IMG/VR virus record: IMGVR_UViG_3300035682_000031
Coordinates: 1,223-65,222 of that record
Direction: 5' to 3' (one strand)
DNA length: 64,000 nucleotides
From: a virus
Taxonomy: Duplodnaviria > Caudoviricetes
This document shows positions 1-64,000 of the stretch, piece by piece; the stretch's first letter is position 1; each line of letters starts with the position of its first letter. The notes below the pieces were generated by a model, which was not told where the DNA came from, searched no databases, and saw only the letters and a list, made by a program, of their open reading frames with translations. The translations under genes and the position numbers were made by a program.

Positions 1-37
1 GTGACGCCATCTTTTTTACTCTTTAGTCGTAACCACA

Positions 38-397
38 TTATTTCACCTCCTGTGTGGGGCTAATTAGCCCCTGTTGAATGTTACCGACGACTTGCTCAAC
101 AAACAAAGCCTCGGACTCGTTGGATACTGCTTTGCCTTCTTCTCGGATGAACTGCACCAGATGCACGGCCTCATGTGCGGCGGTCGCTTCAATCGAGTGA
201 TTGTGGCTCTGTGGTTCAGTTGACAAGATAATGCCCATACGCGGCCCTGTCTGAGTGCGCCATGCGTAACCGTTGATACGTCGATCAACATCTATGTGAT
301 GCCCTGTTTTACGCGCTACAGTCACACGCATTTTTGTGGTCAGATCAAACTCAACCAAACCCAAAACTGTTTTTATCGTGCTGCTAATTTCCTGCAT
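38..397 (-). CDS. hypothetical protein with HExxH motif (possible zincin-like metallopeptidase)
   Basis: 119-aa ORF with AAHEAVH and a downstream E (NESEA); part of a chain of overlapping minus-strand genes. Confidence 0.5.
   Translation of the reverse strand: MQEISSTIKTVLGLVEFDLTTKMRVTVARKTGHHIDVDRRINGYAWRTQTGPRMGIILSTEPQSHNHSIEATAAHEAVHLVQFIREEGKAVSNESEALFVEQVVGNIQQGLISPTQEVK
56..71. repeat. 16-bp palindrome GGGGCTAATTAGCCCC, copy 1
   Basis: Exact palindrome, 4 nt upstream of a minus-strand AGGAGGTG SD. Confidence 0.9.
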
Positions 398-702
398 AGT
401 GCCTCCAGTTCCGTTGTGTCATCCGAGACAATGAGGCAATGTCCGGACGCTTCTTCAATTTTAATGTGCTGTTGTAATTGCAACCCCGTGGCTCGACCGC
501 GACGCGCCTTGGCCTCAATCGCTAGGAAATGTCCGTTGATACAACAGATAAAATCAGGCACACCGATACGACTCATCGGGCCAGCTACGGGCATGAAGTG
601 CCACGCGTTGTGGGTGTCGAGAATTTCTTTGATCTTCGCTTTAACTTTGCCCTCGGGTGTCTTCGGCGCAGCGGGTTTGCTTGCCTTGGTATATAACCTC
701 AC
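373..702 (-). CDS. VRR-NUC domain endonuclease / Holliday junction resolvase-like
   Basis: PEGKVK...GVPDFICCINGHFLAIEAKA...LQLQQ, a PD-(D/E)xK pattern typical of phage VRR-NUC proteins. Confidence 0.8.
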   Translation of the reverse strand: MRLYTKASKPAAPKTPEGKVKAKIKEILDTHNAWHFMPVAGPMSRIGVPDFICCINGHFLAIEAKARRGRATGLQLQQHIKIEEASGHCLIVSDDTTELEALCRKLAAR

Positions 703-905
703 GGGGTTTCTCCGAGATACTTGATGCGAATGACTGCCGCAAAGTGTGGGTCGATCACACGGGACTGCTTGGGGTTCAAAGACAGATAACGCGATAGCGT
801 ACTGCGAGAAATGCTGTTGTCTTCTGCGAAAATACCAAGCGGCACCGCGCGATCCTCAACGATTTTACGCAGTTCTTGTGCGCTCATGGGTCGGAAGATG
901 TTCAT
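699..905 (-). CDS. small HTH DNA-binding protein (XRE-like)
   Basis: 68 aa with FAEDNSISRSTLSRYL helix-turn-helix pattern. Confidence 0.55.
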   Translation of the reverse strand: MNIFRPMSAQELRKIVEDRAVPLGIFAEDNSISRSTLSRYLSLNPKQSRVIDPHFAAVIRIKYLGETP

Positions 906-1153
906 AAACGATCCTTGAAAAACTGACTACACGTTACACCATTAGCGATCACTGCGTCGAGACCAACTACCCCGTATGTATTACCGAGCGCGTCGGTAAT
1001 GGCATTACCGTAATCCACGAACAGTCTAGTATTGTCTTCGTGACAAAAAATAGCGTGTAGCGCCTTCGCTTCCTCTTCGGATTCTACGCGGATAGAAAGC
1101 TGGAACGGTTCGAACCGAGGTTCTTGTGGAAGTTTTTGTTTTTCTGCTTTCAT
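902..1153 (-). CDS. hypothetical protein
   Basis: 83-aa ORF with AAGGA SD, overlapping the next gene by ATGA. Confidence 0.6.
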   Translation of the reverse strand: MKAEKQKLPQEPRFEPFQLSIRVESEEEAKALHAIFCHEDNTRLFVDYGNAITDALGNTYGVVGLDAVIANGVTCSQFFKDRL

Positions 1154-1226
1154 ACTATATCCTTTATAAAAATCCCACGCGACAAGGGGGGATGGGGTAT
1201 GCCGCGTGGGGGTACTACTTAATCAA

Positions 1227-1255
1227 ATTGTAACCTATGGTAAAGCGTGTGTCAA
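1227..1255 (-). promoter_or_regulatory. sigma70-type promoter
   Basis: TTGACA-17 nt-TACAAT on the minus strand; the GTAACCTAT motif overlaps the -10. Confidence 0.75.
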
Positions 1256-1373
1256 ACTAATTTAAACAGTGCCGACAGACACAGATTAAAAAATCCTAAT
1301 ACTATGGCAATGCTCGGCGGTGTCGCACGCGCCGTATAAATCATAGCTACTATATAAAAAATATCGGATGTGC

Positions 1374-2165
1374 TCACTTCACCACCTCAAAGTCAAATAA
1401 CGTATCGGCGCGTTGTTGTGCACCTGCTTTTGTTTTGTAGATCAGACCGTTTTGCAGTCGAATTCTATCGGCGCTATTATCAGTCCATATGTCATTGAAC
1501 ACTTTTGCTATACCAGGGCGCACGTCTAACGTCCAAAACAGACTCCCGTTGTTTGGTTTCTGTTCTTCCGGCGCTTCGATCACTTTGCCGCCCGTGATGA
1601 TCTGGCGTGGTTCTGGTTTGACGCGGTAAGTTGAATCCGTGTCTATGGTTCGGTCAGTGGCGTCACAACTAATCCATGAACTGCTATTGAACTTCATCTC
1701 AAGTCCGGCTTTACTTCCATACGCCAGCACCCACTCCGCCGCTTGCATAAACGTCAACTCCGTACCGGCTGGGTATGTTGGCTTGGCTGGTTCTTTCACG
1801 CGTGGTTGCGTCGGTGCATCTGGATTACGACGGTACTTATTAAACGTGACAAACGCGCCTTCCTTGAAAGGGCGTAAATCATTACAAGGAACCCAATATT
1901 CTTGGTCACTTGCTGATACTTCCCAATGCTTCCACGGCGCGTCGTAATCTAAGCAGTCTTGTTTATATTGATCTTCAAGACTTGGGAATGGAGGTGCGTC
2001 TGGGTTGCGGCGGTACTCTATTCCTCGTATCCAGCTCGGCTTTGATGGATACGCAAAATCTTTCCAGTGTTTCTTGCTGATACCTCTATATTGCCAGTTC
2101 TCAATCGCTTTCGGATTCACCGCATATTCTGCGTCGAACAGTTTTTTCAGGTCTTCGTGTGCCAT
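1374..2165 (-). CDS. modular hypothetical early protein
   Basis: 263 aa; repeated W..W...YRRNPDAP modules, a GxELTFMQ module, and a C-terminal module shared with the two neighbouring paralogs. Confidence 0.75.
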   Translation of the reverse strand: MAHEDLKKLFDAEYAVNPKAIENWQYRGISKKHWKDFAYPSKPSWIRGIEYRRNPDAPPFPSLEDQYKQDCLDYDAPWKHWEVSASDQEYWVPCNDLRPFKEGAFVTFNKYRRNPDAPTQPRVKEPAKPTYPAGTELTFMQAAEWVLAYGSKAGLEMKFNSSSWISCDATDRTIDTDSTYRVKPEPRQIITGGKVIEAPEEQKPNNGSLFWTLDVRPGIAKVFNDIWTDNSADRIRLQNGLIYKTKAGAQQRADTLFDFEVVK

Positions 2166-2167
2166 TT

Positions 2168-2410
2168 TTAATTCCTTTCTGTGAACCAGCGAGTTGGCAT
2201 GTGAAGTTCGACATCTTTGCCTGATAACGTATCCATCGAACTCAACGGCCAGACCACAGTGAAATCTTGTGGCTTGGTCATGTCGTCTTCGCCGTAATTC
2301 ATTTCATAGTCGATCTCATCCAAAATGGCGTCTACATCAACATTGCCTTTGACATGAGATCGAATCAGCGTGTGGGCTTGAACAAGCCCGTTGGGTGTGA
2401 ATGTTTTCAT
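2168..2410 (-). CDS. hypothetical protein
   Basis: 80-aa ORF coupled to its neighbours. Confidence 0.6.
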   Translation of the reverse strand: MKTFTPNGLVQAHTLIRSHVKGNVDVDAILDEIDYEMNYGEDDMTKPQDFTVVWPLSSMDTLSGKDVELHMPTRWFTERN

Positions 2411-2853
2411 AAGAATGCTCCTTCAATCGCTGTTGTATACGCGACACAGTCTTGCTCGTTTAAAAACACCATACCGGCGCTGAGTCGAATCAGATCTTCG
2501 TCGTCACCGGTCCACCTTGTCTTAATATATTTATGTGTTGATCCTACGTTCGGCCAGAAGTAACAGATGCCGCGCGCCGGCGCTGCGGTTTCGCCGATGG
2601 GTACGTCTACGACGAGCCGTCGAGTTGCCGTTGGACTTTTTCGATATTGGGCAGTCAGTGAGATGCTGGATGAACCCTTGGCTTGTGGGTACCATAATGT
2701 ACCGTGCATGTTCTGTCGTTCCAAGCCGAACAAATCACCGTGTTCACAGTAGTATGCGAGTACTTCTTCGAGCGCCATAACAGGGTTCTCATTTGCCCCT
2801 CTAGCGTTGAAATTACGCCGCTCGAACCATTGTTTAATCCGTTTAATCATCAT
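2407..2853 (-). CDS. modular hypothetical early protein (paralog)
   Basis: Likely start MMIKRIK at 2853; C-terminal AP..G..YFW...W.GD..D...L..G.VF module shared with 1374-2165 and 2843-3481. Confidence 0.65.
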   Translation of the reverse strand: MMIKRIKQWFERRNFNARGANENPVMALEEVLAYYCEHGDLFGLERQNMHGTLWYPQAKGSSSISLTAQYRKSPTATRRLVVDVPIGETAAPARGICYFWPNVGSTHKYIKTRWTGDDEDLIRLSAGMVFLNEQDCVAYTTAIEGAFL

Positions 2854-3481
2854 TCGCCCCCACGATTGCATCAAAGTGTGCCCGTGCTGCGCCTTCGGTT
2901 CGGTGGACAAAGCCACGTTTCAATAGGTTATGATCGATAATGTCATCACCCCATTCGCATCTGGTCACGGCGGGTTCGTGTCCGAGTCTAATTGTCCAAT
3001 AACGAGCTCCCCGAACCAGTACGTCCGCCTGCGGTGCTGGATACTCACGACCATTGATCGCGCGCATTTTTTGTGGTTCGACTCGATAAGCTATCCCCCT
3101 ACTCACCACATGGGATGGAGTACATTCAATCCACTCGTCATACAAATTGCTGAAAAACTGTAGCCCCGTCTTATCACCATGCGTATCAATCCACTGCGCC
3201 ACTTGCATGAACGTCAACTCTTGGCCGGGTTTGAACTCACATTTGTCTTGTGCGTGTCGCACCGCCATAATGTCATAGTCGCTGGGCTGTCCGTCCCATC
3301 GAAAGCCGATCTCTGTGTACCAGAACGCGTAGCGATGACCTATCTTGACCCAAACTGGGTATGTGTTGGTTCCCTTTAATCGTTCTATGGATGATACGAC
3401 ATGTTCCGATCCGTCTCGGAGTATGACCGTATCACCAGCAGCGACGGGTGTATCTACACCGTTTAGATTAAGTGTTGCCAT
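2843..3481 (-). CDS. modular hypothetical early protein (paralog)
   Basis: 212 aa; shares the GQELTFMQ module and the C-terminal module with 1374-2165; GGGAGA SD. Confidence 0.75.
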   Translation of the reverse strand: MATLNLNGVDTPVAAGDTVILRDGSEHVVSSIERLKGTNTYPVWVKIGHRYAFWYTEIGFRWDGQPSDYDIMAVRHAQDKCEFKPGQELTFMQVAQWIDTHGDKTGLQFFSNLYDEWIECTPSHVVSRGIAYRVEPQKMRAINGREYPAPQADVLVRGARYWTIRLGHEPAVTRCEWGDDIIDHNLLKRGFVHRTEGAARAHFDAIVGANDD

Positions 3482-3500
3482 TTTCTGTTTCTCCCAGTTA

Positions 3501-3516
3501 GGGGCTAATTAGCCCC
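3501..3516. repeat. 16-bp palindrome GGGGCTAATTAGCCCC, copy 2
   Basis: Exact; 5 nt upstream of the SD of 2843-3481. Confidence 0.9.
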
Positions 3517-3691
3517 GCCAGTTCAATTTAAAAGTCTCGTTGCCAATGTGACACGTCTTCTGTTTGCGATGCGGCTGTGCGTCGTCCGCAGGCCACCTAT
3601 GGTATTCCTGAGTGCGCGCTGCGTCAAGGTAGGCGATGATGTCGTTACAGGTTCTCAACATTTCGTCGTGTTTAAGATACAAGGTTCTCAT
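3509..3691 (-). CDS. hypothetical protein
   Basis: 60-aa ORF with GAGGG SD; its stop codon lies inside the palindrome. Confidence 0.5.
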   Translation of the reverse strand: MRTLYLKHDEMLRTCNDIIAYLDAARTQEYHRWPADDAQPHRKQKTCHIGNETFKLNWRG

Positions 3692-3847
3692 TCGTGACCC
3701 TCTCGTAAGTGTTCCTCAATAAAATAATTCAGCGTTTCCCACGTAACGCCATAATTGCAATCATGTCGCTGTTCAACGCGCGTCAGAATCCATTGGGCTT
3801 CCCAGTCCTCAAGTGGTCTATCACCGTACATATCTGCGTAGACGATG

Positions 3848-4108
3848 TCAAGCATCGTCTACGCCCCAAACCACGGCGATCTTGCTGCCATGCTCATAAA
3901 AATCTGAGATGTTTACGGGCGCGATAAAGGTCATCGCCCGCGCCAACTCCTCCTCGCTATATAAATGATCACCCACATAGCGATACCCTTCATCATCGGC
4001 TGGGCCGGCTTGTAACAGTTCGCCATTGATGCACACGATGTACATATCCGCGTATGGCAACTCGCTCAGTGGTTTTTCTGGGTTGCGCATCTCGATAAGT
4101 GTTGTCAT
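3848..4108 (-). CDS. hypothetical protein
   Basis: 86 aa, GAGGA SD. Confidence 0.6.
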   Translation of the reverse strand: MTTLIEMRNPEKPLSELPYADMYIVCINGELLQAGPADDEGYRYVGDHLYSEEELARAMTFIAPVNISDFYEHGSKIAVVWGVDDA

Positions 4109-4374
4109 AATATTTCCTCTAAGGCGTCGATCCAGTCTTCGATCATTTGCTTCACTTGGTCACGATTTCCTTCGTTCAAAAGGTCTTTCATTTCGCGTAG
4201 AAAAGTCCAATCGTGAAGCGCAGTATGCGGGCTTTTTGACGCGTGTCGGTTGTTTTCAATCGCCCATGCAATGCCATGTCGAAACACATCTGATAGTTGA
4301 CTTGGTGTGCCAATATCTAAGCCATGAGCTTCAAGCCCCGCCTCTTCAAGTTCGGTCAAAGGTTTTTTGTTCAT
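4105..4374 (-). CDS. hypothetical protein
   Basis: 89 aa, ATGA overlaps on both sides. Confidence 0.6.
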   Translation of the reverse strand: MNKKPLTELEEAGLEAHGLDIGTPSQLSDVFRHGIAWAIENNRHASKSPHTALHDWTFLREMKDLLNEGNRDQVKQMIEDWIDALEEIL

Positions 4375-4637
4375 GACCTATCCTCGTTATCCGATTTATT
4401 TTTACCCCAATAATTTATGCAAAAAGGGCAAACCCATCCATGCTTGGTTAATTCCCAACCGCATCTTTTTAATTCGACCGAGATGTATCGAGCCGTAGAA
4501 TTAAGATCTTTGTAAGTATCGTTTGCAAGCATTCCGCCGCCCACGTTGTCATGTGACCAACAAGTTTCATCTCCGCTCCATTTCTTAGTCGGAGCATCAC
4601 TTGATTTTTCACATCGCACTTCAATCCACCATGCCAT
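4371..4637 (-). CDS. hypothetical protein, possible zinc-binding
   Basis: Likely start MAWWIEVRC; C...C and GW...WVCPFC pattern. Confidence 0.5.
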   Translation of the reverse strand: MAWWIEVRCEKSSDAPTKKWSGDETCWSHDNVGGGMLANDTYKDLNSTARYISVELKRCGWELTKHGWVCPFCINYWGKNKSDNEDRS

Positions 4638-4683
4638 TACCCACCATCCTTTCCTGTTAAAATAGAGCGGTGAACCACCCGTA

Positions 4684-5550
4684 TCATTTTTGCGTCTTGA
4701 GTACGGCAATAAGCACATCTGCTTCTGTTTCCCATGCCGCCGACCGTGCCGAATCTGCCGCCGACTGTACCGACGACCATGCCGCCGACTGTGCCGACTG
4801 TGCCGACTGTGCCGACCATGCCGCCGACTGTGCCAACCATGCCGCAGAATATACCGACTCTACCGCCGACCATGCCGACGACCATGCCGCCGAATATCCC
4901 GAATCTGCCGCCGACTGTGCCGCCGACTGTGCCGCCGACTGTGCCGACTGTGCCGCCGAATATGCCGAATCTGCCGCCGACCGCGCCGCCAAATTTGCCG
5001 CCAACTGTACCGGCCGTGCCGCCGACCGCGCCGCCGAATATCCCGAATCTGCCGCCGACCGCGCCGCCGACTCTACCGCCGACTGTGCCGCCGATCGCCT
5101 TGAATCGTCATTCGCTCCAGCCTCCAGCCAATCAATTACATTTTGAAGAGACGACCGGCATTGTTCCGCGTAGTGCTCTTCGTTGTCTTTTAATAAAACA
5201 AGACTTCGCTTATGACGCTCAACCGCGACTTGTCGCCAAACATCATTTAAATCAGCACCTTCTGGGATAGCGTTGAGAATCTCAAGCGTCAAGCCCTTCC
5301 GTCGCTCAGGCGTAACACCTTCGAATGTTCTTTCAAACAACATGGCAAGGTGCTCAGGTATGCCGAAAAGTTCCTCAAAATCCTTATGGTTTCCATTGGC
5401 CATGCAGCCGACTAGGCAGCCTTTAAATTCGGCAGTGCCATATTCACCTTTCCCGTATGTACCCGCCAGAAACGCATCGGCATCATAATGTAGCTGAGCC
5501 AAGCGCAATGCGCTTTCTTTGGTGTGTGTCGTGTTTGTAAACGCTTTCAT
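4684..5550 (-). CDS. phage protein with Ser/Ala-rich (SAAx) repeat C-terminus
   Basis: 288 aa; globular N-terminus (GCLVGC) followed by SAAQ/SAAW/SAAD repeats. Confidence 0.8.
   Translation of the reverse strand: MKAFTNTTHTKESALRLAQLHYDADAFLAGTYGKGEYGTAEFKGCLVGCMANGNHKDFEELFGIPEHLAMLFERTFEGVTPERRKGLTLEILNAIPEGADLNDVWRQVAVERHKRSLVLLKDNEEHYAEQCRSSLQNVIDWLEAGANDDSRRSAAQSAVESAARSAADSGYSAARSAARPVQLAANLAARSAADSAYSAAQSAQSAAQSAAQSAADSGYSAAWSSAWSAVESVYSAAWLAQSAAWSAQSAQSAQSAAWSSVQSAADSARSAAWETEADVLIAVLKTQK
4735..5095. repeat. imperfect 9/12-nt tandem repeats (GCCGACTGT / GCCGCCGACTGT)
   Basis: Directly visible; encodes the SAAx repeats and creates shadow ORFs on the + strand. Confidence 0.9.
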
Positions 5551-5816
5551 GATTTTCCTAAACTGGCGATCAACGCCTGACGTTCTTTTTCGACTTGCTG
5601 TGGGTCAATGTCTAACGCCTCCATGATGAGGTCATCCTCGTTTTTATATGTCGGATAATATAGCCAGTCGCCCGAGACATTATTAGTTTCCTCACACAAT
5701 ATGAAACCGCGTCCGCGTAAATATTCCAAAAAGTTTTGGATTATCATGCGTTCTGAGTGCGCGGCGCTGAGTTTGTCGAGTTCGGGATACTCGGCTGGTT
5801 TATTTTCGGTCGCCAT
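5547..5816 (-). CDS. hypothetical protein
   Basis: Likely start MATENK at 5816 with GAGG SD. Confidence 0.6.
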   Translation of the reverse strand: MATENKPAEYPELDKLSAAHSERMIIQNFLEYLRGRGFILCEETNNVSGDWLYYPTYKNEDDLIMEALDIDPQQVEKERQALIASLGKS

Positions 5817-5907
5817 CTTGTGCCTCTCGGTTAAGTTTTTCAATACTAGATAAAATTTCCATCAACTCGTATCGCGTCAAGTTGTGCATTTCAATAAGTG
5901 TTGTCAT
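5800..5907 (-). CDS. small hypothetical protein (35 aa, not in ORF track)
   Basis: MTTLIEMHNL...GDRK with AAAGGA SD; same N-terminus as 3848-4108. Confidence 0.5.
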   Translation of the reverse strand: MTTLIEMHNLTRYELMEILSSIEKLNREAQDGDRK

Positions 5908-5925
5908 ATCAATTTCCTTTATGGG

Positions 5926-6132
5926 TTAGAGTTCTTCGCAGTCACGCAAGACTACGTCAATCACTTGAAGCTGAGGTGTCGCTGTTGTCTCAACCATGCG
6001 GACGTACCCAATCAGTCGGCTGCGGTCTTCCCGCCGTAGTGTAAATTTCTCGCCAATACATGGCACGCGCGTGACGGTGCATTTGTCGTATACGTCCGGT
6101 TTTTGATTATTAAATATGTTAATTTCAATCAT
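5926..6132 (-). CDS. hypothetical protein
   Basis: 68 aa, AGGAGA SD, RVPCIGE motif. Confidence 0.6.
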   Translation of the reverse strand: MIEINIFNNQKPDVYDKCTVTRVPCIGEKFTLRREDRSRLIGYVRMVETTATPQLQVIDVVLRDCEEL

Positions 6133-6133
6133 A

Positions 6134-6430
6134 TCAATCTCCTATTGATTCTAAATACTCGATCATGTGATCAATCCACGCGAGTCGAGTATTTTTCAAT
6201 TTTTCATCACTGTAGTCAAAAACCAGAATGCCATGATGATCAAAAAGCCAATTAGCAAGGCAATACATACTGTCTCCACCTCCCAACTGTGCGTCGATAA
6301 ACCCTTTTGTTTTTACCATATCTACCATACCGATCTGCATCTCGACAATAGCGTCACAAAGGAACCGATTACGGCGGTCTTCGATCCTCGGTCTCGCCAA
6401 CTTTAAAACCTCTGAGATTCTCATAACCAC
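6134..6430 (-). CDS. hypothetical protein
   Basis: About 96-98 aa ORF in the gene chain. Confidence 0.6.
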   Translation of the reverse strand: MVMRISEVLKLARPRIEDRRNRFLCDAIVEMQIGMVDMVKTKGFIDAQLGGGDSMYCLANWLFDHHGILVFDYSDEKLKNTRLAWIDHMIEYLESIGD

Positions 6431-6903
6431 TCCTGTTTCAGCGCGTAGCCACCATCGTTATCCCAGCCGCTTGTGTCGCCGTTGCGTCCAATCCCTTTGT
6501 AACCCTGCGAGTGTGCAACACTGGCGGCGTGTTTTGATGATGGGTAATAATCTGGGGTTGGTACTAAAACAATATCACTTGGTTTGTCTGCGATTGTGTC
6601 TCGCATACGCACACCGAACCCATCGGGGTACATGTGGCTAGACAGGTTGTAAACTGTGGCAAAACCCATATCCGTCCCGCTGCCATGAATTATCAAACCT
6701 TGAGTCGACGGAGGTCGTTTAAGTCCGCAAATAATAGACACCCAATAGTCAATATTCACTGGCTTGCCGTCCTGCATGATAACGAACGAAATGCGTCGCA
6801 ATCCACCACTCGGCGCACAGTAGCGCAGGATGGTGTAAACGGTGGAGTGTGGCGTTACGCCCATGCCTTTTAATTCTTGAATTGCTTGCTCTTTGGTTGT
6901 CAT
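6421..6903 (-). CDS. hypothetical phage protein
   Basis: 160 aa; VYTILR..SG..RRISF and G.GTDMGF..VY.LS motifs. Confidence 0.7.
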   Translation of the reverse strand: MTTKEQAIQELKGMGVTPHSTVYTILRYCAPSGGLRRISFVIMQDGKPVNIDYWVSIICGLKRPPSTQGLIIHGSGTDMGFATVYNLSSHMYPDGFGVRMRDTIADKPSDIVLVPTPDYYPSSKHAASVAHSQGYKGIGRNGDTSGWDNDGGYALKQEWL

Positions 6904-6915
6904 GATTTTTCCTTT

Positions 6916-6931
6916 GGGGCTAAGTAGCCCC
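6916..6931. repeat. palindrome copy 3 (GGGGCTAAGTAGCCCC)
   Basis: One mismatch in the centre; abuts the SD of 6421-6903. Confidence 0.85.
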
Positions 6932-7249
6932 GTTCAAATAACAATAATATTGGACGATGAAAAATAAAATAACCAACGTCACGATACCATACCACATCCA
7001 TAAATCGGGTTCCGGTGCTGGGTCAACCACTACGTCGAAATGCTCCGGTAACATCACAATCGGTCGTCCAATGCCGTCAAGCGTCTGACTTACACTGAGC
7101 CACAAAACAAAACAATCTGAGTGCGCAAACTCGTCCGCGCGGTGTTGTGCTTGGTTATAAACCACGTCTCGACGCGTTGATGGCTTAATATGCGCGTCCA
7201 ACACCGAGTTAATGTGGGCAATGCCACGCTTGTTTAATTCGTAGTTCAT
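6920..7249 (-). CDS. hypothetical protein with C-terminal transmembrane helix
   Basis: LWMWYGIVTLVILFFIVQYY hydrophobic tail. Confidence 0.6.
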   Translation of the reverse strand: MNYELNKRGIAHINSVLDAHIKPSTRRDVVYNQAQHRADEFAHSDCFVLWLSVSQTLDGIGRPIVMLPEHFDVVVDPAPEPDLWMWYGIVTLVILFFIVQYYCYLNGAT

Positions 7250-7626
7250 TCTTCGTCCCCAATGTCCATCGCGCAGTTATTGATAATATCTTCAATCTCA
7301 AACGAACGTAATTCTATAGCGATTTCTTTTATGCGCTCCAATGCAGCAACGGGCACTAAAACATGCGTACTCTTTTCCTCATCATCCCCTTTGCGCCATG
7401 CGTAGTAATCGTCCGAAGCGTGGTTGTACTGCGAAACCGGTACACAAATGTACGTTAGCGTTGTGGGAGTCGAGCAGTAGTCAAGCGGTGCTAAATAGCC
7501 CTTGTATTTGTCCTCTTCCGCATCCGTGAAGTACTCGAAGTCGGGGCTAACCATACGCTTGCTGGCTTTCTCAAGTGTCACGTCGTAACCGAGTGACTTC
7601 ATGTGGTCTAGCGTGCCATCTAACAT
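7246..7626 (-). CDS. hypothetical protein
   Basis: 126 aa, AAAGGA SD. Confidence 0.65.
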   Translation of the reverse strand: MLDGTLDHMKSLGYDVTLEKASKRMVSPDFEYFTDAEEDKYKGYLAPLDYCSTPTTLTYICVPVSQYNHASDDYYAWRKGDDEEKSTHVLVPVAALERIKEIAIELRSFEIEDIINNCAMDIGDEE

Positions 7627-7750
7627 GATAATTCCTTTCTGATCAAGCGTTGCATTTCATTGAACGCCGGAGCGCACAGGCTTACGCCTTTCACGATGCA
7701 ATAATATAACCCGTCGCCATGTTTATAAATCTTTTGGTTGCGATAGAGTC

Positions 7751-8080
7751 TCATAACGTCGGTTCTTTATTCGTGTGCGGCAATGAGTAATCGAGTGCCT
7801 TATCATTTGTATATCGAATCTGAGTGCGCAGCGCCGCAATTGTCTCATCGCTAAAACCGTCGGTACACAAGAATGGCGCTACCCGTAGGCTGCCGTCGAT
7901 ATTTGTGATCGAAATAATCAAGCCGCTTGCCATCATGCGGTCGCGGTTACAACTGCCCAGTTGATCGTGAGCAATACGTAGACTCGCGCATCTACTTGCA
8001 CGCAGTTCCGCGATGGTTGCCTCGAGTCTTGCCCGTGTGAGTTTTTGTGGTTTCACGCTATTTCTCCTTGCTCCAAACAA
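7751..8080 (-). CDS. hypothetical protein
   Basis: About 100-aa ORF; true start probably near 8056. Confidence 0.5.
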   Translation of the reverse strand: MFGARRNSVKPQKLTRARLEATIAELRASRCASLRIAHDQLGSCNRDRMMASGLIISITNIDGSLRVAPFLCTDGFSDETIAALRTQIRYTNDKALDYSLPHTNKEPTL

Positions 8081-8268
8081 AATTCACAAGCATGGCAAGA
8101 AAAACAGCTTGCACAACCGCACCCGTCCTCAGTGTCGCCACACGAGCAGCAGCTAAATAAAAATTCGCACGTTGTTCCCTCTTTGACGTAGATACAATTT
8201 GAAGTCTCTAAAATGCGCCGTTTGTATTCTGCCGCTCGGATGGCGGTTTTATTTCGTGAGTTGCTCAT
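8053..8268 (-). CDS. small Cys-rich protein
   Basis: 71 aa with CCSC...CGCASCFSCHACEFC. Confidence 0.6.
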   Translation of the reverse strand: MSNSRNKTAIRAAEYKRRILETSNCIYVKEGTTCEFLFSCCSCGDTEDGCGCASCFSCHACEFCLEQGEIA

Positions 8269-8278
8269 ATTGTTCCCC

Positions 8279-8635
8279 TTACTGCCAGTAATAAGTCACG
8301 CCATCAACGTCGATGGTCGAATAGTCTTGCGCCATTGCTGCTGCCACACCTTCCCAGTCGATGCAGTTTTTGACAAAATCGGGGATTTCGCGCATGTCGT
8401 AACAGTCTTCAACCATGTCTTGGCAATAATATTCCCAATTATATTCGCTGATTAAAGTCTCGACGTTGTATCGGTCTGCTTCGTCGATAATGGTTTGCAA
8501 CATTGCAAATTCTTCGCCGTATTCGGTTGCCCATTCGTCAATCTCGTCGCGCATGTCCGCAAGTTTATTGAACCGTTCGCGCAGGTCGTCGATTGAATAG
8601 GTGTCTTGGTTGTTTCTAAATTCTTTGGTTGTCAT
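8279..8635 (-). CDS. acidic ArdA-like antirestriction protein (putative)
   Basis: Very acidic; C-terminus YCQDMVEDCY...IPDFVKNCIDWEGVA..M..D resembles the ArdA C-terminal domain. Confidence 0.55.
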   Translation of the reverse strand: MTTKEFRNNQDTYSIDDLRERFNKLADMRDEIDEWATEYGEEFAMLQTIIDEADRYNVETLISEYNWEYYCQDMVEDCYDMREIPDFVKNCIDWEGVAAAMAQDYSTIDVDGVTYYWQ

Positions 8636-8821
8636 GATTTTTTCCTTAGTGCTCAATGTACTTCTCGCCAACGTATAATGTACGTGCGAGTTTTGGGTGT
8701 TTGACTGTATTAAACGGTACTATTAGTGCATCGTGGTTATTCTGCACATAGTGCAATGCGTCTCCATGTCGCATAAATATCGCCAAAATAACATGCGTCG
8801 TTGCGTCAATGATCGGATATA

Positions 8822-9790
8822 TCATTCGGATTCTCCTAATGCGGGGCTAGTTAGCCCCCACGTTTCGCCCCAAAACGCACGCGTCGGGGCGTAGCATTCG
8901 TCCATCGAATAGGTTGATGTTCCATCGAGTACTGGACGCCATTGGTAATATTCATCCTCTGGGTCTTTTGCGTCGGGATAAATGTCCACGTCACGAATTG
9001 TCTTGAGTTCGAAAATCGAACCGCTGCCATACGCGTCGCCGTAAAACCCGACGCTTGCACCCGCTGGGATACGAAAGCCACCCTCGTACGCTAACAAGTC
9101 GTCCACGTCAATAAGACCGATAATCGTGAGCAGCACCGCGCTGCCTGATTGATCTAGTAATTCTTGCGCCAAGTCTTCTGCACGCACGGCAGGGTCGCCA
9201 CGGTAGATTGTCGGCCATAATCCGCGTGTTGTAATGCCTTTAGCGTGCATGTGGTATTGCACCTCGGCTGGGTTTAAGCACAGGGCTTTCATAACATCGG
9301 CAAAATACGACTCTTCACCTTTATAGCCATCGCCACTCGATTCAGCGTGATTTGAGTTCATACAGTCGTGGTTGGATTGTAATTCCATGCGGACGGTTAA
9401 CTTGCCCGTGTTCCTGCATAAGTCTCTGAGTGCGTCGCTTTGGTCACGATCTCGGATGGTGTCACGGATTGAATCTTCAAACGGCGCTAAGTATTCACGC
9501 ACGTCGCCCTCGTCTAGCCCGTAAGGTTCACCCGCAGCGCGACAAGCGTCAAGCAAATAGTCCATCTCCGCATCGTGCGCATTGTCTGAGTACCACTCGT
9601 AAATATTACCATAAAGGGTGCTCATGCGGTCATCAGCGGTCGTTAACAACGACTCAAGCAATTTTACATGGTCGTCAAGGTTATCGGTGTAATCGACGTA
9701 AGTTAGATACGTTTTTTCGGGCAAGTGTGATTCGACCACTGCGTGCCAGTCGATAGAATGTGGGTCGAAGGCTTTGTTTTCGGTTTGCAT
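8822..9790 (-). CDS. acidic hypothetical early protein
   Basis: 322-aa ORF, first gene downstream of the 10114-10142 promoter. Confidence 0.75.
   Translation of the reverse strand: MQTENKAFDPHSIDWHAVVESHLPEKTYLTYVDYTDNLDDHVKLLESLLTTADDRMSTLYGNIYEWYSDNAHDAEMDYLLDACRAAGEPYGLDEGDVREYLAPFEDSIRDTIRDRDQSDALRDLCRNTGKLTVRMELQSNHDCMNSNHAESSGDGYKGEESYFADVMKALCLNPAEVQYHMHAKGITTRGLWPTIYRGDPAVRAEDLAQELLDQSGSAVLLTIIGLIDVDDLLAYEGGFRIPAGASVGFYGDAYGSGSIFELKTIRDVDIYPDAKDPEDEYYQWRPVLDGTSTYSMDECYAPTRAFWGETWGLTSPALGESE
8843..8858. repeat. palindrome copy 4 (GGGGCTAGTTAGCCCC)
   Basis: One mismatch; 5 nt upstream of an AGGAGA SD. Confidence 0.85.
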
Positions 9791-9808
9791 TTTCTGATCC
9801 TGTAGTGT

Positions 9809-9824
9809 GGGGCTAATTAGCCCC
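9809..9824. repeat. palindrome copy 5
   Basis: Exact; 6 nt upstream of the SD of 8822-9790. Confidence 0.9.
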
Positions 9825-9923
9825 TTTGGTTAATTCATAAAACCACGCTTGAGCATGGGCTTATGAATTGCACCGATGTGTCGGTGCGGGTGATACTCAA
9901 GGTATTGTTCGGGCTTCGGTGTC

Positions 9924-9939
9924 GGGGCTAATTAGCCCC
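9924..9939. repeat. palindrome copy 6
   Basis: Exact; in the leader region. Confidence 0.9.
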
Positions 9940-10113
9940 GCAGTCTGTGACTGCCGATTTTGTGCTTGATCTAACCGTTGTAATACGGCGATGCCTTGGC
10001 TGTGGCATTCAGTGTCACGTTGTAGCGTGACAATTAGCATAGAGTTGTTAAATAGCGGCGGCGTTTGTTTCAATGGGTTCTGCGCCTTGGCGCTTCCCTT
10101 ACCTGATGATGCC

Positions 10114-10142
10114 ATTATACGCCATGGCGCGTCCTGCGTCAA
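10114..10142 (-). promoter_or_regulatory. sigma70-type early promoter
   Basis: TTGACG-17 nt-TATAAT. Confidence 0.8.
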
Positions 10143-10189
10143 GTGCAAAAGTAACCTATCCTTTCGGACTGAGTGGTGTACACTATTGA

Positions 10190-10990
10190 CACACATTACA
10201 AATGTAACAGACTAATTTTGAGTTAACTGCAAAGATAAATAGGGTTTAGTGTTTTAAGTGTTTGATTTTATTGACTATTTATTTTTGCACGAGCGTTCTA
10301 ATATTTAAGCCGGTTTTAGCCTGTTACGTTTTTGACGAACGCGCAAAATAAAAATGTAACTGAATAGAATCAATGGTTTACAGAGTTTTTAATGCGTTTG
10401 CGGGGCGATGCTCTGAAAGGTACGTAACAGAGGTAAGTGTTTGATTATAATAGAAAAAATGGCATGGGTTACTTTGCGTTACGCGGCATTTTCGGTTGTG
10501 TCTGCCTGAGTACCCTGACGTCCAAAAGATAAAACGTACTTAAGTTTGTTTATAAGTTGACAAGAATTAAGTTTTCTTATAAGTCGCAGTTATATGGAAA
10601 AACGGTTAACTCGCTATTAAATTCTAGAAAATTGAGCCGGAGGACATATATGGCACTTTTTGATGTAACGCTGTAACAAGTAATTAAATAAATAAATAAT
10701 ATTATATTATATATAAGTAACAATTATATATTTTTATAAATGCAATATATAGGGAAATTTCCCTATAAGTGCCGCCTTAACTTCTCGGTTAAAAGATAAG
10801 AGCCTGTTACGGCGTTACACCGCTTCTGTCAAAAAAGTAACTCAAAATGTAACGCCGTAACAGGCTCTTATCTTTTAACGTGTTTTTTAATTCAGTTTTA
10901 AATTTTTCCCTATAAGTGCCACCTTAACTTTTAAATCGGTTTTACCGCGTTACATCTGTTTTTGCCGCGTAACGCTACATGTAACGGGTG
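10190..10990. other. AT-rich non-coding region, candidate replication origin
   Basis: No ORF; many GTAAC/GTTAC motifs, an AT tract (10680-10750), and direct and inverted repeats. Confidence 0.5.
10788..10879. repeat. perfect 32-bp inverted repeat with 28-nt spacer
   Basis: GTTAAAAGATAAGAGCCTGTTACGGCGTTACA (10788-10819) and its reverse complement (10848-10879). Confidence 0.95.
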
Positions 10991-11072
10991 TCTCCACAAT
11001 CATGGAGGATATAGAAGCCGAGACGTATATAAAACGGCACATTTCTACGGTTTATAACGCACTCAGAATCAC

Positions 11073-11088
11073 GGGGCTAATCAGCCCC
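11073..11088. repeat. palindrome copy 7 (GGGGCTAATCAGCCCC)
   Basis: One mismatch. Confidence 0.85.
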
Positions 11089-11097
11089 GATAGACGC

Positions 11098-11161
11098 AAA
11101 AAAGAAACGCCCGCACGGGGCGGGCATGGGGGCAAAAGAAAACCCCGCTTTCGCGGGGTTT
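11098..11161 (-). terminator. two tandem Rho-independent terminators
   Basis: Hairpins at 11140-11161 (GAAA loop on the minus strand) and 11109-11125, each followed by a U-rich tract. Confidence 0.8.
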
Positions 11162-11164
11162 GTA

Positions 11165-11710
11165 TTACTTGGCGAGTGAATCAACGTAGCCACATATTTG
11201 CACTAGGACATCGGGATGGTTATCACTGATGTAATCTAACCAATCAATAATCGCCAGTTTGTCAGTTGGATCAAACGGTAACATATTATGACTCGGTGCG
11301 CCACGAACTTCAATTGCCGGTGAATCGTCGATTGATTCGTTGATCTTCGTTTGATTGCCTTTTGGCTGCTTGGTGTAAGTGCGCACATGTTCTCGTGCGA
11401 GAATATCGACGGCATTGCTAATCAATGACGCGGCTGGGTTATCCGCTGATTTTTTGCCCGTGTAGTTTTCCCCAAAAACCGCAATACCTATTTCTTTTTT
11501 TGTGGGCAAGTTGTGAACATCCAATTTAATAATGATGAGTGCCATCCGACGCGCCGCGCCATGTGTAGATTTTAAGCCTCTAGCAAAGTCCGCTAATACT
11601 TTGTTTGCTGTGTCACTTGTTTTTGCTGCCTCTTCAAACCACGCTGAAGCGGGGTCAACTTGTGCAGTGATGGCGGCGAGTGCTTTGTTTTCTTGAGTAG
11701 AGTTTTTCAT
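11165..11710 (-). CDS. hypothetical immediate-early protein
   Basis: 181 aa; monocistronic between a perfect promoter and the double terminator. Confidence 0.75.
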   Translation of the reverse strand: MKNSTQENKALAAITAQVDPASAWFEEAAKTSDTANKVLADFARGLKSTHGAARRMALIIIKLDVHNLPTKKEIGIAVFGENYTGKKSADNPAASLISNAVDILAREHVRTYTKQPKGNQTKINESIDDSPAIEVRGAPSHNMLPFDPTDKLAIIDWLDYISDNHPDVLVQICGYVDSLAK

Positions 11711-11731
11711 TTTTAAGTTTCCTTTATGAGC

Positions 11732-11747
11732 GGGGCTAATTAGCCCC
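11732..11747. repeat. palindrome copy 8
   Basis: Exact; 6 nt upstream of the SD of 11165-11710. Confidence 0.9.
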
Positions 11748-11789
11748 TTCGTTAATTCGGCTTGGCGTTATTGCTTAACCGATGAATAC

Positions 11790-11818
11790 ATTATATACGA
11801 GACTGGCGCGTTTGTCAA
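11790..11818 (-). promoter_or_regulatory. perfect-consensus sigma70 promoter with AT-rich UP region
   Basis: TTGACA-17 nt-TATAAT. Confidence 0.9.
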
Positions 11819-12143
11819 ATGGATTTTATATATTTATTTAATTTGTTTTTATGTGTTGTTTTAATTTAACATTAGCAACAAAGTTTAGGCGGGCGTTAAG
11901 TGTGTCGGTGTTGCGGCGGTCGTGTGTGTCGGTGTTGCGGCGTCGGTTGGCTGTGGTGCAGTGGTAGAGTGAATGACACCCCCCTATGGGACACGGCGGC
12001 GCAGCAGACCCCTAGGTGGAGAGAGGGGTACCCCCACACGATTATATCCACCTCAGAAAATTGAAAAATACACCCCGAAAAAATCCCAGCCCACTTATAT
12101 AAAAGTCAGAAATACGAATGTGACAAACGCGCCACATACAGGT

Positions 12144-12169
12144 AAATAAAAACCACCCCGTAGGGTGGT
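12144..12169 (-). terminator. Rho-independent terminator
   Basis: ACCACCC-TACG-GGGTGGT followed by a T tract on the minus strand. Confidence 0.75.
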
Positions 12170-12173
12170 CAGT

Positions 12174-12431
12174 TCAAGCGTTGTAAAGGGCCTTGGCAAA
12201 CTGGCTCCACGGCCAAATCCAAAGCGGCTCTCGTGTCCATAAACCATCAACCAGTTGTGCCACGGCGATGATAAGCGTGAACGGGCAGAAGATTGCCAGG
12301 ATAATAGAAAACCCCATGTGTGCACACCACTTGTCGAATGACGGATCCAACGTGCGAGTTGCCAGACAAGCAAAGATGCCGCCAAGCGTCCAGACGAATA
12401 GGGCCGCGTAGCCCAGCCAGAAGTATGTCAT
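12174..12431 (-). CDS. small membrane protein
   Basis: Likely start MTYFW with AGGAGA SD; two hydrophobic segments. Confidence 0.6.
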   Translation of the reverse strand: MTYFWLGYAALFVWTLGGIFACLATRTLDPSFDKWCAHMGFSIILAIFCPFTLIIAVAQLVDGLWTREPLWIWPWSQFAKALYNA

Positions 12432-12625
12432 GTTTGATCTCCTAAATGTCGATCCTTCGTTAGTGTTGCCATATAACACGGGAAGTCGTCATAGCCCGGA
12501 ACGAAGACAGGTATGACATGCCCCACCAATTCCCAACCGAGTATCGTTAATGTATTGATTGAAGCTTCCAGTTCGGCGAGCTTGGGTTTTCTCAGGAGCC
12601 TCACTCGTTTCGCGCTGAATATCAT
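12428..12625 (-). CDS. small protein, DUF1737-like
   Basis: LEASIN.L...GWELVG...YMATL pattern. Confidence 0.45.
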   Translation of the reverse strand: MIFSAKRVRLLRKPKLAELEASINTLTILGWELVGHVIPVFVPGYDDFPCYMATLTKDRHLGDQT

Positions 12626-12933
12626 ACAACCTCCCCGCGATGTTCAAACTGCTCATTGTATTTACGGATGTAACGAGATGTTTCAGGCAATATAAAGTAA
12701 CGCAAACCGTTACCGTCTGCTTCGTCCACAGGGATAGGCTGGCCAGCTTCTACATAGGTTTTTATATGGTCGATTACCAACGTCTGCAATTCCAAGTCTG
12801 TTTCTGCAAAAAAAGATTTATTGAGACTTGGGAAGTCTAAAAACCCACCACGATAGACCGTGGCAACGTAAGACAGGGGTTCAAAAGTTTCGTTCATATA
12901 AAGCTCCTTAAATTTTAAAAACGTCAATTTCAT
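12622..12933 (-). CDS. HicB-like domain protein (putative)
   Basis: FPSL...AET..EL...V.DHI..YVEAGQPIP resembles the HicB N-terminal domain; no HicA seen. Confidence 0.4.
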   Translation of the reverse strand: MKLTFLKFKELYMNETFEPLSYVATVYRGGFLDFPSLNKSFFAETDLELQTLVIDHIKTYVEAGQPIPVDEADGNGLRYFILPETSRYIRKYNEQFEHRGEVV

Positions 12934-13714
12934 CAGATTGTGCAGCCATCATTTCTTGCAGACGCATCACCCGACAGGTTCTAAATTCTACTTCTTGGTC
13001 AAATGACGACCAGTATGTCACGTCTTCGGGCATAGCAATCTTACCGATATAATTCCCCTTGCGTGTAGCTCGTACGATATGATTATTTGCACCAACATGC
13101 ACGCGCACACATGGCTTGCCGACAACAACAGCTTCGGTAAAACAGTTGCGCCACACAGCACGGAATACACCGTCCTCACCACCGTGGTCGCGGAGAAATT
13201 CATCTTCTGGGAAACGCACAATCTTGGCCAGTTCAGTTCGCATCACAGTGTTGCCGATGGAGCCATACACCAGATCACCAGCGATGGACTTGTAATACCC
13301 AGACGTTTCGATCTCTGGCGGTAGTCCCACGTATTCCATCGGCATAGCGATAAGATTGGTGCGCGATTGCGGGTGTAAGCCGAGTACGACTTCGTCGAGA
13401 CGGTTGTCGATGTATTCGTCATCAGCGTCGAGGAAGGCGACAAGCGGTGTGCTAACGCTGGTAAGCCCCATATTACGAGCATAACCTGCCCCATGCGGCT
13501 GTCCGTATGTACGGCCTGTTGACTCGTAAGAAACGCCTCGATAATGGGCAAGCTGACACGCGCGTACATGGTCTGAGCGGCACGAACCGTCCACAACAAT
13601 AATGACTTTATGCACACAATTCTGGTGTAGCGCGGACTGCACGGCACGGCCAAGCGTATCAGCGTGCTTATAACAGGGGATGACCACGGTTGTGGCCAGT
13701 TCAGATTCGATCAT
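12908..13714 (-). CDS. family 2 glycosyltransferase (GT-A)
   Basis: VVIPCY, IIVVDGS, G..ARN.G, AFLDADD and GEDG motifs. Confidence 0.85.
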   Translation of the reverse strand: MIESELATTVVIPCYKHADTLGRAVQSALHQNCVHKVIIVVDGSCRSDHVRACQLAHYRGVSYESTGRTYGQPHGAGYARNMGLTSVSTPLVAFLDADDEYIDNRLDEVVLGLHPQSRTNLIAMPMEYVGLPPEIETSGYYKSIAGDLVYGSIGNTVMRTELAKIVRFPEDEFLRDHGGEDGVFRAVWRNCFTEAVVVGKPCVRVHVGANNHIVRATRKGNYIGKIAMPEDVTYWSSFDQEVEFRTCRVMRLQEMMAAQSDEIDVFKI

Positions 13715-13763
13715 GGGGGGACCCTTTCTCTAAAAAGTAACCTATAGTACCATAAATAAGTTA

Positions 13764-13792
13764 TTGACACAATAAAAATAACCTGTTATAAT
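13764..13792 (+). promoter_or_regulatory. perfect-consensus sigma70 promoter
   Basis: TTGACA-17 nt-TATAAT at the strand switch. Confidence 0.9.
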
Positions 13793-13821
13793 GATTTCCA
13801 TACTAACGTCGAGATACCCCC

Positions 13822-14334
13822 ATGACACAAATCAAAACCCAGTACGATGACAACGCCGAGGCCGAACTGATCCGGCTCTGGACGGCTGGCGATCGTGTCT
13901 CAGAGATCGCACGCAAGACAAACCGTAGCATATACAGTGTGCGGACCAAGTTAAAGCACCTGCGTAAAGCGGGTACCGTCGATGCACGTCGTTTGTCTCC
14001 GATTACCGTGAAGAAGATTGCACGAGATATTTACGATGCAGTCGATCATCCACACATGCTTAAAGATCTTGCGCTGACCGAGTATTTCGTACGTTTGGCC
14101 AATGGGCGTCGAGCTCTGGCCGAAGAACACCTACAACAGTTTCAGGATCAATCTGGCCGTTGTGTTTACTCAGGCGCTGCGATGTCACCCAACCGACCTG
14201 GACTGGTGCCAGTAGTTGACCCAGAGCTGGGCGCGTTTGCGTGCGATTTTATTATTCGAATGAAACAGGATTATAAGGCAGCGAGTTTCATAGCGTTGTG
14301 TCGAGTAATCGCCGAGAAAGACAGAAATGGATGA
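13822..14334 (+). CDS. HTH-containing protein, possible regulator
   Basis: N-terminal LW.AG.RVSEIARKTNRS..SVR HTH; C-terminal GRCVYSG segment. Confidence 0.6.
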   Translation: MTQIKTQYDDNAEAELIRLWTAGDRVSEIARKTNRSIYSVRTKLKHLRKAGTVDARRLSPITVKKIARDIYDAVDHPHMLKDLALTEYFVRLANGRRALAEEHLQQFQDQSGRCVYSGAAMSPNRPGLVPVVDPELGAFACDFIIRMKQDYKAASFIALCRVIAEKDRNG

Positions 14335-14530
14335 CGAGATATTATATGCTTGCCAAATCGCGGATTGTTCATCGTTGAAGTCGGCTGTAAAATTATTGGA
14401 CAGCACTACTAAAAAATGTGGAGAGCGGCAATTGTACCGACTACACCGCGCCGGATATTTACCGACCGGAATATATGAGTATTTGTTAACGCTTCGCAAA
14501 GCTTTTCCCGACCAATATGTAAACAGCTGA
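14327..14530 (+). CDS. hypothetical protein
   Basis: 67-aa ORF overlapping the upstream gene. Confidence 0.45.
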   Translation: MDDEILYACQIADCSSLKSAVKLLDSTTKKCGERQLYRLHRAGYLPTGIYEYLLTLRKAFPDQYVNS

Positions 14531-14901
14531 CACCCATGCACGAACGCGCGGTTGTTATCCCCACAAGTGATTGACTATGCAGATATAATGTGATATGCTC
14601 AATGTGTGGCGATGTCTTGTTTGGGTAGTTATCTGGGGGGATCTTGACGTCGTCACCCCTAACATTATGCCAATTGACAAAACAACCTGTTGCCCGTATG
14701 GGACATTCCAAGAGACCGTCATTGTGACCAACAAGACGAACAACTCTCCTGCGAATCAACAGGCACAAGTGTTGATGGGCAAGCAGAAAATGCCGCTGGA
14801 TAAGTTCATGGCCAAATTTCCATGTGAGACTAAGTTGTACAACACGTCTTACGTTTGTCCACCAAAAGGGTCAGAGACCCTTTAACCCGCAGGAGAAGTA
14901 G

Positions 14902-15132
14902 ATGACTACAGAACTAACATACGGCCAGAAGGCGGTTGGACTCACATTCAACCCAAGTAATGATGATAAAGTCCAAATTATCAAAGCGCAATTCTCCGAT
15001 ATTATTGACGGGTTGAGTAATGAACGAGACCGCACAAACCATGACGAGGTAAAGCGCATGTTGTCGGTTGCGATCACAGAAGCACAAACAGCACAGATGT
15101 GGGCGGTCAAAGCCGTTACTTGGCAATATTGA
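14902..15132 (+). CDS. Acb2/Tad1-like helical hairpin protein (putative anti-defence sponge)
   Basis: AGGAG SD; C-terminus R.LSVAITEAQTAQMWAVKA resembles the Acb2/Tad1 hairpin. Confidence 0.45.
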   Translation: MTTELTYGQKAVGLTFNPSNDDKVQIIKAQFSDIIDGLSNERDRTNHDEVKRMLSVAITEAQTAQMWAVKAVTWQY

Positions 15133-15561
15133 ATAAGCCAGTGGAAGTGCCGAAGGTTGGCTTTAATGAGGCTTTGCAGCGAATAGCCAAGTTTGATAGG
15201 AGAAAGTTGTCTGATAATTTGAAACAAAAAATAGCAAAGAAAGAACCTTACTGCATTAAAGAAGTGGTACAGGGCATTTCGCTATTGCTTGTAAATTAAG
15301 TCTATATTATTATTGCCGCGTCTACTAACATAGACTGGCTTACAAGTGACAGGGTATCCCCGAGTCACCCTGCCTTGACTTAATGTATTATGGTCATATA
15401 GGTATTAGCCATATCCGAGCCCTCCATTTTAGAATTACCCGTCTAAATCGGTGCCGCCGCTAAGCTGGCTTGGGTAGCAAATTGAAAGCCTCATGCCTTA
15501 GAACATTGGGCTTGTGTTAAACGGGGCTAAATTTAGTCCTGTCAAGTATATAATTTCCCCG

Positions 15562-15595
15562 GAGATTGCAGGTTCGAACCCTACATTTCCGACCA
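15562..15595 (+). pseudogene. 3' half of a tRNA (Pro-like acceptor end)
   Basis: T-arm GCAGG-TTCGAAC-CCTAC then ATTTCCG-A-CCA; no 5' half upstream. Confidence 0.55.
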
Positions 15596-15597
15596 AT

Positions 15598-15672
15598 TCC
15601 ATTGAGGTGTTTAACGGTAAACACGCTGGGCAGATAGCCCAGAGATTGCAGGTTCGATCCCTGCCTTTGGAG
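15598..15672 (+). tRNA. degenerate tRNA, anticodon GAT (Ile-like), probably a pseudogene
   Basis: D stem GTGT/ACAC, anticodon stem CTGGG/CCCAG, T-arm GCAGG-TTCGATC-CCTGC; two T:T mismatches in the acceptor stem and A at position 33. Confidence 0.6.
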
Positions 15673-15686
15673 CCCCATCTATGATG

Positions 15687-15716
15687 AAGATGCTGGTTCG
15701 AGTCCAGCCTGTCGAG
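15687..15716 (+). pseudogene. isolated tRNA T-arm fragment
   Basis: GCTGG-TTCGAGT-CCAGC. Confidence 0.45.
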
Positions 15717-15762
15717 AGCCGTGTAAAAGCGTCTTGGCGGTAGCTTAAAGGTCAAAGCGTCG

Positions 15763-16272
15763 TCACCCCTTAAAACCGCCCGGTGGTACGTTTGTAACCA
15801 CATTGCCGGTCTCGGTTATTTTTACACCCACATCTGAATTTTCTGCGCCGATTATATAACGTCCCGGCTTGCATTTGTATGAACACCAATCATTCTTCGA
15901 TGATACCGATCCAATAATTTGCTGCCCAAGACACCCGCAATAGGTTTCGTCGAACCCTTTGCCTCTGACAGGTGTAACGGTATTGATGACGGTTTCACCC
16001 CCAAACACAACGGCGACGATGGTTGGATTTTTGAACACGTCTTTTCCTGAGAATTCGACCCAGTCCAGATAGCCGTTTTCTACCGTTGCGCCTTCACCCA
16101 CAGTGCTGAATGGTTCATCCGAATCCAACTTAGTCCATGTGCAATCGACAAACACACACCCAACGCCAAACTCGCATTTAGCATAAAAAGTGCAGTTGAT
16201 AAAAATACACCCGTCTCCGAACGTGTCTCCGGGACCGAATGTCTGACCTTCAAATATTTGACCGTTTGCCAT
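15763..16272 (-). CDS. beta-helix repeat protein
   Basis: N-terminal hexapeptide-like repeats (TFGPGD TFGDGC IFINC ... EFGVGC VFVDC); lone minus-strand gene before terS. Confidence 0.65.
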   Translation of the reverse strand: MANGQIFEGQTFGPGDTFGDGCIFINCTFYAKCEFGVGCVFVDCTWTKLDSDEPFSTVGEGATVENGYLDWVEFSGKDVFKNPTIVAVVFGGETVINTVTPVRGKGFDETYCGCLGQQIIGSVSSKNDWCSYKCKPGRYIIGAENSDVGVKITETGNVVTNVPPGGFKG

Positions 16273-16292
16273 AATATGATATACTCGCGCGT

Positions 16293-16736
16293 ATGAATAC
16301 CCCCGCTAAGTATACCTCACAAAGAACTCCCGTGGAAATCGCAACCATCGCACTTGATATGGTGTTGTATGGAGACGACGATCTGGTTGGTGTTCTTGAA
16401 ACACACGCGTTAACCGAAGAAGAACTATTACATTTAATGGACGATCCGCACTTTGTTGCGGAGATGCGACGCGTGAACACCGAGATGGCAACCCCACACG
16501 GCGCGATTAAAGTTCAGTCATTATCCATGCTGTACGGCCATGTCGCTACCGTAAACTCGATTGCTTCGGACACTATGGAAGCTGGTGCTACGAGGCTTCG
16601 GGCAATCTCGCAGTTGGCTGCATGGGCCGGTTTAGGGGAAGAGGACGGCAAAACCGGTGGCGGTCCTATGGTAAATATTTCGTTCACGGGGATCACACCG
16701 ACAAACACAGTGATAGAGGTTAATCGAGATGAGTGA
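16293..16736 (+). CDS. terminase small subunit (putative)
   Basis: 147-aa helical protein overlapping the TerL start; C-terminal VNISF strand. Confidence 0.65.
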   Translation: MNTPAKYTSQRTPVEIATIALDMVLYGDDDLVGVLETHALTEEELLHLMDDPHFVAEMRRVNTEMATPHGAIKVQSLSMLYGHVATVNSIASDTMEAGATRLRAISQLAAWAGLGEEDGKTGGGPMVNISFTGITPTNTVIEVNRDE

Positions 16737-18258
16737 CGTGAATATCAATCTGGATATGACCAAGTATCCTACACTGGTTGAGTTTACCCAAAGTCCAGAA
16801 TATATCCGTATGATAATCGGCCCTGCCGGGTCGATGAAGACATCATGGTGTTTCAACGAAATATTAAAATTTGCTTGCGCGCAGGAGCCCGATGCGTTTG
16901 GTGTACGTAGCACCCGTTGGTGTGTAGTGCGAAACACGTATCAAGTTTTGAAAGATTCCACCCTCCGAACAGCAAAAAATATTTTGGGCGTCTTAAATTC
17001 TGGGTTGAAGCCAGAGCAGAAGAAGGCCATTGTATTTATCGAAGGCACACTACCCAAAGCGCGCGCTAATTTCGATCTTCCCGACGGCACAACGGTTGAA
17101 TTTGAAATCGACTTCTTGGCTGTGGATTCTGTAGACGTTGTGGGTAAATTGCTCGGTTACGAGTTCACAGGATGTTTCCTAGACGAAGTTTCTGAACTAC
17201 CCAAAGAGGTTGTACTGGCTGCTGCGCGGCGTGCAGGACGGTACCCGTTCAATGTTAAAGCTACGTGGTTTGGTTTGTTCGGTGCAACCAATGGCCCAAA
17301 AGAAGATCATTGGCTGTATAATTGGTCTATGGGTGGGGATGAGGACTTTAAAAAACTCATGCTTGAAATTGAATCTAAGACAGGACGAAAGTTCTTTCGA
17401 TTGTTTCAGCAACCTCCTGCGCTCCTTCGACCAGATAAAGATCATCCAAACTGGCGAGAAAACCCACGGGCAGAAAATGTCCATAATTTACCGGGTGAGT
17501 ATGGATATTATTTTGCCATGTTGGCAGGTAGTGACCCAGAAATTCAAGCCTACGTCGAAGGCAAGTTTGCCAAGCTAGTAACCGGCGAAGTCGTGTTCAA
17601 AGAGTTTAGCGAATCTTTCCATGTTATAGATAATGAAGACTTGCCACCAGTGGCCGGGCATGATCTGGTATTGGGGGCTGACTTCGGGCGCACACCGGCA
17701 ATATTGTTGGGCGCCGAGGCCGCTGACGGAACGCTCTATATCATTGACGAGATATTGGGTGAGGATGTGTCGATTGATAAGCTGATAGATGAGTATCTCA
17801 AACCCGTAATGACGCAAAGATACAAGGGCAGCGTCGTCAGTGAAGCGTGGGGTGACCCTGCAGGTTCGAACAAAGGGCAGGCAAATGATCTATCCCCATT
17901 CGAAGTCGTGAACCAGAAAGGCATTCCAATAACGGCCGCGTTACAGCATAATTTATATCCGCCACGGCTAGACGCTGTTCGATACTACTTGGAGAGAATT
18001 GGCTCAAACGGCAAGCCAAAGATTCGTATTGCAAAGCGATGTGTTTATCTGATAAAATCACTCGGGTACAACTACATCTATGAAAAAACAGCAAGTAATT
18101 CAACGATTACAAAAGATACACCGACCAAGTCCCATATCGGTTGGGTTTCGGATGTTGCAGATGCGTTACAATATTTATGCTTGGGTTTACGTCTACGCGG
18201 TGTTAAGCCAAAACGGGACAAAGGTTTCAAACCCAAGAAAAAGAAAAATCGAGTTTAA
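16729..18258 (+). CDS. terL: terminase large subunit
   Basis: Walker A GPAGSMKT, Walker B CFLDE, ATN coupling motif, nuclease GADFG and DVADALQY. Confidence 0.92.
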   Translation: MSDVNINLDMTKYPTLVEFTQSPEYIRMIIGPAGSMKTSWCFNEILKFACAQEPDAFGVRSTRWCVVRNTYQVLKDSTLRTAKNILGVLNSGLKPEQKKAIVFIEGTLPKARANFDLPDGTTVEFEIDFLAVDSVDVVGKLLGYEFTGCFLDEVSELPKEVVLAAARRAGRYPFNVKATWFGLFGATNGPKEDHWLYNWSMGGDEDFKKLMLEIESKTGRKFFRLFQQPPALLRPDKDHPNWRENPRAENVHNLPGEYGYYFAMLAGSDPEIQAYVEGKFAKLVTGEVVFKEFSESFHVIDNEDLPPVAGHDLVLGADFGRTPAILLGAEAADGTLYIIDEILGEDVSIDKLIDEYLKPVMTQRYKGSVVSEAWGDPAGSNKGQANDLSPFEVVNQKGIPITAALQHNLYPPRLDAVRYYLERIGSNGKPKIRIAKRCVYLIKSLGYNYIYEKTASNSTITKDTPTKSHIGWVSDVADALQYLCLGLRLRGVKPKRDKGFKPKKKKNRV

Positions 18259-18269
18259 GGAGGTTCACA

Positions 18270-18362
18270 ATGTTGGTATCTCAGTCATTACGCTGCGGGT
18301 CACAAGGATGTTCTACAAAAACCCCAGTCCGCCCACCACAATTAGCTAAATCTACCTGCTGA
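18270..18362 (+). CDS. 30-aa peptide coupled to the portal gene (not in ORF track)
   Basis: TAAGGAGGT SD; MLVSQSLRCGSQGCSTKTPVRPPQLAKSTC; its TGA overlaps the portal ATG. Confidence 0.55.
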   Translation: MLVSQSLRCGSQGCSTKTPVRPPQLAKSTC

Positions 18363-20311
18363 TGATGCGCAAAAAGAAACTGCGGGTTTCTCAGGCCCTT
18401 GGTTCATTTGTCAGAGCTAAGTTTACTGCCGCACAAGATTTTAAGCGACGAGATGTCTATGATCGCTTGCTTCGTTGCGTCGATATGGTGCGAGGACGCC
18501 CCATTGTAGACTTGGATGACGAGATTGAATGTGGGCTTACAATGAATATCGTAAGTCCCATTGTGCGTGGTATTGTGGGTATGCTGCGGGACATTTATGC
18601 CAACAACGCAGATCAGCCTTTTGTTTTGGACTCGAGTCCAGTTGTAGATCTTCCAGAAACGGTACGAGAACAATTAGAAGCTGAGTTAATCGCGCGCTAT
18701 CCACAGATGATTCAAAATTTGGGGTACGACCAGAGCGCGTACAAAGCAGATATAGAACAGTTAAAACAAACCACGATCAAGATGGAAAACATGCGCGCGG
18801 TGCGCGCAGCCTCCGCGCTGACACCAGTCGTAAACGATCAACTTCTCGACGCCGGCTGGAGCGCAGAGTTTGAGAACAAATTTTTGCATAATTATGTTGT
18901 GTTCCCCACAGCGATTATGAAAGTGCCCGTTTGGCGTGTTAAGAAGTGGAAACGCTGGAATGGTACTACAATGGCGGTAGAGGAGAAAGTGGTTTGTACC
19001 GTTGAAACGGTATCGCCATTTGATTTTTACCCTGCCCCCGGAGCTTCTTGTGTGGAAGACGCAGAGTACGTAATTGAACGGCGTCGTGTAAATAACAGCG
19101 AGTTGCGTTCTTATTCCAGCGTCAATGGGTTTGATGATGAAGGACTGGATTTGGTACTGGAGACATATCCAGATGGGCATGTTGAGGAGTACGAAGATGG
19201 CCAAAATACGACAAACCAAGAACTCGGCATTGATTCAATGGATGAAGGGTTTGAAGGATTTTACGATGCACTTGGTTATTTTGGTGTAATCCCAGGTTCT
19301 TATCTTGTCCAGTACGGAGTGGACGGCGTAGAAGCTGGATTCAACTACGAGGCCGAAGTTTGGACCGTAGGTGATATCGTAATTAAAGCAAGATTGAATC
19401 CAGACTCGGTTGGTCGTCGACCATTTCGGGCTTGTTCTTTCGAACCGATCCCCGGCGAGTTTTGGGGTGAATGTCCAGTCACACGATTAGAGGACATCCA
19501 ACGAGTGTGCACGTCAACTGTTGCGCACATGATTCGAAACCTGTCTTTCAGTAGTGGTCCAATCTTAGAAGTCGTTCGTTCGCGTTTCGAGGACGACACA
19601 GACGCAGAAGATTTTAGCCCGTACACTACCAAAGATATAAAACCAGATCTAGCAGGCAATCAAGGACGTGCTATTAACACAGTTGAGACACAATCTAAAG
19701 TGTCCGAGTTTATGGCGTTGTTTGATAAATTTGTTGAGTTAGGATATGACGCTGTTGGTATTCCGAAAGCGCTGTTCGGTTCGCCTGACGGCTTAGGTAC
19801 GATTGGGCGTTCAGCAGGTGGTATTGCTGCTGTTTTCACACAGGCATCTAAGTCTATCAAATATTCAATGCGTTTGTTGGAAGAAGGAATTATTGAGCCG
19901 TCTATTCAGTGGTTTGTAGATTACACAATAATGACCACACGAGATGACACGCTCAAAGGGGACATTCGTGTTCGAGCACGCGGCGTCACTGGTATTGCAG
20001 ATCGCGAGGCAAAGCGAGAAGGTCTGGAATGGGCGTTGCAGTCTATTGCTCCGATGGTAGGTATTGTAGATCCGACGACGGGACAACCTGTCATTCCGGC
20101 AACCGCACCAGCAAGAATTTTATTTGAGATATTTAAAGCAAGAGGCATTCCAACGGACGGTGTTTTCACTACGGATTTCGATTTGCAGGATGCCTTGCAA
20201 GCAGACACAAGTGGCTCGGCGCAGAATACGCCGGAAGTAGTAGCGACACCAACACTAGATGGTCGAAGTGGTGATATGCAGCAGGCATTGACATCTGAGA
20301 ACGGTTTGTAA
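18362..20311 (+). CDS. portal protein
   Basis: 649 aa after TerL; SPFDFYP, RRPF..PGEFWG and other podovirus portal patterns. Confidence 0.85.
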   Translation: MMRKKKLRVSQALGSFVRAKFTAAQDFKRRDVYDRLLRCVDMVRGRPIVDLDDEIECGLTMNIVSPIVRGIVGMLRDIYANNADQPFVLDSSPVVDLPETVREQLEAELIARYPQMIQNLGYDQSAYKADIEQLKQTTIKMENMRAVRAASALTPVVNDQLLDAGWSAEFENKFLHNYVVFPTAIMKVPVWRVKKWKRWNGTTMAVEEKVVCTVETVSPFDFYPAPGASCVEDAEYVIERRRVNNSELRSYSSVNGFDDEGLDLVLETYPDGHVEEYEDGQNTTNQELGIDSMDEGFEGFYDALGYFGVIPGSYLVQYGVDGVEAGFNYEAEVWTVGDIVIKARLNPDSVGRRPFRACSFEPIPGEFWGECPVTRLEDIQRVCTSTVAHMIRNLSFSSGPILEVVRSRFEDDTDAEDFSPYTTKDIKPDLAGNQGRAINTVETQSKVSEFMALFDKFVELGYDAVGIPKALFGSPDGLGTIGRSAGGIAAVFTQASKSIKYSMRLLEEGIIEPSIQWFVDYTIMTTRDDTLKGDIRVRARGVTGIADREAKREGLEWALQSIAPMVGIVDPTTGQPVIPATAPARILFEIFKARGIPTDGVFTTDFDLQDALQADTSGSAQNTPEVVATPTLDGRSGDMQQALTSENGL

Positions 20312-20340
20312 TAGAATGCGGTTATTAACAGGGACAATCC

Positions 20341-20712
20341 ATGGCACAGCGTTGTAAAACTTATTCGTTTGCGGTAGATGTGGTGGGTGAAAATGCCACA
20401 TCTCCTACCGACGATTGGGAATTCACGATAGGTGTCCCGGCAGTTATTCATGCAGATACGCCGATCGAAGGACACTGTTTTGCATATTGTGTGTTTCGCA
20501 TAGTAGAATGTCCTATAGGATGCACTACGACGCCGTATGAGTATGAACTACCACTGAGTTGCTGTATGCCAATATTACCCCCCGGTAAATACAGAATTTG
20601 TTTTCCTGAGCAAAAGAAACTAACATACGAAGATGTCCAGACAACACTGGATATGATGTTAGAAGACGTTGATCAGACGTTTATTGACATCATGGCATTG
20701 AACTGCCAATAA
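20341..20712 (+). CDS. Cys-rich putative virion protein
   Basis: 123 aa; PGKYR motif shared with 21811-22107. Confidence 0.65.
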   Translation: MAQRCKTYSFAVDVVGENATSPTDDWEFTIGVPAVIHADTPIEGHCFAYCVFRIVECPIGCTTTPYEYELPLSCCMPILPPGKYRICFPEQKKLTYEDVQTTLDMMLEDVDQTFIDIMALNCQ

Positions 20713-20725
20713 GGGGAGGTGTATT

Positions 20726-21580
20726 ATGGGATGCAGCAGCAAGTGTGGATCGGATCAAGCTCTGATCGAACTCATCGTTAACAATGCAATTTTCAAGGCG
20801 ATTAACGATCACGTTATACAAGCCGCTCTGAAAGATTGCGACGGTAATTGGATGGGTGCTGAGACTCGTGTAGTCACCTGTGCAACATTGGCAACACAAA
20901 TCTGTACGTTGTTCCAAGACGGCGATTTGTGTATTGATTCAGTCACAGCGTTCTCATACAACCCCACAAGTTTCATTCTCACATTGACAACGACAGGCAA
21001 CACGTTTGCTGTCGATCTCTCATCACTCGCGGATGCAACAACTGACACGTTTGTGGTCAGTGGGTCAATTTCTGGCAACACCATGAACTTGGTGCGCAAC
21101 GACACTGGTACCGTAGCTGTAGATCTCACACCACTTACTAGCCAAATTCGCACTTATGTAAACTGCTTGGGCGCGTCTATCCCCAACGGTGCATCAATCG
21201 CAACGTGCTCTGATTTGACAGCGGCAATCAATACAGTTACAGGCAGCATTCCACAGTACGTTAGTTGTACAGGTGTTGCTATCACTACGGGCGCCTCTTT
21301 GGCGACGTGTTCTGACTTAAGTACCGCAATAGCGGGGATCGGCCCCATTCCAGCGTACGTAGATTGTAATGGTGCACCAGTATTGAACGGTGCCGCGTTA
21401 GCGACCTGTTCAGATTTGGTAGCCGCGATCAGTGGATTTGCACTACAAGCAGTGCCCGCACCAAGCCCAGGCACAGAGTTACCGACGTTGGTGATTGGAG
21501 ATCGTTCTGAATTGATGGGCAAACCGGTTGTAATGGTAGAACTTTTGCCAGGTTTGTTTGTACCAGCGTACAATATCTAA
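20726..21580 (+). CDS. putative head fibre/decoration protein with Cys-paired repeats
   Basis: Three YVxCxG...GA.(I/L)ATCSDL..AI repeats plus one degenerate copy. Confidence 0.65.
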   Translation: MGCSSKCGSDQALIELIVNNAIFKAINDHVIQAALKDCDGNWMGAETRVVTCATLATQICTLFQDGDLCIDSVTAFSYNPTSFILTLTTTGNTFAVDLSSLADATTDTFVVSGSISGNTMNLVRNDTGTVAVDLTPLTSQIRTYVNCLGASIPNGASIATCSDLTAAINTVTGSIPQYVSCTGVAITTGASLATCSDLSTAIAGIGPIPAYVDCNGAPVLNGAALATCSDLVAAISGFALQAVPAPSPGTELPTLVIGDRSELMGKPVVMVELLPGLFVPAYNI

Positions 21581-21592
21581 ACGGAGAACATT

Positions 21593-21823
21593 ATGACGAT
21601 CATTGCGTTATCCCAAGCAGAAGCCCGTGCTATCCAGTCGTTACGCAGCCGATCAGAAGTTCCTGTGGTGCGCGCAGTTTTGGAACGCAGTTTAACGGAA
21701 GCTCGTGCAGCTTATGAAAATACTGTACCCGCAAACGAAGATCTTCGACAAGACGTCATTGCACATAAACGGATCATTTCGTTTTTGTTTGATGACACGG
21801 TTGAAAAAGGATGGTCAAAATGA
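21593..21823 (+). CDS. small helical protein
   Basis: GGAG SD; paralog of 22107-22313. Confidence 0.65.
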   Translation: MTIIALSQAEARAIQSLRSRSEVPVVRAVLERSLTEARAAYENTVPANEDLRQDVIAHKRIISFLFDDTVEKGWSK

Positions 21824-22107
21824 TGAATTTTAGCGTAGCCTGCGGGGAAACGAAATGGATTGCCGTTACTGGCCTCGGCGCAGGAGAAGCGTTTAAACTC
21901 CAGTTTGCCGCTTGTGAAGGGTGTACTGCGGCTGATACGGACTGGGAGACTTATTCTCCAGACGGTGCCCCTGTAGTTTTGGATGAAGTGAATAATCCTA
22001 TCAGTGTCTGTACACCAGGTCGATATCGCGTTGTTCCGGATGGTATTGTTAGCACAGGTGCGAAGGTTTGTGAAATTGGCACTTGTACAAACTGCGGGGG
22101 TTGCTGA
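21811..22107 (+). CDS. Cys-rich putative virion protein
   Basis: 98 aa; CEGC and PGRYR motifs. Confidence 0.65.
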   Translation: MVKMMNFSVACGETKWIAVTGLGAGEAFKLQFAACEGCTAADTDWETYSPDGAPVVLDEVNNPISVCTPGRYRVVPDGIVSTGAKVCEIGTCTNCGGC

Positions 22108-22313
22108 TGAAGGACCAAAAACAAATACAGGCTGAAAAAGTCTTATTGGGTCAAGTTCGCGCGTCTCCGATTTATCGACAGTTTATCCAGTTATTACGCG
22201 ATAAACAAACCGAGGTTCGTGAGGTTTATGAAGCTCAAACTGCCAACGAGCATACTCGTGGTAAAATTAACCAGATGACCGAAATCATCAACCTTTTAGA
22301 AGGAAAACAGTAA
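22107..22313 (+). CDS. small helical protein
   Basis: Start MKDQK; R..YE...ANE..R motif shared with 21593-21823. Confidence 0.65.
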   Translation: MKDQKQIQAEKVLLGQVRASPIYRQFIQLLRDKQTEVREVYEAQTANEHTRGKINQMTEIINLLEGKQ

Positions 22314-22314
22314 A

Positions 22315-23265
22315 ATGTCTACTACCCCCCAGGATGATTACAATGAATTAGAAGAGTTGTTGCGGGCTACCGCTCCGGACCCCCAAGGTTCCGAGGATGA
22401 TGCAAAGCCCAACACACCTCTTGAGTTTGACCCAGAGCAATACGTTTTTGGCGATGGTGAGGATGAGAACGTTGAAGTAGAGACGCCAGCAACGCCCGCA
22501 GCAACTGTTACACCCGGTGTAACAGGAACGATCGATCCGACCATCTTGGAGTTGCAGCGCGGACAAATGGCAACAAATAAGAGTATCGCAGATGCTCTTG
22601 AGCGCCTAAGTTCTAATCGACAGGCAGAAACAGCGCCTGCGCCAGATACGTTTTTTGATGTTCAGGATGTAACGGACGAGGAAGCAGGTGTTTATAAAGC
22701 TGCCATGCCATTTGTCCAAAAAGTTGTGAATAATAGTGCGCGACGTATTTTAGCGGACTATGATGAGCGTTATGTTAAACCGGTCTGGCAAGAAAACCAA
22801 GAGCTGAAACAGCGTTTGGCGCAGATCGACAGCAACGTTCAGACCAGCGCGCAGAGTGCATTGATGGGACAATTGCGTTCGGCAGTGCCAGAGTACGACA
22901 ATATATTGCAATCGCAGGAGTGGCAGAATAAGCTGAATGAGCCAGTAGCTTCAGGCGCGTCAATGACTTATCGTACGATTGCAGCAGAGATGGCACGGGT
23001 TGGTGACGTAGCGGGTGTAGCAGCGCTCATGAATTCTGCGCGTAAACAAGTACCGGACCCACAGAAAAACGTGTCTCCGGGTCGCACACCAGCAGCAGCG
23101 CCCGCATCACGCGCTAATGTGCCACAAAAGAAATTGCCTTATTCAAAACTGGATCAGGCACAAAGAGAGTATTTATCGGGGCAAATGACGGCCGATAAAT
23201 TTCAAAAGATTGAGTCGTTGTATACGAACGCCGACTTAATGGGTAACGTGGATTACAATCGGTAA
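22315..23265 (+). CDS. capsid scaffolding protein (putative)
   Basis: Acidic disordered N-terminus, coiled coil, immediately upstream of the capsid gene. Confidence 0.75.
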   Translation: MSTTPQDDYNELEELLRATAPDPQGSEDDAKPNTPLEFDPEQYVFGDGEDENVEVETPATPAATVTPGVTGTIDPTILELQRGQMATNKSIADALERLSSNRQAETAPAPDTFFDVQDVTDEEAGVYKAAMPFVQKVVNNSARRILADYDERYVKPVWQENQELKQRLAQIDSNVQTSAQSALMGQLRSAVPEYDNILQSQEWQNKLNEPVASGASMTYRTIAAEMARVGDVAGVAALMNSARKQVPDPQKNVSPGRTPAAAPASRANVPQKKLPYSKLDQAQREYLSGQMTADKFQKIESLYTNADLMGNVDYNR

Positions 23266-23304
23266 TACACGTTTTTTAGGTAAACTAATAGGGGGGATCC
23301 TATC

Positions 23305-24249
23305 ATGCCAAATAAGGTACTGCCATCGGCGTCCGGTTATAATGTGTACGGCTTCTTGAAGTCACCGGTCTTTGCTAAAGGCTTCATTTCGTATTTCTAC
23401 CCAAAGTCGCTTGTCGCTCAAATTTCGGAAACGAATTTCGAGGGTACGAGTTTCAAAGAGGGTTCTGAAATCGTTTTTAAACGTGCTCCGCGAGCAGAGT
23501 TGTTTTCGTACCGTAAAAACCAAGAGCTGGAAGTTTCCAGCATGGATACGACACCGATCACAATGACCATCAAGCGCGGTAGCTATTTCAACGTGAAGTT
23601 GGATATCGTCGACAAGATGCAAATCGATGAAATCATGAAAGCATTGGAGTTGTTCAAACAAGATGCGTCTGAAAAGCTGGCGATCGAGATTGATCGTAAG
23701 ATGATCGACACAATGTTGCGCGAAGCTGCTCCATGTAACAAAGGTAATAGTGCTGGTATTCGCACCGGGCGTTACAATTTGGGTGTTGGTGGTGCTCCAG
23801 TAGCGTTATCTGGCGCTAACGTGATGAAGATGATTCGCACGTTGAGCTTAGTGTTGGATGAACAGAATCTGCCAAAATCCGGTCGATTTATCATCTTGCC
23901 GCCCGAAGCAACGTTGGCGTTTGATGAAACTATTTTGAACAATACCTGCGCGTCAGGTTTGAACAAAGCGTTGATTTTAACAGAAGCGTACAACATCCCT
24001 CAGTTGGCCGGCTTTACGGTTTACTTCTCATCAAACATGCCGTCGTACGCAGAAAATGGCCAGATCGCTTATCCGATTATTGCTGGTTTGAAGGGTGCCA
24101 CTGGTTATGTGATGCAGTTGGAAAAAATGCAACACATCGACCAAGATTCACGATCATTTAGTGAATACTGGCGTGGTTTGTGGATCTATGACTGGAAAGT
24201 TATTCGTCCTGAGATGTTGGCCGCCGCTTACGTTACAATCGCTGTTTAA
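23305..24249 (+). CDS. major capsid protein
   Basis: 314 aa; LDEQNLP..GRFIILPP, AGFTVYFSSNMP and RGL..YDWKVIRPE, typical of podovirus HK97-fold capsids. Confidence 0.85.
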   Translation: MPNKVLPSASGYNVYGFLKSPVFAKGFISYFYPKSLVAQISETNFEGTSFKEGSEIVFKRAPRAELFSYRKNQELEVSSMDTTPITMTIKRGSYFNVKLDIVDKMQIDEIMKALELFKQDASEKLAIEIDRKMIDTMLREAAPCNKGNSAGIRTGRYNLGVGGAPVALSGANVMKMIRTLSLVLDEQNLPKSGRFIILPPEATLAFDETILNNTCASGLNKALILTEAYNIPQLAGFTVYFSSNMPSYAENGQIAYPIIAGLKGATGYVMQLEKMQHIDQDSRSFSEYWRGLWIYDWKVIRPEMLAAAYVTIAV

Positions 24250-24260
24250 GGAGAGCACAA

Positions 24261-24962
24261 ATGCAATGGAATCTATTTGATTCGGGTGATAAGTTAAAGT
24301 ACCCATGGGACGGGCAATACCCGAATTCGGACACCCCAGGTGGTGTCCACTACGCCGCCCATTTACCACGGCGTCACCTCGTATTACCGTTTATCTTTGA
24401 TGCGGCTGTTCCTCCATACAGCAACTTCATTGCTCAGGTAATCGAGGAAAACCCAACTGGTACAGGCCCGTTGATTGCTGGCGATACTATCGCGTCACAC
24501 TATTTGTATGCAGGTACCAAGGTTAACGACCTTGTGTTTCACAACAAAAAAGTGGCGAGAGGCGCTTATGCTAGTGTCCAAGTGAAGACCGCAGCCACGT
24601 TAATGCCAGTTGGCCCCGGGATGATTGTGGATTTAGCCACACCTAGTTGGACGTTGTTATCACTGTTCGTGCCTGAAGTTGGTACTGGCGTGTTCACAGA
24701 CGCTGATGGTGACGGTTTGGACGACGACGATGTTCTTCCAGCGGTTGGTAGAGGTGCGGCAAATACACTTTTCTTGGTCGAAGATTGTATTGTCGAAATC
24801 ACCATTATTATGGGCAACTTGCAATCTTCTTGTTTCGCGCTCATGGCAGATTTGACGTATTTCAACGACCAACACGAGTGCGCATGTGTGCCGCCACCGT
24901 GCAATCCAACGTATCCAGAACCAGGCTGTGCTGTTCGTAATGAACCAGTACCAGTCCCCTAA
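24261..24962 (+). CDS. putative capsid decoration/minor virion protein
   Basis: Strong SD directly after the capsid gene; DADGDG acidic loop; Cys/Pro-rich tail. Confidence 0.6.
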   Translation: MQWNLFDSGDKLKYPWDGQYPNSDTPGGVHYAAHLPRRHLVLPFIFDAAVPPYSNFIAQVIEENPTGTGPLIAGDTIASHYLYAGTKVNDLVFHNKKVARGAYASVQVKTAATLMPVGPGMIVDLATPSWTLLSLFVPEVGTGVFTDADGDGLDDDDVLPAVGRGAANTLFLVEDCIVEITIIMGNLQSSCFALMADLTYFNDQHECACVPPPCNPTYPEPGCAVRNEPVPVP

Positions 24963-25011
24963 ATTAAGGGTGTGAACCACCCTTAACCCCCCATTTCACA
25001 GGAGTATAAAA

Positions 25012-25311
25012 ATGAGTCGATTTCCTTTAGCCGTAGTAGACCGTCATGGTTACGTATGGCCAGTTTCAGATTCACAAACCTTGGATGACGAAATTGAGTC
25101 GTCAGGGTCACGTTATATTTATGATGAAGCAGACCTAAAACGCTGCCGAACCAAAATGAAAAAAATCGAATCGGACAAGAAAACGGCTGTCCGATCAACC
25201 AGCCGTCAAGAAGCGGATCGAATCGTAGCGGAAGAACAAGCCGCGAGTGGTCAACCAAGTCTTGACTCTTTAAAAGATAATGCACTAGCAGCATTAGGGA
25301 TTACCGAATAA
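25012..25311 (+). CDS. hypothetical protein
   Basis: 99 aa, AGGAG SD. Confidence 0.65.
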   Translation: MSRFPLAVVDRHGYVWPVSDSQTLDDEIESSGSRYIYDEADLKRCRTKMKKIESDKKTAVRSTSRQEADRIVAEEQAASGQPSLDSLKDNALAALGITE

Positions 25312-26000
25312 TGATTACTGGGCGCGAATTGATTACCGATGTTTCTCGGTATCTTACAGACCAAGAAGAAGGCTTCGAGTTCGAACACTGGACGGAAGCC
25401 GATCTCTTTCTGTACTTTCGGCTAGCGCTCTCAATCGTTGCAAACACAGCAAAAGAGAAGTTTACAAAACGGATCGAGGTGCCGTTAAAAACGGGCACCA
25501 TGCAAACCCTCCCGGACAAGTGCGAAGAGTTCGACACGGTAAACGGAACATTGAATACATTAACGGGCGATATTACTTTCGCCCGTCGTGTTAAGACCAG
25601 TAATATCAGAGCATTAAATCGCCCGTTGTGTAAGTCTACGACCAATTCTGACGATGGTTATACTGTCGATAGTTGGGATTATGACGAGGACGATTCAAAT
25701 ACGATTTATGTGTACCCGCCCGTTCCAGCGGGGACTGACGCAAAAATGGTGGTGACTTGTTATTCTCCACCGGATCCAACGTCTTTGGACGAGCAGGTTA
25801 ATATATCTTCATCATATTTGTCGGCGATATTTGAATTGATGCTCTACTACGGGTTTGGTGTAGATATCGAATCGGTTCCGAGCCGTGATCGAAGTGAAAC
25901 ACACTGGAACAAAGCGGCAGAATTGTTGGGACTGGATGCTAAAGCACCAGCAAACAAGTATGCGTATACACGAATTCCGGAAGCACGAGTTAAACGATGA
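25311..26000 (+). CDS. head-tail adaptor protein (putative)
   Basis: W...DL..Y, Q.LP and IYVYPP motifs; position after the capsid genes. Confidence 0.7.
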   Translation: MITGRELITDVSRYLTDQEEGFEFEHWTEADLFLYFRLALSIVANTAKEKFTKRIEVPLKTGTMQTLPDKCEEFDTVNGTLNTLTGDITFARRVKTSNIRALNRPLCKSTTNSDDGYTVDSWDYDEDDSNTIYVYPPVPAGTDAKMVVTCYSPPDPTSLDEQVNISSSYLSAIFELMLYYGFGVDIESVPSRDRSETHWNKAAELLGLDAKAPANKYAYTRIPEARVKR

Positions 26001-26656
26001 AAACAATCGCCGATTTTGTTGACTTAGTGATCAGCGCTTCGAAAGAGGCGGAAGACATTCACCCTACGATCTTACAAGACATGATTCGCAGCACCGTGAA
26101 AGAATTTGCATCACGTACGCGAATTTTGGTGTCGGAATATTATTTCGAGACCCAGTGTAAAGTGCATGATTACCAATTTGATATCCCAGCCTGTCACCAG
26201 TTGGTTGCCGCAGAGGTTGTGGCCGTAGGTCCTTCGACAGATTGTGGCGTAGCCTTGTTTGATTGCGATTGGCGAGTTCTGAGTGCGGGACAAGATCAAA
26301 CTGTATATGGGTATCGTGGGCCAGATCAGTATGACATCGACGTGCATGATCCGGCGAACAAAGCAATTATCCTGAAAGACATCCCAGCGTCACCGCATTG
26401 GGTGTATGTGAGTTATTCCTGGACAATTGGACGAGACGATTGCCAAGTCCCTGAATCGTTTTATGAGGAATGGGGACAGGCGATCCTTTACGGAACATTG
26501 TTTCGGATACTAAAGCGAGAAGGCTTGAACTGGGCGTCTGATTACGCGTTGTATCAATCGGAAATTTCCGCAGCCAAGTCCCGTAAAAAACACCACTACA
26601 GTCCAAAAAGAGTTAAAGCCCACACAGTATCGTTTTTAGGTCGGAGACGACGATGA
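25997..26656 (+). CDS. second adaptor-like virion protein
   Basis: 219 aa; EF..RT.I and P..FYEEW..AI.YG.L pattern. Confidence 0.6.
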   Translation: MKTIADFVDLVISASKEAEDIHPTILQDMIRSTVKEFASRTRILVSEYYFETQCKVHDYQFDIPACHQLVAAEVVAVGPSTDCGVALFDCDWRVLSAGQDQTVYGYRGPDQYDIDVHDPANKAIILKDIPASPHWVYVSYSWTIGRDDCQVPESFYEEWGQAILYGTLFRILKREGLNWASDYALYQSEISAAKSRKKHHYSPKRVKAHTVSFLGRRRR

Positions 26657-27252
26657 GTAGAATTCTGTATCAACACGACAATGGTTGCGCTCCAGATTTA
26701 GGGTGTCATTTGCCACCGCCCGTATTCGAATGCGAGCCAGTTTGTAACCCATGCGATCCATGTGAGAGTACATGTGATCCCAAAACTCGCGCACGCGATT
26801 CGGTTGCAGTTCTCCAAACCGAGGTGGAGCGTTGTGTTTCGTTGTTAGGTCGAGGATGTAACGCTAAACAGCTACCCGGATTTTTACACTGTATCGCGAT
26901 GAAAGTGCGTCGTAAGGGCTTATGCACCGTAATTACAGAAGAAATACCACGCAAGGCGTTGCACGATGGATCGATTTGTTTTTCTTGGTCAAATAAGTTT
27001 CGCGATTTGCAACCCGGCTACTATGAAGGCGATATTTATTTAGATGGTAAGTCGTGCATTACATGGCCGTTTCATATACCGCCGTGTGGGGGCTCAGTTA
27101 CTACAGAAAGTATTACCGAGGAAGAGATGCCATGCGATATAATGGGGTGTGGTGAGCCTCCTTGTTGTGTTGGGGAGGTGCCTCCGTTAGAAGTTGAACC
27201 AAGCGTTAACCCAGACGTCGAATGCGATCCATGTGGAGATGAACAATGTTAA
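26653..27252 (+). CDS. very Cys-rich putative virion protein
   Basis: About 21 Cys in 199 aa by hand count. Confidence 0.7.
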   Translation: MSRILYQHDNGCAPDLGCHLPPPVFECEPVCNPCDPCESTCDPKTRARDSVAVLQTEVERCVSLLGRGCNAKQLPGFLHCIAMKVRRKGLCTVITEEIPRKALHDGSICFSWSNKFRDLQPGYYEGDIYLDGKSCITWPFHIPPCGGSVTTESITEEEMPCDIMGCGEPPCCVGEVPPLEVEPSVNPDVECDPCGDEQC

Positions 27253-27671
27253 ATGTGAGCAAATGGAGTTCCAGTAGTAAGTTGACCAGTTCAATCGGTA
27301 CGACAGATACACAGGCGAAAGTTAACGCCGGTGACGGCTTTAAGTTTGCGGTACCGACAGGCGACTATTATTATGCAACATTGCGTGCCAACGGTGTGTT
27401 TGAACATGTGCGAGTTATTGCTGTGGATTCGGACACATTAGTTGTTCAGCGCGGTCAAGATAATACGGTTGCACAATCATTCCCAGCCAATACATGTATC
27501 GTAGTTGAGTGGAACCCAGCCCAGTTATGTGAGTATGTGAAGCAGTGTGCATTGAATGAAACACCAACCGGTGTTGTTCCCGGTACGTACTGCATGAGCT
27601 GCGACACATGCTTCGAGGTTGGCTCCGATGGGCGGATCAAATCTGTGAATGGGAGTACACAATGCCCGTAA
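27246..27671 (+). CDS. fibre-anchor domain virion protein
   Basis: LTSSI...DT...YYYATL..EHVRV...TLVVQRGQDNT.A..F, a domain common at phage fibre N-termini. Confidence 0.65.
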   Translation: MLNVSKWSSSSKLTSSIGTTDTQAKVNAGDGFKFAVPTGDYYYATLRANGVFEHVRVIAVDSDTLVVQRGQDNTVAQSFPANTCIVVEWNPAQLCEYVKQCALNETPTGVVPGTYCMSCDTCFEVGSDGRIKSVNGSTQCP

Positions 27672-28084
27672 ATTATATTACATCGCTGTCTATAAAGGCG
27701 TTGAAGCCGATCAAGCCGGCGGATAACACGATCACTGTTTCGCGCTCTGATGCGGCTAAATTGAATGCTGTTGGTGTGGGTAATTACACAGATTTAACGC
27801 TTCGTTTGATCGGACAAAATGACGTGTCGGAGGTCGTGCGGTATAATCACACGCAAGATATAACAGGTACTGGCACGAGTATGGTAGATGTCATTGTAAT
27901 GCGCGACGTTCATAATACGGGTCGTCGCTCGTTCTCTGTTTTTACATGCGCACGAGCCGAACTCAGCCAACAAGATATTTTAGACATTGTTTGTAACGCC
28001 CCCTGTGTAGTTTCACTAAGTACCGCCTTGTCGACAGCCCAATCCACCATCGCGTCACTAAGCACCATCGTAGGCGCACCTTAA
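27662..28084 (+). CDS. fibre-anchor domain protein ending in SLST repeats
   Basis: Start MPVNY with GGGAG SD; C-terminus SLSTALSTAQSTIASLST. Confidence 0.65.
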   Translation: MPVNYITSLSIKALKPIKPADNTITVSRSDAAKLNAVGVGNYTDLTLRLIGQNDVSEVVRYNHTQDITGTGTSMVDVIVMRDVHNTGRRSFSVFTCARAELSQQDILDIVCNAPCVVSLSTALSTAQSTIASLSTIVGAP

Positions 28085-28102
28085 AATCACAGGAGAATTA
28101 CT

Positions 28103-29308
28103 ATGTCATGCAGCACAAAATCTATTGCGCAAGCACTAAATACCACAAACTCAACATTAGCAGCACTGCTTACTGATCAGAGTTCACTAGCGTCACTAAG
28201 CGCCTCGACTTCAACAGGTTTGTCTACAGTTAACAGCGCCGTAGCGTCATTAAGTACGCTCGCGAGCACTGGGTTGTCTAGTGTAAGCTCCGCAGCGGCG
28301 TCGTTGTCAACCGCGTTGTCGAGTTCTTCTGAGTCATTGATTTCCCTGAGCACATCAACGTCGACAGGTTTGTCGAACACAAATTCTGCTATCGCGTCAT
28401 TGAGCACCGGTGCAATTATCACGAATACGGGCCTGTCTACAGTCAACAGCGCAGTTGCGTCGTTGAGTACCATTGTCGATACCAAAGCGGATTTAATAGC
28501 TGGAACGGTTCCGGCTTCGCAGTTACCAAGCTATGTTGACGATGTTTTGGAGTTCCCTAATCTCGCATCTTTCCCAGTCGTGGGTGAGGCGGGTAAGATC
28601 TACACAGATACCAGCACAAATCTAGTTTACCGATGGAGCGGTACAACTTATGTACCTTTGGGAGGCGACTACGCCGTCACTACCAAGGACGAGGGTACGA
28701 TCCTTACTACAGCTACAACTGAATACAACTTTACTGGCGGCGGCGTAACTGCGGCGAACAGCGGCGGTATGGTAACTGTAACCGTACACAGCGCGTCAGA
28801 AACACAAGTTGGCGCAGTAGAGTTAGCAACACCCGCCGAAACTGCGGCGGGCGCATCAACAACACTTGCCGTAACGCCCGCTGGATTATCAGCAGCACTA
28901 TCGAAGTTCGACGGGGTGGGAGACCAATATAGCAATTCGGGAACGCTTACTATGGGTGACTACCCGATGAGTTCATATTATTCTCGAACGATTTCGACCC
29001 TTGTGGTTCCCCGTGACGGAACGATCATAGTAAACTCACTATGGCAATTAGGTCCAAGCATTTTACCAAGGCTTGACTCGGACACCACGGACTTTATGTA
29101 TCACGATGTAACCGTTGAGGGGCGTAATCCACGGAACACGAGTACCACATTTGCGCCCTGCAGTGTGGCGGGGTACCGCGGCGGAGTCACCACAACCACG
29201 GGAACCGTAACTGCGGGCGAAATCATTTATGTCGGCCTAACTACAGCTTATGCGGGTGGTATTTATTGGGAAACCACAATTACTTATATTACTGGTGTAG
29301 GCGAGTAA
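28103..29308 (+). CDS. tail fibre with SLST repeats
   Basis: N-terminal SLSTSTSTGLS-type repeats; VPASQLPSYVDDVLEF...GKIY...YRWSG and GAVELAT..ET.AG...AVTP fibre modules. Confidence 0.8.
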   Translation: MSCSTKSIAQALNTTNSTLAALLTDQSSLASLSASTSTGLSTVNSAVASLSTLASTGLSSVSSAAASLSTALSSSSESLISLSTSTSTGLSNTNSAIASLSTGAIITNTGLSTVNSAVASLSTIVDTKADLIAGTVPASQLPSYVDDVLEFPNLASFPVVGEAGKIYTDTSTNLVYRWSGTTYVPLGGDYAVTTKDEGTILTTATTEYNFTGGGVTAANSGGMVTVTVHSASETQVGAVELATPAETAAGASTTLAVTPAGLSAALSKFDGVGDQYSNSGTLTMGDYPMSSYYSRTISTLVVPRDGTIIVNSLWQLGPSILPRLDSDTTDFMYHDVTVEGRNPRNTSTTFAPCSVAGYRGGVTTTTGTVTAGEIIYVGLTTAYAGGIYWETTITYITGVGE

Positions 29309-29327
29309 CCATAGATAAAGGACAGAC

Positions 29328-30230
29328 ATGAATTGCCCAGCAAAACTCGTGTCGCTGCCCTGTTCAAAGACGGGGCACGCGTACACAGCACAACCCTTTG
29401 GTTCATCTGACACAGTTATACAACTGCAACAGGGTGGGGCCAACGCGTTTCCACCATTGTTGGCTGGCGAATTTTTCTTCGTAACACTAGGCGGATGTGG
29501 CGCGTGTTGCGGACCGTTGAAAGTTATTGCGATTAACTTGGATCAATTGACGGTTGTTCGCCGAGCGGATAACTGCGGGTGTGTACCATCGAACGCTAAA
29601 GTTTCTTACGATGCTACTTCGCCTGATTACATTCGAGCAATCGCGGCGGAAATAGGTATCAATACCACGTCACCGCTGACATACGATTGTGAAACCAATA
29701 CGCTTGGGTTTGACTGTAATGCGTTTAATATGTCGGATTGCGGGTGTGGTGGCGAAGGTTCTGGCGGTGGTGGTATCGGTGAACAAGGTCCTCCTGGTCC
29801 TACTGGACCACAGGGTCCAGCCGCATTAAACGGCGCGCCTGGTCCAGTAGGCCCTCAGGGTCCGATCGGTCCAACAGGCCCACAAGGTTCTGCGGGAGCA
29901 ACAGGCCCTAAAGGCGATACAGGCAACACGGGGCAACCGGGTATCCAAGGTAATGCGGGTGCAACGGGTGATACTGGGGCAACAGGTCCTACGGGGGCTA
30001 CTGGCCCCAAAGGCGATCCGGGTCCGGGGTGGGCGTATGTTACGAACGCATCTGAGGCTTGGGTGATCGGTGCTCCCGGAGAAACAATCACGTTGGTTAT
30101 TGGCGGTTCCACAGTTGCAACACACACAATTGGCGGTGATGGTCGAGTCGCAGTTCCCAAATTGACCCCACCGGGTGAGATAGTATTTGTTCGCCACATC
30201 GGATTTTATGTGGGTGCTGGAGTTACGTAA
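29328..30230 (+). CDS. collagen-like fibre protein
   Basis: Fibre-anchor N-terminal domain followed by a long Gly-X-Y run (about 29770-30030). Confidence 0.8.
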
Positions 30231-32083
30231 TGCGTGTTTCAAATTTCGGCGGTATTAAGAGCAAGGTGCATCGGACCAAGTTAGATGCACCTTTTGCCGT
30301 TGTTGCGGAGAACGTAGATTTGTACGGCGAGCGGCTACAAGGGTTAAAGACACCATTGTATCGTGGTGATATTGTTGATGTTTTTAATAATCCAATCGAT
30401 GGTGAAGTCGAAACGATTTACCGTGCGGGCGATACTTGGGTTGGGTTTAAGAAGCACACATTCATCGCACCAGATCCACAGGATCGCGCTGGCCCAAATT
30501 CATTTTTGTTTGTGCAAGATGGCGAGTTGTGGCGATCATCACCACGCCAAATCATGCGTGCTACTGGACCAATCAAAGTGGGTATCGATTATCCCCATGA
30601 ACCACTAAGCGTCGCTGCTTTACCTGGCCAGGGGTGCAAAGCCGAATTTCCGGACCCCATTTGTGGCCCCGGCTCGTCCGACACATGCGATCAGGGCTCA
30701 GACCCTCCAGATGGTCGATCATACAAAGTCACGTACGTTTCACCGTGCATGGAGGAGTCTGCTCCGTCGCCAGCGTCTGAGATTGTTGACGTGCAGAATG
30801 GCGACGGTGTCGCTTTGCTAGACCCAAACACTCCTCCATCTAATGCGACGTCTCGTCGATGGTATCGGTCAGTCGTTAGTTCTAAAGGTGAAGTGCTGTG
30901 GCTGTTAGTATCTGAAACTTCGATTTCAGCACCTGGGTTCGTTGACTCCAAATGTATTTTTGAGCTTGGTGAGGCTTTGTCAACCGAACATCATTTCCCA
31001 CCGCCGGATTGCTTGGAGGGTGTTGCCAGTGCCGGCAATTTGGTTACTTTGGTATGGTCAAACAGAAACATTTGGGCGTCCGAGGTAAAGTTGCCACATG
31101 CGTACCCAGAAGAATATAAGCAAACGGTGTTATACGATATTGTTGGTATTCAGGGGTATACAGAAGCAGTTGAGGGTGTGACACACTATCGAGCAGCCGT
31201 TTTGACCAACGGGTTGCATTATTTATTGGTCGGCAAGTTACCTGAAAAACTTGAATTGCACGAGATCCAAGATTGGTACCCGTGTGTGTCGGCTCGAAGT
31301 ATTGTGGTCGGAGAAGGTCTGGTTATTTTTACTTCTGAGCATGGACTGTGTTGGTTTACTGGTTCCAATGTGAAGGTAATCACCGATCAATATTTTACCG
31401 AACACGAGTGGAAAGCGTTTCAACCCAATACACAAAGGTTGGTTTTCTGGAGCAAGCGACTCTGGGGTTTTTACGGTGACGCGACTTTAGGCGGCGGTTT
31501 TTGTATGCGGATCAGCAATTCTGACACAGACCGGATCGAGTATTTTTCAACGCTCAGCGAGACGTATTCAGCGGGTTACGCCCACGCTGATGTACCAATG
31601 TATGTGGTTAAATCAGCCTCACCACGAGCAGAGCTGTTTGAATGGTGCGCTGGATCAACGCGTATGCGTTATCGCTGGCGATCTGGTGATTTTGTCCAGT
31701 CCGGTTTATGGCAACCCGTATCGGCAAAGGTAGTCGCCGAATACGGCGCGCGAGTACGTCGTTCTAAAGAGGCACAGTTGGCGTTTAATGCGTGGAAAGC
31801 TGAGTTGCGTACGTATGACCAAGAGGATTTTTTCAACGCTCACCCAGACTACAAACCGTTCCATACAGCGTTAACGTGCGATGGTCCAGTAGTTGCGTTT
31901 GCAGTGTACGCGGATGACGAGCTATTTTACAAACGCGACGTGCGAAATATTAGGCCGTTCAGACTACCACGCATTCGGCGCACGGTGAATTGGGCGATTG
32001 AAATTTCTGGCACAACAGAAGTCGGCGAAGTTCATGTGCAGACATCGCACAACGATTTAGTGCAAGAGGGCGGCAATTCGTAG
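30230..32083 (+). CDS. tail nozzle / tubular protein B-like
   Basis: 617 aa; begins MRVSNFGG, beta-rich; position before the ejection genes. Confidence 0.7.
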   Translation: MRVSNFGGIKSKVHRTKLDAPFAVVAENVDLYGERLQGLKTPLYRGDIVDVFNNPIDGEVETIYRAGDTWVGFKKHTFIAPDPQDRAGPNSFLFVQDGELWRSSPRQIMRATGPIKVGIDYPHEPLSVAALPGQGCKAEFPDPICGPGSSDTCDQGSDPPDGRSYKVTYVSPCMEESAPSPASEIVDVQNGDGVALLDPNTPPSNATSRRWYRSVVSSKGEVLWLLVSETSISAPGFVDSKCIFELGEALSTEHHFPPPDCLEGVASAGNLVTLVWSNRNIWASEVKLPHAYPEEYKQTVLYDIVGIQGYTEAVEGVTHYRAAVLTNGLHYLLVGKLPEKLELHEIQDWYPCVSARSIVVGEGLVIFTSEHGLCWFTGSNVKVITDQYFTEHEWKAFQPNTQRLVFWSKRLWGFYGDATLGGGFCMRISNSDTDRIEYFSTLSETYSAGYAHADVPMYVVKSASPRAELFEWCAGSTRMRYRWRSGDFVQSGLWQPVSAKVVAEYGARVRRSKEAQLAFNAWKAELRTYDQEDFFNAHPDYKPFHTALTCDGPVVAFAVYADDELFYKRDVRNIRPFRLPRIRRTVNWAIEISGTTEVGEVHVQTSHNDLVQEGGNS

Positions 32084-32113
32084 TAGAATTAAAGTAAATA
32101 AAGGAGGTGCATC

Positions 32114-33181
32114 ATGGCTGATGCAGCATGTCAGTACCAAAATCAGATCCAAGTCCAGCCCGTTACCAACAGCGGGACGAACGGTACGTGTATCTCCTCG
32201 CCGCATATCGTCCAATACCCCAAGGTTCCGCGTCGTGATGATGGTAAGTGGATGGCGCTCGGTTCTATTATTGGCGGTTTGATCGGCAAGTTCGCTAACG
32301 GCGATAAACTTGATCAAGCGTCGGACGCAGAATCTACTTGGGCAGACTTAAACAACCGACTCAAGGAAAAAGGGCTTGAAGAGTGGGCATTGGTTCCAGT
32401 TGAACGCGCGTTGGCTGGGGATTCTGACACTCGACTACTTGGGCGCGCTACGCTCAACTGGCAATATGAGGCAGATGAAAAAGCCTATGCGGATAAGTTA
32501 AAGGCATGTGACGACGCATTGCACGAACGGTTATGCGCCTTAGCACAATGCGGTTATACACCAGACTACGACGGTATTTTGACGCGTGCTCGTGCTGACG
32601 CCGAAAGTCTAGTTGCTGCCAAAACCGCAGCAATTAAACGTGAGGCAACACGGTACAACACAGGAATGAACCGAGCCGTGTGTATCGACATTGTGGATGC
32701 GGGTATCATCGCGGCAGTAGCAGCGGCGTCCGATAGTCGGGAGAAAGAACGTCAGGCAGCGTGGAAATTCAATTGGGATATTACGTTGCAAGGGGTTCAG
32801 CAGATCGAAGGTGACCGACTCAAACGCGCAACTTTGGCTCGTGACTACGATAATACGGGGATCAATATAGAACAAAATCGGTATACTAATCACAACAACA
32901 ACGCGTATAATTCGTTAAAACTCGGTGCTGATATGCTTGCCAGTGCGGGTCAGAATTTTGCTTGGTTGGCGGAGTCTTTACGTCGTAGTGCTGAAAAGGA
33001 CACGGGTAATTTCGCGTCTCTCGGTGCTCTTATTATTCCGTTACTACTAACCACATTTGGCGGTTGTTCCTTCACATCAAAAGATTGTGATTGTCCCGCA
33101 GAGGAACCCGCAAATCCAACGGAGTCTGGAGAAACAGGCGGTTCGACCGTGGGCGAAGGCGGTCAGGGTGGGATTCCGTAA
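32114..33181 (+). CDS. internal virion (ejection) protein
   Basis: Helical, Ala-rich, with glycine-rich hydrophobic segments; AAGGAGG SD. Confidence 0.6.
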   Translation: MADAACQYQNQIQVQPVTNSGTNGTCISSPHIVQYPKVPRRDDGKWMALGSIIGGLIGKFANGDKLDQASDAESTWADLNNRLKEKGLEEWALVPVERALAGDSDTRLLGRATLNWQYEADEKAYADKLKACDDALHERLCALAQCGYTPDYDGILTRARADAESLVAAKTAAIKREATRYNTGMNRAVCIDIVDAGIIAAVAAASDSREKERQAAWKFNWDITLQGVQQIEGDRLKRATLARDYDNTGINIEQNRYTNHNNNAYNSLKLGADMLASAGQNFAWLAESLRRSAEKDTGNFASLGALIIPLLLTTFGGCSFTSKDCDCPAEEPANPTESGETGGSTVGEGGQGGIP

Positions 33182-33471
33182 TGGAAACGATGAACCTATA
33201 TCCAGATTATCCGAATTTTGAAGCAGGGCTTACGCCCACGGCTTTCGATTCTGGATTATCCCCATACGATACAATATCTGCGCCGATGGAAGCGTGGCAG
33301 GTTGACCAGTCGATTATGGAAGACCCAACACAAGGGCAGAATTTCTTGGCGTCGAGTAGAGACTCAACCGTTATGCCGAATAGCATAAATGCGATGAATG
33401 ACGACTACGAGATGTTTACTTGGTATGGACTGCCGACTTCGGCACCAGCATTTTATGAGGAGCAACAATAA
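33181..33471 (+). CDS. hypothetical protein
   Basis: Start METMN overlaps the previous stop codon. Confidence 0.55.
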   Translation: METMNLYPDYPNFEAGLTPTAFDSGLSPYDTISAPMEAWQVDQSIMEDPTQGQNFLASSRDSTVMPNSINAMNDDYEMFTWYGLPTSAPAFYEEQQ

Positions 33472-34043
33472 TGGCATCATATTTCAGCGGGGTAGGTAAT
33501 CCCGGTTCGTACGGCGGTGGCGGTTTTGGTGGCTTGGGCGATTTTGGTCAGTCTTTGTACACCGGTTTGAGCAATGCTATGCCGATGTTGAACAACTATT
33601 ACAATTTCCAAGATGCGCGCGCTATGGATCAAGATCGCATGAACGCAAATGTTGCTGGCTTGCGCGCTTCACAATATCAGAACGCCGTTTCTGGATTGGA
33701 AAACGCGGGCAATCAAGACGAAATTATTCGTCTTTTGAACTCGCAAGCGGGGCAACAAGGGTACACGCAGGATTCGTTATCTGGTCGTGCCCCAGCGTCT
33801 GCGTATTATAATCCACCAGCGGCTCCTGCCAACACATTTGGCGCTTCGCAAGCGGGTGCGGTTCAGAACGCGGGTGTCGCTACGGCTCCAGCGGGGATCG
33901 TTGACCAGGCGTTTTACCAGTCATTAACGAACGATCCTAACATGGCGGCGACCGGCAGTATGTACGATGGCGGCACCGGGTTGCAGATGAATGGTGGTGG
34001 ATTATATGCCGCAGGGGCATATAATCCAGGATTTCGCTACTAA
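33471..34043 (+). CDS. internal virion protein (putative)
   Basis: G/A/N/Q-rich, low complexity. Confidence 0.6.
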   Translation: MASYFSGVGNPGSYGGGGFGGLGDFGQSLYTGLSNAMPMLNNYYNFQDARAMDQDRMNANVAGLRASQYQNAVSGLENAGNQDEIIRLLNSQAGQQGYTQDSLSGRAPASAYYNPPAAPANTFGASQAGAVQNAGVATAPAGIVDQAFYQSLTNDPNMAATGSMYDGGTGLQMNGGGLYAAGAYNPGFRY

Positions 34044-34053
34044 GGAGTAACAC

Positions 34054-35445
34054 ATGGCTACGATGGACTACAACGCACTTGCGGCGCAACAAGCGGAACA
34101 GATTGCGGCATATCAAGCCCGACAGGCCGATAATTTGCGTAACGCGCAGCGTACAGCGGAGATGGTGGCACGTAATGTGGCTTACGCCGGTGCCGCAGCG
34201 TATTTACAACGCGGAACACAAGTGCCCGTACAAACTACGGTGACACCATACAGTAACGAAGGGAGCGGTGCTAATTTCAATGCTGGTGCACAAGGGACAC
34301 AAACCATCATGCCTGACCAACGTGCCATCGGTGGTACGAACCAATCTTCGAGTGTCGCACAGCGCCAAGGGGCAACACCACAACGCGGCCAGTCTGTGAG
34401 TAAAGCATCTGTGCGTGCTCGCGGTACACCTTCGACACCTGATGTGCAGCAAGCGACTCCGGCAGCAGTACAGTCACAGGCAGCACCAATGCAACAGGCT
34501 ATTCCGCAGGCTGCATACGATCCAATGTACCAAGGCGGACCCGTTGTAATTGCGCCACAGAATGCACCATACCAAGGCGGTTGTCCTAGTGGTAATTGTG
34601 CTCATAACTTTGAGAACGTGCAAGCTCGCGCTGCGTATTTAGCGGGCGGTGGGCAAATGAACGAATTTGAACTGCAAAAGATGGCGGAGCGTCAAGCTCG
34701 TTATGCACCCGCATTTCGTGACGCCGCAGCGAGTTCAGATATGGGCGCCATGCGTACCATACAGTCCAATCCAGCTTACGCACAATCGGTAGCTGCCAAA
34801 ATCCAAGCGGGTCAAAGTCCTCAGTTGGCCAATGCGAATACAATGGCAGAAATGGCTGGCCGGTTCGGATATACAAACGTAGCAATCGGAGCGCTCCCAA
34901 ACCAAGTAGCAGCAGGTAATGCGCAATCTAATACAATCGCAGCGAACGCTTTACAAACGGGCGCACCGTACCAAGGCGCACCGATTAGTACGGGTGGGCA
35001 GTATAATACGAATATCGCGAGTCCAAGCGGAGTTTATAACTACGCGGTAGATCCAAGCAGTGGTAATGCAACCGTAAATTTTGCTACTCCCGGTATGGGG
35101 CAGGGCGTTGGTCAAACAACATTACCACAAAGCGCGGTCGGCGGGTTATTCGCAAATACTACACCGGGTCAGGTTCAGACTGGACGGTCCAATGCGGCCG
35201 CAGCGACAACAAAAACACAAACGGAACTCGCAAAAGTTCAAATGACTAACGACGCAAGACGGTATAATACGGACGCGACCACACAACGGCAATTAGCGTT
35301 GCGCCAACTTGGTCCTGTACCACGCGTATCGGCAGCTTTAACTCCTGGTCAGATAGCCCGAGATAATTTAGCGGTCGCGAAGTACAACCAATTCATGCAA
35401 CAGAATCCCGGCTTAAATGCAGCACAACTTGGGATTATCAAATAG
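34054..35445 (+). CDS. internal virion protein (putative)
   Basis: 463 aa, A/Q-rich, TAAGGAG SD. Confidence 0.65.
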   Translation: MATMDYNALAAQQAEQIAAYQARQADNLRNAQRTAEMVARNVAYAGAAAYLQRGTQVPVQTTVTPYSNEGSGANFNAGAQGTQTIMPDQRAIGGTNQSSSVAQRQGATPQRGQSVSKASVRARGTPSTPDVQQATPAAVQSQAAPMQQAIPQAAYDPMYQGGPVVIAPQNAPYQGGCPSGNCAHNFENVQARAAYLAGGGQMNEFELQKMAERQARYAPAFRDAAASSDMGAMRTIQSNPAYAQSVAAKIQAGQSPQLANANTMAEMAGRFGYTNVAIGALPNQVAAGNAQSNTIAANALQTGAPYQGAPISTGGQYNTNIASPSGVYNYAVDPSSGNATVNFATPGMGQGVGQTTLPQSAVGGLFANTTPGQVQTGRSNAAAATTKTQTELAKVQMTNDARRYNTDATTQRQLALRQLGPVPRVSAALTPGQIARDNLAVAKYNQFMQQNPGLNAAQLGIIK

Positions 35446-35454
35446 GGATAAGTT

Positions 35455-36189
35455 ATGGCAACCGCATTAGATATTCTTCGGCACGAAGAAGGTTTCCGTG
35501 AAAAACCCTATTGGGATGTTACTGCTTATCGAGTTGGGTACGGTTCCGACACCTATACCGATGCTTCCGGTCGCGTTCATCGAGTTACCCCGCAGACGCG
35601 CGTTACTCGCGAAGATGCGGAGCGTGATTTAGCGCGTCGAACAGCAGAGTTCCAAAGAGGTATCGAGAACACAATCGGTGCGGATGCTTGGGGTCGTTTG
35701 GCCCCCGGCGCGCAGGCGGCGTTGACGTCTGTCGCATATAATTACGGGTCTATCGGCAAGTTAAAAACACTTTCCTCCGCCGCTCGTTCGGGAGACAACC
35801 GGGCCATAGCTAATGCAATTGCATCGCTCCCCGCAAACAAAGATCGTCGGCAGCGAGAAGCTGCTCTAGTGCTTGGTCAAAGTGTGCCATACAAAGCAGC
35901 GGGTAATTTTGGTGCACAGCAAGCTAGTTCGGCACTACCGCAATCTGCTTATGATCCGACACCTCCTGTGGCTATGCAGGTTGCAGCGCCAAAACCTATT
36001 CCATTTTTGGGTTTAGAGCCTGTACCAGACGACCCCGCGTTCGAGTTCGGTAGCTCCCAATTCACATACAAAGCCCCTCCAATCCCAACAGCGCCCAGCT
36101 TGAGTCAGTTGGGACTCAACCCGTTTGATGGTATGCAGGCAAAAGACTTCGTGCCAGTACCAATGATTAAAGGATTACTCCGTGGCTGA
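35455..36189 (+). CDS. virion-associated lysozyme (GH24-like) with Pro-rich tail
   Basis: HEEGFREKPYWD....VGYG, S.AYNYG and RRQREA lysozyme motifs. Confidence 0.8.
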   Translation: MATALDILRHEEGFREKPYWDVTAYRVGYGSDTYTDASGRVHRVTPQTRVTREDAERDLARRTAEFQRGIENTIGADAWGRLAPGAQAALTSVAYNYGSIGKLKTLSSAARSGDNRAIANAIASLPANKDRRQREAALVLGQSVPYKAAGNFGAQQASSALPQSAYDPTPPVAMQVAAPKPIPFLGLEPVPDDPAFEFGSSQFTYKAPPIPTAPSLSQLGLNPFDGMQAKDFVPVPMIKGLLRG

Positions 36190-39100
36190 TGTTTACCAAT
36201 ATAACCCTCTCATGGGCACACTCCCCGACGGTAGTCAGTATTCTGTCGATGATCCACTGGCTGTAGCCGCCGCTCAACAACGTCTGCTTCAACAGGCTCA
36301 AGAACGCCAACGTGCGGAACAAGAAGCCGCGCTCCAAGCGCAGGAACAAATGTTCGCGGAAGCGCAAGCGGCGCAAGCGGTACAGGCGGCGCAATCTCAA
36401 GCAGCACAACAACCGGCGGCTGGATCAACGCCGTCTACAGCATCCAGTGCTCCTGAGTTTGACTGGACAGGGTTGAAAGGTCAACAAGGTTATGCCGATT
36501 TGGATTACACGTCCAAACTTGAGTTTATCGACGAGACTGCAAAATCCGTTGCCGCCGAACGCAAATACACACCGCAGCAAACGCAGGAGTTTAAGAAACT
36601 ACTGTTGGCTCACGAGAAAGAAGCTGGACTAAAAGCTCCGGAGACAGGTGTTGTGCGTGGTTCTCTCGCCGCTGTCGGCGAAGCGGGTGGCCGTTTTGTC
36701 GAAGGTATCGGGGATACTTATGATGCGTTGCAGGGGTTGGCAGGTATCGATAACGGTCGTTCCGATCTGTCTCGCGTGGGTAAAGGTTTAGGCGATGCAG
36801 CTTTTGATGCCAGTTCTCCAGCTATGAAAGACGCGGTTAAGCGCGCACAGTTTTTGGCCAATGCCGGACGTGCCGGTGATTTAGTAGATTTCGTCGTGAG
36901 TAATCCGTCTGTGGCGGCGTACTATGGAGTGACGAGTCTTGCCCCACTCTTAGTTGGCGGTGCGGAGCTCAAAGGACTACAGTTGGGAGCCAAGGCTCTG
37001 GGCGGGGCTAAACTGGTCGAAGAAGGTAGTGCAGTGGCCGGACTGATGAACAAGATTCGTGGTGTTGGTACAGCAATTACAGAATCGGGCACCGCTGGCA
37101 AATGGGCTGGCGGTGCGGTTAAACTCGCGTCTCGTACAGTAGCGAGCCCAATTAACAATGTGATGGGCTTCAACCAGTTTGGTTCGGACTTGAACCAATT
37201 GTCTGATCAAGGTGTCCCTATCACTGATGATGTACGTTCTGAGGTCGCTAAAAAAGCGGCGTTAACGGCAGCGATTGGCGGGGTATTTACACATGGCGGC
37301 GGTACTGCGGAGTCATTGGTACAACGTTTATTGCAGGGCGGGTTGTCTAGAGAGGCAGCACCACTGGTTGCAGATGGGTTACTTGATCAGGCAGTAAAAC
37401 AGGGCTTTATAAAACGGGTTGCTGGCCGTCTCGGTACGGGTTTTGTACGCGTGGGTGGCAAAGAGGGTTTTGAAGAGTTTTTGCAAGAATCGATGGGCAA
37501 CTATATTGACCAGACAATCCAACCAGACGGTACGATTGATCCAGATAAAGTCGACTATAAGAAGGTGGTTGGTTTCGGTACACTAGGCGCTGTCGCCGGT
37601 ATCGGCCCTGGTGCAATCGCGGCGAATATCGAAGCACGTGCTGACGGTAAAGCCCGTAACGCATTGTTGCGTGCGGACGAGGAAGCAAAAACCGCCGAGG
37701 CGGAAGACATAGCGACTCAGACCGCACAGGCAGCGCAAGCTGAACAAGAGGCAGTTCAGGCACAACGTGATGCACGCCTCGCAATCAATCCGATTTATCA
37801 CGAGTCACCAGAAGAAGTTCTAGGTCGTGGAGCGGTCGTTGCAGCACAGAAAAAAGTAAAAGATTTTATCGATCCACAGTTCACCGAGGGTTCTTTCGAC
37901 GACAGAGTTAGGGCAACGATCAACTCGTATGCTGCCGTGGAGCCCTCGGGCGGTACGCTGGAGGCAGGTGAGAAAAAGGCACTGAAAGCGTTACAAGATT
38001 ATCAAACGTCACTGCCAGCGCAAGCGATGGAGAAGGTTCAGACTACAGTCACGACTCCTGGACAAATAGCAGCACTTAAGCGCACTGTGCAGGAATACAA
38101 CGACCTCAACACGCAAATTGCAGATCTACAGACACAAGCTGAATCGGATCCAATGGTAACTGAGCAGATTGCACCGTTACAAGAGCGTTTGGCGCAGATC
38201 GAAGACTCATTCGGTGCAACAACTCCAGCTGATATGGAGCGCATAGCTGCTCGTGCAGAAGCGCGCCTCGGCACAGCGGATGAGCGCGCCGCAGTGAATA
38301 GCCTGACACAAAATCCAGACCAAGGTATGCTGAATCTGGAATCTGATCTGAGCGCTTTGGATGCTATCAACGCAGAGCAGAACCCATCGTTTAACACCGG
38401 GTACACTCCAGCGGATAGCATCCTAAACACAACGCCCGCACAAGAACGCCGCGATATTCGTGCGGCTCTGGTTACACAACGTCAGGCGCGAATCAGCGAT
38501 TTTATGGACCAGTACGCTCCTGAAAATACAACGTTCCGACAACAGTTAGACGCGGTTCGTACTAAACTGTCCGTTGGCGATATCGGTAACAGCGAGCGTA
38601 CTTTCGGCCGACTACTTACTGCTATGGAAGCGCAAGCCGCTGATGGTCGTACACCAAATGCTGCGATGTTGATCAACATGTTGGACAGTGCTCGTCAGAC
38701 GGTCGCTAGTAATGATGTTACCGTGGCGCTGCGTATTGAGCGACAAAATGCTTTAAACCAAGCATACATTGCCGCCAACGGAGTTTTGCCAGTCGAGGCG
38801 TTTTCTGTCGGTCTGAATTCACCTGCTGCGAGGGATGTATTTGCTACGGAGTTGACAACACAGTTCGACGGTCAAAACGCAGCCGAGGTGCGTGCGCAGC
38901 AAACAGCAGCAATAAAAGCAGCGACGTTCGCCACACGCCAAAAGGCAAACCCACTGAACGCGGATCTGACAAACCAGCAGCGTAATGCAGATGTGAACCA
39001 TTTAAAAACACTCCAACAAGCATTAGATGCAAGTCCACTCGCCGTCGTAGCCAAGGACAGTATTATGCTGACCGAGGATCACCCTATGATGACGCAATTG

Positions 39101-42100
39101 CGCAAAACCACGTCGTTGCAAAAAGCGTTGCGGAATCTGAGTGCGGAACTCCAACGACGTGTTGGTAAAGGCGATGCACGCGCGCGCGTTCTTAATGAAA
39201 TCGCCGACAATTCTGAATCCGTAAAGGTCGAAGTAACCGATCAGATGCCTGATGGTGTTGCCGGACAATATGATGCCGCTACTAACACGGTTAAGATCCA
39301 TCCGCGTAACGCACATCCAGAACACACGTTAATCCACGAGTCCGTTCATGCGGCCACTGTGTATGCAATCCGTTTTGAAAATGATTTATCCAAAGAAGCA
39401 AAACAAGGACTTAGTGATCTACGTGACCTGTACAATAATCCAGACGTGCAAGCCGTTTTGGTCAACGAAGTAGCAGCCACTTCTCTGGAGGAGTTTGTAG
39501 CTGAAGCGATTGCGAACCCGCGCATCCATGATTTGTTGAACAGTGTTCGAACAGTGCCTAACGTACTGGCGCGCAACGAACCAAGTAAATTCCGCGTGTT
39601 TATCAACGCAGTTATGAAGTTGTTCGATTTGAAGCCAGGTGAATACAGCGCGGCAGCCGACGTGTTTGTTAATACGCGTAAGCTGTTTAAAGACTCTATG
39701 TTCTTGCGCGACGTTGTTGGTCGAACAATCGACGAGACATTCAATTTGGGTAAGCCGCTTATCAAAGAAACTCAATACTTGCAAGGGCACCGCCCCGGCA
39801 GCAAAGACGCAATTGGACACGCGTTTAGACTGGAAGATGGTACATGGGATGCCGAGTGGATTGACTTGGACGGCAATACACAGCAGCAGTTTTTCGATAC
39901 TGAGGAACAAGTTCGTCAAGCCTTCGGTATGGACGGCGTGCGTGCGGACGTTCGAGGGAAAGCACCTACAACTGGGCACCCAGTGCAACAGGTAGACGCG
40001 TACACAACCGTACACCCAATACTAAAACCATTGGTTCGAGCACTACGTCCATTTTTGAAAAACGAGACGATTCTCGACTATTTGCAATGGACACAGTCGT
40101 TTTTTAATCAGTTCGCCAACGGGCAGGAGTATTTAGCGCAGCTCGATCGTGAGATGGGTATTGCCAGACAGGACAACAGTTTGGAGGCGCAAGTACAAAA
40201 CGAAGTGAATCGGTCTAAAGCCGCTTTAATTCATGGCGGATCCATGGAACTGTCGTACGCGGACCAAATCAACACAATGATCAAACGCGCTAATGCGCAG
40301 AACGTTACTGCCAAGGAACTGGAGAATTACGCGCACGCTATGGCAGCACAAGAGCGCAACAACGCCTTGCGCACGGGTGACACATTTGATGCGGTCACGA
40401 TGATGGATCGCACGACGTTCTCAGGCTTCTCATGGACAGACCCCAAGACAGGTAAAGAAGTGCCTGATGACGATGGATCCCTCTACCTACGTACGCTGTC
40501 CGAAGACCAAAAAGCCAAGTTAGAAAATATCATGCAGCCAGTGCGCACCGTGATGCGCAATCTCGCTGATGAAGAGTTGGTGCAAGGCATTATTAACCAG
40601 AAAAAACACGCGGCATACATCTCACGCAAGTTCTACTTACCTTTGAAAAACGAGGGTGTTCATTCAGCGTTAAGTCAAGAGCGCGCCACCGGCCGTGATA
40701 CTAAAGCGGACAACCCTCTGGCGATGGCGCAGAAAGATATGGTTGCTCGATACCAACGTATTGCCAAAGTTAAGGGCTGGAAAAAGGTTGTCACAGTGTT
40801 GCGTGATTCACCATCTAAGACGCACTTTAAACTGGATCCTCAAAAAGTCGAATACGATGACGATGGTGAGGCGATCTGGCGAAATTTGGATGCTCGTAAT
40901 GAATACAGTTTCACTGTGCCATATCCGGATGGTAAATCGATTCGTGTTACAGCCACGTCTGATCTGGCACGCAAGGCAGTTACGCGAATCGATATGAATG
41001 AGTTTTCTCATGCAATGGGAAAGATCAACCGTTTGTTCTCGGCCGCACGCACGGTGTGGAGCCCAGCATTCGTCGCGGTTCAACCGGTGTGGGACGGTTT
41101 GACTACAATCATGAACGCCCAAGGCGCAGTAGGTCTAGGTACTGACGGTAAGTACGTTATTCCTGATCACGAGGCTAAAACGTTCACCATGCAGGTTATG
41201 AAAAACAGTATCCTTGGTTTGCCAGAACTCGGTAAGAAATTCACCTCTGGTTTCGGTCGTGGCGAGCTGACGCCCATGCTGAGAGCCTTCTATGCCTACG
41301 GTGGCAGTGTGAATGCCGTTGCTCGCCAGGGGTTCGAGTCGTTTGAGAAGTCACTGTCTCAGGATATAACTGCCGGTCAAGGTGCAGTGGACGTCTTGCT
41401 CGGTAATGTGTCTCGTGGTCTTGGGCACGCGGTTGATGCGTTGCATGTGACTGAGGATATGTATCGATACGGTATCTTTAAAACGTTACTCGAACGTGCC
41501 AATAACTATAAACCGTTTACTTCGGCAACCTCTCTGGAGTCATTTATTCGGTCTAATCCTGACGTTGTCGCGCAAGCCGCGCGAGCGGCCAAGGACATTA
41601 CGGGTAACTTCGAGCTCAAAGGAAACAACCCGTACGTCCGTACGATGTATGCGTTCTTCCAAGCGTCCATGACCGGCATGACACGGACGTTACCTATGAT
41701 CTTCTCGTCACCACATGGTCGTCAAATGGCGTTTGGTTTATTCATGATGGCCATGCTTACTGCGGCTGCGCAATCTGGCGGCGAGGATGACAGTGAAGGT
41801 AAAGAAAACTCGCTGAACAACAGTAAATTTTTCCATACAAAAGGTTTTGGTAATCAATTGATCTTTGGTAGCATTGGTTTGCCTATCCCTCCGGAGTTTC
41901 GTCCATTGGTCTTGGCGGGTATGAGCGCCGTCGGCGTGGCAAAAGGTTATATCACACCAAGTGATGCAGCAGTCAATGTTGCGTCGACAACATTCAAAAG
42001 CCTAACCCCAATCACAGGCAGCGAGTCAGATAATTTCGGCGCTAAATTAGCATACGCTATCGCTCCAGCCGCATTGCAGTGGCTCCCACCGATTGTAACC

Positions 42101-42748
42101 GGCGAAGATTATTTCGGCAAATCCACTGCGGCATCGTACGTAAAAGGTCCCGACGGCAGGCCTGTGAATAATCCGCTAGATTTTGAGAGCGGACGGAACC
42201 AAGATTCTGATACGAGTAAGAAGTTGGCCGAACTGTTGTATCGTTATACGGGCACGGATATTTTACCCTCGACATTGGACGGCGCATTCGCGTACGTAGT
42301 GGGTTCGAACTTGCAGAATTACAAGAACATGAACACTGCGCGGGATGAAGGTGCTAATATCGCGGAAGCGTTTGGGAAAACAATATTCAAACGATACGGT
42401 ACGGAATATGATTCTTTTGCCATCAAAGACGCCGCCGACGAAGTTGAACGTGACGCTCTAGCGCGTGGCAGGATCGCTGAACGTAATGACGACATGGATA
42501 TGCTGAACGGCGATCCTCTGGCGCAAGCGGCTATGAAGATTTCCAAACAACGTGCTGCAGATGCTAAACAGGTCAAGATCGATGGTATGACGCGTAAAGA
42601 TTTGTATGAGAAACGCGATGAAGCGCTGGAAACGGGCTACGAAGATTCAGCAACATACTTGGAAGCTGAGATCGAGGCTTTACAGGAGCAATTGATTGAC
42701 GCCGATGCAAACGCACTTGACCAATACGATTTACTGAAGGGGAATTGA
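36182..42748 (+). CDS. large polyvalent / internal virion protein with zincin domain
   Basis: 2188 aa; GQYDA...LIHESVHA...EEFVAE metallopeptidase motif; LPD38-like C-terminal region. Confidence 0.75.
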   Translation: MADVYQYNPLMGTLPDGSQYSVDDPLAVAAAQQRLLQQAQERQRAEQEAALQAQEQMFAEAQAAQAVQAAQSQAAQQPAAGSTPSTASSAPEFDWTGLKGQQGYADLDYTSKLEFIDETAKSVAAERKYTPQQTQEFKKLLLAHEKEAGLKAPETGVVRGSLAAVGEAGGRFVEGIGDTYDALQGLAGIDNGRSDLSRVGKGLGDAAFDASSPAMKDAVKRAQFLANAGRAGDLVDFVVSNPSVAAYYGVTSLAPLLVGGAELKGLQLGAKALGGAKLVEEGSAVAGLMNKIRGVGTAITESGTAGKWAGGAVKLASRTVASPINNVMGFNQFGSDLNQLSDQGVPITDDVRSEVAKKAALTAAIGGVFTHGGGTAESLVQRLLQGGLSREAAPLVADGLLDQAVKQGFIKRVAGRLGTGFVRVGGKEGFEEFLQESMGNYIDQTIQPDGTIDPDKVDYKKVVGFGTLGAVAGIGPGAIAANIEARADGKARNALLRADEEAKTAEAEDIATQTAQAAQAEQEAVQAQRDARLAINPIYHESPEEVLGRGAVVAAQKKVKDFIDPQFTEGSFDDRVRATINSYAAVEPSGGTLEAGEKKALKALQDYQTSLPAQAMEKVQTTVTTPGQIAALKRTVQEYNDLNTQIADLQTQAESDPMVTEQIAPLQERLAQIEDSFGATTPADMERIAARAEARLGTADERAAVNSLTQNPDQGMLNLESDLSALDAINAEQNPSFNTGYTPADSILNTTPAQERRDIRAALVTQRQARISDFMDQYAPENTTFRQQLDAVRTKLSVGDIGNSERTFGRLLTAMEAQAADGRTPNAAMLINMLDSARQTVASNDVTVALRIERQNALNQAYIAANGVLPVEAFSVGLNSPAARDVFATELTTQFDGQNAAEVRAQQTAAIKAATFATRQKANPLNADLTNQQRNADVNHLKTLQQALDASPLAVVAKDSIMLTEDHPMMTQLRKTTSLQKALRNLSAELQRRVGKGDARARVLNEIADNSESVKVEVTDQMPDGVAGQYDAATNTVKIHPRNAHPEHTLIHESVHAATVYAIRFENDLSKEAKQGLSDLRDLYNNPDVQAVLVNEVAATSLEEFVAEAIANPRIHDLLNSVRTVPNVLARNEPSKFRVFINAVMKLFDLKPGEYSAAADVFVNTRKLFKDSMFLRDVVGRTIDETFNLGKPLIKETQYLQGHRPGSKDAIGHAFRLEDGTWDAEWIDLDGNTQQQFFDTEEQVRQAFGMDGVRADVRGKAPTTGHPVQQVDAYTTVHPILKPLVRALRPFLKNETILDYLQWTQSFFNQFANGQEYLAQLDREMGIARQDNSLEAQVQNEVNRSKAALIHGGSMELSYADQINTMIKRANAQNVTAKELENYAHAMAAQERNNALRTGDTFDAVTMMDRTTFSGFSWTDPKTGKEVPDDDGSLYLRTLSEDQKAKLENIMQPVRTVMRNLADEELVQGIINQKKHAAYISRKFYLPLKNEGVHSALSQERATGRDTKADNPLAMAQKDMVARYQRIAKVKGWKKVVTVLRDSPSKTHFKLDPQKVEYDDDGEAIWRNLDARNEYSFTVPYPDGKSIRVTATSDLARKAVTRIDMNEFSHAMGKINRLFSAARTVWSPAFVAVQPVWDGLTTIMNAQGAVGLGTDGKYVIPDHEAKTFTMQVMKNSILGLPELGKKFTSGFGRGELTPMLRAFYAYGGSVNAVARQGFESFEKSLSQDITAGQGAVDVLLGNVSRGLGHAVDALHVTEDMYRYGIFKTLLERANNYKPFTSATSLESFIRSNPDVVAQAARAAKDITGNFELKGNNPYVRTMYAFFQASMTGMTRTLPMIFSSPHGRQMAFGLFMMAMLTAAAQSGGEDDSEGKENSLNNSKFFHTKGFGNQLIFGSIGLPIPPEFRPLVLAGMSAVGVAKGYITPSDAAVNVASTTFKSLTPITGSESDNFGAKLAYAIAPAALQWLPPIVTGEDYFGKSTAASYVKGPDGRPVNNPLDFESGRNQDSDTSKKLAELLYRYTGTDILPSTLDGAFAYVVGSNLQNYKNMNTARDEGANIAEAFGKTIFKRYGTEYDSFAIKDAADEVERDALARGRIAERNDDMDMLNGDPLAQAAMKISKQRAADAKQVKIDGMTRKDLYEKRDEALETGYEDSATYLEAEIEALQEQLIDADANALDQYDLLKGN

Positions 42749-42749
42749 T

Positions 42750-42947
42750 ATGATTGACAATGAAAACCAATCTGTTAAAATAGGTGCAATAAAACGTTTG
42801 TTATGCTTTACGCACTTGGGCATCATCACTGATATTATTGCACCAGTTGGTGTTCGAGAGTGTTACTGTTGTACTGTGTGGCGAACGTTAGCCGTGGCGG
42901 GAATCCCCCTGTTCTGTCTCGGCTTTGTACTTGGACGTTTCTTATAG
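42750..42947 (+). CDS. small membrane protein
   Basis: CYCCTVWR followed by a hydrophobic helix. Confidence 0.6.
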   Translation: MIDNENQSVKIGAIKRLLCFTHLGIITDIIAPVGVRECYCCTVWRTLAVAGIPLFCLGFVLGRFL

Positions 42948-42995
42948 GGGGCATTGCTGACTATAAAACATCCCTTCAACTCAAGGAGAATTAAA

Positions 42996-43084
42996 ATGGC
43001 AGTGAAAAAACCTATTGTCAGCTACACCGACAAGCACGACGAAATGCTTCCAACTGATACGCTTGACCCAACTTCGTTGCCCAT
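42996..43084 (+). pseudogene. N-terminal remnant of a fibre-like gene
   Basis: AAGGAG SD, MAVKKPIVSYTDKHDEMLPTD; similar to MATKLPIVASTDTHEVLAPAD at 47190. Confidence 0.55.
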
Positions 43085-43207
43085 CACGATGAGCGTCTGG
43101 AAGATTACAAACGCGATGGCCAAGAGTTGTTGGCGACGCTGGATGTTGACTCGCCGGTCAATATTGAAATTTACACGCGTGAGTTATTGAGCCTTTTTGC
43201 AAAATAG
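43085..43207 (+). pseudogene. 3' remnant of a DUF2827-like gene
   Basis: Alternative frame reads HDERLEDYKRDGQELLATLD...IYTRELLSLFAK*, aligning by eye with the C-terminus of 45961-47109 (HDQNWQDY...GYERLLFELM). Confidence 0.55.
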
Positions 43208-43225
43208 TCTGAAAATGGAGCGGTT

Positions 43226-44590
43226 ATGACGGTTAAAGTCATCAGTTTGTTGGATCGTTATGATGAAGTGGTGCTGCGCAATCACCAGTACTACGCGCGC
43301 TTGTACGGCTATACGCATCAGTCTATCGAAACCCGCATGTATCCGCATGCGCACTTAAAAGTGACCTACAAATACAATTATTTGTTGCAGCAACTCAAGT
43401 CGATGGATGAAGGTGATATTGTCATGATGATTGATCATCATTCGTTAGTATTCTGCCCGATTGATGTGAATGTGCTCATGAGCGGGCGCGACAGCGTGGT
43501 AGTTAATGGCCCGACCGATGTCGATGCAGCCGATATTCCGATGACGAATTTTTTGTTGGTGCGCAACACTGCAGCGATTCGTGCAACATTGCACGAAATT
43601 TTGGCTGCTTTGCATGGTGTGTTGGGTTCTCAAGATCACCCAGACGAAGAAGTTCTACTGCAAAAATTCTCGTTGCTGGGCATCAATACTGGCATCGGCG
43701 ACACTTACATCAATGTTGATTGGCGCATCAACGATTGGTTCAAATCCAAGATTTTTGTGGTGTTTCTAGGCGCGAGTAATTCGTGGACTGATGATGGTCG
43801 AACCATGCACCAAAAAGTTCGCCACATGACCCATGATGCGAATTTGGAGCGCTTATTGATGCGTCAAATCAATGATCATTTCATTGAAGGCAAGCCGATG
43901 ATGCAAGCACCGAATTACCCAGCGATTTCGGACGATACGGTCAGTCACTTCAATCCCGAAGCCAAAATCGCCTTGGTCACCTTGTACACACACCACATCA
44001 CAACTTATGCCCGTGTTTCCGAGCACAACGTCAAACGCTACTGTGACCGCCACGGTTATGCCTATCATGTCTATCGAGCGATTCCCGAAGAGCTTGACCC
44101 GAACATCAACGGCACATGGGTCAAAAGCTGGCTGCTTAAAAACAATATCGCCAATCACGACTGGATCATCTGGGTCGACGCAGACGTCTTATTCCGCAAC
44201 CATATCCAAAAGCTCGAGCCACTGCTCGAAGGACGTGATTTATTGTTCGCCAAAGACCTCTGCGCATGGCCGATCAACGCCGGTATTATGGGATTTAGAA
44301 ACACGCCTGCGAATGTTGAGCTGATCGACAAGATTTGGCAGCGCATGCTGGAAGTCAACGACAAGTCGACTGTTTACAGTGATCAAGGTGATCAGTTCCA
44401 CACGATCAATGTGCTGGGTGAGGAGGGTATTTTGAATGAAAAGAATATTGTCAATTGCTTGAGTATCAATACCGCTCCGCCGATGTCCACACCTGCTACA
44501 TTCTTGACGCATTATGTTGGTTGGGGCGAGCCGTATCGCTCGGTGTATATGGCGCACGATGATATGCTGTCACAGCGTCAGCACGGTTAA
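43226..44590 (+). CDS. two-domain GT-A glycosyltransferase (GT34 / GMA12-MNN10-like), copy 1
   Basis: YC.RHGY, W.K, WIIWVDAD, NAG and DQ motifs in the C-terminal domain; degenerate homologous N-terminal domain. Confidence 0.8.
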   Translation: MTVKVISLLDRYDEVVLRNHQYYARLYGYTHQSIETRMYPHAHLKVTYKYNYLLQQLKSMDEGDIVMMIDHHSLVFCPIDVNVLMSGRDSVVVNGPTDVDAADIPMTNFLLVRNTAAIRATLHEILAALHGVLGSQDHPDEEVLLQKFSLLGINTGIGDTYINVDWRINDWFKSKIFVVFLGASNSWTDDGRTMHQKVRHMTHDANLERLLMRQINDHFIEGKPMMQAPNYPAISDDTVSHFNPEAKIALVTLYTHHITTYARVSEHNVKRYCDRHGYAYHVYRAIPEELDPNINGTWVKSWLLKNNIANHDWIIWVDADVLFRNHIQKLEPLLEGRDLLFAKDLCAWPINAGIMGFRNTPANVELIDKIWQRMLEVNDKSTVYSDQGDQFHTINVLGEEGILNEKNIVNCLSINTAPPMSTPATFLTHYVGWGEPYRSVYMAHDDMLSQRQHG

Positions 44591-45783
44591 GGAGCGAACA
44601 TGACAAAAGTTTTAACGGTACTGGAATATCAAGACGACGAGATTTTGCGCAATCATGAGCATTATGCGCAACGTTATGGCTACGCGCATCAATGGGTCGA
44701 GACCGATTTTATGGCGCACGAAAAATTGCGCACGGCGTTCAAATACAATTATCTGTTGCAGCAACTCAAAACCTGTAAGGAAGGCGAGTTGGTCATGTTG
44801 ATCAATGGGCATACGGCTATTTTTAAACCGTTGTCGATTGTCGAGGCGATGGAAGGATTGGATCGGTTCGTATGCTACGGCCCTGGTTCCAACGACGCGC
44901 CCGATGCACCGTATTTGCCGCTCAATAATTTATTGATTGTGCGCAATACCCAAGCCAACCGTGATTTTTTGCACGACATGTTGTTCGCTTTGCACGGCGG
45001 TTTGGCCGTTCGACCGGAACATTTGAACGAATACCAATGGTTAGAACAGTTCTCGATTTTGCCGACCAACGCGACATTGCTCAATACCTACATGAATGTC
45101 AATTGGCAGATTCCAAATTGGTTTAACGCGAATATTTTTGCAGTGAATTTGGGCATGGGCACCAAGTACGATAACGCGAGCAATCCTAAGCAAGATTTAT
45201 CACACGACAGCAATCTTGAAAAAGTCTTGTTGCGTCAAATCAATGATCATTTCATTGCAGGTAAGCCGATGATGCAAGCACCGAATTACCCAGCGATTTC
45301 GGACGATACGGTCAGTCACTTCAATCCCGAAGCCAAAATCGCCTTGGTCACCTTGTACACGCACCACATCACAACTTATGCCCGTGTTTCCGAGCACAAC
45401 GTCAAACGCTACTGTGACCGCCACGGTTATGCCTATCATGTCTATCGAGCGATTCCCGAAGAGCTTGACCCGAACATCAACGGCACATGGGTCAAAAGCT
45501 GGCTGCTTAAAAACAATATCGCCAATCACGACTGGATCATCTGGGTCGACGCAGACGTCTTATTCCGCAACCATATCCAAAAGCTCGAGCCACTGCTCGA
45601 AGGACGTGATTTATTGTTCGCCAAAGACCTCTGCGCATGGCCGATCAACGCCGGTATTATGGGATTTAGAAACACGCCTGCGAATGTTGAGCTGATCGAC
45701 AAGATTTGGCAGCGCATGCTGGAAGTCAACGACAAGTCGACTGTTTACAGTGATCAAGGTGATCAGTTCCACACGATCAATGT
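43860..45783 (+). repeat. near-identical ~550-bp direct repeat (43860-44412 and 45231-45783)
   Basis: Offset 1371 nt; three differences seen by eye. Confidence 0.9.
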
Positions 45784-45958
45784 CTTGACTGAAAATAATA
45801 TTCTGAGTGAAGCCACGGTGCTCAATTGCCTGTCGATTAACACCGCACCACCGATGTCGAATACCGACAGTTTGTTGACCCATTATGTTGGTTGGGGCGA
45901 GCCGTATCGCTCGATTTACATGGCGCATGACGACGCTATTTCACAACGCCGCGCATAG
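44600..45958 (+). CDS. two-domain GT-A glycosyltransferase (GT34-like), copy 2
   Basis: Paralog of 43226-44590. Confidence 0.8.
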   Translation: MTKVLTVLEYQDDEILRNHEHYAQRYGYAHQWVETDFMAHEKLRTAFKYNYLLQQLKTCKEGELVMLINGHTAIFKPLSIVEAMEGLDRFVCYGPGSNDAPDAPYLPLNNLLIVRNTQANRDFLHDMLFALHGGLAVRPEHLNEYQWLEQFSILPTNATLLNTYMNVNWQIPNWFNANIFAVNLGMGTKYDNASNPKQDLSHDSNLEKVLLRQINDHFIAGKPMMQAPNYPAISDDTVSHFNPEAKIALVTLYTHHITTYARVSEHNVKRYCDRHGYAYHVYRAIPEELDPNINGTWVKSWLLKNNIANHDWIIWVDADVLFRNHIQKLEPLLEGRDLLFAKDLCAWPINAGIMGFRNTPANVELIDKIWQRMLEVNDKSTVYSDQGDQFHTINVLTENNILSEATVLNCLSINTAPPMSNTDSLLTHYVGWGEPYRSIYMAHDDAISQRRA

Positions 45959-45960
45959 GA

Positions 45961-47109
45961 TTGAATATGACATTACCTCGTAACTTACAAATTGGCATCA
46001 CCATCGGTTTGCATCACGAGAACGAAAGTTTGTGGAGCAACGGCATCAAACAAAATGCCGTATATTTGGCTGAGGCTTTGAAGCATTGCCCAAGTGTGCA
46101 ATCGGTTTGCTTGGTTAACACCACGGCGGTGCCGATCACGTCGGCACTGCCGTGGGATTTAGAGCGTTGTCCGACGAAAACCTTTGAGGATGCCAAAGAT
46201 CACGTCGATGTATTGATTGAGCTGGGCGGTCAGATTGATGCGATGCAAACTGATTACCTCAAGCGTCGCGGTGCGCGTGTAGTGTCCTATTGCTGTGGCT
46301 TTGAATACGTGCATGCGATGCAATCGATTTTGTTTGATCGTCAAATGTGGGGCAGTAATCTATTTATCAATCAACGCTACGACGCGATCTGGATGATTCC
46401 GCAGGTTGAAAATATCAGCAAAGATTATTTCACGACCTTCCGTCGGCGCCCGGCGCAAGTCGCGCCGTTTGTTTGGGATCCGATGTTCGTGCGTCAACGC
46501 AGCAGCGACCAACCGCATCATGGCGAATATCGTCCGCGTGCCGCCGATCAGGCCAAACGCATCAGCATCATGGAACCGAATCACGATGTCGTGAAATTTT
46601 GCCTGTATCCGATCTTAATCGTCGAAGAAACGTTTCGTGAAATGCCCGATGCCATTGAATTTTTGCATGTCACCAACTCGGAGCGTTTGGCCAATAACAG
46701 TAAAGAGTTTGTTTCGTTGATGTTGCAACTCGATATCGTACAGAATAACAAGGCTGCATTTGTCGGTCGTTTCGATACGCCGTTGTTCCTTGCCGAAATG
46801 ACCGATATTGTGGTTTCGCATCAATGGGAAAATGCATTGAATTATTTTTATTTCGATGTGGCATGGCAAGGTTATCCGTTGGTGCACAACGCGCATTTAT
46901 GTCCGGATTTGGGTTACTACTACAACGCCAATGATGTTACGGATGGCAAAAATCAGTTGATCAATGTCTTAAAAAGTCATGATCAAAATTGGCAAGATTA
47001 TTTAGAGCGTCAACGCGCTGTGATCGCCCGTTATCTGCCCGGTCACGCCGATGTGACGGCGGGTTATGAGCGCTTGCTGTTCGAGTTGATGCAACAGGAG
47101 CCGATCTGA
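45961..47109 (+). CDS. DUF2827-like protein (putative glycosyltransferase)
   Basis: IGITI...SLWSNGIKQN, EPN..VVK, VVSHQWEN.LNY.Y and YPLVHN motifs recalled from DUF2827 proteins. Confidence 0.75.
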   Translation: MNMTLPRNLQIGITIGLHHENESLWSNGIKQNAVYLAEALKHCPSVQSVCLVNTTAVPITSALPWDLERCPTKTFEDAKDHVDVLIELGGQIDAMQTDYLKRRGARVVSYCCGFEYVHAMQSILFDRQMWGSNLFINQRYDAIWMIPQVENISKDYFTTFRRRPAQVAPFVWDPMFVRQRSSDQPHHGEYRPRAADQAKRISIMEPNHDVVKFCLYPILIVEETFREMPDAIEFLHVTNSERLANNSKEFVSLMLQLDIVQNNKAAFVGRFDTPLFLAEMTDIVVSHQWENALNYFYFDVAWQGYPLVHNAHLCPDLGYYYNANDVTDGKNQLINVLKSHDQNWQDYLERQRAVIARYLPGHADVTAGYERLLFELMQQEPI

Positions 47110-47148
47110 TGAACGCCGCGCCCTCGTTTCATGTCACCGCCATTTGCT

Positions 47149-47338
47149 TGGCTCGTTATTTCTGCGCATGTCGTAACCGCAACTGTCTAATGGCCACCAA
47201 ACTACCCATTGTTGCAAGTACGGACACGCATGAAGTGCTGGCTCCAGCGGATAAGGTAGCTGGCAGTGCGGTTCAGCTTTCGTCTGATCTGGGGCAACCG
47301 CTCTACTACGGGTTTCTCTCACGGTGCGAGGGACTTGA
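47149..47338 (+). pseudogene. remnants of fibre-like genes
   Basis: WLVISAHVVTATV* (47149-47190), then MATKLPIV...SSDL from 47190, then out-of-frame GATALLRVSLTVRGT* (47291-47338). Confidence 0.45.
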
Positions 47339-47365
47339 TTTTTTAATTGTTCTAAGGAGAATATT

Positions 47366-47608
47366 ATGGCAGGTGGCGGACGTGGCTTATTGGCTACACA
47401 AAACATCTCAACGGCAAGCACATGGTTAGGTATCGGTGCTACGATCATCGGCTCGCTTCCACAAGATTTGCTGAGTAATTGGTTGTCTGGTAGTAGCGGT
47501 AATACGTTGATGGTATTCGGCGCGATCATTACCGTTGTGCGGTTGATTGACTTCCCAACATTGCTCTACAAGTTAGGCTTGAAGAAAGTCTACGGGGACG
47601 AGATCTAA
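47366..47608 (+). CDS. holin-like membrane protein
   Basis: 80 aa, two hydrophobic helices, basic C-terminus, TAAGGAG SD. Confidence 0.55.
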   Translation: MAGGGRGLLATQNISTASTWLGIGATIIGSLPQDLLSNWLSGSSGNTLMVFGAIITVVRLIDFPTLLYKLGLKKVYGDEI

Positions 47609-47976
47609 TGAACGTGGACCCACTATTGCTTTCGATAATCCTAGCGGCACCGTTGTTGCTCAGTATATTGTTACGCAAAGACTTTCTGTTTATGTGGGTC
47701 CAATTCACCATGAACACTCTATTTGAGTTGTTCGCAAAGGATCTTAGCGAGACTAACTATTTCACAATGGCTACTCTCGCTAATGTCGTTATTGCCTTGG
47801 TAGCACTACGGACCAGCCACATGTATGCTTTGGCGTACGCTGTTTACGCAACATTTACATATCTGCGCATGGATGAATATATTGGTTACAGCGGCGGGTA
47901 CTTTGCTATTTTATCCAACATATTACTATGTCTTATTTTGATAACGCGTTTCATACGAAATAACAATAAAGGGTGA
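47608..47976 (+). CDS. multi-pass membrane protein
   Basis: 122 aa, largely hydrophobic, in the lysis region. Confidence 0.65.
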   Translation: MNVDPLLLSIILAAPLLLSILLRKDFLFMWVQFTMNTLFELFAKDLSETNYFTMATLANVVIALVALRTSHMYALAYAVYATFTYLRMDEYIGYSGGYFAILSNILLCLILITRFIRNNNKG

Positions 47977-47979
47977 CGT

Positions 47980-48336
47980 ATGAGTTTTCTGTTGAACCGA
48001 GATAAACGCCAGTATGTAGCTGCCGGGGTTTTTATGTTCCTCGTGATTTGTCTGTTGATGTTTCTGACGTATATCGACATTCCTTCACAAAACAAAGATC
48101 TCATCGTGTCGATTGTGTCAATGCTCGTAGGTCGTTCTAGTAGTGCCATGGATAAATTATTTGGTGACACGGACACTGAGCGAGACAAACTGATCGCTCG
48201 TGTCGATTCATTAGAACGCGCTATAACGATAAAGACGGCAGAATTCGATGTAATCAAAGGTGAGAATGACAAACTCATGCGCATGTTAGCTGGGCGTATT
48301 GCCGTTGTTGCTGACGTATTGGAGGATCAAGAATGA
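47980..48336 (+). CDS. membrane protein with coiled coil (holin/antiholin candidate)
   Basis: Two N-terminal hydrophobic segments (IP..NKDL) then a coiled coil; abuts the endolysin. Confidence 0.6.
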
Positions 48337-48872
48337 CACTCGACGCTAAATTTTTCGCAGGCATTAAAAAGACCGTATTCGGTGGCAAATTGAAACAGTC
48401 ACAAGTAGACGGATTGAATGCTGTATATACGGCTGCCAGAGCGGCTACAAACGATCGCCGATGGATTGCCTATATGCTGGCCACGGCAACATGGGAAACC
48501 GCCTCTACGATGCAGCCTATTGCCGAATACGGCAAAGGCAAAGGTCGTAAGTATGGTGTCATGGACGCGATCACGCGTCAGACATACTACGGTCGGGGTT
48601 ATGTGCAGCTTACGTGGCATTACAATTATTTGAAGATGGGTGAGATTCTGGGTATTGACTTGGTTCACAATCCGGACTTGTCCATGCAGCCAGACGTTGC
48701 GGCTGAGATCCTGGTGATCGGCATGACACGCGGTACGTTCACAGGGCGCAAGTTGGAGGACTACTTCAACAAGACCAAATGTGATTGGGTCAGCGCCCGC
48801 CGTATTATAAACGGCACAGATAAGGCGCGAGAGATCGCTACCATCGCCGAGAAGTACTTTGTCCTGATATAA
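48333..48872 (+). CDS. endolysin, GH19 (chitinase-like) family
   Basis: [22 protein letters not shown] and ARRIING motifs. Confidence 0.88.
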
Positions 48873-48899
48873 GAAAAGCCCCGCATTGCGGGGCTTTTC
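48873..48899. terminator. bidirectional Rho-independent terminator
   Basis: GAAAAGCCCCGC-ATT-GCGGGGCTTTTC between convergent operons. Confidence 0.9.
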
Positions 48900-48905
48900 G
48901 TTGAG

Positions 48906-49397
48906 TTATAGAAAGTCGCTGACTTTCAGATCGTCGATTCCGAACCCAGTCACGCAGGCGCCTTTTTCGACGCTACAAACAATCGTTATGGCTGATGGGT
49001 CGTTTATTGTACGGTGCAATACTTGCGCAGCGAAGCAGTACGGCTCATTTCCTATAGCATAGAACCCGTCTGCGGGTAGATGAACAACAACACCGTGATC
49101 AACTTGCAAAACGCTGCACGCCTGTTCAACACGGTCAACTTCCACCACGAGCGCACGCATGTCTTCAAACGTTGGAAATTCCCAACAGTCGCTCGGTGTC
49201 AAATTCTCGACGCATTTGGTTATCTGGTTAAGAAAATTACCAACTTCTGGGAGAGATCCCGCAACACCTACTAGATAGGTAAATCGGTCTCTCGGCGAAT
49301 AGATCGAATACACTTTCCGGAAGGCGTGTGTAAAAGCTCCAGCACTGCACACTCGATCTGCGGCGAGGACGCCGTCTTTGTAAACAACAATAGTCAT
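48906..49397 (-). CDS. Ntn-hydrolase (HslV/proteasome beta-like) peptidase
   Basis: N-terminal MTIVVYKDGVLAAD, GVAG and YAIG motifs. Confidence 0.65.
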   Translation of the reverse strand: MTIVVYKDGVLAADRVCSAGAFTHAFRKVYSIYSPRDRFTYLVGVAGSLPEVGNFLNQITKCVENLTPSDCWEFPTFEDMRALVVEVDRVEQACSVLQVDHGVVVHLPADGFYAIGNEPYCFAAQVLHRTINDPSAITIVCSVEKGACVTGFGIDDLKVSDFL

Positions 49398-49750
49398 TCT
49401 TCAATCCTTTCATACATTCTGGCATGTATTGGGTAACCATAAGTCTTTGTTTTTGCTGGTGACAACACGCGCACCAACCCTTCGCCAACCATACGCTGGA
49501 GTACAACTTGCGCCGTGGGGCGTGTGCATTCGCCGATACGCTGGACGTCTCCAGTCGTCATGCGCGGCGTCTCTTTGTAATTTTCCAGCAGAGTGTCACG
49601 CAGTGCGATATAACGACGTTCTCCAGCGCGTTTCACTTTTTCTCCGCAGGCGATATAATCCTTTCTCTTTCTCTTTCGCTTTTTGCGAGTTGGTAACATT
49701 TGCGGCGGGTTAAGCGCCGCAACTACAAGCGCAGCGATTGCTTTATTCAT
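49394..49750 (-). CDS. basic winged-HTH protein
   Basis: Start MNKAI; MTTGDVQRIGECTRPTAQVVLQRMVGEGLV. Confidence 0.55.
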   Translation of the reverse strand: MNKAIAALVVAALNPPQMLPTRKKRKRKRKDYIACGEKVKRAGERRYIALRDTLLENYKETPRMTTGDVQRIGECTRPTAQVVLQRMVGEGLVRVLSPAKTKTYGYPIHARMYERIEE

Positions 49751-52700
49751 GCGTCTTCTCCGGTTCTGGTAGTTGCAAAATACGACGAGCATCTGCATTG
49801 GTAAGGTCGATCTCCCACGCACGCTCACTGCCAGAGCTTTGGGCTAACGAAGTATTGGACAACATACGTTTCACCGTCCGGATACCACCTACAGCTTGGA
49901 ATGCGGTCGTCATTGCACTTGTCGATATATTATTGACTTTACAATACTCAGCCATACCAGACACGGTAATCCACATTTTGTGTGAGTATTCCTCAACACG
50001 AATCAAAACACTTTGTCGTGGCACAGCATCGAACACATGCGTTTTTTCTTGGCTGATAATGAGGCGTCGATCTAAATGACTGTTCAGGAAGCGTGCTAAT
50101 AAGTCTTCGGATTTCAACTCGTTCTGACCCGACTTGGCACCCATGAACCGAATGTGATTGATCGCAAATTCCTCGACCTCGGCCATATCGAACGGATGCA
50201 ATCCGAGCATAGCACCAACTTTTCCGCCGACAACAACTGCGGTAGCATGTTCAACCCAAAAACGGCTTTGGAATTGTTCTACGCCACAGGCGAGTTGAAT
50301 CTTCTCTTGCGTTTCGATCCACATACGTTGAGCTTCCTCGCGGTTTACAACTATCCAGTCGATCAGGATACGTCCCGCTACGCCTGAGAATTTTTCCGTT
50401 TCTCGCGCAATTCGGGTACCCAATGTAGGGTCTGCACTGAACCACGGCAAAACATCACATTCGAATTCTGTGACGCGCCCAACAACCGCAGTCAATGCAG
50501 CGCGATCCTGAGCCACTTTATCCCAAATAGATGTGTTGCCGGTCGAGTAGATGAAAGACCCCCAACGGTTGCCCCCTGATCGGATGTCGTCGACGTTACC
50601 CTGCATACGTTCTTTGGTTTTCATGTCCGTGGTTGTATAAACCAAATCGACAATAAACTTAGCCGTACCTTCAGTAATCTCATCTCGGAGCAACGGGACA
50701 CTATTCAGATACCCCAGATTGGCAACGAGAGCGTTCACAGTCGCACCAGAACCTGTGCCCTTGAACGTGATTTCCCGTGGATCCCCAAAAACGCGCATGG
50801 CTAACTGCGCGGCCGCAGTCTTGCCTCGACCAGTACCGTCTGAGTACAAGTGTATGATCCCCGATCGGTTATCATGCGGGCTGAACGCCGCAGACATGGG
50901 AGCGCCCATCGCAGCACATATGACGTATTGGGCAATCATTGATTCTGGTCGATTCGGGTAGGCTTGACTAAGCAATTCGTTCCATACTTCCAGAGGAGGC
51001 CGCCCTGCCGGGGCTGTGTAAGTCATGACCTTTAGGATTTTTTTGGCTAACACCGTGTCGTTCACTGGTGCTGGGCGTGGGCCGTTGCGTGTAAACTCCT
51101 GGTTGCCGTAAATGAACGTATTGTCCTCCGTCCAGCCCATCTGACTCGGCGCTGTTCGCGCTCGACTGTTATCGCCGAGTTGCTTAATCATACGTTGTGC
51201 GTATGTTTTCATGTGTTTCTTCTCCGTTTCTTGAATGTGTATACCTACGCCCCATAGCTTGGCAAAGAATGTTTCGCCGCCCGCAGCTACCATCTCGGAT
51301 GTAAGTTCAAACTCTTTAACGCCGTCGTGTTTAGAATGAAATCTGCACCAGTACCGAGCGCGTTCGATGTCATCAATACGCTCATAGATGTAGACGTCTG
51401 TGTTCCAAACTTCGATCTCTTTGTCAACGAAAAATACTGTTCCATCACCGTTCTCCACACGTTCTTTGGACATCAAATAGATGCCGCCTTCGGGCTTGCG
51501 ATAGTACGGGAAAGGATAGCTAGGGATACCGAATTCTTCCTCGACATTTGTATCGCGTGACAACGGGGCCTTAACGATCACAGGTATGTTGTTTGGATTC
51601 ATACCCAAAACAATCGGTGATTTTATACGTCCTTTATGCGGGCAACCTTTACATCGATCAGGTGCCATCGATTCAAACGAATCACATGTGTACGGTCCTT
51701 TGCAAGCGGCGGCTTTGAGTTCGGTTTCTTCCGGCGTGTAGCCGGCATACTCGGAAGAAATTCCATGCACCCATTCATCCCGATCGTCGCAGAAGTTTGC
51801 GATTGATAACCCAGCGCGCCAGAGTGGTTCGCTGACCGTATCTTGGTGGTTGTAGATGAAATCGATTTGTGCACACCCAGCACGTTCGACCTTGCCCAGC
51901 ATAATGATCTTTTTGAACGCCACGGGGTTGCCTTGTGGAACCATAAGACCAAGATCTGCTGTCGCATAATCCGGTGCTGGGGTAAACTCAATACCTCCTA
52001 CGGGGGTTGTATGCACAACCTCGCGGACGCTACGGGTGGCAGTGAGTTCTGACTCGAATGGGGCAATAGCGTCCAACAGACTTTGGTACGTTATCGGTTC
52101 ATCTTGATACACAGTTTCAACAACACGACCGGACTTACTGTGTACTGTACCGACCGGACGCAAAACAGAAGCAGCATCTGCGGTTCGTGTCGGATCTACT
52201 TTAAGTCCTACCAAGGCCAACAGAGCCTTTAACTTCAACGCGGTTTGCAACCATTCAGCATAAGGTACATCTTCGGTAAGTGCCCAAAATACATGCAGCC
52301 CTGCGCCAGACGAGTTGATAAACGTAGGCGCGGGAAACTCCGCTGCTTCTATAAATGTGAGTAGTTGATTAAATGCTTCATCGTACGTCTCATAAGAATT
52401 GGCTGGGTCTTTGGCAAATTTGTCGAAGCCGGCATCGATGTCAAGCCAAAAAGCTCTCAGGGCGATACACTTTTCGGCCAATCGACGCGGTTTCTCACCT
52501 TCCCAAGATTCGAAAGCCCCCAGAGCAAAATACACATCGGAGGCTTTCGTTGCCACCCAATCAATTGCGCGTTGAGTTTCACTAGCATTTGCCAGATCAA
52601 CCCAACGATGAATCATGTACTGGCTGTTTTCTTCTGTAGCGGGAACCAAACCCGTGATCGCGTTTCTCCCCTGCCGACTTGTGAGCAGTGCCAGATCCAT
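49743..52700 (-). CDS. DNA primase-helicase (AEP/RepB-like primase, Cys cluster, DUF927-type helicase)
   Basis: FWLDID, SSGAGLHVFW, LRPVGT; C..C..CKGCPH cluster; Walker A GTGRGKT; Walker B LLRDE. Confidence 0.85.
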   Translation of the reverse strand: MDLALLTSRQGRNAITGLVPATEENSQYMIHRWVDLANASETQRAIDWVATKASDVYFALGAFESWEGEKPRRLAEKCIALRAFWLDIDAGFDKFAKDPANSYETYDEAFNQLLTFIEAAEFPAPTFINSSGAGLHVFWALTEDVPYAEWLQTALKLKALLALVGLKVDPTRTADAASVLRPVGTVHSKSGRVVETVYQDEPITYQSLLDAIAPFESELTATRSVREVVHTTPVGGIEFTPAPDYATADLGLMVPQGNPVAFKKIIMLGKVERAGCAQIDFIYNHQDTVSEPLWRAGLSIANFCDDRDEWVHGISSEYAGYTPEETELKAAACKGPYTCDSFESMAPDRCKGCPHKGRIKSPIVLGMNPNNIPVIVKAPLSRDTNVEEEFGIPSYPFPYYRKPEGGIYLMSKERVENGDGTVFFVDKEIEVWNTDVYIYERIDDIERARYWCRFHSKHDGVKEFELTSEMVAAGGETFFAKLWGVGIHIQETEKKHMKTYAQRMIKQLGDNSRARTAPSQMGWTEDNTFIYGNQEFTRNGPRPAPVNDTVLAKKILKVMTYTAPAGRPPLEVWNELLSQAYPNRPESMIAQYVICAAMGAPMSAAFSPHDNRSGIIHLYSDGTGRGKTAAAQLAMRVFGDPREITFKGTGSGATVNALVANLGYLNSVPLLRDEITEGTAKFIVDLVYTTTDMKTKERMQGNVDDIRSGGNRWGSFIYSTGNTSIWDKVAQDRAALTAVVGRVTEFECDVLPWFSADPTLGTRIARETEKFSGVAGRILIDWIVVNREEAQRMWIETQEKIQLACGVEQFQSRFWVEHATAVVVGGKVGAMLGLHPFDMAEVEEFAINHIRFMGAKSGQNELKSEDLLARFLNSHLDRRLIISQEKTHVFDAVPRQSVLIRVEEYSHKMWITVSGMAEYCKVNNISTSAMTTAFQAVGGIRTVKRMLSNTSLAQSSGSERAWEIDLTNADARRILQLPEPEKTHE

Positions 52701-52715
52701 AAATACTCCTGACGG

Positions 52716-53075
52716 TTAAGGGGTTTTCTGCGATAACATTACGTCGAGTGTTAACAGCAGTATAGCTTCGATTTTTGATCCATCGGTTGTCGGTAATAAA
52801 CCTCGGCTATGTGCTTCATTCAGCAGAGAGGTGAATTGCCGCACAGAAACCATTTCAGCTGGGGACAAATCCTTAGTCCCCCGAAAGATAGTGGTTAGTG
52901 TTTTATCCGACACGCCAATCAGTGACGCGATAATTTGCGAAGGCACACGGGCAATCATAATGGCATCCCAAAAAGCCCGAACCTCCGAGCCTTCTGGGAA
53001 CATCTTCTCAACACAAGATTGCGTTAGCTTTGCAACACGAAACCGATTGGCTGAGTTGTGTTGGGGGGATTCCAT
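52716..53075 (-). CDS. HTH-containing protein
   Basis: IIASLIGVSDKTLTTIFRG. Confidence 0.55.
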   Translation of the reverse strand: MESPQHNSANRFRVAKLTQSCVEKMFPEGSEVRAFWDAIMIARVPSQIIASLIGVSDKTLTTIFRGTKDLSPAEMVSVRQFTSLLNEAHSRGLLPTTDGSKIEAILLLTLDVMLSQKTP

Positions 53076-53078
53076 TTG

Positions 53079-54260
53079 TTATCCTTTCGCTGCTTGTTGA
53101 GCGGCCATCTTCGCACGGATCTTTTCGACTGTGCTCATGCCCGCTTGCGGATCAGTTGTCGGTGCTGCCGCCGCTACAGGTTGAGCTGCTACTTCTGGTG
53201 CCGCCGGTTGAGCTGCTACTTCTGGTGCCGCCGGTTGAGCCGCCGGTTGTTCAACAATTATCACGTCGATCACCGGTAAAGGTTCCGGCGTTGCTACAGG
53301 TTCCGGCGTTGCTACAGGTTGAGCGGCTACAGGTTGAGCGGCTACAGGTTGAGCGGCTACAGGTTGAGCGGCTACAGGTTGAGAAGCGGGTTGAGCAGCG
53401 GGTTGAGCAGCGGGTTGAGCAGCTACAGGTTGAGCAGCTACAGGTTGAGCAGCTACAGGTTGAGCAGCTACAGGTTGAGCAGCTACAGGTTGAGCAGCTA
53501 CAGGTTGTACTGGAGCTGCCAACGCTGGCGTTTGTGGCGGATTCAAAACACTCTTCAATTTCTCAGAGCCAACCAACGAACGCACACGCTCAAACGACGC
53601 TTCGTCAGCCCAAGACTTCCACGAGAATCGCATACCTTCGGTCTGGCCAATGGGATATGAAATCGTTGTGATCATCTTTGCCATGTCCATGTCTACGCCT
53701 GATGATGCGCTTTGTGCTTTGGCCAAAGCCGTGCTGTAAGCATTCAAACCAAACCATTGACGACCGTCTACTGGAGGTTCGTTCTTAGAAAAAATACCTT
53801 TAGCCGAGACGCGCAATTCAAAAACTTCGTCTGGAATGCCAGGCAAAATAACTGCCAAACGTTTTGTGTAGCCGCAAGCGCGACCACGACCGCCTTGGCC
53901 TGATCCGTCGACGTTGTTTGGGCACACGTCGCAAGATGCTGCGGCTTTATGTTCGACGTGTGCGTCTGGTACATCACCAAGCAGGGACGAACAAGTAGGA
54001 GCCGCGTTTTCGCCTTTTACAAACTGTCCGGCATACCACACACGAGATACCGCGCGCGCGTCTGGCATAGCGCCGATGATGATTACATCCAGCTCTCGAT
54101 AAGTACCGCCAAATTGTTGCTCTCCAGCCAAGACACGGAACACGCCGCCTTCACCGCTAATGCGCGGGTTTGCTGCAACGGCCATCGCATTGAGGCCGGA
54201 ATTTAACTTTTCAGTTGCAAAGGCTGGTAATTGTTGGGTAATAAGTGCTAAATCAGACAT
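53079..54260 (-). CDS. putative ssDNA-binding protein with QPVAA repeat linker
   Basis: Conserved-looking N-terminal domain (PTCSS..G..PD, CDVCP.N..GSG, RAC...RLAV) in the replication module; Pro/Ala-rich C-terminus. Confidence 0.6.
   Translation of the reverse strand: MSDLALITQQLPAFATEKLNSGLNAMAVAANPRISGEGGVFRVLAGEQQFGGTYRELDVIIIGAMPDARAVSRVWYAGQFVKGENAAPTCSSLLGDVPDAHVEHKAAASCDVCPNNVDGSGQGGRGRACGYTKRLAVILPGIPDEVFELRVSAKGIFSKNEPPVDGRQWFGLNAYSTALAKAQSASSGVDMDMAKMITTISYPIGQTEGMRFSWKSWADEASFERVRSLVGSEKLKSVLNPPQTPALAAPVQPVAAQPVAAQPVAAQPVAAQPVAAQPVAAQPAAQPAAQPASQPVAAQPVAAQPVAAQPVAAQPVATPEPVATPEPLPVIDVIIVEQPAAQPAAPEVAAQPAAPEVAAQPVAAAAPTTDPQAGMSTVEKIRAKMAAQQAAKG
53170..53510. repeat. 15-nt tandem repeat (GGTTGAGC(A/G)GCTACA) plus 12/18/24-nt variants
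   Basis: Directly visible; encodes QPVAA, QPAA and PEPVAT. Confidence 0.92.
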
Positions 54261-54265
54261 GGTGT

Positions 54266-54886
54266 TTACTCCGTTGTAGTTGAGGTGGGTTTGCTGCGTG
54301 GTTTAGTGACCACAGGGTTATACTCGGTTGAAAAATCTACGCCGTCGGGTAGTGAAATCTTACGAAGTTGATCACTTAATTCTTTAGCGTAGTCGGGAAA
54401 TTCAGCTTGGTTTTCTGCGATCTCTTTGCGCAATTCGTTCGCGTCGTGCTCACGTTGCTCTAAGAACTTGGCCAGATTAGTTGTTGCTAATCGCATTTGC
54501 AGAACGTCAATATTACCAGTTTCTTTGACCCATGTGTAAAGTTCTCCTTGGTCTCGAACACGATATTTTTTGTCGACACGTAGAACCACAGTGCCGTAAA
54601 CGGTTTTGACGGTTTGGGTGTCTTTCAGGGCAAGAATCTTAACGCGTAGTTCATCACGGATAAGCTGCATGTCGTTATCTAACCCTTCCATCTCCGCATC
54701 GTGTCGGGCTTGCATTGCGGCTTTAGCGTCTCGCAGTTCGATGAATTTGTAGGTTAGGTTGGCGATGTTAGCGGCCTTGAGCGCGTTGAGTTTGTCATCT
54801 TCACTAAGATCTTCGAGGACGGCTGCGAACTCTTCTGGCGTAAGCCCGCTGATCAGATCGATGAGATCTTGGTCTGGGGTTGTCAT
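54266..54886 (-). CDS. coiled-coil replication-module protein
   Basis: 206 aa; ELRDAK and VKT.YGTV motifs; AGGAG SD. Confidence 0.7.
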   Translation of the reverse strand: MTTPDQDLIDLISGLTPEEFAAVLEDLSEDDKLNALKAANIANLTYKFIELRDAKAAMQARHDAEMEGLDNDMQLIRDELRVKILALKDTQTVKTVYGTVVLRVDKKYRVRDQGELYTWVKETGNIDVLQMRLATTNLAKFLEQREHDANELRKEIAENQAEFPDYAKELSDQLRKISLPDGVDFSTEYNPVVTKPRSKPTSTTTE

Positions 54887-54913
54887 GGGGGGATTCTCCT
54901 ATAAAGTGTGTAA

Positions 54914-54942
54914 ATTGTAACCTATTGCGTGTCCTGTGTCAA
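54914..54942 (-). promoter_or_regulatory. sigma70-type promoter
   Basis: TTGACA-17 nt-TACAAT with the GTAACCTAT motif over the -10. Confidence 0.75.
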
Positions 54943-56543
54943 ATAGATTTAATCATTTGTTGATACATTCCGAGCAGATCGTTTTGCCAATCTTGTCGAT
55001 TGTCCAACGCTTCATAATACTTTTTCTCAGTGTCGGTCGCATAGATCCGGGCTCGCACCATAGATTGTGTTTGTCCGGGGCGATCCATCCGCTCGTTCGC
55101 CTGTTGAAAAATCTCAGGCTTGATGAGTGGGCTGACCCAGATTGTCGTGTTGGCGGCGGTGAGCGTGAGACCGTGTGCGATCGTATCAGGGATGGCCAGA
55201 ATCACTTCGATATCCTGAGTGCGTTGAAACTTGTGCATGATCTCATCACGCTTGGCTCCTGACACGCCGCCGTGGATCACTGCGACCTTGTAGTCCTTCT
55301 CCAAGTGCTTCTGCACCAGTTCCAACGTGTGACGGTACGGGACGACTACGATTGATTTGCCCAGCGGTTCATCCCACGACCCAATGCCTGATGCTCGTCC
55401 CTCTTCGATCAACTGAACGATTTCTTCGATGCGAGGTTTGCTGTCTACAGCAACGGCGTTACCCTCGTCGTCATAAACTGCACCAACAAGGATCTGCATG
55501 TACTTGGTTAATGCAGCCGCAGCGTGGACAGGAGTGATCGTCGTACCATCTGCGGTATACACGACCTCTTTATCCTTGAGTGCCTTCAACATCTTGCGTT
55601 GTTCGGCGGTCATCTCAACCTCTCGCCACGCCTCAGTCGTACCCGGACGGTTCAGCAGCACATCGTTTTTGTCGATGTGGATCGCCGGTTGTAAGGCGTC
55701 GAACACGGTGTCTCGCGCGTTCTTTTTAGGAACCCAGCGAAACGGTCCTTGTTGGTTCATTGTCATAAACTTCCAGTGCGTGATGAACTCTGGCACGCGC
55801 TCGGGACAAACCAACTTAGCTTGACCAAATGCGTCCTCTGGACTCTTAGGTGTTGGCGAACCCGTGAACAGCCACACACGCTTGGCCTTGTGGGTCAGTG
55901 CGTTCATTCGTTGCCAACGATCAGTGTTTGCGTTTTTAAACGCTGTTGACTCGTCGATCATAATTAGATCGTAGTCGTTTGCAAGCAACTGATCGTGCAC
56001 AACCGAGAGACCGTCGTGGTTGATGATGTGAAAAACAGTGTTCTCTTTGACACGACGTTCACGAGTCTTCTTGTCACCGCGCAGCAGGGTATAAGCGAAC
56101 CGAGGCACGAGATCAAACAACGTGTCCCCCCAAGCAGGTTTCATGGTTGTCTTCGTGCATACGATCAACACGCGCTTCACTTCGCCGATGGATATTAAAT
56201 AATCTGCTGCCCACACACCTGACGCTGTCTTGCCCACACCCATGCCACCGAAACAAAACGACCGGTGATGGGTCGTTAGAAAGTTTACGATCCGCTCTTG
56301 GTGATGGTATGGCGGGTACTTACCCCGCATGAACGGGTACTCGTAATCTCGGATAGCCGTAGACGCAGACGGAGCGCCGAGACGTGCCAGAGATACCATG
56401 TTCTCGTATGTCCACTCCACACCGATCTCGAACGAGCCGTCAGTCCACTCTTGACCAAGCACGGCGTTCGGTATGGTCTGACACACAAGATTGTGCATCT
56501 TGGTTCGGATAATCAGTGTTTCCTCGTCGAGAACTTCGATCAT
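54939..56543 (-). CDS. SNF2-like (SF2) DNA helicase
   Basis: MGVGKT, IDEST, TGSP, HGLTLT and QA.ERMDRPGQ motifs. Confidence 0.9.
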   Translation of the reverse strand: MIEVLDEETLIIRTKMHNLVCQTIPNAVLGQEWTDGSFEIGVEWTYENMVSLARLGAPSASTAIRDYEYPFMRGKYPPYHHQERIVNFLTTHHRSFCFGGMGVGKTASGVWAADYLISIGEVKRVLIVCTKTTMKPAWGDTLFDLVPRFAYTLLRGDKKTRERRVKENTVFHIINHDGLSVVHDQLLANDYDLIMIDESTAFKNANTDRWQRMNALTHKAKRVWLFTGSPTPKSPEDAFGQAKLVCPERVPEFITHWKFMTMNQQGPFRWVPKKNARDTVFDALQPAIHIDKNDVLLNRPGTTEAWREVEMTAEQRKMLKALKDKEVVYTADGTTITPVHAAAALTKYMQILVGAVYDDEGNAVAVDSKPRIEEIVQLIEEGRASGIGSWDEPLGKSIVVVPYRHTLELVQKHLEKDYKVAVIHGGVSGAKRDEIMHKFQRTQDIEVILAIPDTIAHGLTLTAANTTIWVSPLIKPEIFQQANERMDRPGQTQSMVRARIYATDTEKKYYEALDNRQDWQNDLLGMYQQMIKSI

Positions 56544-56715
56544 TTTTCTGACTCCATGTGAATGCCGATGTTGAATAGTTCGAGTGATAGCGCGAGAACT
56601 TGTTCACGACTTAACCAAACGTTATTGTGAGGTTCTTCGTATGACTCAAGTATCAACTCGGTGTCGAGTCTTCCATGCACCAGTACACGCTCATCGACTA
56701 ATAAGTTTAAAACGC

Positions 56716-57555
56716 TCATGATATAAATTCCATGTAGTCAGGTAACAAATGTAATGCAACGGCAGCAAAAGCTCGGACGGGATCGCGGTGTTCAGACTCT
56801 TGCGAAGACAACTTTAATTCACGAACCAGCAGCATGTTTGGTTTGGCATCGCTGACGTCGCCGAAGTTATTGATCTTGCACAACACCTGATCCGTATCGA
56901 AACTTGCCTTGGTAAACTGATAATCCAGTTCAAGGTTTTCTTGGATGTGTCGATCTTCCAGTGACACATTTGTGAATGACAGAATCTTGTGCAAGTATTG
57001 CATCTCAACATATCGACCCGTAGTAAATTCGCTGGTCTCGCGCGCTCGCATTTTGTGATGAAACGCTGAACCTCGGAATCGATGCAACACGAACTTAACG
57101 TCTCGAAAGACTTCGAGTTTTTTCAACTGTGCTAAAACCATTTTGTACTTTTTCTGTGACGTGCTCGAGATCGCCATGTAATTACCGAACATCATGATAT
57201 GCAATGGTTTTTCTTCCGGCGCTGCGTCCTTGGTCATACTGTCTGTCAGGTCACGCGTGAGTGTTTTGCGTTCGAGCGACGTCGGGATAAGCCCCTCGTC
57301 TTCGCGTAGTTCGAGCAGCATAGCGTCCAATGCGACGCGTACCTTATCCGGCTGCACATATTTACGACGCTCTGTGAACGTCATGACCACACCGTATTCC
57401 GTGTTCGCAACCAACTGATCCGTCTCTTTAGCAACAGGTGAGAACCCGCATTGGTACTTCTCAACGTGCTGCATAGTTGCCGGTAGTCGCAAGGGGTCTA
57501 ACATTTCGGTTGTCAGTTGGACTGTTCGATCCATTTCCAAGTACACGATGTTCAC
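56716..57555 (-). CDS. RdgC-like recombination-associated protein
   Basis: GFSPV, K.V.P..V...L......EG and K.L...L...A pattern of RdgC; similar length. Confidence 0.6.
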   Translation of the reverse strand: MNIVYLEMDRTVQLTTEMLDPLRLPATMQHVEKYQCGFSPVAKETDQLVANTEYGVVMTFTERRKYVQPDKVRVALDAMLLELREDEGLIPTSLERKTLTRDLTDSMTKDAAPEEKPLHIMMFGNYMAISSTSQKKYKMVLAQLKKLEVFRDVKFVLHRFRGSAFHHKMRARETSEFTTGRYVEMQYLHKILSFTNVSLEDRHIQENLELDYQFTKASFDTDQVLCKINNFGDVSDAKPNMLLVRELKLSSQESEHRDPVRAFAAVALHLLPDYMEFIS

Positions 57556-57818
57556 GGTGCCCCCAGTAGTTTTTTCAAACGCTCAATTTCTCTACTGGCG
57601 TCATCTAATTCGATTTCGAGACGGTCCGCGTCTTTTTCGTCAGTGCAGTAATCCAATTGGGCTTCTAAGTCAGCGATCCTGGACTCCATATCGGCACGGT
57701 CATCCGTAAAATCTTCGATCAAAAGTTCAGCCCATGTGGGTAGATTGGTTTCGCATTGGAGGATCGCATACCGTTCGTCAAAAGACAGGCCGCTCTCATT
57801 TAAAATTGGATTAACCAT
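57552..57818 (-). CDS. acidic coiled-coil protein
   Basis: Likely start MVNPI. Confidence 0.55.
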   Translation of the reverse strand: MVNPILNESGLSFDERYAILQCETNLPTWAELLIEDFTDDRADMESRIADLEAQLDYCTDEKDADRLEIELDDASREIERLKKLLGAP

Positions 57819-58089
57819 TATATTGCCCCTCGAATTTTCCATATTCGTAATCGAGGAAATACGCGGACACCATGTCTTTAAATTCATCGGCCACATCGTC
57901 TCGAAACAAATCTCTGTGCCGGTGTCCATCTATGTGGATACTAAGACTATCAAGCGTTGGTTCAGTCGCTGGTTCTGTTTCTGTAGCATCTAAAAATTCA
58001 CCACTGAGATATGCGATCGCGGATGCTATACCAGATAACCCACAAAAATCTTCGAACTCATATTCAAACTCGTAAACATATTTCATCAT
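57811..58089 (-). CDS. acidic hypothetical protein
   Basis: 92 aa, AGGAG SD. Confidence 0.6.
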   Translation of the reverse strand: MMKYVYEFEYEFEDFCGLSGIASAIAYLSGEFLDATETEPATEPTLDSLSIHIDGHRHRDLFRDDVADEFKDMVSAYFLDYEYGKFEGQYNG

Positions 58090-58403
58090 TATTCTCCTAT
58101 CAGCTTTCGGGTCTTTTGCAAGTATTCAATCAGCTTCTGCACACCGCGATCACCAAAACCTCTGTAGCTATTGAACCGTACTGTCCATCGCTCAGTGCTT
58201 GGCCAGAACCGAACTTGGTTTCCGAAGCCATTCTTCATTTCGAGACACTCGTTACCGCGCACATGCTCGAACGTAATATCCGCGTCTCGTAACGCTTGTA
58301 CTCGCTCTTCGATTTCTCGCTGACGTTTTTTCTTCCGTGCATTCCCAGAGCGTAGTTCCGCACAAACGAATATATCTGGGTCAACTGTTGTCTCGTAGCT
58401 CAT
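58089..58403 (-). CDS. hypothetical protein
   Basis: 104 aa; FWPSTERW...RG motif. Confidence 0.6.
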   Translation of the reverse strand: MSYETTVDPDIFVCAELRSGNARKKKRQREIEERVQALRDADITFEHVRGNECLEMKNGFGNQVRFWPSTERWTVRFNSYRGFGDRGVQKLIEYLQKTRKLIGE

Positions 58404-58633
58404 GGCATCTCAACCTTCTCAACCGCGACCAATGCGCGAGCGTCGAACGATAAGTTGTCGTCAACGACGATACGAGACGGGATGGTCACAGGCTCGGTAT
58501 CAAGGCGTTTGCGGAATCGCTCCGCCAAAAGGTATCGGTAAAAGTCATCCGCAGTGATCGGTGCTTCCTGCGGTAAGTGTGCGTCGACGGTTGTGCCGCC
58601 GGCGAGGTAACATCTGAAATGTTGCATAATCAA
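58400..58633 (-). CDS. hypothetical protein
   Basis: 77-aa ORF in the gene chain. Confidence 0.55.
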   Translation of the reverse strand: MIMQHFRCYLAGGTTVDAHLPQEAPITADDFYRYLLAERFRKRLDTEPVTIPSRIVVDDNLSFDARALVAVEKVEMP

Positions 58634-58781
58634 TCCTTAGTAAATGCCACTGGGTGTGTGGGCAAGTAAGTCTTTTGTTATAGGTGTACCTTCGGGATGA
58701 CCGTTGCGCATGTTGTACGTTTCCTCGGTATCTCCCGGGTGAAATTCGTCATCGAACCAGCCATCTAAATAATTTTCCACA

Positions 58782-59162
58782 CTATTCTCCGATAAGTCGG
58801 CGAAGTGCTGGGTTGTTTGATGTTTTGCATATATAAAATCGAACCTTATCCAGGATGGCAGGCAGGTCGCGTCGTAGCGTATCGTTAATACACTCGGCTA
58901 ACCCCTTCGATATGAATTCCCAAATCTGCCAGTCTTCGTGGTTCTTGCGCCGACCCTCGTCAATGAACGTTGTCCAGTCAACTCGGCAGTCTTTGTCGTA
59001 GATGGAGTCCACCGCAAAATCTAAAGGCAATCCTTGTTCGGTTTTTAGGCAGAACAACAATGCGCCGTCAATTACAAATCCTTTAGGTTCAAAATACATC
59101 GGAATCATGTCACTCGACCCGATCCAACCGTACAGTCCGATTGCCTGTTCGTTTACGTCCAT
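58782..59162 (-). CDS. protein resembling an isolated AlaRS helical subdomain
   Basis: IDG...F.L....GLPLDF..D.......VD...F matches the AlaRS G..AF.LYDTYGFP.D...VD..GF segment. Confidence 0.45.
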   Translation of the reverse strand: MDVNEQAIGLYGWIGSSDMIPMYFEPKGFVIDGALLFCLKTEQGLPLDFAVDSIYDKDCRVDWTTFIDEGRRKNHEDWQIWEFISKGLAECINDTLRRDLPAILDKVRFYICKTSNNPALRRLIGE

Positions 59163-59163
59163 A

Positions 59164-59442
59164 TCATTCTCCGTTAAATTTTTTGCGCAAATCGTCATCT
59201 GACAAGTGCGCCAGATTAGGCATCGCCGTGCGAAGCGCACGTAGCATCTCGTCCTGTGGCGATGTCTTGTCACCGACTTTAAGTCCGACCTGACGGTCGA
59301 ATGTATCAACTGAGGTAAGCAACTGGTCAATCACACCGAGCTCACGGACGAGGGTTGCGCGGAGTGATTCGAGTAGTGCCAGTGCTGTATCGCCACGCAT
59401 TTTCAGTGCGTTGTTTTTGTCACGATCTAAGTTTTCAGTCAT
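59164..59442 (-). CDS. hypothetical protein
   Basis: Likely start MTENL. Confidence 0.55.
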   Translation of the reverse strand: MTENLDRDKNNALKMRGDTALALLESLRATLVRELGVIDQLLTSVDTFDRQVGLKVGDKTSPQDEMLRALRTAMPNLAHLSDDDLRKKFNGE

Positions 59443-59716
59443 GTCGTTTTTCCAATTCTGATAACACAAGCGATTCACGTCTATCAATCTCGTTTAAATA
59501 CCCTCGCAATTTAGCGGCCGTTGGGTACATCAAATGATCGTCCCCGAGGTCGTCCATGTATGCTGGGTAATATCCTTTGGAATAGGTGTCTCGCAACTCT
59601 TTAAATCTAAACAACTCGCGCCGCAACCTGTCTGTTTCCCATTTGCTTATTTCCAGTCTGTACCCACGCGCACGAGACGATTTGTATTTTTCCACGAAGT
59701 CCGGTGTGGTATTCAT
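59435..59716 (-). CDS. hypothetical protein
   Basis: 93-aa ORF. Confidence 0.55.
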   Translation of the reverse strand: MNTTPDFVEKYKSSRARGYRLEISKWETDRLRRELFRFKELRDTYSKGYYPAYMDDLGDDHLMYPTAAKLRGYLNEIDRRESLVLSELEKRHD

Positions 59717-59768
59717 ACCTGAACCCCCGCTCGCGCCAAGATTTCAACCAAATGTTCTGCCTGTGTCA

Positions 59769-60020
59769 TCAGTTGTTATTCCTTCCCCGGTTTTTCTTAA
59801 CTGGTAGCAACCGAATATTTTTCGGATCGTCCAGCGCACCGCCGTCTTTAACTGCTTTGATATGATCCACGTCTTTGCCCTTGAGCGCAGCCGCACCATG
59901 TTTCTTTTCCAACGCATACCGTACTCGCCCGAGGGCTGCACGCTTTGCTTTCTGTTCGGGGCGCGCGTTGTATGCCGAGTGTTTCGTACCTGCACCGCCT
60001 CGTTTTTTAGTAGTGGTCAT
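59769..60020 (-). CDS. small HNH endonuclease
   Basis: DVDHIK...GG...N.R.....NR.RN motif. Confidence 0.75.
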   Translation of the reverse strand: MTTTKKRGGAGTKHSAYNARPEQKAKRAALGRVRYALEKKHGAAALKGKDVDHIKAVKDGGALDDPKNIRLLPVKKNRGRNNN

Positions 60021-60352
60021 TGTAAGCGCTCCTTCTCGCCTGTGTAAATTCCTGGGCGTTCGACGACTTCGATTGTCGGATCGTTGGCTACAGGACCTGG
60101 GTTCATTTGTGCTCCGATAACATCCACAAAGTTGCGATACCCCGCCGAGATGTCCTCCATTACGTTCATAACCGTTTCGGTAGTGCCATCTTGTGCAGCG
60201 ACGACAAACTGATACAAAAATGCACCGATGATGTATTGTCGGTGTTCTTCCGGTGTACCCTCACGCCCAATGTGTTCGTCATGCTCCGCCACGGCCTCCA
60301 GACTAAAGTCAGAGAACGTCCGTTCAATCGGTGTTAATGTTTCATTTTCCAT
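60017..60352 (-). CDS. hypothetical protein
   Basis: 111 aa, AAAGGA SD. Confidence 0.65.
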   Translation of the reverse strand: MENETLTPIERTFSDFSLEAVAEHDEHIGREGTPEEHRQYIIGAFLYQFVVAAQDGTTETVMNVMEDISAGYRNFVDVIGAQMNPGPVANDPTIEVVERPGIYTGEKERLQ

Positions 60353-60365
60353 CTTGTTTTTCCTT

Positions 60366-61034
60366 TCATTTCTTCTTATCCTCTCGCCACTCCGGGCAAA
60401 AAGTTACGGGACACCAAGGACACAACGCGGATGGCTTCAACTGCCACACATCTTCGGCCTTGGCACGTTCAACACGAGCAATCTTGGCGAGCCAGAACTT
60501 AAACATCGAGTCCAGATCTTTGCGGTGATACACCGTGTCCACCACCTTGTTCGCCTCAACAAACAGCAACATCGCGCGGATTTCTAACAAGTGTGGGAAC
60601 AAAGCAAACGCCATCGTCGCCATCAAGTGACATTGATCAGTGTCGGGATACCGTCCTTTGCCTGTCTTGTAATCCGCATAATATCCCGTCGTGAAGTCAG
60701 GATGCACTACCAACAAATCAGCGATACCGATCATAAGGGCGTTTACTCTATCACCATAATCTACCGCATTACCGTTGCCGTCCAGCGCCATTTCAAGTTC
60801 ACAGAACTTCGTGCCGGGGATGTTGCTCAACTCGACTAGTAGATCACGATGTTTGAATAACTCCGGTGGCAACGGTTCATTCGATTCGATAAAATCCTCA
60901 AACGCTTTATGAACTTTGGTACCCCACTCGGTCGCCACGCTACCGGTAAATCGGACGGATTTCAAGATACGCTTCTCGTGGTACATGCTCGGACATTGGT
61001 CAAAGTCTTTGAGAGCTGAATATGAATACCTCAT
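60366..61034 (-). CDS. PD-(D/E)XK exonuclease (Cas4/RecB-like)
   Basis: SYS.L..F..CP, G..VH, GIAD, DYKTG and C.WCP...C motifs; start MRYSY at 61034. Confidence 0.85.
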   Translation of the reverse strand: MRYSYSALKDFDQCPSMYHEKRILKSVRFTGSVATEWGTKVHKAFEDFIESNEPLPPELFKHRDLLVELSNIPGTKFCELEMALDGNGNAVDYGDRVNALMIGIADLLVVHPDFTTGYYADYKTGKGRYPDTDQCHLMATMAFALFPHLLEIRAMLLFVEANKVVDTVYHRKDLDSMFKFWLAKIARVERAKAEDVWQLKPSALCPWCPVTFCPEWREDKKK

Positions 61035-61111
61035 TTGGATAATCCCGCTAAATAGCATATCGTTGCCATCATTGTTACAACAAAAATAACGTCGCCCCAA
61101 TCCGTGTTCAT
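61031..61111 (-). CDS. 26-aa hydrophobic peptide (not in ORF track)
   Basis: MNTDWGDVIFVVTMMATICYLAGLSK; ATGA overlaps on both sides. Confidence 0.5.
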   Translation of the reverse strand: MNTDWGDVIFVVTMMATICYLAGLSK

Positions 61112-61212
61112 TTCTTCCCCTTTGCAATTGCCTCGGCGTATAACCACGCGCATAAAAGAACCAACCACCAAAGCCCCCAAAAGTGGGCGTCCAAAAAATC
61201 ACCTAGTGTCAC
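61108..61212 (-). CDS. 34-aa hydrophobic peptide (not in ORF track)
   Basis: GTG start overlaps the polymerase TAG; MTLGDFLDAHFWGLWWLVLLCAWLYAEAIAKGKK. Confidence 0.5.
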   Translation of the reverse strand: MTLGDFLDAHFWGLWWLVLLCAWLYAEAIAKGKK

Positions 61213-63146
61213 TAACAATCACCATACCTTTCCGCGAATTTTGCATCGCATTTTAGAGGTAAACCCTGAATCCAATCAGGACACGTTGTCATACAACCGA
61301 CCATAAGGTCTTTGGTTTCTTGACCAAGTTCTGTCGGTACAACCACGGCAAATTCATCGTGTGTATTCAACTTTGGCTCGACACCGAGATCCATCATCCA
61401 AATGCCTTGGTGTTTCATAATATCGAACGCAATCGCTTGGGTGCAGTTATGAACAATCACCGGACCACTGTCGCCTTTGACAACAAATCTAGTTTTTGGT
61501 CCGCAGTTAAGGATGTCGTAGACCCGAAAACGTCCTGTCCGCGTTCCAACCGATAACGAATTGTGCTGTTCGGAACACCCGACAGTTGACTTAACAACAC
61601 CACGTCCAAACCAATGCTGTTTCGTCTGTTCAAACAATTTCGCTTTCTCGTTACCCAATGGCAGTTCTTTGGTGAATACCCCGCGTTGTTGTCGACACGA
61701 TCCAAGTCCGTACCTGGCCGATACGATGGCCCCATGTCCGCCCAAAACGCTTCGAACGAACCCTGCCATGCTTCGCATACTGTAATTCCCCGCCCACCGT
61801 AATTTCCCCACGACTGATGGGGCGGCAGTTGGCAACGATCGCGCATACTCCGCCAAACCCAATAGACCGGATGTTTTGACATGCCGTGTGTCTTTGGTAG
61901 CGACTGTAACATTTTCGTCATGCACCCACAATTGGGCGTCCCGCCACGTTTTGTTTCCTTCGCAACGTCGGCGCCCAACTTCACACACTCGTGGCCACAG
62001 TCGCATAGGTATGTCCATGCCCACTTCAAACCTGTCGTGTGATGCCTCGATACACATGTCAACATTCCGAATTTCTGGCCGGTAAGGTCTCGGCTGTTGT
62101 GATGCACTTTGCCACTTTTGATACTCATTCAATACCTCGTGATCTGGAGTCATAAAAACACCGTCTACTGTAACACAATCCTGTTCTGATTTGGTAAGTA
62201 TTCCACCATGAGTTACAAAACTATCCCCGTCGTGAACCTTATCAGATAAACGTACGTCTTGTATTTTCTTCCACCCGTGGTCCGTCAAAACCAGAGTATC
62301 CTCGGCTATGCAGTTTTCAATGAACTTACCACCGTAGATGTACGTTTTGACTTTAGAACGACCGCGAATCGAATCAAACACAATCGAGCGTTTACCCTCT
62401 TCATCCAACTGCACACGCAGCCCTGGGTAAGTCATCCAAGTGCCACTCGGCAAACGAATTGATGGCACAACTTCCCCAAACAAAACTCGGCTGCCGTCGT
62501 AGTAAATGGCGTCTTCCTTCGGGCCGAGGAAATAACCTTGACCACCAATAGCCATGTGCTCCAAAACTTCTTGTGCTCGTTTCCATGACCGCACGATATG
62601 TGCGTTCTTGCGACGGTACGTCACAATCGCGAGTTCGGACTGCTCATCCATCAGATTCACGCCGTAAGTAGTTTTGGCAAATGTACCGAACTTCTTCTTA
62701 CCCAAGCCGTAGCCTGCACCGAGTACTGTTGCCTTACCTGCCGGACGCTGGATACTGCAATATGGCTCAACGCCTTCCTTGTCCAAACGTCGAATCTCAA
62801 CAGGGTCACCGCCGAAAATCTCAGCGGCCATAATTGAATACGGATCGGCGTCGTTCGCAAACTCTTCGAGCAAGTCCGTCTGATTCGCCAACCACGCTAG
62901 CACGCGAGCCTCAATCTGACCCGAGTCACCCGCTACAGTAACCATACCGTCAGGCGCTTTGATGGCGCGTCTGAGTGCGTTTGTCTGTCCTTCCTTACGC
63001 CCGCTCGGGAGGTTTTGGAGATTTATACCGTCCGAGTTATGGATCAGTTTTCCGTTCGCCACGAACCGATGTCTTGGTCCCGCGTTTCGAATGTCGTACA
63101 CGGGGACGACTGCTATTGGTTTTAGCTCGTTGTTTAATCTCGTCAT
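61212..63146 (-). CDS. family A DNA polymerase, C-terminal half (split-intein C-fragment, polymerase domain and one internal intein)
   Basis: NLQNLP, motif A DSGQIEAR, motif B R..GK...LG..YG, motif C THDE; own AAGGA SD. Confidence 0.92.
   Translation of the reverse strand: MTRLNNELKPIAVVPVYDIRNAGPRHRFVANGKLIHNSDGINLQNLPSGRKEGQTNALRRAIKAPDGMVTVAGDSGQIEARVLAWLANQTDLLEEFANDADPYSIMAAEIFGGDPVEIRRLDKEGVEPYCSIQRPAGKATVLGAGYGLGKKKFGTFAKTTYGVNLMDEQSELAIVTYRRKNAHIVRSWKRAQEVLEHMAIGGQGYFLGPKEDAIYYDGSRVLFGEVVPSIRLPSGTWMTYPGLRVQLDEEGKRSIVFDSIRGRSKVKTYIYGGKFIENCIAEDTLVLTDHGWKKIQDVRLSDKVHDGDSFVTHGGILTKSEQDCVTVDGVFMTPDHEVLNEYQKWQSASQQPRPYRPEIRNVDMCIEASHDRFEVGMDIPMRLWPRVCEVGRRRCEGNKTWRDAQLWVHDENVTVATKDTRHVKTSGLLGLAEYARSLPTAAPSVVGKLRWAGNYSMRSMAGFVRSVLGGHGAIVSARYGLGSCRQQRGVFTKELPLGNEKAKLFEQTKQHWFGRGVVKSTVGCSEQHNSLSVGTRTGRFRVYDILNCGPKTRFVVKGDSGPVIVHNCTQAIAFDIMKHQGIWMMDLGVEPKLNTHDEFAVVVPTELGQETKDLMVGCMTTCPDWIQGLPLKCDAKFAERYGDC
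61446..62312 (-). mobile_element. contiguous intein (289 aa) in DNA polymerase
   Basis: EN|CIAEDTLVLT (block A), MTPDH (block B), VYDI (block F), IVHN|C (block G); removal restores ENCTQA. Confidence 0.92.
61457..62128 (-). CDS. HNH-type homing endonuclease nested out of frame in the intein
   Basis: DLTGQKFG.LT, CDCG, THG.S, W.SM..RC, YGGRGI.VC and LDRVDNN.GY...NC.W; GAGGT SD 5 nt before the ATG. Confidence 0.9.
   Translation of the reverse strand: MSIKSGKVHHNSRDLTGQKFGMLTCVSRHHTTGLKWAWTYLCDCGHECVKLGADVAKETKRGGTPNCGCMTKMLQSLPKTHGMSKHPVYWVWRSMRDRCQLPPHQSWGNYGGRGITVCEAWQGSFEAFWADMGPSYRPGTDLDRVDNNAGYSPKNCHWVTRKRNCLNRRNSIGLDVVLLSQLSGVPNSTIRYRLERGQDVFGSTTSLTADQKLDLLSKATVVR
63036..63146 (-). mobile_element. 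split intein C-fragment (37 aa)
   Basis: M...VYDIRNAGPRHRFVANGKLIHN|S; in-frame TAA two codons upstream of its ATG. Confidence 0.88.
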
Positions 63147-63834
63147 CTGTTAGTCCTTGTTTTATAAACGTACGTATAGATTCGTAACAGAAATTGATAC
63201 CTTGTTTCTGTAATATCAAAATCCGTTGCCCTATCGGACCCGTTGACCACGCGCGCCGGTTGGTGTTCTGCTCACTGCGCGTCGCCCATCTAAGGTTGCC
63301 GGGTTCGTAGTGACCATCGTTGTCAATACGATCCAATGAGTGTTTGCTTGTTGTCGGATTCCCAAGATGGGATATAATCCAATAAGCCGCATCTGACGCG
63401 GAGGCAAACTTAAATCGGATGCCTCGACGACCATAGTTAGGGTACGCAGCGCTGTTTGGGTTATCGCATCTGTCTTTTGCCTGTTGCATTCGCCGTCTAA
63501 GTTTGGTAAACGATTCAGAAACCGACACGGCGGCTCGTGCACTATCACACATCTTTTGATGGTGGCTTATCCATGCGGATGAATCAACAACCCCCGCCAT
63601 CTTGCGACGCATGGCGCAGGACTTACATTCTCGATTCGCATTGCCAATATCGCCTTTCAAGTCTGACCATCGTGACATCCCTACAGTTCCGCACGCACAA
63701 ACCCACCCAAACCTATATACACTGCCGGTTTTTTGCTCTGAGTCGTCCAGCGTTATATTCCCAATTCGGCGGTGCTGCCGCCTCCATAATTGGCGTTCCT
63801 GCGCGAGATGCTTCAAGAAGTCCGATCGCGTCAT
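63037..63834 (-). CDS. HNH-type homing endonuclease overlapping both split-intein halves
   Basis: CACG, RC.NP....Y.NYG.RGI and SLDRIDNDGHYEPGNLRWAT; likely start MTRSD at 63834 after GGGGAAGGAG (ORF open to 63912). Confidence 0.88.
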   Translation of the reverse strand: MTRSDFLKHLAQERQLWRRQHRRIGNITLDDSEQKTGSVYRFGWVCACGTVGMSRWSDLKGDIGNANRECKSCAMRRKMAGVVDSSAWISHHQKMCDSARAAVSVSESFTKLRRRMQQAKDRCDNPNSAAYPNYGRRGIRFKFASASDAAYWIISHLGNPTTSKHSLDRIDNDGHYEPGNLRWATRSEQNTNRRAWSTGPIGQRILILQKQGINFCYESIRTFIKQGLTDDEIKQRAKTNSSRPRVRHSKRGTKTSVRGERKTDP

Positions 63835-64000
63835 CCGCTCCTTCCCCCGTGAAAACCTTGTGTTCGGCGGTTGCAGTAATCCCGTCCCATTCATAAACTT
63901 CTTGGTATCCACTAAACACTACTCCTTCGTGCTCAACAAACTCAACTCCGTCCCAAATTAAATCAGACAGGAGAACGTCCACGATCGACTTCTCAACTAC
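63713..64000 (-). mobile_element. split intein N-fragment (end of the polymerase N-half; continues beyond the window)
   Basis: Frame open from the window edge; IVDVLLSDLIWDGVEFVEHEG...ITATAEH aligns with IQDVRLSDKVHDGDSFVTHGG...FMTPDH of the second intein; stop at 63713. Confidence 0.8.

What the first reader, a model, noticed from the sequence alone, without database searches (positions are those of the whole stretch)
61446..64000. Two stages of intein splitting side by side in one gene
Seen: the two inteins are homologous by eye (D..L.D...DG..FV.H.G; VYDI.N.GP..RF). Both HNH genes belong to the same family (CxCG, YG.RGI, LDR.DN) and both start in the +1 frame just after the block-B His, using an SD made from intein codons. 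One intein keeps its frame open and the other has lost it and gained a restart. Inference: an out-of-frame endonuclease lets the intein frame break without harming homing, giving a direct route from contiguous to split inteins. The two inteins must also avoid cross-reacting.
Basis: inference. Interest (0 to 1): 0.82.

Follow-up and report, generated by a model that had tools for sequence, protein, structure and literature searches.

The report
Two related inteins, one split
A lake-water phage DNA polymerase gene carries two related inteins, one whole and one split in two, each with a homing-endonuclease gene written in a shifted reading frame; both layouts are already known kinds.

Summary
On the minus strand lies a family-A DNA polymerase gene with two homologous class-1 inteins. 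Each has an HNH-like gene in the +1 frame that starts 13-28 nt after the block-B His codon.

- **Intein 2 (62312-61446):** one open frame of 289 aa. Its middle roughly 180 aa is only the shifted reading of the HNH gene and is predicted unstructured.
- **Intein 1:** split into an N half (stop at 63713) and a C half (ATG 63146), with the HNH gene between and overlapping both.

Neither state is a recent event in this phage. At site b, 91 of 100 distinct relatives keep both frames open and none is truly split. At site a, all 55 distinct HNH-bearing relatives are split and none is contiguous.

Hint and HNH trees group elements by insertion site. Free-standing HNH genes branch between the two HNH clades. 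The contiguous-to-split route is therefore plausible but not shown.

Both layouts are in print: fractured genes (2009) and out-of-frame endonucleases in inteins (2025-26). Phage APSE-1 has the site-b layout annotated. I rate it a new member of known kinds, of moderate interest.

The parts
63716..64000 (-). Intein 1, N half (IntN1): the last 95 of 111 residues, fused to the polymerase N-extein. It holds the block-B Thr-x-x-His (His codon 63862-63860). The TAG stop is at 63715-63713. The first 17 residues and the 334-aa N-extein lie at the other end of the record.
   Evidence: Hint-N HMM hit 63991-63827, E 3.2e-24; phrog_26005 E 7.1e-12
63037..63834 (-). HNH1: HNH-like homing-endonuclease gene, 265 aa from ATG 63834, in the +1 frame relative to IntN1. 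AAGGAG lies at 63843-63838. The stop TAA (63039-63037) is formed by the intein's terminal His-Asn codons. The gene overlaps IntN1 by about 120 nt and all of IntC1.
   Evidence: phrog_3377 8.5e-26; phrog_374 4.9e-22; HNH HMM hit 63813-63109, E 5.8e-57
63036..63146 (-). Intein 1, C half (IntC1): 37 aa from ATG 63146 (AAGGA at 63158-63154) to the terminal His-Asn. It lies in the +2 frame relative to IntN1. Ser+1 of the extein follows.
   Evidence: Hint-C HMM hit 63110-63036, E 9.4e-14; 50% identity over 26 aa to the intein 2 C end
62313..63035 (-). Middle extein of the family-A DNA polymerase, 241 aa.
   Evidence: Pfam DNA_pol_A E 3.5e-16; phrog_17 E 4e-38
61446..62312 (-). Intein 2: contiguous, 289 aa, Cys1 to His-Asn. 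Residues 1-80 and 261-289 form the Hint fold. Residues about 81-260 are the shifted reading of HNH2.
   Evidence: AF2 pLDDT 96-98 at both ends and 38-65 in the middle; Foldseek matches to gp41-1, RecA and Npu DnaE inteins, probability 1.00
61457..62128 (-). HNH2: HNH-like homing-endonuclease gene, 223 aa, in the +1 frame inside intein 2. A TGA in that frame stands directly before the ATG. GAGGT lies at 62138-62134. The stop TGA is at 61459-61457, inside the block-G codons.
   Evidence: (phrog_374 2.6e-51); AF2 mean pLDDT 88.6; 143 BFVD matches at E<=0.001
61212..61445 (-). C-extein of the polymerase: Cys+1 at 61445-61443, 77 aa, and the stop codon.
   Evidence: phrog_7766 E 8.1e-22

Best explanation
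The gene is a phage family-A DNA polymerase interrupted at two conserved motifs by two related class-1 inteins. Both belong to one family of composite elements: a mini Hint domain plus an I-HmuI-like 'HNH' gene written in a shifted frame over the intein.

Site b (..Glu-Asn|Cys...His-Asn|Cys-Thr-Gln). The ribosome reads straight through. The precursor carries a 289-aa intein whose two ends fold into the Hint domain and splice in cis. The middle, about 180 aa, is an unstructured by-product of the HNH gene's sequence. It is kept free of stops by the choice of synonymous codons in the HNH frame. HNH2 is made separately by internal initiation, at an ATG preceded by a stop in its own frame and by an SD built from the block-B His-Glu-Val codons.

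Site a (..Gly-Gly|Cys...His-Asn|Ser). The intein frame is broken. The N-extein with IntN1 is one protein. IntC1 with the rest of the polymerase, intein 2 included, is a second protein that starts from an SD and ATG lying inside the 3' part of HNH1. The two halves must associate and splice in trans to give a whole polymerase, as in a 'fractured gene'. In both elements the HNH product presumably cuts intein-less alleles and drives homing.

Shown: the anatomy, the homology, selection on the frames, and the spread of each state among relatives. Inferred: splicing, internal initiation and nuclease activity.

Origin. Both states are old and site-specific. I put about 55% on the split form descending from a contiguous out-of-frame form. 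Breaking an open frame is easy, whereas reopening a frame that holds about 18 stops is not. I put about 40% on a separate HNH invasion that fractured a site-a mini-intein directly.
For: Anatomy and homology.

Genome context: the record is a circularly permuted phage genome, and the N-extein and the start of IntN1 lie at its other end.

Hint fold: the intein 2 model has pLDDT 96-98 for residues 1-80 and 261-289 and 38-65 between. Its best PDB matches are inteins: 6qaz gp41-1, 2in0 RecA, 4kl5 Npu DnaE, all at probability 1.00.

Both frames open in relatives:
- 78 of 80 loci found through intein 2 have 0 stops in the intein frame and a +1 open stretch of 187-256 aa.
- All 80 +1 stretches hit HNH2, and none of the 80 +2 stretches does.
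- In a sample chosen by the C end and extein alone, 70 of 78 assessable loci are long and open.
- 111 of 111 distinct contiguous HNH-bearing elements, over all sites, have 0 stops in the intein frame against a mean of 13-19 in the third frame.

Only the HNH frame is selected as protein. Differences per site at HNH codon positions 1/2/3 in the middle of the overlap:
- site b: 0.094/0.085/0.287, from 23 pairs;
- site a: 0.087/0.064/0.338, from 14 pairs.

Split state at site a: 46+9 distinct split elements, all with the HNH in +1, and with 4-39 stops in the N frame, as many as shuffles give. Cys1 is kept in 87 of 87 mapped site-a elements and His-Asn in 86 of 87.

Shared junction: the commonest HNH ATG lies 1 nt into the His codon at site a (20 of 51) and 16 nt after it at site b (33 of 83; 12 of 83 at 1 nt).

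Independent carriage: site a is empty in 29 and occupied in 5 of the 35 assessable polymerase genes that carry the site-b intein.

Independent assemblies agree.

Phage APSE-1 has the same site-b layout: an intein of 306 aa with 0 stops, and a +1 ORF of 222 aa with HNH HMM E 2.6e-88. Its RefSeq record annotates the two as 'DNA polymerase' and nested 'HNH endonuclease'.
Against: - No experiment and no RNA or protein data exist for this phage. Splicing, trans-splicing, internal initiation and cleavage are all inferred.
- Pfam and NCBIfam recognise neither the Hint parts nor the HNH ORFs.
- The HNH family has an invariant Arg (R144 of HNH2) where I-HmuI has its catalytic His. Nuclease chemistry is therefore uncertain. 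Foldseek against the PDB gave nothing for the HNH2 model.
- The spacing between AAGGAG and the HNH1 ATG is only 3 nt.

For the origin question:
- Mini-inteins sit at the base of the site-a Hint clade, though on long branches.
- Free-standing HNH genes branch between the site-a and site-b HNH clades. Both points fit a separate invasion as well.
- The trees are FastTree on 117-228 columns, and many forks are unresolved.
Confidence: 0.8

Rival explanations
1. Direct fracture. The site-a split intein never passed through a contiguous out-of-frame stage. A free-standing HNH gene invaded a site-a mini-intein and broke it at once, bringing its own stop and start signals (step II of the 2009 gene-breaking model).
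For: - Contiguous HNH-free mini-inteins exist at site a: 8 distinct and 11. Some sit at the base of the site-a Hint clade.
- HNH genes without Hint flanks branch between the site-a and site-b HNH clades.
- No contiguous HNH-bearing site-a element of this lineage was found among 68 distinct viral elements or 62 distinct metagenome elements.
- HNH1 and HNH2 are only 35% identical, and only over the core.
Against: - Site-a and site-b elements share the +1 frame, an HNH start at or just after the block-B His codon, and an HNH end inside the block F/G codons. That is unexpected for unrelated insertions.
- All other sites of the family (b, c, e and a second gene) hold contiguous out-of-frame forms.
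- The basal minis are on long branches.
Confidence: 0.4
2. Literal reading of the finding: the split intein in this gene is a recent derivative of a contiguous copy, for instance of its neighbour, so that the gene shows a transition in progress.
For: Both states occur in one gene and their parts are homologous.
Against: - The two elements are distant: 40-50% identity in the Hint parts and 35% in the HNH core.
- Each groups with elements at its own site from many other phages.
- The same split layout (frames 0/+1/+2) is shared by 46 distinct relatives.
- The intein-1 N frame holds 18 stops across HNH1, as many as shuffles give.
Confidence: 0.03
3. Artefact: the frame break at site a, or the double open frame at site b, comes from assembly or sequencing errors.
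For: The record is a metagenome assembly. One relative (L061) does show a break caused by an N in its sequence.
Against: - Contigs of two other runs from other studies match with 0 other letters and 0 gaps where they cover.
- An 83%-identical ORF on another contig (P0002) starts at the same C-half Met.
- The layouts recur in 46 and 91 distinct relatives.
Confidence: 0.02
4. The HNH is not made separately. It is joined to the intein by programmed frameshifting, giving an in-frame intein-endonuclease as in canonical inteins.
For: The overlap is on the same strand, and in-frame HNH inteins are known (named in the 2025 preprint, passages seen).
Against: - In this window a TGA in the HNH frame stands directly before the HNH2 ATG, so a shift upstream cannot enter the ORF.
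- An ATG with GAGGT 8 nt upstream recurs in 27 of 83 site-b relatives.
- The HNH ORF ends inside block G, so a second shift back would be needed to finish the polymerase.
Confidence: 0.04

Closest known systems
Fractured genes: split inteins with a free-standing endonuclease gene between the halves (Dassa et al. 2009, PMC2677866; abstract and passages seen)
   Same: Intein 1 has that layout. The enzyme gene is broken at an intein. The three parts (N-extein with IntN, endonuclease gene, IntC with C-extein) lie on one strand. The 3' end of the endonuclease gene overlaps the C-half ORF, and the setting is phage replication genes.
   Different: - Their endonucleases are GIY-YIG or Vsr-like; here it is an I-HmuI-like HNH relative.
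- They describe 27-51 non-coding bases between the IntN stop and the endonuclease gene. Here the HNH start lies about 120 nt inside the IntN coding sequence, in the +1 frame.
- Their overlap with the C half is 6-69 bp. Here the HNH1 ORF runs 110 nt over IntC1.
Inteins with a homing endonuclease in a separate reading frame (Gosselin, Arsenault & Gogarten, bioRxiv 10.1101/2025.01.02.630785, passages and section 15 read; Phillips et al., bioRxiv 10.64898/2026.09.14.751524, abstract only)
   Same: Intein 2 has a contiguous intein ORF, an endonuclease ORF on the same strand in another frame, and an in-frame reading without recognisable structure. The proposed origin is the same: a free-standing endonuclease gene invading an intein.
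   Different: - Theirs is an endonuclease VII-like gene in 'frame 3' in actinobacteriophages, or the cyanobacterial dnaX intein, and they call it rare.
- Here it is an I-HmuI-like gene in +1 (and +2 at site c), in family-A polymerases of environmental phages.
- It is frequent: 146 cluster representatives at E<=1e-30.
- A split homologue sits in the same gene.
Hamiltonella phage APSE-1, DNA polymerase P45 with nested P46 (NC_000935.1)
   Same: It has the same composite element at practically the same polymerase site (..Gly-Gly-Lys-Ser|Cys...His-Asn|Cys-Glu-Asn). The intein is 306 aa with no stop, and the +1 ORF of 222 aa hits my HNH model at E 2.6e-88. RefSeq annotates a 'DNA polymerase' and a nested 'HNH endonuclease'.
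   Different: - Only 30.5% identity to intein 2.
- The insertion point is three residues upstream.
- No site-a intein was seen in the fetched stretch.
- P46 is annotated from an internal start (141 codons).
- The 1999 paper is not held, so I could not see how it describes the overlap.
ShiLan element: out-of-frame HNH hidden in a phage methylase gene (Arsenault et al. 2025, PMC11855218; abstract seen)
   Same: An HNH gene is written in a shifted frame inside a host gene whose own frame stays open across it.
   Different: ShiLan has no splicing domain, and the insert is thought to stay in the protein as a loop. Here Hint halves flank the insert and should remove it.
I-HmuI, HNH homing endonuclease (PDB 1u3e)
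   Same: It is the only solved structure hit by the profile of the HNH2 family: E 0.004 over the beta-beta-alpha core, with the Asn positions aligned.
   Different: The catalytic His of I-HmuI aligns with an invariant Arg in this family. I-HmuI is intron-encoded.

Membership tests
Class-1 intein (Hint domain) | Cys/Ser at position 1; block-B Thr-x-x-His; terminal His-Asn; Cys/Ser/Thr at +1 | tested here: met
   - Intein 2: Cys1, Thr-Pro-Asp-His, Val-His-Asn|Cys.
- Intein 1: Cys1 at the record's other end, Thr-Ala-Glu-His, Ile-His-Asn|Ser.
- Cys1 is kept in 87/87 mapped site-a elements and His-Asn in 86/87.
Class-1 intein (Hint domain) | Hint fold | tested here: met
   Tested for intein 2 only. 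AF2 gives pLDDT 96-98 for residues 1-80 and 261-289. Foldseek finds PDB inteins at probability 1.00, rmsd 2.5-3.4 over 75-102 columns, though E is only 7e-3 to 4e-2. Intein 1 was not folded.
Class-1 intein (Hint domain) | In-frame insertion in a conserved motif, with intein-less alleles that are continuous across the site | tested here: met
   Homologues without a site-a intein read straight across the site (P0003, P0008, P0014). 29 of 35 assessable loci are empty at site a. L085, L088 and L117 lack a site-b intein.
Class-1 intein (Hint domain) | Protein splicing activity | not testable with these tools
   Needs expression of the precursor.
Split intein / fractured gene (Dassa et al. 2009) | Host gene in two ORFs: IntN ends with a stop, and IntC has its own start | tested here: met
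   TAG at 63715-63713; ATG at 63146 with AAGGA 7 nt upstream; 18 stops in the N frame between them.
Split intein / fractured gene (Dassa et al. 2009) | Endonuclease gene between the halves on the same strand | tested here: met
   HNH1 at 63834-63037.
Split intein / fractured gene (Dassa et al. 2009) | Trans-splicing of the two products | not testable with these tools
   No complex prediction was run.
Intein with out-of-frame homing endonuclease (2025-26 preprints) | Uninterrupted intein ORF with an endonuclease ORF in another frame between the splicing blocks | tested here: met
   Intein 2 has 0 stops, and HNH2 lies in +1.
Intein with out-of-frame homing endonuclease (2025-26 preprints) | The in-frame reading of the insert has no recognisable fold, while the shifted reading folds as a nuclease | tested here: met
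   Insert pLDDT is 38-65. The HNH2 model has mean pLDDT 88.6 and 143 BFVD matches at E<=0.001; the named ones are mostly HNH or homing endonucleases and AP2-domain proteins.
HNH / His-Me finger endonuclease (I-HmuI-like) | Sequence or profile similarity to known members | tested here: met
   PHROG HNH families at E 2.6e-51 and 8.5e-26. I-HmuI 1u3e at E 0.004. But there is no Pfam or NCBIfam hit and no Foldseek PDB hit.
HNH / His-Me finger endonuclease (I-HmuI-like) | Catalytic His at the end of the first core strand | tested here: not met
   An invariant Arg (R144 in HNH2; Asp-Arg in both HNH1 and HNH2) aligns with the Asp-His of I-HmuI. That this His is I-HmuI's general base is recalled, not taken from a call.
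HNH / His-Me finger endonuclease (I-HmuI-like) | Conserved Asn residues of the motif | tested here: met
   N155 and N167 are invariant in 48 sequences and align with Asn residues of I-HmuI.
HNH / His-Me finger endonuclease (I-HmuI-like) | DNA cleavage at the intein-less allele | not testable with these tools
   Needs an assay.

The most novel reading that the evidence does not exclude
This family of Hint-plus-overprinted-HNH elements may be a natural series for a one-way ratchet.

The proposed steps:
1. A free-standing endonuclease gene is captured out of frame in a mini-intein.
2. The intein frame is then held open only by synonymous codon choice.
3. A single stop or indel plus a start turns it into a split intein that keeps a working homing gene and can never revert.

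Which outcome becomes fixed is set by the insertion site: always split at site a, never at site b.

The nuclease itself would be a variant His-Me finger enzyme that works with Arg in place of the catalytic His.
Probability: 0.3. Interest if true: 0.7.

Novelty: new member of a known kind. Interest (0 to 1): 0.5.

Why it matters
**What the data offer.** How split inteins arise, and how endonuclease genes came to live inside inteins, are old questions with few natural intermediates. Here one essential gene holds a cis-splicing intein with an overprinted endonuclease gene and a split homologue of it. The relatives give well over a hundred distinct copies of each state, plus minis, further insertion sites and free-standing endonuclease genes. 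That is enough material for a properly rooted test of the order of events.

**Possible uses.**
- A set of related and perhaps mutually orthogonal split and contiguous inteins for protein engineering.
- A clean example of how synonymous codon choice keeps a second frame open over about 200 codons.

**Annotation.** Pfam and NCBIfam see neither part, so such polymerase genes will be annotated as oversized or broken.

**Limits.** Both layouts are already described, and the same site-b element has been in GenBank in phage APSE-1 for a long time. The value lies in scale and in the pairing, not in a new principle.

Tried and rejected
- **Close relatives.** A DNA search of GenBank phages found only three short matches. 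A single-protein scan of viral contigs found none. Alignments were needed instead.
- **Regex sorting of the 120 protein hits** was too crude and was replaced by HMM mapping.
- **L061**, the only 'split' site-b locus, is an artefact. It contains an N, and the HNH frame itself shifts there.
- **Split site-c forms.** They are suggested by proteins that begin with a C half (P0041, P0042, P0083, P0084, P0088, P0119). A scan found only three loci, and the one clear site-c element (L243) is contiguous. No DNA of a split site-c form was seen.
- **Site-b state in loci found through site a.** My first count (27 'occupied') was unreliable because of cross-hits. By HMM mapping, 7 of 80 carry both a and b and 61 only a. 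'Empty' could not be scored.
- **P0190.** This 1451-aa protein has a contiguous long intein at site a, but from a different Hint lineage, and I have no DNA for it. It is a lead only.
- **Tree polarity.** The frame-0/+1/0 split class is not cleanly basal in the HNH tree, so I draw nothing from it.
- **HNH2 model against the PDB.** Foldseek gave no match at E<=0.001.
- **RNA evidence.** No RNA holder was listed among the 8 runs. This says nothing about expression.
- **Not run.** I did not run complex prediction. The N half spans the record's ends, and halves of a split intein tend to pass by likeness to solved structures.
- **Not readable.** The 1999 APSE-1 paper is not held. Supplementary files of the preprints were not opened. 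Their supplemental tables and figures may hold polymerase cases that bear on novelty.

Full report
**What is there**

The window is bases 1223-65222 of a 65,222-base virus record rated complete. Near-identical sequence is held by lake-water metagenome runs.

On the minus strand at the window's end lies a family-A DNA polymerase gene (Pfam DNA_pol_A E 3.5e-16; phrog_17 E 4e-38). Its first 351 codons sit at the other end of the record. That ORF (L002 2..1054, minus) ends with Gly-Gly followed by a Cys and 16 more residues, and it runs off base 1. The two record ends share the four letters CTAC. Joining them with one copy restores the frame into the window's first codons. The record is therefore a circularly permuted genome cut inside the first intein.

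**Intein 1 (site a, before the ..N-L-Q-N-L-P motif)**

- The N half is 111 aa, with Thr-Ala-Glu-His as block B. It stops at TAG 63715-63713.
- An ORF in the +1 frame (63912-63037) encodes an HNH-like protein. Its likely start is ATG 63834, 28 nt after the His codon, with AAGGAG 3 nt upstream. My HNH model matches from 63813 onward.
- A third ORF, in the +2 frame, starts at ATG 63146 with AAGGA 7 nt upstream. It gives a 37-aa C half ending Ile-His-Asn, then Ser and the rest of the polymerase.
- The HNH1 ORF ends at a TAA made by the His-Asn codons.

**Intein 2 (site b, ..Ile-Glu-Asn|Cys ... Val-His-Asn|Cys-Thr-Gln)**

- It spans 62312-61446, 289 aa, with no stop.
- HNH2 (62128-61457, 223 aa) lies in +1. 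A TGA in that frame stands directly before its ATG. GAGGT, made from the His-Glu-Val codons, lies 5 nt upstream.

**Homology**

- The Hint N parts are 40% identical over 47 aa (E 7e-9).
- The C parts are 50% identical over 26 aa (E 5e-7).
- The HNH cores are 35% identical over 92 aa (E 2e-12).
- Both HNH ORFs hit PHROG HNH families. Pfam and NCBIfam see nothing in the HNH ORFs or the Hint parts.
- No further copy of either part is in the window.

**Is the double reading real?**

Within HNH2 the intein frame has 0 stops, while the third frame has 10. 200 synonymous shuffles gave a mean of 8.6 and never fewer than 3. In HNH1 the N-half frame has 18 stops, and shuffles give 19.0.

An AlphaFold2 model of intein 2, built on 51 aligned sequences, has pLDDT 96-98 for residues 1-80 and 261-289 and 38-65 between them. 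Its best PDB matches are inteins (gp41-1, RecA, Npu DnaE; probability 1.00).

The +1 product folds with mean pLDDT 88.6. It matches 143 predicted phage proteins at E<=0.001. The named ones are mostly HNH or homing endonucleases and AP2-domain proteins.

In the middle of the overlap, close pairs differ at HNH codon positions 1/2/3 by 0.094/0.085/0.287 (23 pairs). This is the pattern of a protein selected in the HNH frame only. It is the same as in the split elements, at 0.087/0.064/0.338 (14 pairs).

Contigs from two other studies agree base for base where they cover.

**Relatives**

The search with the 644-aa ORF found 3,427 proteins at E<=0.001 among 8,000 scored.

- *Site b, found through intein 2.* I fetched 80 viral loci, the best of 154. 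78 have an open intein frame and a +1 open stretch of 187-256 aa. All 80 +1 stretches hit HNH2 and none of the +2 stretches does.
- *Site b, found through the C end and C-extein.* That first ranking could favour contiguous forms, so I repeated the search this way, keeping the best 80 of 136. 70 of 78 assessable loci are long and open. Seven are minis or remnants. One (L061) is broken, and it proved to be an artefact of an N.
- *Site a, found through the C half and extein.* This gave the best 80 of 232.

After removing identical copies:

| Site | Distinct elements | States |
|---|---|---|
| a | 68 | 46 split with frames 0/+1/+2 (as in the window); 9 split with frames 0/+1/0; 8 contiguous minis without HNH; 5 degenerate |
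| b | 100 (after dropping 3 mis-mapped loci) | 91 long and open; 8 minis; L061 |

A metagenome scan, which partly covers the same contigs, gave at site a 49 split, 11 minis, 2 degenerate and 0 contiguous with HNH. In 15 loci the N half was not in the locus, and 3 were duplicates.

At the level of 50%-identity cluster representatives, intein 2 has 146 matches at E<=1e-30 and 865 at E<=1e-10. Most of the top 150 match over residues 1-289 in one stretch.

**A family with many sites**

HMM mapping shows related elements at other places:
- in polymerase motif B (site c, HNH in +2);
- in motif A (site e);
- a few residues to either side of site b;
- in a second, unidentified gene.

All 111 distinct contiguous HNH-bearing elements have 0 stops in the intein frame. 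Long proteins with two contiguous long inteins (sites c and b) exist. Proteins that begin with a site-c C half suggest that splits occur there too, but I could not get their DNA.

**Trees**

In the Hint tree the 68 site-a elements form one side of a branch with support 97. Minis are scattered within both the site-a and site-b groups. With all sites added, c, e and the second gene fall on the site-b side.

In the HNH tree the site-a genes form a clade (support 94) and the site-b genes another. Genes without Hint flanks (L029, L032, L065, L070, L081, L227) branch on the path between them.

These are FastTree trees on short alignments, and the root is unknown.

**Reading**

The two states are not a transition caught in this phage. 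Each is old, widespread and tied to its site. The two elements are carried independently: site a is empty in 29 and occupied in 5 of 35 assessable genes that have the site-b intein.

- the common design (+1 frame, HNH start at or just after the block-B His codon, HNH end within blocks F/G);
- the fact that every other site holds the contiguous form;
- asymmetry: one stop or indel plus a start breaks an open frame, whereas about 18 stops would have to vanish to reopen it.

What speaks against it:
- the intermediate was not found;
- minis lie near the base of the site-a clade;
- free-standing relatives could have invaded twice.

I give the stepwise route about 55% and direct fracture about 40%.

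**Known or new**

- Split inteins with an endonuclease gene between the halves were described in 2009 (PMC2677866).
- Inteins with an endonuclease in a separate frame were reported in a 2025 preprint on actinobacteriophages and in a 2026 preprint on cyanobacterial dnaX.
- An out-of-frame HNH in a methylase gene was published in 2025.
- The 2025 preprint also states that a stop in a decaying endonuclease region can give a split intein.
- Phage APSE-1 carries the very same site-b element. RefSeq annotates the nested ORF as an HNH endonuclease.
- My searches found no paper describing this polymerase family, the pairing of both states in one gene, or the site-bound outcome. Supplements were closed and the 1999 APSE-1 paper is not held.

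**An odd point**

The profile of the HNH2 family aligns to I-HmuI (1u3e, E 0.004) with an invariant Arg where I-HmuI has the His of its Asp-His pair. HNH1 has the same Asp-Arg. Whether these proteins cut DNA, and how, is open.

**Verdict**

This is a new member of known kinds and of moderate interest. Its main value is as rich comparative material for how endonuclease genes enter inteins and how inteins split.

Noticed in passing
window 61457-62128 and 63037-63834 (minus); alignment A5: The HNH-like family has an invariant Arg (Asp-Arg) where the profile alignment to I-HmuI (1u3e) places the Asp-His of the catalytic core. The two Asn positions are kept.
   Followed up: partly
window 64000 / record G000 base 1 (L002 1-1054): The virus record is cut inside the N half of intein 1. 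Both ends carry CTAC, and joining them with one copy restores the reading frame. The genome is therefore circularly permuted, and the polymerase N-extein lies at the other end.
   Followed up: partly
L087 3843-4685, L111, L116, L135 1957-2799, L154, L182 854-1687, L068 2777-3637, L075, L243: Related inteins sit in polymerase motif B (..Gly-Lys-Thr..|Cys...His-Asn|Cys-Gly-Tyr-Gly). In most the HNH gene is in the +2 frame (in +1 in L243), and again the intein frame is fully open.
   Followed up: partly
L038 7292-8200, L051, L064-L066, L071 4001-4927, L077-L079, L073 7085-8002: The same kind of element (contiguous, HNH in +1) occurs in at least one other gene (extein context ..Leu-Leu-Gln-Ile-Ser|Cys...|Cys-Gly-Ala..), which I did not identify.
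   Followed up: no
P0190 residues 246-540: A 1451-aa polymerase carries three inteins in one ORF. One is a contiguous intein of about 295 aa at site a with an Arg/Gly/Gln-rich middle, from a different Hint lineage. It may hold another out-of-frame gene, but no DNA was seen.
   Followed up: partly
L245 (NC_000935.1) 2501-3418: In phage APSE-1 the nested HNH ORF P46 is annotated from an internal start (141 codons). The open +1 stretch is 222 codons and matches the HNH model from its position 9.
   Followed up: partly
L109 (site a), L086, L123, L142, L143: Some site-a elements are split or frame-shifted without an HNH gene. In L109 only 15 nt separate the two halves. L142 and L143 keep an HNH remnant. 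These look like later decay stages.
   Followed up: no
window 60366-61202 (minus): The ORF just downstream of the polymerase (278 aa) ends with a Cys-x-x-Cys...Cys cluster. By eye it looks like a Cas4/RecB-type nuclease. This was not tested.
   Followed up: no
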